DNA of 19,592 nucleotides, taken from a virus. The stretch lies in the IMG/VR virus record IMGVR_UViG_3300045988_050886; one strand, 5' to 3'. How positions within the stretch are numbered: the first letter of the stretch is position 1; each line of letters starts with the position of its first letter. This document shows positions 1 to 19,592 of the stretch, in pieces. The position numbers were made by a program, and so were the translations under genes. The notes beneath the pieces are model-generated. The model was not told the origin of the DNA. It did not search any database and was given only the letters and a program-made list of their open reading frames with translations.

Positions 1-116
1 CAGGAGTGGGAGGGGTATGGATTTGTGTGAAGATTTTCCCTTGTGGTTTTTTTTATTTGTGTATTATTTTTTTTTGTTCTGTGTGGTTTGTGTTTCTTTG
101 TTTTGTTTGTGCCTCT

Positions 117-145
117 ATTATATTTTTTTTACGCCATCATGTCAA
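117..145 (-). promoter_or_regulatory. Outward-facing consensus promoter in ITR-L (TTGACA, 17 nt, TATAAT)
   Basis: The minus strand reads TTGACA (145-140), an exactly 17-nt spacer, then TATAAT (122-117). An A-rich UP-like tract lies upstream. It points at the left terminus, with a predicted start near 110. Confidence 0.6.
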
Positions 146-159
146 TTTTTTTTATTTTC

Positions 160-172
160 GGGCGTGTCGTTT
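160..172 (+). repeat. 13-nt direct repeat GGGCGTGTCGTTT, copy 1
   Basis: Exact copy of 299-311. Both copies follow a T-run. Confidence 0.7.
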
Positions 173-178
173 TTTTTA

Positions 179-193
179 TTGACACTGTGTCAA
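179..193. promoter_or_regulatory. 15-bp palindrome TTGACAC-T-GTGTCAA (operator-like); mirror copy 19400-19414
   Basis: Two 7-nt arms around one central base. It contains TTGACA on both strands, but no matching -10 lies at correct spacing. Confidence 0.35.
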
Positions 194-220
194 TGGTTGT
201 ATGTGCAACAATCTGTGTGT

Positions 221-246
221 GGTTAGGTTACGGTTACGTAACCGTA
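221..246. promoter_or_regulatory. GGTTA direct repeats ending in the 18-bp perfect palindrome TACGGTTACGTAACCGTA; mirror copy 19347-19372
   Basis: GGTTA occurs at 221, 226 and 232, and its inverse TAACC at 239. The perfect palindrome spans 229-246 and lies between the outward and inward ITR promoters. Confidence 0.4.
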
Positions 247-298
247 GCTTATTGGTGGCTGTTGGTTGTTTTTTATTTTTTTGCTTTGTTTTGTTTTT

Positions 299-311
299 GG
301 GCGTGTCGTTT
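299..311 (+). repeat. 13-nt direct repeat GGGCGTGTCGTTT, copy 2
   Basis: Exact copy of 160-172. It occupies the -35 region of the inward extended -10 promoter. Confidence 0.7.
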
Positions 312-320
312 GTTTGTTTG

Positions 321-329
321 TGTTATAGT
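321..329 (+). promoter_or_regulatory. Inward extended -10 promoter in ITR-L (TGtTATAGT)
   Basis: A TGnTATAAT-like element lies about 36 nt upstream of the ATG at 365, and the RBS GGGAAAGGA (347-355) sits in between. There is no good -35. Confidence 0.5.
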
Positions 330-364
330 GTAGTTATCAACTTCAAGGGAAAGGAAAAAATAAA

Positions 365-595
365 ATGTGGTATTTTAATATCACCGCAAACGGTTTTCAG
401 GTTTTTGAGATTTTGCCTGATTGTGTGAAGCCTAGTGGCATGTTTCTTACGGCATCTCTGAAATCTTCGTTGGATGGCGTGCTGTCTTATATCCGTCATG
501 CGTATGTTGGTATGGATGTGGATGTGGATATTGATAATGCTACGTTTGACCTTGATGGCACGATGGTTGGCGTGGTTAAGGTTTCGCTTGTTTGA
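365..595 (+). CDS. Hypothetical early protein, 76 aa (start codon lies inside the ITR)
   Basis: ATG preceded by RBS GGGAAAGGA. Third codon positions are T/G-rich like neighbouring genes. The stop overlaps the next gene region. No recognisable domain. Confidence 0.6.
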   Translation: MWYFNITANGFQVFEILPDCVKPSGMFLTASLKSSLDGVLSYIRHAYVGMDVDVDIDNATFDLDGTMVGVVKVSLV

Positions 596-609
596 TTGGA
601 GGTCATATT

Positions 610-849
610 GTGAAATGGTATTATTTTAATGTCCTTGACGAGTATCTTGGAATATATCAGCAGTTTCGTTGGCGTGAAGCGCCTTGTGATTTTAGTGGTC
701 CGATGGGGGTTGATTACCGATTTCAACTGTATTGTGGAGTGTGTGGTAAGTGGGATTCTATTGGAGACTTTATTGACTTGGATGACGGTATTAAGTACTG
801 TCATGATTATGATTTTAGGTATTTTTACAGAGATTTTCATGTGTTCTGA
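610..849 (+). CDS. Hypothetical early protein, 79 aa, possible CxxC...CH metal-binding motif
   Basis: GTG at 610 lies 6 nt after RBS GGAGGT (598-603). The track start at TTG 592 has no RBS. Contains YCGVCG and KYCH. The N-terminus KWYYFN resembles MWYFN of the preceding gene. Confidence 0.5.
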   Translation: MKWYYFNVLDEYLGIYQQFRWREAPCDFSGPMGVDYRFQLYCGVCGKWDSIGDFIDLDDGIKYCHDYDFRYFYRDFHVF

Positions 850-855
850 GGTGTT

Positions 856-1026
856 ATGATGGTTGGCATGGTTATTGCTTTATGTATTCTTTCCGGGCTG
901 TTTTTTACGGTGGCGGCTATGGTGTTTTGCGAATTGCCGCGTGATATGCGTGACGTTTTTTGTTTTTTGGTCATGCTTGCTGTGGGTGTGGCTGTTGTGT
1001 TGGCTTTTATAGTAAGGGGGGCTTGA
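856..1026 (+). CDS. Small membrane protein, 56 aa, two predicted TM helices (below the ORF-track cutoff)
   Basis: Hand translation: MMVGMVIALCILSGLFFTVAAMVFCELPRDMRDVFCFLVMLAVGVAVVLAFIVRGA. GAGGTG lies just upstream. It fills the gap between neighbouring genes exactly. Confidence 0.5.
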   Translation: MMVGMVIALCILSGLFFTVAAMVFCELPRDMRDVFCFLVMLAVGVAVVLAFIVRGA

Positions 1027-1027
1027 G

Positions 1028-1273
1028 ATGGCTTGTAATGATATGAGGGTTGCCACGTTCTCGTCTAAATATCGTGGTGGTGATGTCGGACTGTGGTATT
1101 GTCCGCATAATCACTTGTACGAGCTTCGGTATACTGTTTGGTTCCGTACTCCGGGCGGTTTTTTCGACGCTTTGTCATGGTGTGCATATGACGCCGCTGA
1201 TGAGTCTCAGGTTGTTGATTTGATGCTGGATGCTATTGATATTGCTCGCACGCCGCTTTTGGAGAGGAATTAG
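1028..1273 (+). CDS. Hypothetical early protein, 81 aa
   Basis: ATG follows an AGGGGGG RBS. Codon bias is consistent with neighbours. No recognisable domain. Confidence 0.6.
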   Translation: MACNDMRVATFSSKYRGGDVGLWYCPHNHLYELRYTVWFRTPGGFFDALSWCAYDAADESQVVDLMLDAIDIARTPLLERN

Positions 1274-1275
1274 CC

Positions 1276-1479
1276 GTGTATTTTCGTGGTTGGATTCATT
1301 CGTGGACTTGTGGCACGTGCCCGGATGCTGACAGTTATTGGCGTTTGCGTGCGTTTTGGGCTGGGAGACAGCATAAGCGGAGCGCTACTGATCCTCCGAA
1401 ACGTTGCCCTGATCGGCGGTTGTGGGAGGTTATGTGGCTGTATGGGGATAGTGATGCTATTGATGGATTGGAGTTTTAG
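1276..1479 (+). CDS. Hypothetical early protein, 67 aa, Cys/Trp-rich (CGTC...C)
   Basis: GTG start lies 8 nt after GGAGAGGA. It is tightly packed between the stop at 1273 and the next ATG at 1482. T/G-ending codons match neighbours better than the overlapping frame 1286..1489. Confidence 0.45.
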   Translation: MYFRGWIHSWTCGTCPDADSYWRLRAFWAGRQHKRSATDPPKRCPDRRLWEVMWLYGDSDAIDGLEF

Positions 1480-1481
1480 GC

Positions 1482-1658
1482 ATGTATAGTACTTTTGTGG
1501 CTCTCGCATACTTGGGGGATGCGCGCAAGCCGCCTATCGAGATCGGTTACGCGTCTTCATATAAGGATGCGGCGGACTTGGTTAAACGGTGGGCGGCTAT
1601 CCGGTCTCATATGGAGAATATCAGTTATTTTCGCGTTGAGGAACGGTATTATGTTTAG
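1482..1658 (+). CDS. Hypothetical early protein, 58 aa (below the ORF-track cutoff)
   Basis: Hand translation: MYSTFVALAYLGDARKPPIEIGYASSYKDAADLVKRWAAIRSHMENISYFRVEERYYV. GGAG lies 9 nt upstream. Its stop overlaps the next start (ATGTTTAG). Confidence 0.5.
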   Translation: MYSTFVALAYLGDARKPPIEIGYASSYKDAADLVKRWAAIRSHMENISYFRVEERYYV

Positions 1659-2169
1659 GCGTGGTGATGATAGAATACCTATTTATCGTATGCGCCAGTT
1701 TGATGACGCGATTATGGAGTCGCCGCGTATTGTTAGGGCTACGCTGGGGCGTACTCGCGAACTCAATCTCAAGCGGTATGACGTTGGATATGGCGATTAT
1801 GAGTCGTGTTGCCGTGCTGTCAATATGTTGTGTGAGTTGTGGCGTGAAGCGCCTAGTGAGTGGTTTACGCAAGCGGTGATTACTGTGTCTCAGATTGCGG
1901 GCGGTCTGACTGTGTGGGATGGACTTTCTGTCGCCCTGTCCCGCACGTATGATGTGGAATATTTGGATGGTTCTGTGAATCCGCCTAATCTGATTGCATG
2001 GTGTGCTGTTTGTGCGGTCAAGGGCGGTACGTCGTATGATTGTTGCATGATTTTTGATAGTCCTCAAGCGAGGAATCTGATTATTGCCGTGTTTAAAAAT
2101 TTTGACAGACTGGATACGACTCGCTATACTGATAGTGATTTAAAAAAAATCTTACTGCAAGGGAGGTAA
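1651..2169 (+). CDS. Hypothetical early protein, 172 aa
   Basis: Internal ATG of track ORF 1495..2169, with RBS GAGGAA 7 nt upstream. The track N-terminal extension (1495-1650) overlaps the better small ORF 1482..1658 and reads like off-frame sequence. Confidence 0.65.
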   Translation: MFRRGDDRIPIYRMRQFDDAIMESPRIVRATLGRTRELNLKRYDVGYGDYESCCRAVNMLCELWREAPSEWFTQAVITVSQIAGGLTVWDGLSVALSRTYDVEYLDGSVNPPNLIAWCAVCAVKGGTSYDCCMIFDSPQARNLIIAVFKNFDRLDTTRYTDSDLKKILLQGR

Positions 2170-2172
2170 AAA

Positions 2173-2490
2173 TTGGCTAGAACGAAAACCGACATTTTCC
2201 GCACGCGCGTCTATGCCGTGCTCAAGGGTATGGAATTGGTGGACGGTGACTTCCTGGAGGCGGAGCACGTTATTGATGGACGCCTTAAGGACGCTCGCGC
2301 ATATTCGATTCGTGCGAAGAAATTGTTTCCTAATTTTATTCCGCGTTCCATTAACATTTTTTCGCAAAAAGTCTCAATGAATGAGGAAACTTTTTACAAG
2401 TATGCTACCTTTGAGGAACCGCAAGAATGGAATCCAGAAGAGCATACAAAAAACCGACACGCCGACATTGAAAATAATGACGGTATGTGA
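2173..2490 (+). CDS. Possible phi29 p6-like dsDNA-binding (histone-like) protein, 105 aa
   Basis: TTG start lies 6 nt after GGGAGG. The size (105 aa vs about 104), acidic C-terminal tail and position directly upstream of the SSB-like gene match phi29 gene 6. A weak resemblance by eye (LVDGDF..E, ETFYKYAT) rests on my memory of p6. Confidence 0.4.
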   Translation: MARTKTDIFRTRVYAVLKGMELVDGDFLEAEHVIDGRLKDARAYSIRAKKLFPNFIPRSINIFSQKVSMNEETFYKYATFEEPQEWNPEEHTKNRHADIENNDGM

Positions 2491-2496
2491 TATGAA
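2468..2496 (+). promoter_or_regulatory. Promoter candidate: TTGAAA, 17 nt, TG-n-TATGAA
   Basis: -35 TTGAAA at 2468-2473, 17-nt spacer ending in TGA, -10 TATGAA at 2491-2496. It lies upstream of the SSB gene. The -10 lacks the final T. Confidence 0.35.
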
Positions 2497-2551
2497 AGAT
2501 TTAGGCATAAGCCTGAAAATAAAATAACAACAATCTAGGAAAGGTTAAACA

Positions 2552-2989
2552 ATGGAAAACAACAACAATATCGCACTCGTAGCATTCAACACCGAGAACA
2601 CCGAACTCGGCACCGTCCAGCACTTCATCGATACAAGCACTCGTGAAGGTAAAATCAAGCTCTATTCGGCATTGCAGAACGCCGAAAAGCTCGACGAACA
2701 CCTCAATGAGCCGTTGAACATGACGAACGCCGTCGCGCAGGCTGTGCAGGTGACCGACGACCAGACGGGCGAAATCTCCAACACCGTGCGCGTTATCATC
2801 GTGACCGACGATAACAAGGCGTACGCGGCCACCTCTCCGACTCTCGCGGCGGGACTGAACACCATGTTCGGGATCTTCGGCACGCCGAACACTTGGACGG
2901 AACCGCTGTGCATCAAGGTGGTCGAACGCCGCTCCCGTCGTGGTTTCAAGTTTTTCAGCATCGAGCCGGTGGACGAGGAAACTAAGTGA
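2552..2989 (+). CDS. Single-stranded DNA-binding protein, phi29 p5-like, 145 aa
   Basis: RBS AGGAAAGG. The N-terminus MENNNNIALVAFNTEN and the C-terminal block IKVVERRSRRGFKFFSI parallel my recollection of phi29 p5 (MENTNIVKATFDTE... and VKVVQGTSSKGNVFFSL). It sits upstream of the TP and DNAP genes. Confidence 0.6.
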   Translation: MENNNNIALVAFNTENTELGTVQHFIDTSTREGKIKLYSALQNAEKLDEHLNEPLNMTNAVAQAVQVTDDQTGEISNTVRVIIVTDDNKAYAATSPTLAAGLNTMFGIFGTPNTWTEPLCIKVVERRSRRGFKFFSIEPVDEETK

Positions 2990-2992
2990 GCT

Positions 2993-3001
2993 TGCTATAA
3001 T
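2993..3001 (+). promoter_or_regulatory. Extended -10 element TGCTATAAT
   Basis: Perfect TGnTATAAT and the same 9-mer as 5508-5516. It lies just after the SSB stop and upstream of hairpin 3024-3049 and the TP gene. Confidence 0.4.
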
Positions 3002-3023
3002 AACTGAGTAGCGTTCATTCATA

Positions 3024-3049
3024 GAGAGCACCCAATCTTGGGTGCTCTC
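3024..3049 (+). terminator. 11-bp perfect hairpin (GAGAGCACCCA, loop ATCT, TGGGTGCTCTC); attenuator or 5'-UTR stem
   Basis: Perfect stem with a 4-nt loop between the SSB and TP genes. No clear U-tract follows, so it may be a partial terminator or an mRNA-stabilising stem. Confidence 0.45.
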
Positions 3050-3071
3050 GCCATCTTAAGGACTGTGCCAT

Positions 3072-4034
3072 ATGTCTCGAAAGCAAAAGCATGTCAAGGC
3101 ACGTCAGGCTGCGCAAGCACGTGCCGCCCGCAATATCAAACAGCTTGGTGCTTACTCCCACTCGAATCTCGCCAAAACCGCGGACAGACAACTAGTCAAC
3201 ATCGCCAAAACGCTGGGTAAGGAGTGGGAACGGCAGAAGAGACAGGCCATAGCGGAAGCGAAAGCAACCCCCTACCGCGCCGCCGCCATCGAAAAACCGA
3301 CAAAGAAAGACTACATGTTCGCCCAGCGTACACCCATCACAGACGCGCAAATTCAGGCGGAGCCGGTGGCGAAGCGACGCAAACTCTTACGGCAACAGCA
3401 ACGGAAAATCAATGCGGCGCGGCGGAAAATCAACGAATGGAACAAGGCTCAGGCCATGCCCGCGAAAAGCGTATACGATCAACGTGTGGCTGAAATCACC
3501 GGCACCACCGGCGAAGGCTTCGGCCGCACTCAGATTATCCCGTCCAAACTCACTGATTTTCTGCAAATGACCAACGTGCTGAGTGATGAAGCGTTCGTGC
3601 GCTCCCAACTGGAAAGCGGCCACCGCAACGAACTGCTTGAGCAGATTCACGATGCCGCCGAAATACTGGGATTGCGCACCGAACACACAAACAAACCGTC
3701 CAAAAAGCGGGGAACAGGCAAACAGGGTAAAGATCTGTACGGCGAGCATGATTGGCCATCCTATATGAGTCGCGGGCGTTATGAGGTGTTCGAGAAGATT
3801 TTGGCCACCACGCTCGGCTCGAAACGGTTGAAACGATTCCGCCAACTCTCAGCCGCGCAAAAACGCGCGTTCATCGAGCAGACGGATGCCCCGCGCATCG
3901 TGTTCGACTGGACGGTATATGATCCAGTACGGCACGGTTTTATTTCAGTGTTCCGTGACAACAGTGAGGGCTATCAGCGATCCCGCAGACAGTTTGACCG
4001 GTGGTTGGCGGAAGCGGGCGCGTTGGAAAAGTAG
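3072..4034 (+). CDS. Terminal protein candidate (replication primer), 320 aa
   Basis: It lies immediately upstream of the protein-primed DNAP, as in phi29 (gene 3 then gene 2). The N-terminal half is highly basic (KQKHVKARQAAQARAARN, KRRKLLRQQQRKINAARRK). A C-terminal DNSEGY (Ser298, nt 3963-3965) resembles my recollection of the phi29 priming-serine context DSEG. Confidence 0.5.
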   Translation: MSRKQKHVKARQAAQARAARNIKQLGAYSHSNLAKTADRQLVNIAKTLGKEWERQKRQAIAEAKATPYRAAAIEKPTKKDYMFAQRTPITDAQIQAEPVAKRRKLLRQQQRKINAARRKINEWNKAQAMPAKSVYDQRVAEITGTTGEGFGRTQIIPSKLTDFLQMTNVLSDEAFVRSQLESGHRNELLEQIHDAAEILGLRTEHTNKPSKKRGTGKQGKDLYGEHDWPSYMSRGRYEVFEKILATTLGSKRLKRFRQLSAAQKRAFIEQTDAPRIVFDWTVYDPVRHGFISVFRDNSEGYQRSRRQFDRWLAEAGALEK

Positions 4035-4063
4035 CGGACGGCAAATAAAAGGATAGTTATACC

Positions 4064-5515
4064 ATGACCAAGCTAGATAACAGGGTGGGATTGTGGTGTG
4101 CGGATAACGTCATACGATTCACGGACGGCACCGCATTGCGTGACATTACAGCGCCTAACCTCCTTTTGGCGTCCATCATGTCGGGCGGCAAACTCACCGT
4201 CTACGTGACTCATCCCGGACTGCTTGACCCTTTTATAGCGCACGTCGTACACGCATTGCCCCACAACGAACACAACGCTAATCTGAGCTGGGACGCCATC
4301 ATCTCGAAAAAAGGGAAATTTTTCAGCTTCACGGCACGTATCGACCGCGAAAACTCGGCACGCTTCTTCGATATTTCCAATCTTTTGCGTGAGAATTGCA
4401 GTCTCACCATGACCGACACGCAATTGCTCAATATTCTGCGTGAGTATGATAATCGCAACTTGTGCAAGATCACGGCGGGCGGGGCGAGTATGGAGGCTTT
4501 CGCGTCCGGCGAGTGGAAATGGTATTACGACAAATTCCCCCAGCTGGAACCCGAAACTAAAAAGTCATTGCATGACGCCTATATCGGCGGTTTCATGCTG
4601 GTCAAAGAGGGGGCGTATGACAGGGCTATCGACGTTGACTGCAACTCAATGTATCCGAGCATATTACGGGACGAATGGTTGCCGTGGGGCGAACCGGAAT
4701 CATACGACGGTGAATACATCCAAGATGATGACATGCCATTGCATTGCGACGAACTCACGTTTCGCGCGGAACTCAAACCAAACGGCTACCCTTTTTTGCT
4801 CGACAACCGCAGCGTCTACGGACTGAACCGTCTCACCTCAACCCGTGGATACGTCACGCGCGTGCTTACCGACATTGATCAAGAACTGCTTTATAGGAAT
4901 TATGAAGTGAGCGTCTACAAGCATGTTAGGGGGTGGAAATTCCGGCAAAGCAAGGGCTTTTTTCGGTCGTTCGTGGATGAATGGGGAGACTTGAAACAGA
5001 AGACGACGGGCGAAAAAAGACAAATGGCGAAACTGATCATGAACGCCCTGGTGGGGAAAATGGCGAGTCTGCCAAAAGGCACCGTCCTACTCCCCTTATC
5101 CAAAGACGGCATAACATTGGACTGGGACGTCGCCCAGCGCGAAGAATCGAACCTGAAAACCGATTTCCTACCCGTGCCCGTGTGGGTCAACGCCTACGCA
5201 CGCCGCAAACTCATGGACGTGTGCCACGCGAACGCCGATCGGCTATTGTACGCGAACACGGACGGTTGTATTTTGAGCGGTTGGGAGCCGGTGGAATCAT
5301 GCGACATACACCCGACCGAACTAGGCAAGTGGAAAATCGCCGCACGATACGAAAAACTGACGATATTGGGCATGAACCGGTATCAGGGATGGCGGGACGA
5401 CGGGGAGGTTGACGTATGCATGGCCGGAAACCTATTCTCGCAACCCATCCCCTACGAGAAGTTTAGGCATGGAACGCAGATCATGGACGATTACGGTACA
5501 ATGGTCATGCTATAA
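4064..5515 (+). CDS. Protein-primed family-B DNA polymerase (phi29 gp2-like), 483 aa
   Basis: Motif A DVDCNSMYPS, motif B KLIMNALVGKM, motif C YANTDG, and LGKWKI. The blocks ITAGGASMEAF, AYIGGF, LPWGEP, MPLH and ELKPNGYP are collinear with phi29 DNAP as I recall it. Confidence 0.92.
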   Translation: MTKLDNRVGLWCADNVIRFTDGTALRDITAPNLLLASIMSGGKLTVYVTHPGLLDPFIAHVVHALPHNEHNANLSWDAIISKKGKFFSFTARIDRENSARFFDISNLLRENCSLTMTDTQLLNILREYDNRNLCKITAGGASMEAFASGEWKWYYDKFPQLEPETKKSLHDAYIGGFMLVKEGAYDRAIDVDCNSMYPSILRDEWLPWGEPESYDGEYIQDDDMPLHCDELTFRAELKPNGYPFLLDNRSVYGLNRLTSTRGYVTRVLTDIDQELLYRNYEVSVYKHVRGWKFRQSKGFFRSFVDEWGDLKQKTTGEKRQMAKLIMNALVGKMASLPKGTVLLPLSKDGITLDWDVAQREESNLKTDFLPVPVWVNAYARRKLMDVCHANADRLLYANTDGCILSGWEPVESCDIHPTELGKWKIAARYEKLTILGMNRYQGWRDDGEVDVCMAGNLFSQPIPYEKFRHGTQIMDDYGTMVML

Positions 5516-5516
5516 T
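5508..5516 (+). promoter_or_regulatory. Extended -10 element TGCTATAAT overlapping the DNAP stop codon
   Basis: Perfect TGnTATAAT. The predicted start is at A5521 or G5523. No ORF with an RBS follows. Confidence 0.5.
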
Positions 5517-5520
5517 TGTC

Positions 5521-5693
5521 ATGTCTTGTGAGCGTCGATTTTCGACTGGGAGCAACATGGGTCGGATTGCCACGGCTGAAAACGCCGCCGACCGTGAAAA
5601 TCACTATCGTGGCGGTAGTGCCCTACGATTTTCACTTCGCGCTCTGATAGGACAGTCAGACCTCCGCGTGATTGCGGAGGTCATTTTATTTTT
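5521..5693 (+). ncRNA. Candidate structured ~170-nt ncRNA (pRNA-like packaging RNA hypothesis)
   Basis: Bounded by the extended -10 (5508-5516) and an intrinsic terminator (5659-5693). A closing helix pairs 5523-5525/5530-5534 with 5640-5644/5651-5653. Hairpins lie at 5534-5546, 5560-5593 (GGTCGG/CCGACC with inner CGGC/GCCG) and 5594-5635 (9-bp GTGAAAATC/GATTTTCAC plus ACTA/TAGT). Internal-loop GCCA (5569-5572) is complementary to loop TGGC (5610-5613). ORF 5521..5709 has no RBS and runs through the terminator. Confidence 0.5.
5659..5693 (+). terminator. Intrinsic terminator (GACCTCCGC, loop GTGATT, GCGGAGGTC, then ATTTTATTTTT)
   Basis: 9-bp GC-rich perfect stem, 6-nt loop and a T-rich tail. 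Confidence 0.8.
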
Positions 5694-5701
5694 CCGCCGC
5701 A

Positions 5702-5710
5702 TGATATAAT
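5702..5710 (+). promoter_or_regulatory. Late-operon extended -10 element TGATATAAT
   Basis: Perfect TGnTATAAT directly after the terminator and 38 nt upstream of the scaffold ATG. Confidence 0.55.
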
Positions 5711-5747
5711 TTTAGTGGAAATATTGCCAATCGTAAGGAGCTTTTGC

Positions 5748-6035
5748 ATGGCAGACCCAAACAATGACGGCGAGGAAAACACCACTCCGCCGCCGACCGA
5801 AGAGGAACAGCAGACCGAAACCGTCGATGACGAAGTAAAACCGGAAGAACCGGAGCCGGAACCGGAGCCGAAGCAGGAGCCGGACGTTTCCACTCGACTT
5901 GACGCGATTGAAAAGGAATTGGCCGGACTGAAGGCCATGATGGACACGCTCGGATACAATGACCCCGCACCGTCCGACAATGACGGCGACGGAGACAATG
6001 ACAGCACCGAATCTATCGAAGATTTGTTCGACTAA
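5748..6035 (+). CDS. Head scaffolding protein (phi29 gp7-like), 95 aa, very acidic
   Basis: ATG 5748 lies 7 nt after AAGGAG. The track start at 5715 is a GTG without an RBS. It has a D/E/P-rich N-terminus (PEEPEPEPEP), a short helical core (LDAIEKELAGLKAMMD) and an acidic tail. It lies immediately upstream of the capsid gene. Confidence 0.7.
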   Translation: MADPNNDGEENTTPPPTEEEQQTETVDDEVKPEEPEPEPEPKQEPDVSTRLDAIEKELAGLKAMMDTLGYNDPAPSDNDGDGDNDSTESIEDLFD

Positions 6036-6056
6036 AATAGTTAGGAGATATATATA

Positions 6057-7772
6057 ATGTCCAATATTCGACCATTGGCGGGCAAAGGTGACGTTGAGAT
6101 CTTCAACGCCGTCCGCAACGCAACCAGCCCGCAGTTCCAGACCCGTATCCCATCCGCGACGCAGGGCAATATTAGGAACGCCGTGGACACCATGCGCAAT
6201 TTCCCCTACCTTCGTGACGAGTTCACCGGCGTGCTGATCCAGCGTCTCATTGGGCTCTATATCCAGCACGCGGATTGGGATGACCCGCTCAAGCTGATCG
6301 GCTCACCCCGCACCTTGAAGCGCTACGGCTCCACTTACGAGCAGGCCGCCGTTGGTCTCGTCAAGGCCCGCACCCGTAACTTCAATAAGGAATACTTGGG
6401 CGACGACGTTTACGGCCGCTACAGTCTCCCGACCGCGTCCGTATTCCACCCGCTCACGTTCGATCATTATTACCCCGTCACTATCCCCGAAGACGCCTTG
6501 TTGACCGCGTTCGACGGCGAAAGCGGCATGTCCGACTACATTTCTGAGATCATGAACGCGCCTATCCTCTCGGATAGGAACGATATGTATCTCATGAAGA
6601 CGCAGACCTTCGCGGAATACGCGCGCAAGGGCGGGTTCTACCGTGTGCATACCCCTGACGTTGGTAAGGCCGACTCTACCGAAGCGGACGCGAAGGGACT
6701 ACTGCGACTTATTCAACAGATGGCGAACGAATTGAAGGCGTCGCCAATGAGCGCCATGCCACGATATAACGCCATGTCCTGGGTGACTCCGTGGCGCGAT
6801 AGTGAAGCGATCCTCTTCGCCACTCCGCAGGTGATCGCCGCGCTCAATGTCGAAGCATTGGCCGCCGCGTTCAACATTGATAAAGTCAATGTTCCGTACC
6901 GTATCATCCCGATCCCCGAGGATATGTTCGGTATCGGCGGACAGGGCGGAAAGGTTCAGGCGGTGCTCACCACCGAAGACTTCTTCTTCTGCTGGGATGA
7001 AATGCTGGAAACCACCAATTCCCCCGTGAACCCGATTGACGGCACGCGCAACATTTTCTACAAGCATCGTGGAAGCATCACTCCGAACCCGTTCGCGAAC
7101 GCGATTCTGTTCTGGACGGGCGAAGGCTCCAACGAGTCCGTGACGTTGCCGGACACGCTCACCACCTCCACGCCGAAATTCGAATTGCGCGTGCAGAAGT
7201 ACGGTCAGTCCGCCATCACTCCGCAGAACGTGCTCCGTGGCGATCTCGTCCAGGTGATGTCCACCATTACGAGCGCCAACAAGGAAACGGCGACGTTCCA
7301 GCCGACAGGCATCAAGTACACGCTTGAGGGCGCCACCTCCCAGTTCACGACCATTGACAATGACGGGATCCTGCGTTGCGGTTTGGATGAAACCGCCGAA
7401 ACGCTTAAGGTCACCGCTCAGGCAACCTACATCAATCCGGCCACGCCTGAAATCGACCAGACGGTTTCCGCCGCACTATCCGTGCCCGTGGTCGGAGGAT
7501 GGTTGGGCGGCTGGAAGACGGGCGCCATCGAGTCCGTTAAGATTCAGGGCGAAAAGTCGGTCAAAGTGAATGGCAATGTGGCTCTTAAGGCGATCGCCAC
7601 CAAGACGGACGGCAACACCGCGGACGTGACCAATCTCGCCACGTGGACGGTGGACGCCCACGCGACCATCACCCCCAACGGAGTGCTGACCGGAACCGTA
7701 GCGGGCGCCGTCAACGTCACTGTGAGGTTTGCGGGAGCTGTCGGAACGGTAAAGGTCACCGTCACCGAATAG
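6057..7772 (+). CDS. Major capsid protein with C-terminal Ig-like (Big_2-type) domain(s), 571 aa
   Basis: RBS AGGAGA. It follows the scaffold gene as in phi29 (gene 7 then gene 8). The C-terminus (KSVKVNGNVALKAIATKTDGNTADVTNLATWTVDAHATITPNGVLTGTVAGAVNVTVRFAG) is a typical Big_2 pattern, and a second beta-rich repeat lies upstream. A strong terminator follows. Confidence 0.8.
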   Translation: MSNIRPLAGKGDVEIFNAVRNATSPQFQTRIPSATQGNIRNAVDTMRNFPYLRDEFTGVLIQRLIGLYIQHADWDDPLKLIGSPRTLKRYGSTYEQAAVGLVKARTRNFNKEYLGDDVYGRYSLPTASVFHPLTFDHYYPVTIPEDALLTAFDGESGMSDYISEIMNAPILSDRNDMYLMKTQTFAEYARKGGFYRVHTPDVGKADSTEADAKGLLRLIQQMANELKASPMSAMPRYNAMSWVTPWRDSEAILFATPQVIAALNVEALAAAFNIDKVNVPYRIIPIPEDMFGIGGQGGKVQAVLTTEDFFFCWDEMLETTNSPVNPIDGTRNIFYKHRGSITPNPFANAILFWTGEGSNESVTLPDTLTTSTPKFELRVQKYGQSAITPQNVLRGDLVQVMSTITSANKETATFQPTGIKYTLEGATSQFTTIDNDGILRCGLDETAETLKVTAQATYINPATPEIDQTVSAALSVPVVGGWLGGWKTGAIESVKIQGEKSVKVNGNVALKAIATKTDGNTADVTNLATWTVDAHATITPNGVLTGTVAGAVNVTVRFAGAVGTVKVTVTE

Positions 7773-7792
7773 CGATGATAACCAGCCGCTAA

Positions 7793-7831
7793 AATAGGTG
7801 TGGATAGACTTTATCCACACCTATTATTTTT
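7793..7831 (+). terminator. Intrinsic terminator after the capsid gene
   Basis: 14-bp perfect stem AATAGGTGTGGATA/TATCCACACCTATT, 5-nt loop, then ATTTTT. The next RBS (GGAGGA) follows immediately. Confidence 0.8.
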
Positions 7832-7840
7832 GGAGGACTT

Positions 7841-10081
7841 ATGAGCGCGAACGATTTGCCCATCAATTTCAGTTATGCGAAATGGACACCGAACACACGG
7901 TTCAAGCTCTGTAACGTGCCGTGGGACATGGGCTACAGGGATATAGTCAGATGGAGCGAGCAAGCTCAAAGAGATTATTTCGACCGATTGGACGGTATCG
8001 AGTTCACCGACTGCACTATGGCGAAATATGGGTTGCCGGTACGATTGCCCGTGCCGTTCGCCCAAGCGTGCCAATATAATTATCTGATCGCGACGAACGA
8101 TTACGATTTCGACACTCCCCGTAGTTGGTATTATTTCATCCAGACATGCGATTACGTGAACGCCAACACCACACAGTTAAACATCCAGCTTGACGTGTGG
8201 CAGTCATTCCAGCATGATATTCAATTGGGCAACGCCTATGTCGAGCGCGGCCACGTGGGGATTGCGAACGAGAACGCCTGGAAAGACTATGGAAAAACGT
8301 ATTTGGATCTCCCCGAAGGACTCGATACCGGCAAATGCACCGTACTCACGAATGAGTTATGGAAACCACTCATGGATATTGGCACTCATGATGGCGTGAA
8401 ATATACATCCTACGGGCTGATCATCGTAAGCACCACCGATCTGGAGGCCGATACGGGCACCAAGGATGCTCCGGTGGTCAACACGGCAACGGGTAGCGCG
8501 TTCGAGAGTCAGCTTAATGGTACATCCATGTATTATTTGGATACGCCCGCCGATATTGTCACATTCTTCACCGAAGGCATGACGGCGCCGTGGGTCACGC
8601 AAGGCATTTGCGGCATCTATGCCGTACCGCATTTGCCGCAAGCGTTGTTGGACGGACAGCCGAAAAAGACGGAACTTTTCGGACATTCCGTCGGTTTTAT
8701 TGGTAACTGTTGGGAACTACGCAAGAGAAACGACAATAGCAACGCCCGCTACACGGACATTATCAATCTCAAAAATTTCCGCGATACTTTCCAGGTGCCG
8801 GAACGCTACAAGTATCTGAAAAAGTTCCTTACAGCCCCCTATGCTTATATCGAATGCTCGTGCCTGAATGGTACCGTGATCACGTATGAGCCTGAGCAGA
8901 TTCCGTCCGCTGACCTGATTATTCGAGAATCATGGAATTACGCGCCACCGTCTCCGCGCCTGAATTTCTACGCGCGCGGATATCATGCGGGGACCCTGGG
9001 CGAACGTCAACCATTGACGGACGGCAAAGGGTTGCCGATCGATACGGGCGAAATGCTCAACGCGTCGTTCGGCATCACCAATTTCCCCACCTTCATGGCT
9101 GTCAACAACGGCAGTGCTTTGGCGCTTGCGAACAGCGCCTACACTAGGCAATACGCACAGCAGAGCGCGGATTGGAGTTTCCAGAAAACCCAGATGGGCA
9201 TCAACAACGCATATGCTCAAGCCCAGCTCGGCACACAGTATGCAAGCGCCCAAAACCGTCTTGGAACGTCGAACCGCAACGCCATGAACGCGATCAGCAA
9301 CCAGGCCGCGCAGATGGGCACCGATCTGACGTTGAAGAATCTCGGATTCAACAATCAGATGGCGCAGATCAACACCATCGGATCGGGTGTCGCCAACGCG
9401 GTCGGTTCCGCAGTCACCGGCAATACTGGCGGTGTGGCCGGAGCCATCGCAGGCACCGCGATCGGCGCGTGGACAAACCAAATGACTTACGACAACAACG
9501 TGTCAAGCACGAACCAGCAATTGGCGAACACGCAGACCACCAACAACGCAAGCACCTCACAGGCCAACGCCTACAGTCTCGCACAAACCAACTTGAGCAA
9601 TCAACAGACCATGCAGCTCGCGGACATGAACAAACAATTGGCGCAGGCCACCGCGCAAGGCGATTACGAGAACACCATCGCCGGCATCAACGCCCAAGTA
9701 CAACAGACCCAAACCGTACCTCCAACCACGTCCGGCGCATTAGGCGGTGACGCGTTCAATCTTGCGAACGGTTTGATTGGCGTCCTGGTACGGTTCCGGC
9801 AGATTCCCCCAGCCGCCATGCAAGCCATTGGCGAAGTATGGCTACGATACGGCTATTACGTGCAAAGGTTTATGAAACTCCCGGCAAACCTTATGGCCAT
9901 GAGTAATTTCACGTACTGGAAACTCCACGAACTCTATGTCCGCTCAAGTACCTGCCCGGAGGAATACCGGCTTACAGTGAAGGGCATTTTTGAATCGGGC
10001 GTGACGGTATGGACCGACCCCGACAAAATCGGCGTCACCGACTACGCGGACAATACGCCATTACCTGGTATCGCATACTAG
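7841..10081 (+). CDS. Tail knob / distal tail tube protein (phi29 gp9-like), 746 aa
   Basis: The N-terminal blocks NVPWDMGYRDIVRW, WYYFIQT and LDVWQSFQHDIQLGNAYVERGHV, and the C-terminal blocks VPPTTSGALGGDAFNLANG, LRYGYYVQRF and GIFESGVTVWTDPDKIG, are collinear with my recollection of phi29 gp9. It also has an internal Gly/Ala-rich hydrophobic loop. Confidence 0.85.
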   Translation: MSANDLPINFSYAKWTPNTRFKLCNVPWDMGYRDIVRWSEQAQRDYFDRLDGIEFTDCTMAKYGLPVRLPVPFAQACQYNYLIATNDYDFDTPRSWYYFIQTCDYVNANTTQLNIQLDVWQSFQHDIQLGNAYVERGHVGIANENAWKDYGKTYLDLPEGLDTGKCTVLTNELWKPLMDIGTHDGVKYTSYGLIIVSTTDLEADTGTKDAPVVNTATGSAFESQLNGTSMYYLDTPADIVTFFTEGMTAPWVTQGICGIYAVPHLPQALLDGQPKKTELFGHSVGFIGNCWELRKRNDNSNARYTDIINLKNFRDTFQVPERYKYLKKFLTAPYAYIECSCLNGTVITYEPEQIPSADLIIRESWNYAPPSPRLNFYARGYHAGTLGERQPLTDGKGLPIDTGEMLNASFGITNFPTFMAVNNGSALALANSAYTRQYAQQSADWSFQKTQMGINNAYAQAQLGTQYASAQNRLGTSNRNAMNAISNQAAQMGTDLTLKNLGFNNQMAQINTIGSGVANAVGSAVTGNTGGVAGAIAGTAIGAWTNQMTYDNNVSSTNQQLANTQTTNNASTSQANAYSLAQTNLSNQQTMQLADMNKQLAQATAQGDYENTIAGINAQVQQTQTVPPTTSGALGGDAFNLANGLIGVLVRFRQIPPAAMQAIGEVWLRYGYYVQRFMKLPANLMAMSNFTYWKLHELYVRSSTCPEEYRLTVKGIFESGVTVWTDPDKIGVTDYADNTPLPGIAY

Positions 10082-10085
10082 ATAT

Positions 10086-10115
10086 AATGGAGGGAGCGTA
10101 AAACCTCTCTCCATT
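10086..10115 (+). terminator. Hairpin (11-bp stem with one G-U pair) after the tail-knob gene
   Basis: AATGGAGGGAG pairs with CTCTCTCCATT around an 8-nt loop, followed by ATTTAT. The U-tract is weak. Confidence 0.4.
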
Positions 10116-10137
10116 ATTTATAGTAAGGACGGTGACC

Positions 10138-11076
10138 ATGAGCAAACGCAATAACGCGCGCAAGGCCGCTCACTGGGACAATCAGAGCGTGCTCGGCTCC
10201 ATGTGGGGCAATTTGAACCTACCTGAAATGCGGCAAAGTCTCCGCATTAACCAGTATATGAAGCTTATCGAAATGCTGGCAGTGAGCCGGTTCAAATGGA
10301 TCAACCTACCCCCGTACATTGATGAAAGATACTTGGAACTGACTCTATTCGAGAACGGGTTGGCCCTCTTCTTCCCCGACAAACGCAAGGGAGTGCATCG
10401 TTTCATGGTCACGTCGGGTAATATCGGCGGAGTCAACAATTATAATAATCCGACGTCGTTCCAGCCGGTTGCCACGAATTACTCGCACCCGCAGGTCGGC
10501 TCGAAGGAATGCGTGCCCATTTGGGATAACCAGCTCAGATGCACCATGATTGACGTCATGTGGAATTATGCCACGCGATTGGCGATTGCCGACCGCGCGC
10601 TCGACGTCAACCTCGACAATATTTCAGTGCCGTTGATCATCGCCACTTCAGAAACCAACAAGCTCACCGCCCAAAACCTAGTGAAGGCGCGTGAGGACGG
10701 CGACCCGTATATTTATACGTACGACTCGGCGGATATCACCGGCATGTTCCAGACGTTCCCCAACGTCACCCCGTTTTTGGCGGATAAGATCATCACCACG
10801 AAAACGCAGATCTGGAACGAACTCGTGAACTATCTTGGTATCGACAACAGCACCACGGAGAAGAAGGAACGGTTGCTTGAGTCGGAAGTCACGGCTGGAA
10901 ACTCACGTACGAACGTGTTCCGCCTGAGCTACTTGAAGGCGCGTCAGCAGGCGTGCGACACGATCAACCGGTTGTGGCCGCAAATGGCCGACTCCGGGAA
11001 ACCTATCGGCATCGAATGGAACGACACCACTTCAGGCGGACTCCTGGACGTTGACGGAAACAAGGAAGAGGAATAA
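10138..11076 (+). CDS. Head-tail connector / portal (phi29 gp10-like, upper collar), 312 aa
   Basis: ATG 10138 lies 8 nt after AAGGA. FKWINLPPYIDERYLE, WNELVNYLGIDNSTTEKKERLLESEV and YLKARQQACDTINRLW match conserved blocks of phi29 gp10 as I recall them. The N-terminus is basic (MSKRNNARK). Confidence 0.9.
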   Translation: MSKRNNARKAAHWDNQSVLGSMWGNLNLPEMRQSLRINQYMKLIEMLAVSRFKWINLPPYIDERYLELTLFENGLALFFPDKRKGVHRFMVTSGNIGGVNNYNNPTSFQPVATNYSHPQVGSKECVPIWDNQLRCTMIDVMWNYATRLAIADRALDVNLDNISVPLIIATSETNKLTAQNLVKAREDGDPYIYTYDSADITGMFQTFPNVTPFLADKIITTKTQIWNELVNYLGIDNSTTEKKERLLESEVTAGNSRTNVFRLSYLKARQQACDTINRLWPQMADSGKPIGIEWNDTTSGGLLDVDGNKEEE

Positions 11077-11089
11077 TAGGGCTTTCAAC

Positions 11090-11869
11090 ATGGGCATCAG
11101 ACAGCAGACGATTGACGATTACGGCGCGTTCGTGGAGAAATTCAAACCGAAGAAGACCACGGACGACTGCTACACCCCCACAGAAGTGTATGAGACGATA
11201 AAGGACTGGGCATGCCGTGAGTTTGGCATCGACCCCAGCAAGGTGGTGCGCCCGTTCTATCCGGGCGGCGACTACGAGCGGTTCGACTATTCGGACGGTG
11301 CGGTGGTTGTGGATAATCCGCCGTTCAGCATCCTGGCGAAGATATGCGCGTTCTACCGTGACAACCATATTCCGTTCTTCCTGTTCGCGCCGTATCTCAC
11401 AATCTTCTCCAGCACGTCACGCAACGGCGCACATATGCTGGTCACTGGTTGCGATATCGAATACGCAAACGGCGCTATCGTCAAAACAAGCTTCGTGACG
11501 AGTTTCGGTGATGACCTGATTCGCACCGCGCCGGACTTGGCCAACGCGATCGACGAGACCGTGAAGCGCGTCAGGAAAAAGCAACGCAGGCATCCGCCGA
11601 AATACTCGTATCCGCGTGAACTGCTTACCGTGAGCAGGCTCGGGAAGATTAGCAAGCAGGTCGAGTTCCGTGTCAAGGCTTCGGACGTGGCGTTCGTGCA
11701 TAGGCTCGCTTCGCAGAAGGCCGTGAAGAAGGGCATCTTCGGCGGCGGCTATCTGATGAGCGAAGCTAAGGCCGCGGAACTGAAGGCCGCGGAACTGAAG
11801 GCCGCGGAGGATGTGACGGTATGGCCGCTCAGCGAAAACGAGAAGCGGATCATCGAAAACCTCGCATGA
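11090..11869 (+). CDS. DNA N6-adenine methyltransferase (phage Dam-like, NPPF motif), about 259 aa
   Basis: The catalytic motif VVVDNPPFS and the upstream DDCYTPTEVYE follow the pattern of phage Dam-type N6-adenine methyltransferases. The start is uncertain: ATG 11090, or in-frame TTG 11051 overlapping the portal gene. The C-terminus carries the tandem KAAEL repeat. Confidence 0.6.
   Translation: MGIRQQTIDDYGAFVEKFKPKKTTDDCYTPTEVYETIKDWACREFGIDPSKVVRPFYPGGDYERFDYSDGAVVVDNPPFSILAKICAFYRDNHIPFFLFAPYLTIFSSTSRNGAHMLVTGCDIEYANGAIVKTSFVTSFGDDLIRTAPDLANAIDETVKRVRKKQRRHPPKYSYPRELLTVSRLGKISKQVEFRVKASDVAFVHRLASQKAVKKGIFGGGYLMSEAKAAELKAAELKAAEDVTVWPLSENEKRIIENLA
11768..11808 (+). repeat. 15-bp tandem repeat AAGGCCGCGGAACTG, about 2.7 copies, inside the methyltransferase gene
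   Basis: Exact copies at 11768-11782 and 11783-11797, and a partial copy at 11798-11808. It encodes KAAELKAAELKAAE. Confidence 0.9.
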
Positions 11870-11884
11870 AAAATTCACGCACTC

Positions 11885-11914
11885 GGAGCCATCCTAGTAA
11901 AATAGGGTGGCTCT
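11885..11914 (+). terminator. Hairpin downstream of the methyltransferase (10-bp stem, two G-U pairs)
   Basis: GGAGCCATCC pairs with GGGTGGCTCT around a 10-nt loop. No U-tract follows, so terminator function is uncertain. Confidence 0.3.
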
Positions 11915-11976
11915 AGCATTACAATGACCTTTATGAAGATTCCAGACGATTATGCTAGCCTTAAAGAGGAGGAATA

Positions 11977-12789
11977 ATGGTGCAAGATTTGAGCATATAC
12001 GCCATCAAAGACAGTATGGCGGATTACACGTTGACGCTTGGTAATCTGATCGACAGAGGGTTTAATACGGATGAAAAACTGCATTTGAGTTCGCAATATT
12101 ATCCGATTTTCGACGAAAACTATAGGGCGAAATTGAACGATAAAATCGTGGCACACTACGCATTGCGTGAAATCGGTTCGGAAACGCCGCAAATGTTCGT
12201 CTTTTATTTGGGGCGTACCATGCGGGAGCAGATGGACTATTTCAACCAGCTCTATCTGTCCGCGCAACGCAAGTTCGATCCGTTCATCACGTCCGACATT
12301 CGACAGGAAATGGACTCGACCAGTACGAACGAGTCGAGCGGCAAATCTACAGGGGAACAGTCCAATACATCCACCGCCAACAGCACGTCCGACACCACCG
12401 CCGACAATTCCAGCATGACGTTCAACAGCGAGTTCCCGCAGACCCGTATCGACGATTTTCGCAAGTACGCCACCACCGCAAGTCAGACGGACTCGACCGG
12501 CAACACGCATACGGCAACCCAGCAGGACAGTACGGCCACCGCGTCCAGTACCAGTAACACGGATTACGCGCACTCGTCGGACAAGGGCAATTCCACGTCG
12601 CATACGCTCGGCACCAGCGGATCCCAGTCCCAGCTCCTGCAGGACTGGCGCAACACCATGCTCAATATTGACATGATGGTAATCAACTCGCTCGAAGACC
12701 TCTTTTTAGGTATGTGGGGCAGTGGCGACAACATGACCAACGTGCCGCAACTGTACAGCACCTCGTTGGCCTACAATCTCGGCCATTAG
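11977..12789 (+). CDS. Lower collar protein (phi29 gp11-like), 270 aa, with central Ser/Thr-rich segment
   Basis: Strong RBS AGAGGAGG. The N-terminal block YPIFDENYRAKLNDKIVAHYALREIGSETPQMF...MDYFNQLY fits the lower-collar family pattern as I remember it. Its position after the connector matches phi29 order. Confidence 0.7.
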   Translation: MVQDLSIYAIKDSMADYTLTLGNLIDRGFNTDEKLHLSSQYYPIFDENYRAKLNDKIVAHYALREIGSETPQMFVFYLGRTMREQMDYFNQLYLSAQRKFDPFITSDIRQEMDSTSTNESSGKSTGEQSNTSTANSTSDTTADNSSMTFNSEFPQTRIDDFRKYATTASQTDSTGNTHTATQQDSTATASSTSNTDYAHSSDKGNSTSHTLGTSGSQSQLLQDWRNTMLNIDMMVINSLEDLFLGMWGSGDNMTNVPQLYSTSLAYNLGH

Positions 12790-12822
12790 AGTATACTTGA
12801 CTTGAGACAGATTGGAGGATAT

Positions 12823-13455
12823 ATGGACGGAATCAACACGTGCGCCGCCCCCTTGGATATCGACCCGCGGCAACGGTATTTCACCACCGTGCAACCGTTC
12901 TCATACCGAGACACGTTGACCGTATTAGGATACGTGCAGAAGGTGGCCGACCATCTCGACCAGCTCAGGGAACAGCTTGATAATCTCGCCAAAGACGAGA
13001 ACGCGGACGTCGAAGCCATCAAACAGCTGATAGCCGGTTTCAACGAGCAATTCGAGCACATCAATGAAACCCTGGACGACTTGGAAAGGCAGGTCGGACA
13101 ATATGAAGACTCCGATTTGACCTATAATCCGACGCGTGGAAAGTACGAAGACTCGAAAAACACGAACCGTGACATGTACCGCGAACTGGCAGTATTCGGC
13201 GCGCGGGTTAATCAGATGGCTACCGTAACCACGGCTCAGGCGGCACAGCATGACTGCATCACTTGGGCGGTGTTAGGCAACCGTGAGATTTTCGGCAACG
13301 AAGAACCGCGGGTAACGCCCCGACCTCAGAATCAGCCGCCGACACCGCCACCGACACCGAAATCACCGGAAAAAGGATATATCCCAGTCGACAGGGCCAC
13401 ATCACCGGGGACCCAAGAGACATATTTCATCGTCCACGAAAAGAAGGGGGAATGA
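12823..13455 (+). CDS. Tail-associated structural protein, coiled-coil centre and Pro/Thr-rich linker, 210 aa
   Basis: ATG 12823 follows GGAGGA (12814-12819), though the spacing is short. It has a heptad-like acidic segment (DHLDQLREQLDNLAKDENADVEAIKQL) and PPTPPPTPKSPEK. Function unknown. Confidence 0.55.
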   Translation: MDGINTCAAPLDIDPRQRYFTTVQPFSYRDTLTVLGYVQKVADHLDQLREQLDNLAKDENADVEAIKQLIAGFNEQFEHINETLDDLERQVGQYEDSDLTYNPTRGKYEDSKNTNRDMYRELAVFGARVNQMATVTTAQAAQHDCITWAVLGNREIFGNEEPRVTPRPQNQPPTPPPTPKSPEKGYIPVDRATSPGTQETYFIVHEKKGE

Positions 13456-13625
13456 TGGACATCAAAAAAACGATAAGCTCGACAACCGTTAAGGGGTCGA
13501 AAGATTCCGAAGGCCGCGACTTCAGAACCCAGCTTAATATCGCGCTCTATGAAGTATGCTCTCAAGCGGGTTTCGACGTGCACAAGGATGCGGACAACAA
13601 GAACGTGACGGCGACACTACCTTGA
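13452..13625 (+). CDS. Small hypothetical protein, 57 aa (below the ORF-track cutoff)
   Basis: Hand translation: MMDIKKTISSTTVKGSKDSEGRDFRTQLNIALYEVCSQAGFDVHKDADNKNVTATLP. RBS AAGAAGGGGG. The ATG overlaps the upstream stop (ATGA). Confidence 0.5.
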   Translation: MMDIKKTISSTTVKGSKDSEGRDFRTQLNIALYEVCSQAGFDVHKDADNKNVTATLP

Positions 13626-13822
13626 GGGACGTGCCGAATATCCTGGTCCCATTGTATTTCTCCTATGCCGCCACCGGGACATTGAAGGGGCTTGCTTTGC
13701 CGTTTTATTTTTCCATGAGCCTAGGGCGCACCCCAGCCGGGACGATAGTCACGGACGGGGTGACCGATTTTTATTCTTGCGGGAACTGCATCTACATCAG
13801 AGAAAGAGAAAATCATGAATGA
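13556..13822 (+). CDS. Hypothetical ORF with unresolved start (at most 88 aa)
   Basis: This is the only frame covering 13626-13814. Its stop overlaps the next start (ATGAATGA), which suggests translational coupling. No convincing RBS precedes ATG 13556, TTG 13622 or GTG 13631. Confidence 0.3.
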   Translation: MLSSGFRRAQGCGQQERDGDTTLRDVPNILVPLYFSYAATGTLKGLALPFYFSMSLGRTPAGTIVTDGVTDFYSCGNCIYIRERENHE

Positions 13823-13997
13823 AAATGACGAAAACAGCGACATGTACGGGCACACCACAACCTACGGACTACCTCTCTACACCGACGATACCCCGTCCGA
13901 TCTGCGCGACGGATATAATCGGGCAATGGTGATGATCGACCGACTCATACACCAGCTCGAAACCCTCATCCGCGAAACCAAAGGAGCCAACCAATGA
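13815..13997 (+). CDS. Small tail-fibre-related protein, 60 aa (paralogue of the fibre N-terminal module)
   Basis: YGLPLYTDDTPSDLRDGYNRAMVMIDRLI parallels YALNLYGDSDPADLRDGYNGSMRTIDTTL at the N-terminus of the next gene. Its stop overlaps the next ATG (ATGA). Confidence 0.6.
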   Translation: MNENDENSDMYGHTTTYGLPLYTDDTPSDLRDGYNRAMVMIDRLIHQLETLIRETKGANQ

Positions 13998-15451
13998 GCA
14001 CCATCTACGACAAAACCGACAATTATGCTCTCAACCTCTACGGGGATAGTGACCCCGCAGATTTGAGGGACGGATATAACGGGTCCATGCGCACTATCGA
14101 CACGACTCTCGAAACTCACCTCAATCGCATCGAGGGTGTGGAGTCGCGAGAAACGCATGATGAGGAAGTGGTCAAGGCGCTGCTTGGTGATAACACGGTG
14201 GACAATGCCGCCGCAAGTAAGACCAAGTGGGATAAGGCCGGTACCGACGCCACAGCCGCCGCCGCAGCGGCCACCGCCGCCGCAGGTAAGGCAGACAACA
14301 ACAGCTCCATTCTCGCCGCGCTCGGCGCGGACACCGCCGCGCACGCCACCGACGCGAAAACCAAGTGGGATAAAGCAGGAGTGGACGCCACCACCGCGAT
14401 CGGCAAAGCCGACTCGAACAAAACCATCCTCACCGCGCTAGGGGCCGACACCACCGCGCATGCCACCGCAAATAAAACAAAATGGGATAAAAACACTACG
14501 GATATCACCACACTATCCACCTTGGTGGGCAATAATTCCTCTCAGATCGCGCAGATTCTGGAAAAACTGGGACAAACGCAGTACGAAGACGGATATTTAG
14601 TGACATTCGGCGACTCTTACGCGGATAATACGCGCGAACGCACTTGGTCATACCAATTGTCTACCATGTTTCCGGAACTGCAGTGGAAAAACTATGCGAA
14701 ATCGGGCGCGGGTTTCAACGTGTCCGGCATTCCGACTTTTGCTCAGCAAGTTGCCAACTGCGTAGCTGATACCAGTGTGGACAACGCTAAAGTCAAAGTT
14801 GCCGTGTGCGCGGGCGGACGCAATGATATCCTGGACTGGACCACAGGAACGACTAAGGCACGTGAAGTGGTGTTAGCGATGGAATCGGCATTCCCAAACG
14901 CGATTGTCGTAATCGCCCCCATGCTGTTCGATCACTCCACCCTCAGCGAAGGAGGCATGAATAAATACGATGCCCTATTCAGCGGGGCTCTGGATGCTTC
15001 GCTGGGCAATCATCGTGTGGTGGTAGTGGACAGCGCGTACGTGTGGTGCAAAAGTGAAACCGGTTGGTTCCCTTCGGGCGATATCCACCCTAATGCGACT
15101 GGTGCGAAAGTCATTGCCAAATACCTCTATACCGCATGTCGGGACAGCTACCGTGGCAGGCAGGCGTACGCAGTTTCCAAGTTCGGTGATATGCAAGTGG
15201 AATTTAAGCTACAGAACGGAATTATTGTCGTGGATGGGCAGGGGGACATCCCATCAATCGGACAGGGTAAGGGCGGTCAGTTGGCGGGCTGGGCTAAGCC
15301 ACGTCACAATATTTGGACGTGGATAGTCACCGGCGGCAGTCTTACTACACCGACACTGGGCTATATCGCACCTAGCGGCGAGTGGGGTATTTACAAGGTC
15401 TCCGAATCCAACCAGGGTCACGCGAATTTCATGGCGTCCTATGCCGCGTAG
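13994..15451 (+). CDS. Tail fibre / appendage with C-terminal SGNH (GDSL) esterase domain, 485 aa
   Basis: SGNH block I VTFGDSYADN, block III CAGGRNDIL and block V SGDIHPNATG (DxxH). The N-terminal anchor motif is followed by KTKWDK-type repeats. It occupies the position of phi29 gp12. Confidence 0.8.
   Translation: MSTIYDKTDNYALNLYGDSDPADLRDGYNGSMRTIDTTLETHLNRIEGVESRETHDEEVVKALLGDNTVDNAAASKTKWDKAGTDATAAAAAATAAAGKADNNSSILAALGADTAAHATDAKTKWDKAGVDATTAIGKADSNKTILTALGADTTAHATANKTKWDKNTTDITTLSTLVGNNSSQIAQILEKLGQTQYEDGYLVTFGDSYADNTRERTWSYQLSTMFPELQWKNYAKSGAGFNVSGIPTFAQQVANCVADTSVDNAKVKVAVCAGGRNDILDWTTGTTKAREVVLAMESAFPNAIVVIAPMLFDHSTLSEGGMNKYDALFSGALDASLGNHRVVVVDSAYVWCKSETGWFPSGDIHPNATGAKVIAKYLYTACRDSYRGRQAYAVSKFGDMQVEFKLQNGIIVVDGQGDIPSIGQGKGGQLAGWAKPRHNIWTWIVTGGSLTTPTLGYIAPSGEWGIYKVSESNQGHANFMASYAA
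14219..14515 (+). repeat. In-frame repeats in the fibre shaft (KTKWDKAG.DAT...GKAD.N..IL.ALGADT.AHAT), about 2.4 copies
   Basis: Units start at 14219 (46 aa), 14357 (39 aa) and 14474 (partial). The first unit has an extra poly-Ala insertion. Confidence 0.8.
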
Positions 15452-15463
15452 GATCGCTGATAC

Positions 15464-15505
15464 GTGATAGCCATACTCTATACTAAGAGTATGGCTATCA
15501 CTTTT
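15464..15505 (+). terminator. 15-bp perfect hairpin plus TTTT; its 3' arm contains the tail-lysin start codon
   Basis: GTGATAGCCATACTC (15464-15478), loop TATACTAA, GAGTATGGCTATCAC (15487-15501), then TTTT. ATG 15491-15493 lies in the 3' arm. Confidence 0.65.
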
Positions 15506-16702
15506 GCTCAATGGATTGACCAGACAAAAAACCGTTTTTGGGACATGGACGGCGCATACGGCGCACAATGCTGGGACTTGTGGGCGAAATACAGTATGGA
15601 TATGTACGGCATGAGCATACAGGATTGCATCACCCCCACCGGCTATGCGGGCGGCTTGTACACTTCATACCCCGTGTCCGCACGGTGCGAACAAGTGTAC
15701 GAACGCATCCCCGCAAATGGATACTCGCCAGTAGCAGGAGACGTGGCAATATGGGGATATAACACGTATACTCCCTATACGCACGTGGCGATAGTCGCGG
15801 CAGATGGCGTAAAAGACGAGCAGATCTACGTTATCACCCAGAACCCCGACGCCAGCGCGTTGAAATTGTTTCCCACCATTGGACTGTTAGGCTACTTGCA
15901 TCCCCGTACCATGCTTAAGCCGGACACCAATAATCCGACCGGCGACAACAACCAGGGCAACCCCGACACGTCACGCGGGGGAGCGTGGATACATTGGCAG
16001 GGCGACAACCTCTACTTGCACGAGACAGACAATGCCGGGACTCGGACACGCATCTTTTACCGTACTACGGCCAATAATTTTTCCGAAAAAGCGTCCCGAT
16101 CCCAGCCGTCAGACTCGCAAGGACAGGGGCACCCGTCCAGCTCGGTCAGTACGGAAAACTCGTACGCGCTCTATGTGGTTGGCACGGTTGAGTCCGGTTT
16201 GCGCTGGGATGCAGTCGAAGCCGCCAATTTGCAAGGTATCGGCATTGCGCAATGGAGTTTCGAGCGCCGCCTGCAAGTGCTCAACGCGATGAAAACCGCC
16301 GACCCAACCGGATATGAGGCATTCAAAACCGCCGCGCCTGGAATAGCCGCGCTCATGGAGTCGGGCGGAACGTTCAAACGTTCACTCACCTCAGCGGAGG
16401 CGGCCGCATTCCGCACGTGGGCGGCACGCAATGAGTCGCGTGACGGGCAACGCAACCAGTTCGCGGAGGACTATGCGGGCTATCCTAAAGAGTATGCCGA
16501 CGCGAAAATGCAGATTCTTTGGGTGACGGCATACCACCAGTCACCCGCGAATGCGTTGAAGGTGCCGAAGGCGTCGAACCTCGCACAGCTCAAAAGCAAC
16601 ATTCTGAGCACGTTCCCGTTCGGCCCGTACACGAATCGATACAATCAGGCATATTCGTTGCTGAGTGTGTGGGATGGAAAATCTAATCCGCCAACGTTCT
16701 AA
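15491..16702 (+). CDS. Tail-associated peptidoglycan hydrolase (phi29 gp13 analogue): N-terminal CHAP plus C-terminal lysozyme-like domain, 403 aa
   Basis: CHAP signature DMDGAYGAQCWDLW with catalytic Cys, and a downstream YTHVAIV. The C-terminal VESGLRWD...GIGIAQWSFERR resembles the phage tail-lysozyme (gp13 N-terminal type) pattern. A Gly/Asn/Pro linker separates the domains. The start is chosen by N-terminal alignment with endolysin 18284. Confidence 0.75.
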   Translation: MAITFAQWIDQTKNRFWDMDGAYGAQCWDLWAKYSMDMYGMSIQDCITPTGYAGGLYTSYPVSARCEQVYERIPANGYSPVAGDVAIWGYNTYTPYTHVAIVAADGVKDEQIYVITQNPDASALKLFPTIGLLGYLHPRTMLKPDTNNPTGDNNQGNPDTSRGGAWIHWQGDNLYLHETDNAGTRTRIFYRTTANNFSEKASRSQPSDSQGQGHPSSSVSTENSYALYVVGTVESGLRWDAVEAANLQGIGIAQWSFERRLQVLNAMKTADPTGYEAFKTAAPGIAALMESGGTFKRSLTSAEAAAFRTWAARNESRDGQRNQFAEDYAGYPKEYADAKMQILWVTAYHQSPANALKVPKASNLAQLKSNILSTFPFGPYTNRYNQAYSLLSVWDGKSNPPTF

Positions 16703-16706
16703 AGTG

Positions 16707-16715
16707 TGGTATACT
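16707..16715 (+). promoter_or_regulatory. Extended -10-like element TGGTATACT
   Basis: TGnTATACT lies 5 nt after the tail-lysin stop. The 10-mer GTATACTTGA (16709-16718) recurs at 12791-12800. Confidence 0.35.
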
Positions 16716-16775
16716 TGATAGCGGCGGTGGTTATGTGATGACCTTTCCCTCGAACAGCCGCCAGATGATAGGTAT

Positions 16776-16807
16776 GGGGGGCGTGCGAGTCATGGCGCAC
16801 GCCCCCC
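16776..16807 (+). terminator. 12-bp GC-rich perfect hairpin (GGGGGGCGTGCG / CGCACGCCCCCC) upstream of the ATPase gene
   Basis: Perfect stem with an 8-nt loop and a poor U-tract (ACTAGTTT). It lies 10 nt before RBS CAGGAGGG. Confidence 0.45.
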
Positions 16808-16831
16808 ACTAGTTTCAGGAGGGTTGCAAGC

Positions 16832-17899
16832 ATGACATTGCAGACGCTTGACGAGGGCGATTATTACGATCTGCATAATCTGTTGACGCGAAACGCCCCA
16901 TGGAATTTCATAATCGGCGCACGCGGCCTAGGCAAAACGTTCGCCGCGAAACGGTATGGCATCAAAGAATACATCAAGCACGGTCACGAGTTCATTTATC
17001 TACGCCGTACCGATGTGGAACAGCACCGCAAGGAAACGTTTTTCAAGGACATTCAAGAGTTCTTCCCATCCTACGAGTTTCGAGTCAACGGCGAAAAAGG
17101 GCAATTGCATAAGACGTCATGGGACGAGAAGGACTGGAGGACATGCTGTTATTTCGTCGCCCTCTCCCAAGCAGGCGGATTGAAATCAGTCGCCTACCCT
17201 AAAGTGCACTTGATTATCTTCGACGAAATATTCCCCGACAATCTGCGCTTCTTAAGCAATGAGGTAAACTCGTTTTCCGAGTTTTACAATACGGTTGACC
17301 GTTGGCAGGATAGAACAAAAGTTCTATTCTTGTCGAACGCTGTTCAAAAGGCTAATCCGTATTTCGCTAAATACCGACTTGACATTGGCGCACAGCAAGC
17401 CAACCAACAACAATACAAGTTGTATTGCGGGGGGTTCGTATGTCTCGAACTGGCCGACTATGGCGGCTTCTCAGCAAAAGTCGCACAATCCAAGTTCGGC
17501 AGATTCCTTGAGCAATACGACGGGGATTATGCCGACTATGCGATCAGAAACAAATTCCGCGACGAATCAGACACGTTACTAGCACCTATACCGAGCGACG
17601 GCGAACTCTCCTACGTGCTGGACACTACCGACTACGCGCGGTTTGGGATATGGGTAAGCGTGTCCGAACGCGACGGACATGTTTCACAATATGTTTCACG
17701 GCGCATACCCAAAGACAACAATCGCCCCGTCTACACGCTCGACCCCAATCATGTTGACGAAAAAACATGGTATGTTAAAAAATCAGATGATATTATACGC
17801 CGACTCACCGCCGGCTACCGACTTGGAAAAATACGGTTCGACGACTCACAAGTGAAAGCCGACTTTGGATTAATCATAGGAGAACTACTAGGAAAGTAA
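16832..17899 (+). CDS. DNA encapsidation ATPase (phi29 gp16-like), 355 aa
   Basis: Walker A IIGARGLGKTF, Walker B HLIIFDE, plus FIYLRR and FLSNAVQKANPYF. These are collinear with phi29 gp16 as I recall it. Confidence 0.9.
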   Translation: MTLQTLDEGDYYDLHNLLTRNAPWNFIIGARGLGKTFAAKRYGIKEYIKHGHEFIYLRRTDVEQHRKETFFKDIQEFFPSYEFRVNGEKGQLHKTSWDEKDWRTCCYFVALSQAGGLKSVAYPKVHLIIFDEIFPDNLRFLSNEVNSFSEFYNTVDRWQDRTKVLFLSNAVQKANPYFAKYRLDIGAQQANQQQYKLYCGGFVCLELADYGGFSAKVAQSKFGRFLEQYDGDYADYAIRNKFRDESDTLLAPIPSDGELSYVLDTTDYARFGIWVSVSERDGHVSQYVSRRIPKDNNRPVYTLDPNHVDEKTWYVKKSDDIIRRLTAGYRLGKIRFDDSQVKADFGLIIGELLGK

Positions 17900-17910
17900 G
17901 GAAACAATTA

Positions 17911-18282
17911 ATGACAATGACAACAACAGATATATGGTGCGTGTTTGCAATAGTCTTCTTCATCGTTGTAGATTACGTCACCGGTATTGCTAAAGCAATA
18001 CTCAACAACACGTTGAGTTCACAAAAAATGCGACAAGGCTTATGGCACAAGTTCGCCTACCTCATGCTAACCCTAGTAGCCTATTTTGTAGACATGATCA
18101 ACCTACACGTAGATCTTGGACTACCAGTCAGCGTGTTCGTCTGCACGGTCGGCGGCATCAGCCTCATCGAACTCACCTCCATCCTAGAAAACATCACAGC
18201 CATCAACCCCGAATTAGCAGACGCCCCATTTATGAGCATATTCGCAAACACCAACACCCCCAAACATAGGAAGGAAAACTAA
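17911..18282 (+). CDS. Holin (phage_holin_4 / TcdE-like family), 123 aa
   Basis: Three hydrophobic segments. The DYVTGIAKA motif and LSSQKMRQGLWHKF are typical of this family. It lies directly upstream of the endolysin. Confidence 0.8.
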   Translation: MTMTTTDIWCVFAIVFFIVVDYVTGIAKAILNNTLSSQKMRQGLWHKFAYLMLTLVAYFVDMINLHVDLGLPVSVFVCTVGGISLIELTSILENITAINPELADAPFMSIFANTNTPKHRKEN

Positions 18283-18283
18283 C

Positions 18284-18937
18284 ATGAATATCCAAGAATG
18301 GATGAACAACGTTAACGGCAAAATCATCGACATGGACGGCGCATACGGCGGACAATGCTGGGACTTATGGAGCAACTACGCCCGCAACGTATACGGCATC
18401 CCAGCCGCCGACACCAACACCGTAGACGGATACGCCGCAAGCGTCTACACTACACGATACGACCGCTCCAAAGCATTGCAAAACACGTTCACCCGCGAAG
18501 CAGGAAACTATACACCAGTTTACGGTGACGTGGCCTTCTGGAACGGCAACGGCATGAACCATGTAGCGATTGTAGTACGAGACAACGGCAACGGCACCCT
18601 GGAAACCATGTCACAAAACCCAAACAAAGCCGGATACATGACCATCACTAAAAACGGCATTATCGGCTACTTCCACCCACGCACGACAAACAATAACGTA
18701 ACCATCACCCCACGACTCTACAAAGTCAACGTTAACGTACTCAACGTACGCTCCGCCCCATCAACCTCAGCACAGATAGTCGCCCAATACCACTACGGAC
18801 AAACCGTCAACCTATCCGAAGGCGGTGTGATCGCAGACGGATACATTTGGGCACACTACACAGGCTATTCAGGCAAAACCCGATACATCGCACTCGCACC
18901 AGCCGACAAGTCCGCATGGTATCTCGTATTCGCCTAA
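18284..18937 (+). CDS. Endolysin: CHAP amidase/peptidase plus C-terminal SH3b cell-wall-binding domain, 217 aa
   Basis: DMDGAYGGQCWDLW, NHVAIVV, and the SH3b-like YKVNVNVLNVRSAPSTSAQIVAQYHYGQTV...GYIWAHY. RBS AGGAAGGA. Confidence 0.85.
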   Translation: MNIQEWMNNVNGKIIDMDGAYGGQCWDLWSNYARNVYGIPAADTNTVDGYAASVYTTRYDRSKALQNTFTREAGNYTPVYGDVAFWNGNGMNHVAIVVRDNGNGTLETMSQNPNKAGYMTITKNGIIGYFHPRTTNNNVTITPRLYKVNVNVLNVRSAPSTSAQIVAQYHYGQTVNLSEGGVIADGYIWAHYTGYSGKTRYIALAPADKSAWYLVFA

Positions 18938-18952
18938 ATTGACAGCATAAGA

Positions 18953-18983
18953 AAAGCCCCTAGGCTCATCACCTAGGGGCTTT
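18953..18983. terminator. Bidirectional intrinsic terminator between convergent genes
   Basis: 12-bp perfect stem AAAGCCCCTAGG/CCTAGGGGCTTT with a 7-nt loop. It is flanked by an A-run upstream and T-rich sequence downstream. Confidence 0.8.
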
Positions 18984-18988
18984 ACTTA

Positions 18989-19228
18989 TTACCACATGAA
19001 CGCTTCAATATCCTCAGCAGAAAACAGGAATGGGCGATCATCTGTCTCATAAGGCAAAATGAATTGATAAGAATCATACAAGGCCACGCCGTAATCATCA
19101 ACGGCCTGATCACGATCAATCGAACTCGTAACACCGTCCTTGACACCATGAAGCGTCACAGACGGGTCATCCCACAAAGTGGTCAGCAGTTCATTCTTTC
19201 CCTTGAGCGCCATATTTGAAACCATCAT
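18989..19228 (-). CDS. Acidic early protein, 79 aa (start codon lies inside ITR-R)
   Basis: It is the only - strand gene and uses the ITR copy of the promoter, RBS and ATG. It has about 17 Asp/Glu against 5 Lys/Arg. No recognisable domain. Confidence 0.6.
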   Translation of the reverse strand: MMVSNMALKGKNELLTTLWDDPSVTLHGVKDGVTSSIDRDQAVDDYGVALYDSYQFILPYETDDRPFLFSAEDIEAFMW

Positions 19229-19263
19229 TTTATTTTTTCCTTTCCCTTGAAGTTGATAACTAC

Positions 19264-19272
19264 ACTATAACA
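19264..19272 (-). promoter_or_regulatory. Inward extended -10 promoter in ITR-R (mirror copy)
   Basis: Reverse complement of 321-329. It would drive the - strand gene 18989..19228. Confidence 0.5.
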
Positions 19273-19447
19273 CAAACAAACAAACGACACGCCCAAAAAC
19301 AAAACAAAGCAAAAAAATAAAAAACAACCAACAGCCACCAATAAGCTACGGTTACGTAACCGTAACCTAACCACACACAGATTGTTGCACATACAACCAT
19401 TGACACAGTGTCAATAAAAAAAACGACACGCCCGAAAATAAAAAAAA

Positions 19448-19476
19448 TTGACATGATGGCGTAAAAAAAATATAAT
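19448..19476 (+). promoter_or_regulatory. Outward-facing consensus promoter in ITR-R (TTGACA, 17 nt, TATAAT)
   Basis: TTGACA 19448-19453, spacer TGATGGCGTAAAAAAAA (17 nt), TATAAT 19471-19476. It points at the right terminus. Confidence 0.6.
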
Positions 19477-19592
19477 AGAGGCACAAACAAAACAAAGAAA
19501 CACAAACCACACAGAACAAAAAAAAATAATACACAAATAAAAAAAACCACAAGGGAAAATCTTCACACAAATCCATACCCCTCCCACTCCTG

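What the first reader, a model, noticed from the sequence alone, without database searches (positions are those of the whole stretch)
5508..5693. Promoter- and terminator-bounded ~170-nt structured RNA after the polymerase gene: candidate pRNA-like packaging RNA
A perfect extended -10 (TGCTATAAT, 5508-5516) overlaps the DNAP stop codon. It is followed about 150 nt later by a textbook intrinsic terminator (5659-5693). The only ORF in between (5521..5709) has no RBS and runs through the terminator. By eye the transcript folds into a terminal helix (5523-5534 with 5640-5653) that closes three hairpins at 5534-5546, 5560-5593 and 5594-5635. A 4-5-nt complementarity links an internal loop (GCCA, 5569-5572) to an apical loop (TGGC, 5610-5613). 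That could be a pseudoknot or an intermolecular kissing contact. phi29-family phages need a ~120-174-nt pRNA ring on the connector to power the gp16 ATPase. In phi29 the pRNA gene has its own promoter downstream of genes 2 and 1, in the same orientation as the early operon. That is the same relative position seen here. This genome has clear gp10 and gp16 homologues, and the connector has a basic N-terminus (MSKRNNARK) like the RNA-binding N-terminus of phi29 gp10. pRNAs diverge too fast for sequence recognition, so this would be a new pRNA class if confirmed.
Basis: partly seen in the sequence, partly recalled or inferred. Interest (0 to 1): 0.8.

Follow-up and report, generated by a model that had tools for sequence, protein, structure and literature searches.

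The report
pRNA-like RNA in Bifidobacterium phage
Right after the DNA polymerase gene of this phi29-like Bifidobacterium phage lies a conserved non-coding RNA whose fold matches, helix for helix, the "prohead RNA" that Bacillus phage phi29 needs to pack its DNA, an RNA reported so far only from Bacillus-type phages.

Summary
The window is a complete phi29-like podovirus genome, about 80% identical to Bifidobacterium phage BP1. An extended -10 promoter (5508-5516) overlaps the polymerase stop codon. It is followed by a 131-nt structured RNA (5523-5653), a strong intrinsic terminator (5659-5693) and a second extended -10 promoter (5702-5710). The 62-codon ORF is not conserved. The RNA lies directly after the polymerase gene in all 142 relatives matched (polymerase identity down to 58%). 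Covariation is heavy: 31 of 46 pairs change on both sides, and G-U pairs place it on the + strand. The consensus fold has a long terminal helix, a three-way junction, an arm with a 5'-only 7-nt bulge under a 4-bp capped helix, and a 7-bp hairpin with a 5-nt loop. The last four bulge bases (GCCA) pair with the last four loop bases (UGGC), and this pairing covaries in at least three clades. Helix sizes are 22/9/4/7 bp, against 22/9/4/6 in phi29 pRNA. Rfam's pRNA model does not match. More distant Bifidobacterium and Arthrobacter phages carry similar RNAs. Best reading: a new class of packaging RNA. Function is untested, and a late-operon leader role is the main rival.

The parts
4064..5515 (+). 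Protein-primed-type DNA polymerase gene. The RNA gene starts at its stop codon.
   Evidence: ORF of 483 aa. Matches phrog_1907 DNA polymerase at E = 1.1e-40. Annotated as DNA polymerase in BP1.
5508..5516 (+). Extended -10 promoter TGCTATAAT with no -35 element. The inferred transcription start is about G5523, the first base of the terminal helix.
   Evidence: Sequence. Motif enrichment. TG-N-TAT(A/G)AT is kept at the same distance from the helix start in all 97 distinct homologs, and also in the L150-type and BadAztec-type relatives. The start site is inferred from the usual spacing, not measured.
5523..5550 (+). 5' strand of the long terminal helix (helix A). Segments: 5523-5529, 5530-5535, 5537-5544 (with a UUU/UUU mismatch block) and GGG 5548-5550. 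C5546 and U5547 are near-invariant unpaired bases.
   Evidence: Pair counts (helices 1-4). Of the 22 pairs, 14 change on both sides. Conserved unpaired bases.
5556..5596 (+). C/E arm. C helix: 5556-5558/5594-5596 plus 5560-5565/5588-5593 (9 bp, with a 1-nt bulge at G5559). E helix: 5573-5576/5584-5587 (4 bp). E loop: 5577-5583, UGAAAAC (consensus UGARAAY).
   Evidence: helices 5, 6 and 8: 9 of 13 pairs change on both sides. Loop bases U5577, G5578, A5579, A5581 and A5582 are at least 97% conserved.
5566..5572 (+). CE bulge AUUGCCA, present on the 5' side only. Its last four bases, GCCA (5569-5572), are complementary to the D loop.
5597..5601 (+). Junction strand AAAAU between the C and D helices (phi29 has UUU here).
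5602..5620 (+). D hairpin: 7-bp stem 5602-5608/5614-5620 and 5-nt loop GUGGC (5609-5613). Loop bases UGGC (5610-5613) pair with the CE bulge.
   Evidence: helix 9: all 7 pairs change on both sides and 99.4% of cells are paired. Loop pairing helix 7.
5621..5653 (+). 3' strand of helix A. It starts with no unpaired base after the D hairpin (CCC 5621-5623).
5659..5693 (+). 3' hairpin and U tract, an intrinsic terminator. The loop sequence GUGAUUG is conserved although the stem covaries. It may correspond to pRNA domain II.
5702..5710 (+). Second extended -10 promoter, TGATATAAT, for the late (structural) genes. The first of these starts at ATG 5749.
   Evidence: CATGATATAATTT is conserved in the alignment.
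10138..11076 (+). Portal (phi29 gp10-type upper collar connector) with the basic N-terminus MSKRNNARK. This is the inferred docking partner.
   Evidence: phrog_2038 at E = 5.7e-55. N-termini compared.
16832..17899 (+). phi29 gp16-type packaging ATPase (355 aa). This is the inferred partner of helix A.
   Evidence: phrog_2150 at E = 8e-60. About 30% identity to the gp16 proteins of Bacillus phages.

Best explanation
The region encodes a non-coding RNA of about 170 nt: a 131-nt folded domain plus a terminator hairpin. It is the counterpart, in Bifidobacterium phi29-like phages, of the phi29 prohead (packaging) RNA.

Shown here:
- It is a conserved, non-coding, + strand RNA structure.
- It has its own promoter-like and terminator-like signals.
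- Its architecture matches phi29 pRNA, including a covarying bulge/loop pairing.

Inferred mechanism:
- It is transcribed from the extended -10 promoter at the polymerase stop codon and stopped at the terminator.
- Several copies join head to tail through GCCA(bulge)-UGGC(loop) pairs into a ring on the portal of the empty prohead. The basic portal N-termini and the conserved E loop would make the contacts.
- The long terminal helices project outward and dock the gp16-type ATPase that pumps the terminal-protein-capped DNA into the head.
For: Context:
- The window is a complete phi29-like genome with 367-bp inverted terminal repeats. It encodes a protein-primed-type polymerase, a gp10-type portal, a lower collar and a gp16-type ATPase.

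Non-coding, + strand:
- The ORF frame is open in only 34 of 97 distinct homologs, and 34 have stops in all three frames.
- G-U pairs number 326 against 43 A-C.

Conservation:
- A covariance model hits once per genome, 8-10 nt after the polymerase gene. It hits all 80 IMG/VR relatives, the unannotated record MT836241, BP1, BD811P1 and 59 metagenome contigs.

Covariation:
- On a MAFFT alignment made without any structure, 17 pairs change on both sides, against 8.6 +/- 1.5 in shuffles and 4-10 in slid controls.
- On the wider model-based alignment the figures are 31 of 46 pairs, against 17.6 +/- 2.0 and 7-11.

Loop-loop pairing:
- GCCA/UGGC occurs 60 times, G-U intermediates 6 times, and ACC(A/G)/UGGU 7 times. 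A-C never occurs at that position.
- The A-U state sits in at least three separate clades of the polymerase tree.

Architecture against the Rfam consensus of phi29 pRNA:
- Helix A is 22 pairs in both. The C helix is 9 bp with a 1-nt bulge in both. The E helix is 4 bp in both.
- The CE bulge is 7 nt here and 9 nt in phi29, and is on the 5' side only in both.
- The E loop is 7 nt here and 6 nt in phi29.
- Both have 13 contiguous paired bases on the 3' side of the arm.
- The D stem is 7 bp here and 6 bp in phi29. The D loop is 5 nt in both.
- There is no unpaired base between helix D and helix A in either.
- In both, the last 4 bulge bases pair with the last 4 loop bases.
- One narrow descriptor of these features hits exactly once in phi29 (its pRNA) and once in the window, and gives no hit in 200 shuffled genomes.
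- The tree-edit distance to phi29 pRNA is 36, below all 967 background windows (minimum 52).

More distant relatives:
- RNAs at the same site in more distant Bifidobacterium phages have bulge (G)AAACC and E loop UUGACU or UUAAGU. phi29 has ...AAACC and UUGAGU.
- In four Arthrobacter phages, RNAalifold on its own returns the same topology.

Portal:
- The portal N-termini are basic, as in phi29.
Against: - The Rfam pRNA model RF00044 gives no match even at E <= 10 on a 400-nt stretch, while it finds phi29 at 145 bits and B103 at 50 bits.
- There are no expression, prohead-binding or packaging data.
- The fourth position of the loop pairing is mismatched in 9 of 90 distinct sequences.
- In the L150-type, BadAztec-type and Arthrobacter relatives the 3' hairpin has no U tract, and the first late gene starts 25-30 nt later with no second promoter. 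There the RNA is probably co-transcribed with the late genes, which also fits a leader role.
- The single-sequence minimum-energy fold differs from the consensus model in the D region (-46.2 against -40.7 kcal/mol).
- The descriptor and the model were drawn up after seeing both RNAs, and the descriptor misses the B103 pRNA.
- Sequence alone cannot tell intermolecular from intramolecular pairing of the loops.
Confidence: 0.72

Rival explanations
1. The RNA is a cis-acting 5' leader of the late (structural) operon. The folded RNA and the hairpin after it would control read-through or translation of the late genes, for example as an attenuator or a protein-binding leader, and would not be part of the packaging motor.
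For: - The element always sits at the early/late boundary, just upstream of the first late gene.
- In the L150-type, BadAztec-type and Arthrobacter phages the 3' hairpin lacks a U tract. The late gene's ribosome-binding site follows within 25-30 nt, and no promoter lies between them.
- The loop of the 3' hairpin (GUGAUUG) is conserved beyond what termination needs.
Against: - In the window-type clade the RNA ends at a strong U-tract terminator, and the late genes have their own conserved extended -10 promoter.
- The detailed match to pRNA (helix lengths, 5'-only bulge, covarying bulge/loop pairing, E loop UUGANU in relatives) has no explanation under this model.
- No Rfam leader or riboswitch family matches.
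- The two roles are not exclusive: a pRNA could be cut from a late transcript.
Confidence: 0.13
2. The RNA is a trans-acting phage small RNA with some other job, such as gene regulation, host takeover or anti-defence, and only happens to share a three-way-junction shape with pRNA.
For: It is bounded by a promoter and a terminator, is non-coding, and has conserved loops.
Against: - Conservation lies in helix geometry and in two mutually complementary loops, not in one accessible seed.
- It co-occurs with gp10- and gp16-type motors across Bifidobacterium and Arthrobacter phages.
- Its sizes match pRNA closely.
Confidence: 0.09
3. The region is only the 3' untranslated end and terminator of the early (polymerase) operon, and the extra structure has no function of its own.
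For: No terminator lies between the polymerase gene and the RNA, so early transcripts must run through it.
Against: 131 nt upstream of the terminator are kept by compensatory changes in polymerase lineages down to 58% identity. Analogous folds occur in lineages at 32-46% identity. A dedicated promoter motif is conserved.
Confidence: 0.04
4. The 62-codon ORF 5521-5709 encodes a small protein.
For: The ORF exists in the window.
Against: - The start codon is not conserved.
- The frame is open in only 34 of 97 homologs, and indels that are not multiples of three are common.
- There is no ribosome-binding site and no PHROG match.
- Substitutions follow base-pairing, not codons.
Confidence: 0.01

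Closest known systems
phi29-family prohead/packaging RNA (pRNA; Rfam RF00044) of Bacillus phages phi29, B103 and relatives
   Same: - The host genome type is the same: protein-primed polymerase, gp10-type portal and gp16-type ATPase.
- The gene lies downstream of the polymerase gene on the same strand.
- Overall size is similar: domain I is 131 nt here and 117 nt in phi29, and the full RNA is about 170 nt here and 174 nt in phi29.
- Helix A is 22 pairs in both, there is a three-way junction, the C helix is 9 bp and the E helix 4 bp in both.
- The bulge is on the 5' side only, the D loop is 5 nt, and the last 4 bulge bases pair with the last 4 loop bases.
- A 3' extra hairpin follows.
   Different: - There is no detectable sequence or covariance-model similarity.
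- The RNA is G+C-rich (54% against 41%).
- The junction strands are longer (5-8 and 5 nt, against 1 and 3).
- The E loop is 7 nt and the bulge 7 nt (against 6 and 9).
- Helix A has a UUU/UUU mismatch block and asymmetric loops instead of phi29's CCA bulge.
- The gene abuts the polymerase stop codon in the middle of a single-orientation genome, instead of lying at the left genome end.
- The host phylum is Actinomycetota, not Bacillota.
'packaging RNA' misc_RNA annotated in the GenBank record of Actinomyces phage Av-1 (NC_009643, 16295-16402)
   Same: It is the only earlier claim I found of a pRNA in a phi29-like phage of an actinobacterium.
   Different: - That stretch overlaps ORFs on the other strand.
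- It folds no better than shuffles (z = +0.53).
- It is not matched by RF00044 or by my models.
- It lies at the right genome end.
It gives no support for the present RNA and is not related to it.
Structured RNAs at the same early/late boundary in the L150-type contigs, Bifidobacterium asteroides phages (BadAztec, BadAargau) and Arthrobacter phages (Mendel, Swim, Tillums, Anjali)
   Same: - They share the position.
- The L150-type and BadAztec-type RNAs have an extended -10 promoter at the polymerase stop.
- They have a long terminal helix, a C/E arm with a 5'-only bulge, a 4-bp E helix, a D hairpin or loop complementary to the bulge, and a 3' hairpin.
   Different: - They are too diverged for my covariance models to reach.
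- They have 6-nt E loops of the form UUGANU or UUAAGU, as in phi29.
- They have no U tract after the 3' hairpin and no second promoter.
- None is annotated as an RNA.
Phage leader RNAs that act on the transcribing polymerase (for example HK022 put); recalled from general knowledge, not tested
   Same: They are promoter-proximal structured RNAs upstream of terminators and of late or delayed genes.
   Different: put is about 70 nt with two stem-loops and no three-way junction or loop-loop pairing. Nothing here was found to resemble it.

Membership tests
phi29-type prohead RNA (pRNA) | Encoded by a phi29-like phage that has a gp10-type portal and a gp16-type packaging ATPase | tested here: met
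   phrog_2038 upper collar connector at 5.7e-55. phrog_2150 terminase (gp16-like) at 8e-60. Protein-primed-type polymerase. 367-bp terminal repeats.
phi29-type prohead RNA (pRNA) | Match to the Rfam covariance model RF00044 at or above its gathering score (100 bits) | tested here: not met
   No match at the gathering score. No match at E <= 10 on 5400-5800 or on the L150 homolog. Positive controls: phi29 at 145.4 bits and B103 at 50.2 bits. Known pRNAs share only about 12% sequence identity (PMC5066667), so this speaks against membership of the Rfam family as built. It does not speak against the RNA working like a pRNA.
phi29-type prohead RNA (pRNA) | Secondary structure: long helix A, a three-way junction, a C/E arm with a bulge loop on the 5' strand, and a D stem-loop | tested here: met
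   Covariation-supported consensus. Sizes are 22/9/4/7 bp against 22/9/4/6 in phi29. A shared descriptor gives a single hit in each genome and none in 200 shuffles. Tree-edit distance is 36 against a background minimum of 52. Caveat: an alternative local hairpin at 5534-5546 is not excluded.
phi29-type prohead RNA (pRNA) | Watson-Crick complementarity between the CE (right-hand) bulge and the D (left-hand) loop, kept by covariation | tested here: met
   GCCA/UGGC, GCCA/UGGU and ACCA/UGGU occur, never A with C. The A-U state is in at least 3 clades. A core of 3 bp is always kept. The fourth pair is broken in 9 of 90 distinct sequences.
phi29-type prohead RNA (pRNA) | The loop pairing is intermolecular and builds a ring of 5-6 RNAs | not testable with these tools
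   Sequence cannot tell a kissing contact from a pseudoknot. The arm lengths equal those of phi29, which is compatible with a ring.
phi29-type prohead RNA (pRNA) | A discrete non-coding transcript of about 120-174 nt with its own promoter | tested here: inconclusive
   The region is non-coding. A conserved extended -10 promoter and a terminator bound about 170 nt. No transcript data were available.
phi29-type prohead RNA (pRNA) | Binds the prohead/portal, is required for DNA packaging, and is absent from mature virions | not testable with these tools
   Only indirect support: the portal N-terminus is basic, MSKRNNARK, against MARKRSNTYR in phi29.
Intrinsic terminator / 3' UTR only | Conservation limited to a G+C-rich hairpin plus a U tract | tested here: not met
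   131 nt upstream of the terminator are conserved with 31 covarying pairs.
Small protein gene | Conserved open frame, start codon and ribosome-binding site | tested here: not met
   The frame is open in 34 of 97 homologs, the start codon varies, and there is no ribosome-binding site.

The most novel reading that the evidence does not exclude
Prohead RNA is not a peculiarity of Bacillus phages. It would be an ancestral part of the phi29-type packaging motor that survives in phages of a different bacterial phylum (Bifidobacterium, Arthrobacter). In most of these lineages it would be made as the 5' part of the late transcript, with the conserved 3' hairpin acting as a partial terminator or processing site. 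Synthesis of the motor RNA would then be coupled to expression of the structural genes.
Probability: 0.35. Interest if true: 0.85.

Novelty: new variant of a known kind. Interest (0 to 1): 0.78.

Why it matters
Reviews state that pRNA is known only from phi29 and related Bacillus phages, and that its role and origin are unresolved (PMC5066667; PMC11476376). A 2025 covariance-model survey added only further Bacillus and Cytobacillus phages (PMC12670572).

- **Evolution.** A structurally equivalent RNA in actinobacterial phi29-like phages would show that the RNA-dependent motor is old and widespread. It would also give an independent, highly diverged set of sequences for separating the essential features (arm lengths, loop pairing, E loop) from the incidental ones.
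- **Annotation.** It would explain a roughly 230-nt unannotated gap present in every genome of this abundant human-gut phage group.
- **Applications.** It would offer new G+C-rich three-way-junction modules for RNA nanotechnology.
- **Testability.** BP1, BD811P1-3 and the Arthrobacter phages are in culture, so the idea can be tested directly.

Tried and rejected
- **Rfam.** I searched the whole window at the gathering scores, 5400-5800 at E <= 10, and the L150 homolog. I found only chance minus-strand matches (isrJ at E = 0.54, FsrA at E = 6.5) and no pRNA match.
- **Reach of my covariance models.** Models R1 and R2 do not reach the L150-type, the BadAztec-type, Av-1, Mendel, Reje or phi29, even with filters off. 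Homology with those RNAs therefore rests on position, motifs and fold.
- **Loose descriptor.** A loose structural descriptor gave roughly 15-25 loci per genome and was useless. Only the narrow one was specific, and it misses the B103 pRNA.
- **BadAztec inner fold.** RNAalifold's own inner fold for the BadAztec group was set aside in favour of a C helix with two fully compensated pairs. The D hairpin there is invariant and unproven.
- **Av-1.** The annotated 'packaging RNA' shows no fold signal. The Av-1 region after the polymerase holds only a short hairpin plus a terminator.
- **Reje.** The intergenic gaps of Curtobacterium phage Reje show only terminators.
- **Terminator loop.** I considered pairing of the loop GUGAUU with AAUCAC (5599-5604). 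The partner is not conserved, so I dropped it.
- **Coding and minus strand.** A coding reading and a minus-strand reading were both rejected.
- **More relatives.** IMG/VR scans for further L150-type and BadAztec-type relatives returned almost nothing new.
Full report
**What the window is.** The 19,592-bp window is a complete linear phage genome.
- It has perfect 367-bp inverted terminal repeats, and all of its large genes are on the + strand.
- PHROG profiles identify an SSB, a phi29-type DNA polymerase (4064-5515), a major head protein, a tail protein, a gp10-type upper collar connector (portal), a lower collar/adaptor, a gp16-type packaging ATPase (16832-17899), a holin and endolysins.
- Its nearest cultured relative is Bifidobacterium phage BP1, at 80.6% nucleotide identity over 80% of the genome. 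In BP1, and in BD811P1, the equivalent roughly 230-nt stretch between the polymerase gene and the next gene carries no annotation.

**Checking the observation.** The stated features are there.
- TGCTATAAT lies at 5508-5516 and overlaps the polymerase stop codon.
- TGNTATAAT occurs three times in the window, all on the + strand and all in front of gene blocks (2993, 5508, 5702). About 0.42 occurrences are expected by chance.
- The terminator at 5659-5693 has a 10-bp stem with 7 G-C pairs, followed by ATTTTATTTT.
- Region 5521-5693 folds 4.3 standard deviations better than dinucleotide shuffles. The reverse strand also folds well, so folding energy alone does not give the strand.

**It is not a protein gene, and it is on the + strand.**
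- Among 97 distinct homologous sequences, the frame of ORF 5521-5709 is open through the RNA core in only 34, and 34 have stops in all three frames. The codon aligned with the ATG is ATG in only 22.
- In the consensus structure there are 326 G-U cells against 43 A-C cells. That excess is expected only if the + strand is the folded one.

**Conservation.**
- A scan of IMG/VR with the polymerase protein gave 80 contigs. All of them, plus BP1 and the unannotated record MT836241, carry the region at 74-96% identity.
- A metagenome scan with a polymerase alignment gave 68 more loci, spanning 93% down to 31% polymerase identity.
- Covariance model R1, built from the first set, hits 59 of these 68 loci. 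Each hit starts 8-10 nt after the end of the polymerase match, and the hits reach down to 58% polymerase identity. R1 also hits BD811P1, and it hits only once in the window.

**Structure from covariation.**
- I first used a plain MAFFT alignment with no structural information (A1). The model has 92.7% of cells paired. Seventeen pairs change on both sides, against 8.6 +/- 1.5 in column shuffles and 4-10 when the partners are slid by 1-3 columns.
- I then used the wider model-based alignment (A4: 100 sequences, 90 distinct). Here 93.1% of cells are paired. Thirty-one of 46 pairs change on both sides, against 17.6 +/- 2.0 in shuffles and 7-11 in slid controls. This alignment is fitted to the model and so leans towards it. 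The earlier, independent alignment gives the same answer.
- The supported fold is as follows:
  - Helix A pairs 5523-5529 with 5647-5653, 5530-5535 with 5639-5644, 5537-5544 with 5626-5633, and GGG 5548-5550 with CCC 5621-5623. In the window the 5537-5544 segment holds a UUU/UUU mismatch block. That block becomes Watson-Crick pairs in diverged relatives such as L148, L139 and L145.
  - The C helix pairs 5556-5558 with 5594-5596 and 5560-5565 with 5588-5593.
  - A 7-nt bulge, AUUGCCA (5566-5572), lies on the 5' strand only.
  - The E helix pairs 5573-5576 with 5584-5587. Its 7-nt loop has the consensus UGARAAY.
  - The linker AAAAU follows.
  - The D hairpin pairs 5602-5608 with 5614-5620 and has the loop GUGGC.
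- In the window sequence this model scores -40.7 kcal/mol, against -46.2 for the minimum-energy fold. The minimum-energy fold pairs the D region differently, and the comparative data decide for the model.
It is broken in L139. It also fails to explain the compensated C5543-G5627 to U-A change, which the long-range helix does explain.

**The loop-loop contact.** GCCA (5569-5572) is the 3' end of the bulge. UGGC (5610-5613) is the last four bases of the 5-nt D loop.
- Across the 90 distinct sequences the combinations are:

| Bulge / loop | Count | Note |
|---|---|---|
| GCCA/UGGC | 60 | |
| GCCA/UGGU | 6 | G-U at position 1 |
| ACCA/UGGU | 6 | A-U at position 1 |
| ACCG/UGGU | 1 | |
| GCCG/UGGC | 5 | G-U at position 4 |
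| GCUA/UGGC | 3 | |
| GCCU/UGGC | 6 | mismatch at position 4 |
| GCCU/UGGU | 1 | mismatch at position 4 |
| GCCA/CGGC | 2 | mismatch at position 4 |

- An A at the first position is never found opposite a C.
- On a neighbour-joining tree of the adjacent polymerase, the A-U state appears in at least three places. These are L139; L137 with L138, whose sister L148 has G-C; and L077 with L079, whose sister L080 has the G-U intermediate. L131 carries it as well.
- So a core of three pairs is under selection. The fourth pair is dispensable, as is reported for phi29, where NMR sees two G-C pairs (PMC5066667).

**Comparison with phi29 pRNA.** RF00044 finds the phi29 pRNA (145 bits) and, weakly, that of B103 (50 bits). 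It finds nothing in the window, L150, BadAztec1 or Av-1. The RNA is therefore not a member of that Rfam family as built. The architecture, however, is nearly the same as the Rfam consensus structure:

| Feature | phi29 pRNA | This RNA |
|---|---|---|
| Helix A | 22 pairs | 22 pairs |
| C helix | 5+4 bp with a 1-nt bulge | 3+6 bp with a 1-nt bulge |
| CE bulge (5' side only) | 9 nt | 7 nt |
| E helix | 4 bp | 4 bp |
| E loop | 6 nt | 7 nt |
| Contiguous paired bases on the 3' strand of the arm | 13 | 13 |
| C/D junction | UUU | AAAAU |
| D stem | 6 bp | 7 bp |
| D loop | 5 nt | 5 nt |
| Unpaired bases between D and A | 0 | 0 |
| Loop contact | last 4 bulge bases with last 4 loop bases | same |

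- A single narrow descriptor of these features hits exactly once in the phi29 genome (its pRNA) and once each in the window, BP1, BD811P1, L138 and L148. It gives no hit in 200 shuffled genomes. I wrote it after seeing both RNAs, and it misses the B103 pRNA, so it measures resemblance rather than testing it blindly.
- The tree-edit distance between the phi29 structure and the consensus model is 36. That is smaller than for the minimum-energy structure of any of 967 other 131-nt windows of this genome (minimum 52, median 110). The window's own minimum-energy fold sits at the 5th percentile.

**More distant relatives.**
- Contigs L150, L158 and L159 (polymerase about 46% identical) and the Bifidobacterium asteroides phages BadAztec and BadAargau with five honeybee-gut contigs (31-32% identical) have an extended -10 motif at the polymerase stop. 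A structured RNA with the same layout follows.
- Their bulge is (G)AAACC or AGACC, their E helix is CGUA/UACG, their E loop is UUGACU or UUAAGU, and their D loop is GUGGU. phi29 has the bulge GAUUAAACC and the E loop UUGAGU.
- In the BadAztec group a pRNA-like model is 99% paired, with 8 compensated pairs, two of them in the C helix. The D hairpin and the loop contact there do not vary, so they are unproven.
- Arthrobacter phage Mendel has a strongly folding gap (z = -5.8) between an RHH gene that follows the polymerase gene and the first late genes.
- RNAalifold on Mendel, Swim, Tillums and Anjali returns the same topology without any guidance. It gives a long helix A, a 5+4-bp C helix, a 6-nt 5'-only bulge, a CCCC/GGGG E helix with the loop UUGAAU, a 3-nt junction, and a D hairpin that abuts helix A. 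The last four bases of the bulge and of the D loop are both AGCU, which is self-complementary. A 3' hairpin follows. Twelve of 51 pairs are compensated.
- I found nothing comparable in Av-1 or in Curtobacterium phage Reje. The 'packaging RNA' annotated in the Av-1 record has no fold signal.

**Transcription signals and the main rival.**
- In the window-type clade the order is always the same: extended -10, RNA, hairpin with loop GUGAUUG plus a U tract, a second -10-like promoter, then the late genes. This holds even at 58% polymerase identity, while the hairpin stem covaries. There the RNA is its own transcription unit. It is also the 3' end of early transcripts.
- In the L150-type, BadAztec-type and Arthrobacter lineages the 3' hairpin has no U tract, and the late gene follows within about 25-30 nt with no promoter between. 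There the RNA is probably the 5' part of the late transcript.
- That arrangement keeps alive a reading in which the element is a late-operon leader. It is also compatible with a pRNA released by partial termination or by processing. phi29 pRNA itself is trimmed from 174 to 120 nt (PMC5066667).

**Other indirect points.**
- The portal N-termini of the phages that carry the RNA are basic: MSKRNNARK in the window, MGKRNKARK, MGRRNNARK and MSRRNAKRE in the others, against MARKRSNTYR in phi29. Those of Av-1 and Mendel are not. Mendel therefore does not fit this correlation.
- The near-invariant unpaired bases are C5546 and U5547 with U5624 and A5625 (an asymmetric loop in helix A next to the junction), five E-loop bases, and the D loop. 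By analogy with the CCA bulge and E loop of phi29, these are candidate protein contacts. This is inference only.

**What is known.** Reviews from 2016 and 2024 state that pRNA is known only from phi29 and related Bacillus phages (PMC5066667; PMC11476376). A 2025 Infernal survey added 12 candidates, among Salasvirus phages and a Cytobacillus phage. It mentions no Bifidobacterium, Actinomyces or other non-Bacillus host (PMC12670572). The paper describing BP1 does not mention pRNA (PMC12694917).

**Verdict.** A conserved, non-coding, + strand structured RNA is certainly present. Its best explanation, at about 0.7 confidence, is a new and highly diverged class of prohead/packaging RNA. Its function is untested.

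Noticed in passing
window 1-367 and 19226-19592: The genome has perfect 367-bp inverted terminal repeats. Each copy holds a perfect consensus promoter (TTGACA-17-TATAAT; 19448-19476 on + and 145-117 on -) that points outward, towards the genome end.
   Followed up: partly
window 5668-5674 (loop of the terminator hairpin 5659-5682): The loop sequence GUGAUUG is kept in all window-type homologs and in the L150-type contigs, although the stem around it covaries freely. That is more conservation than a terminator needs, so it may be a binding site or a counterpart of pRNA domain II.
   Followed up: partly
L162 (Arthrobacter phage Mendel) 4934-5090 +; L164, L165 and L166 61-230: An unannotated structured RNA lies between the RHH gene and the first late genes. 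RNAalifold gives a pRNA-like fold with E loop UUGAAU and a self-complementary AGCU in both the bulge and the D loop. Twelve of 51 pairs are compensated.
   Followed up: partly
L150 3714-3896; L084 12680-12856 (-); L085 13051-13228 (-); L152-L156: More distant Bifidobacterium-phage lineages carry an RNA at the same site. It has bulge (G)AAACC, E hairpin CGUA-UUGACU/UUAAGU-UACG and D loop GUGGU, which resemble the phi29 pRNA motifs. The 3' hairpin has no U tract, and the late gene starts about 25-30 nt later.
   Followed up: partly
L086 (Actinomyces phage Av-1) 16295-16402: The GenBank record annotates a 'packaging RNA' here. The stretch folds no better than shuffles (z = +0.53), overlaps ORFs on the other strand, and matches neither Rfam's pRNA model nor my models.
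   Followed up: yes
window 2993-3001: A third extended -10 motif, TGCTATAAT, lies just upstream of ORF 3072-4034. That 320-aa ORF has no PHROG match and sits before the polymerase gene, so it may be the terminal protein. A near-consensus divergent promoter pair lies at 2102-2130 (+) and 1823-1796 (-).
   Followed up: no
window 15464-15501 and 7793-7825: Two long perfect hairpins. One has 16 bp and overlaps the start of the endolysin-like ORF 15464-16702. The other has 15 bp plus a T run and lies after the major head gene, where it is probably a terminator.
   Followed up: no
window 5534-5546: UCGA-UUU-UCGA can form a local hairpin that competes with the long-range helix A pairing. Both get some comparative support, so a conformational switch is possible.
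   Followed up: partly
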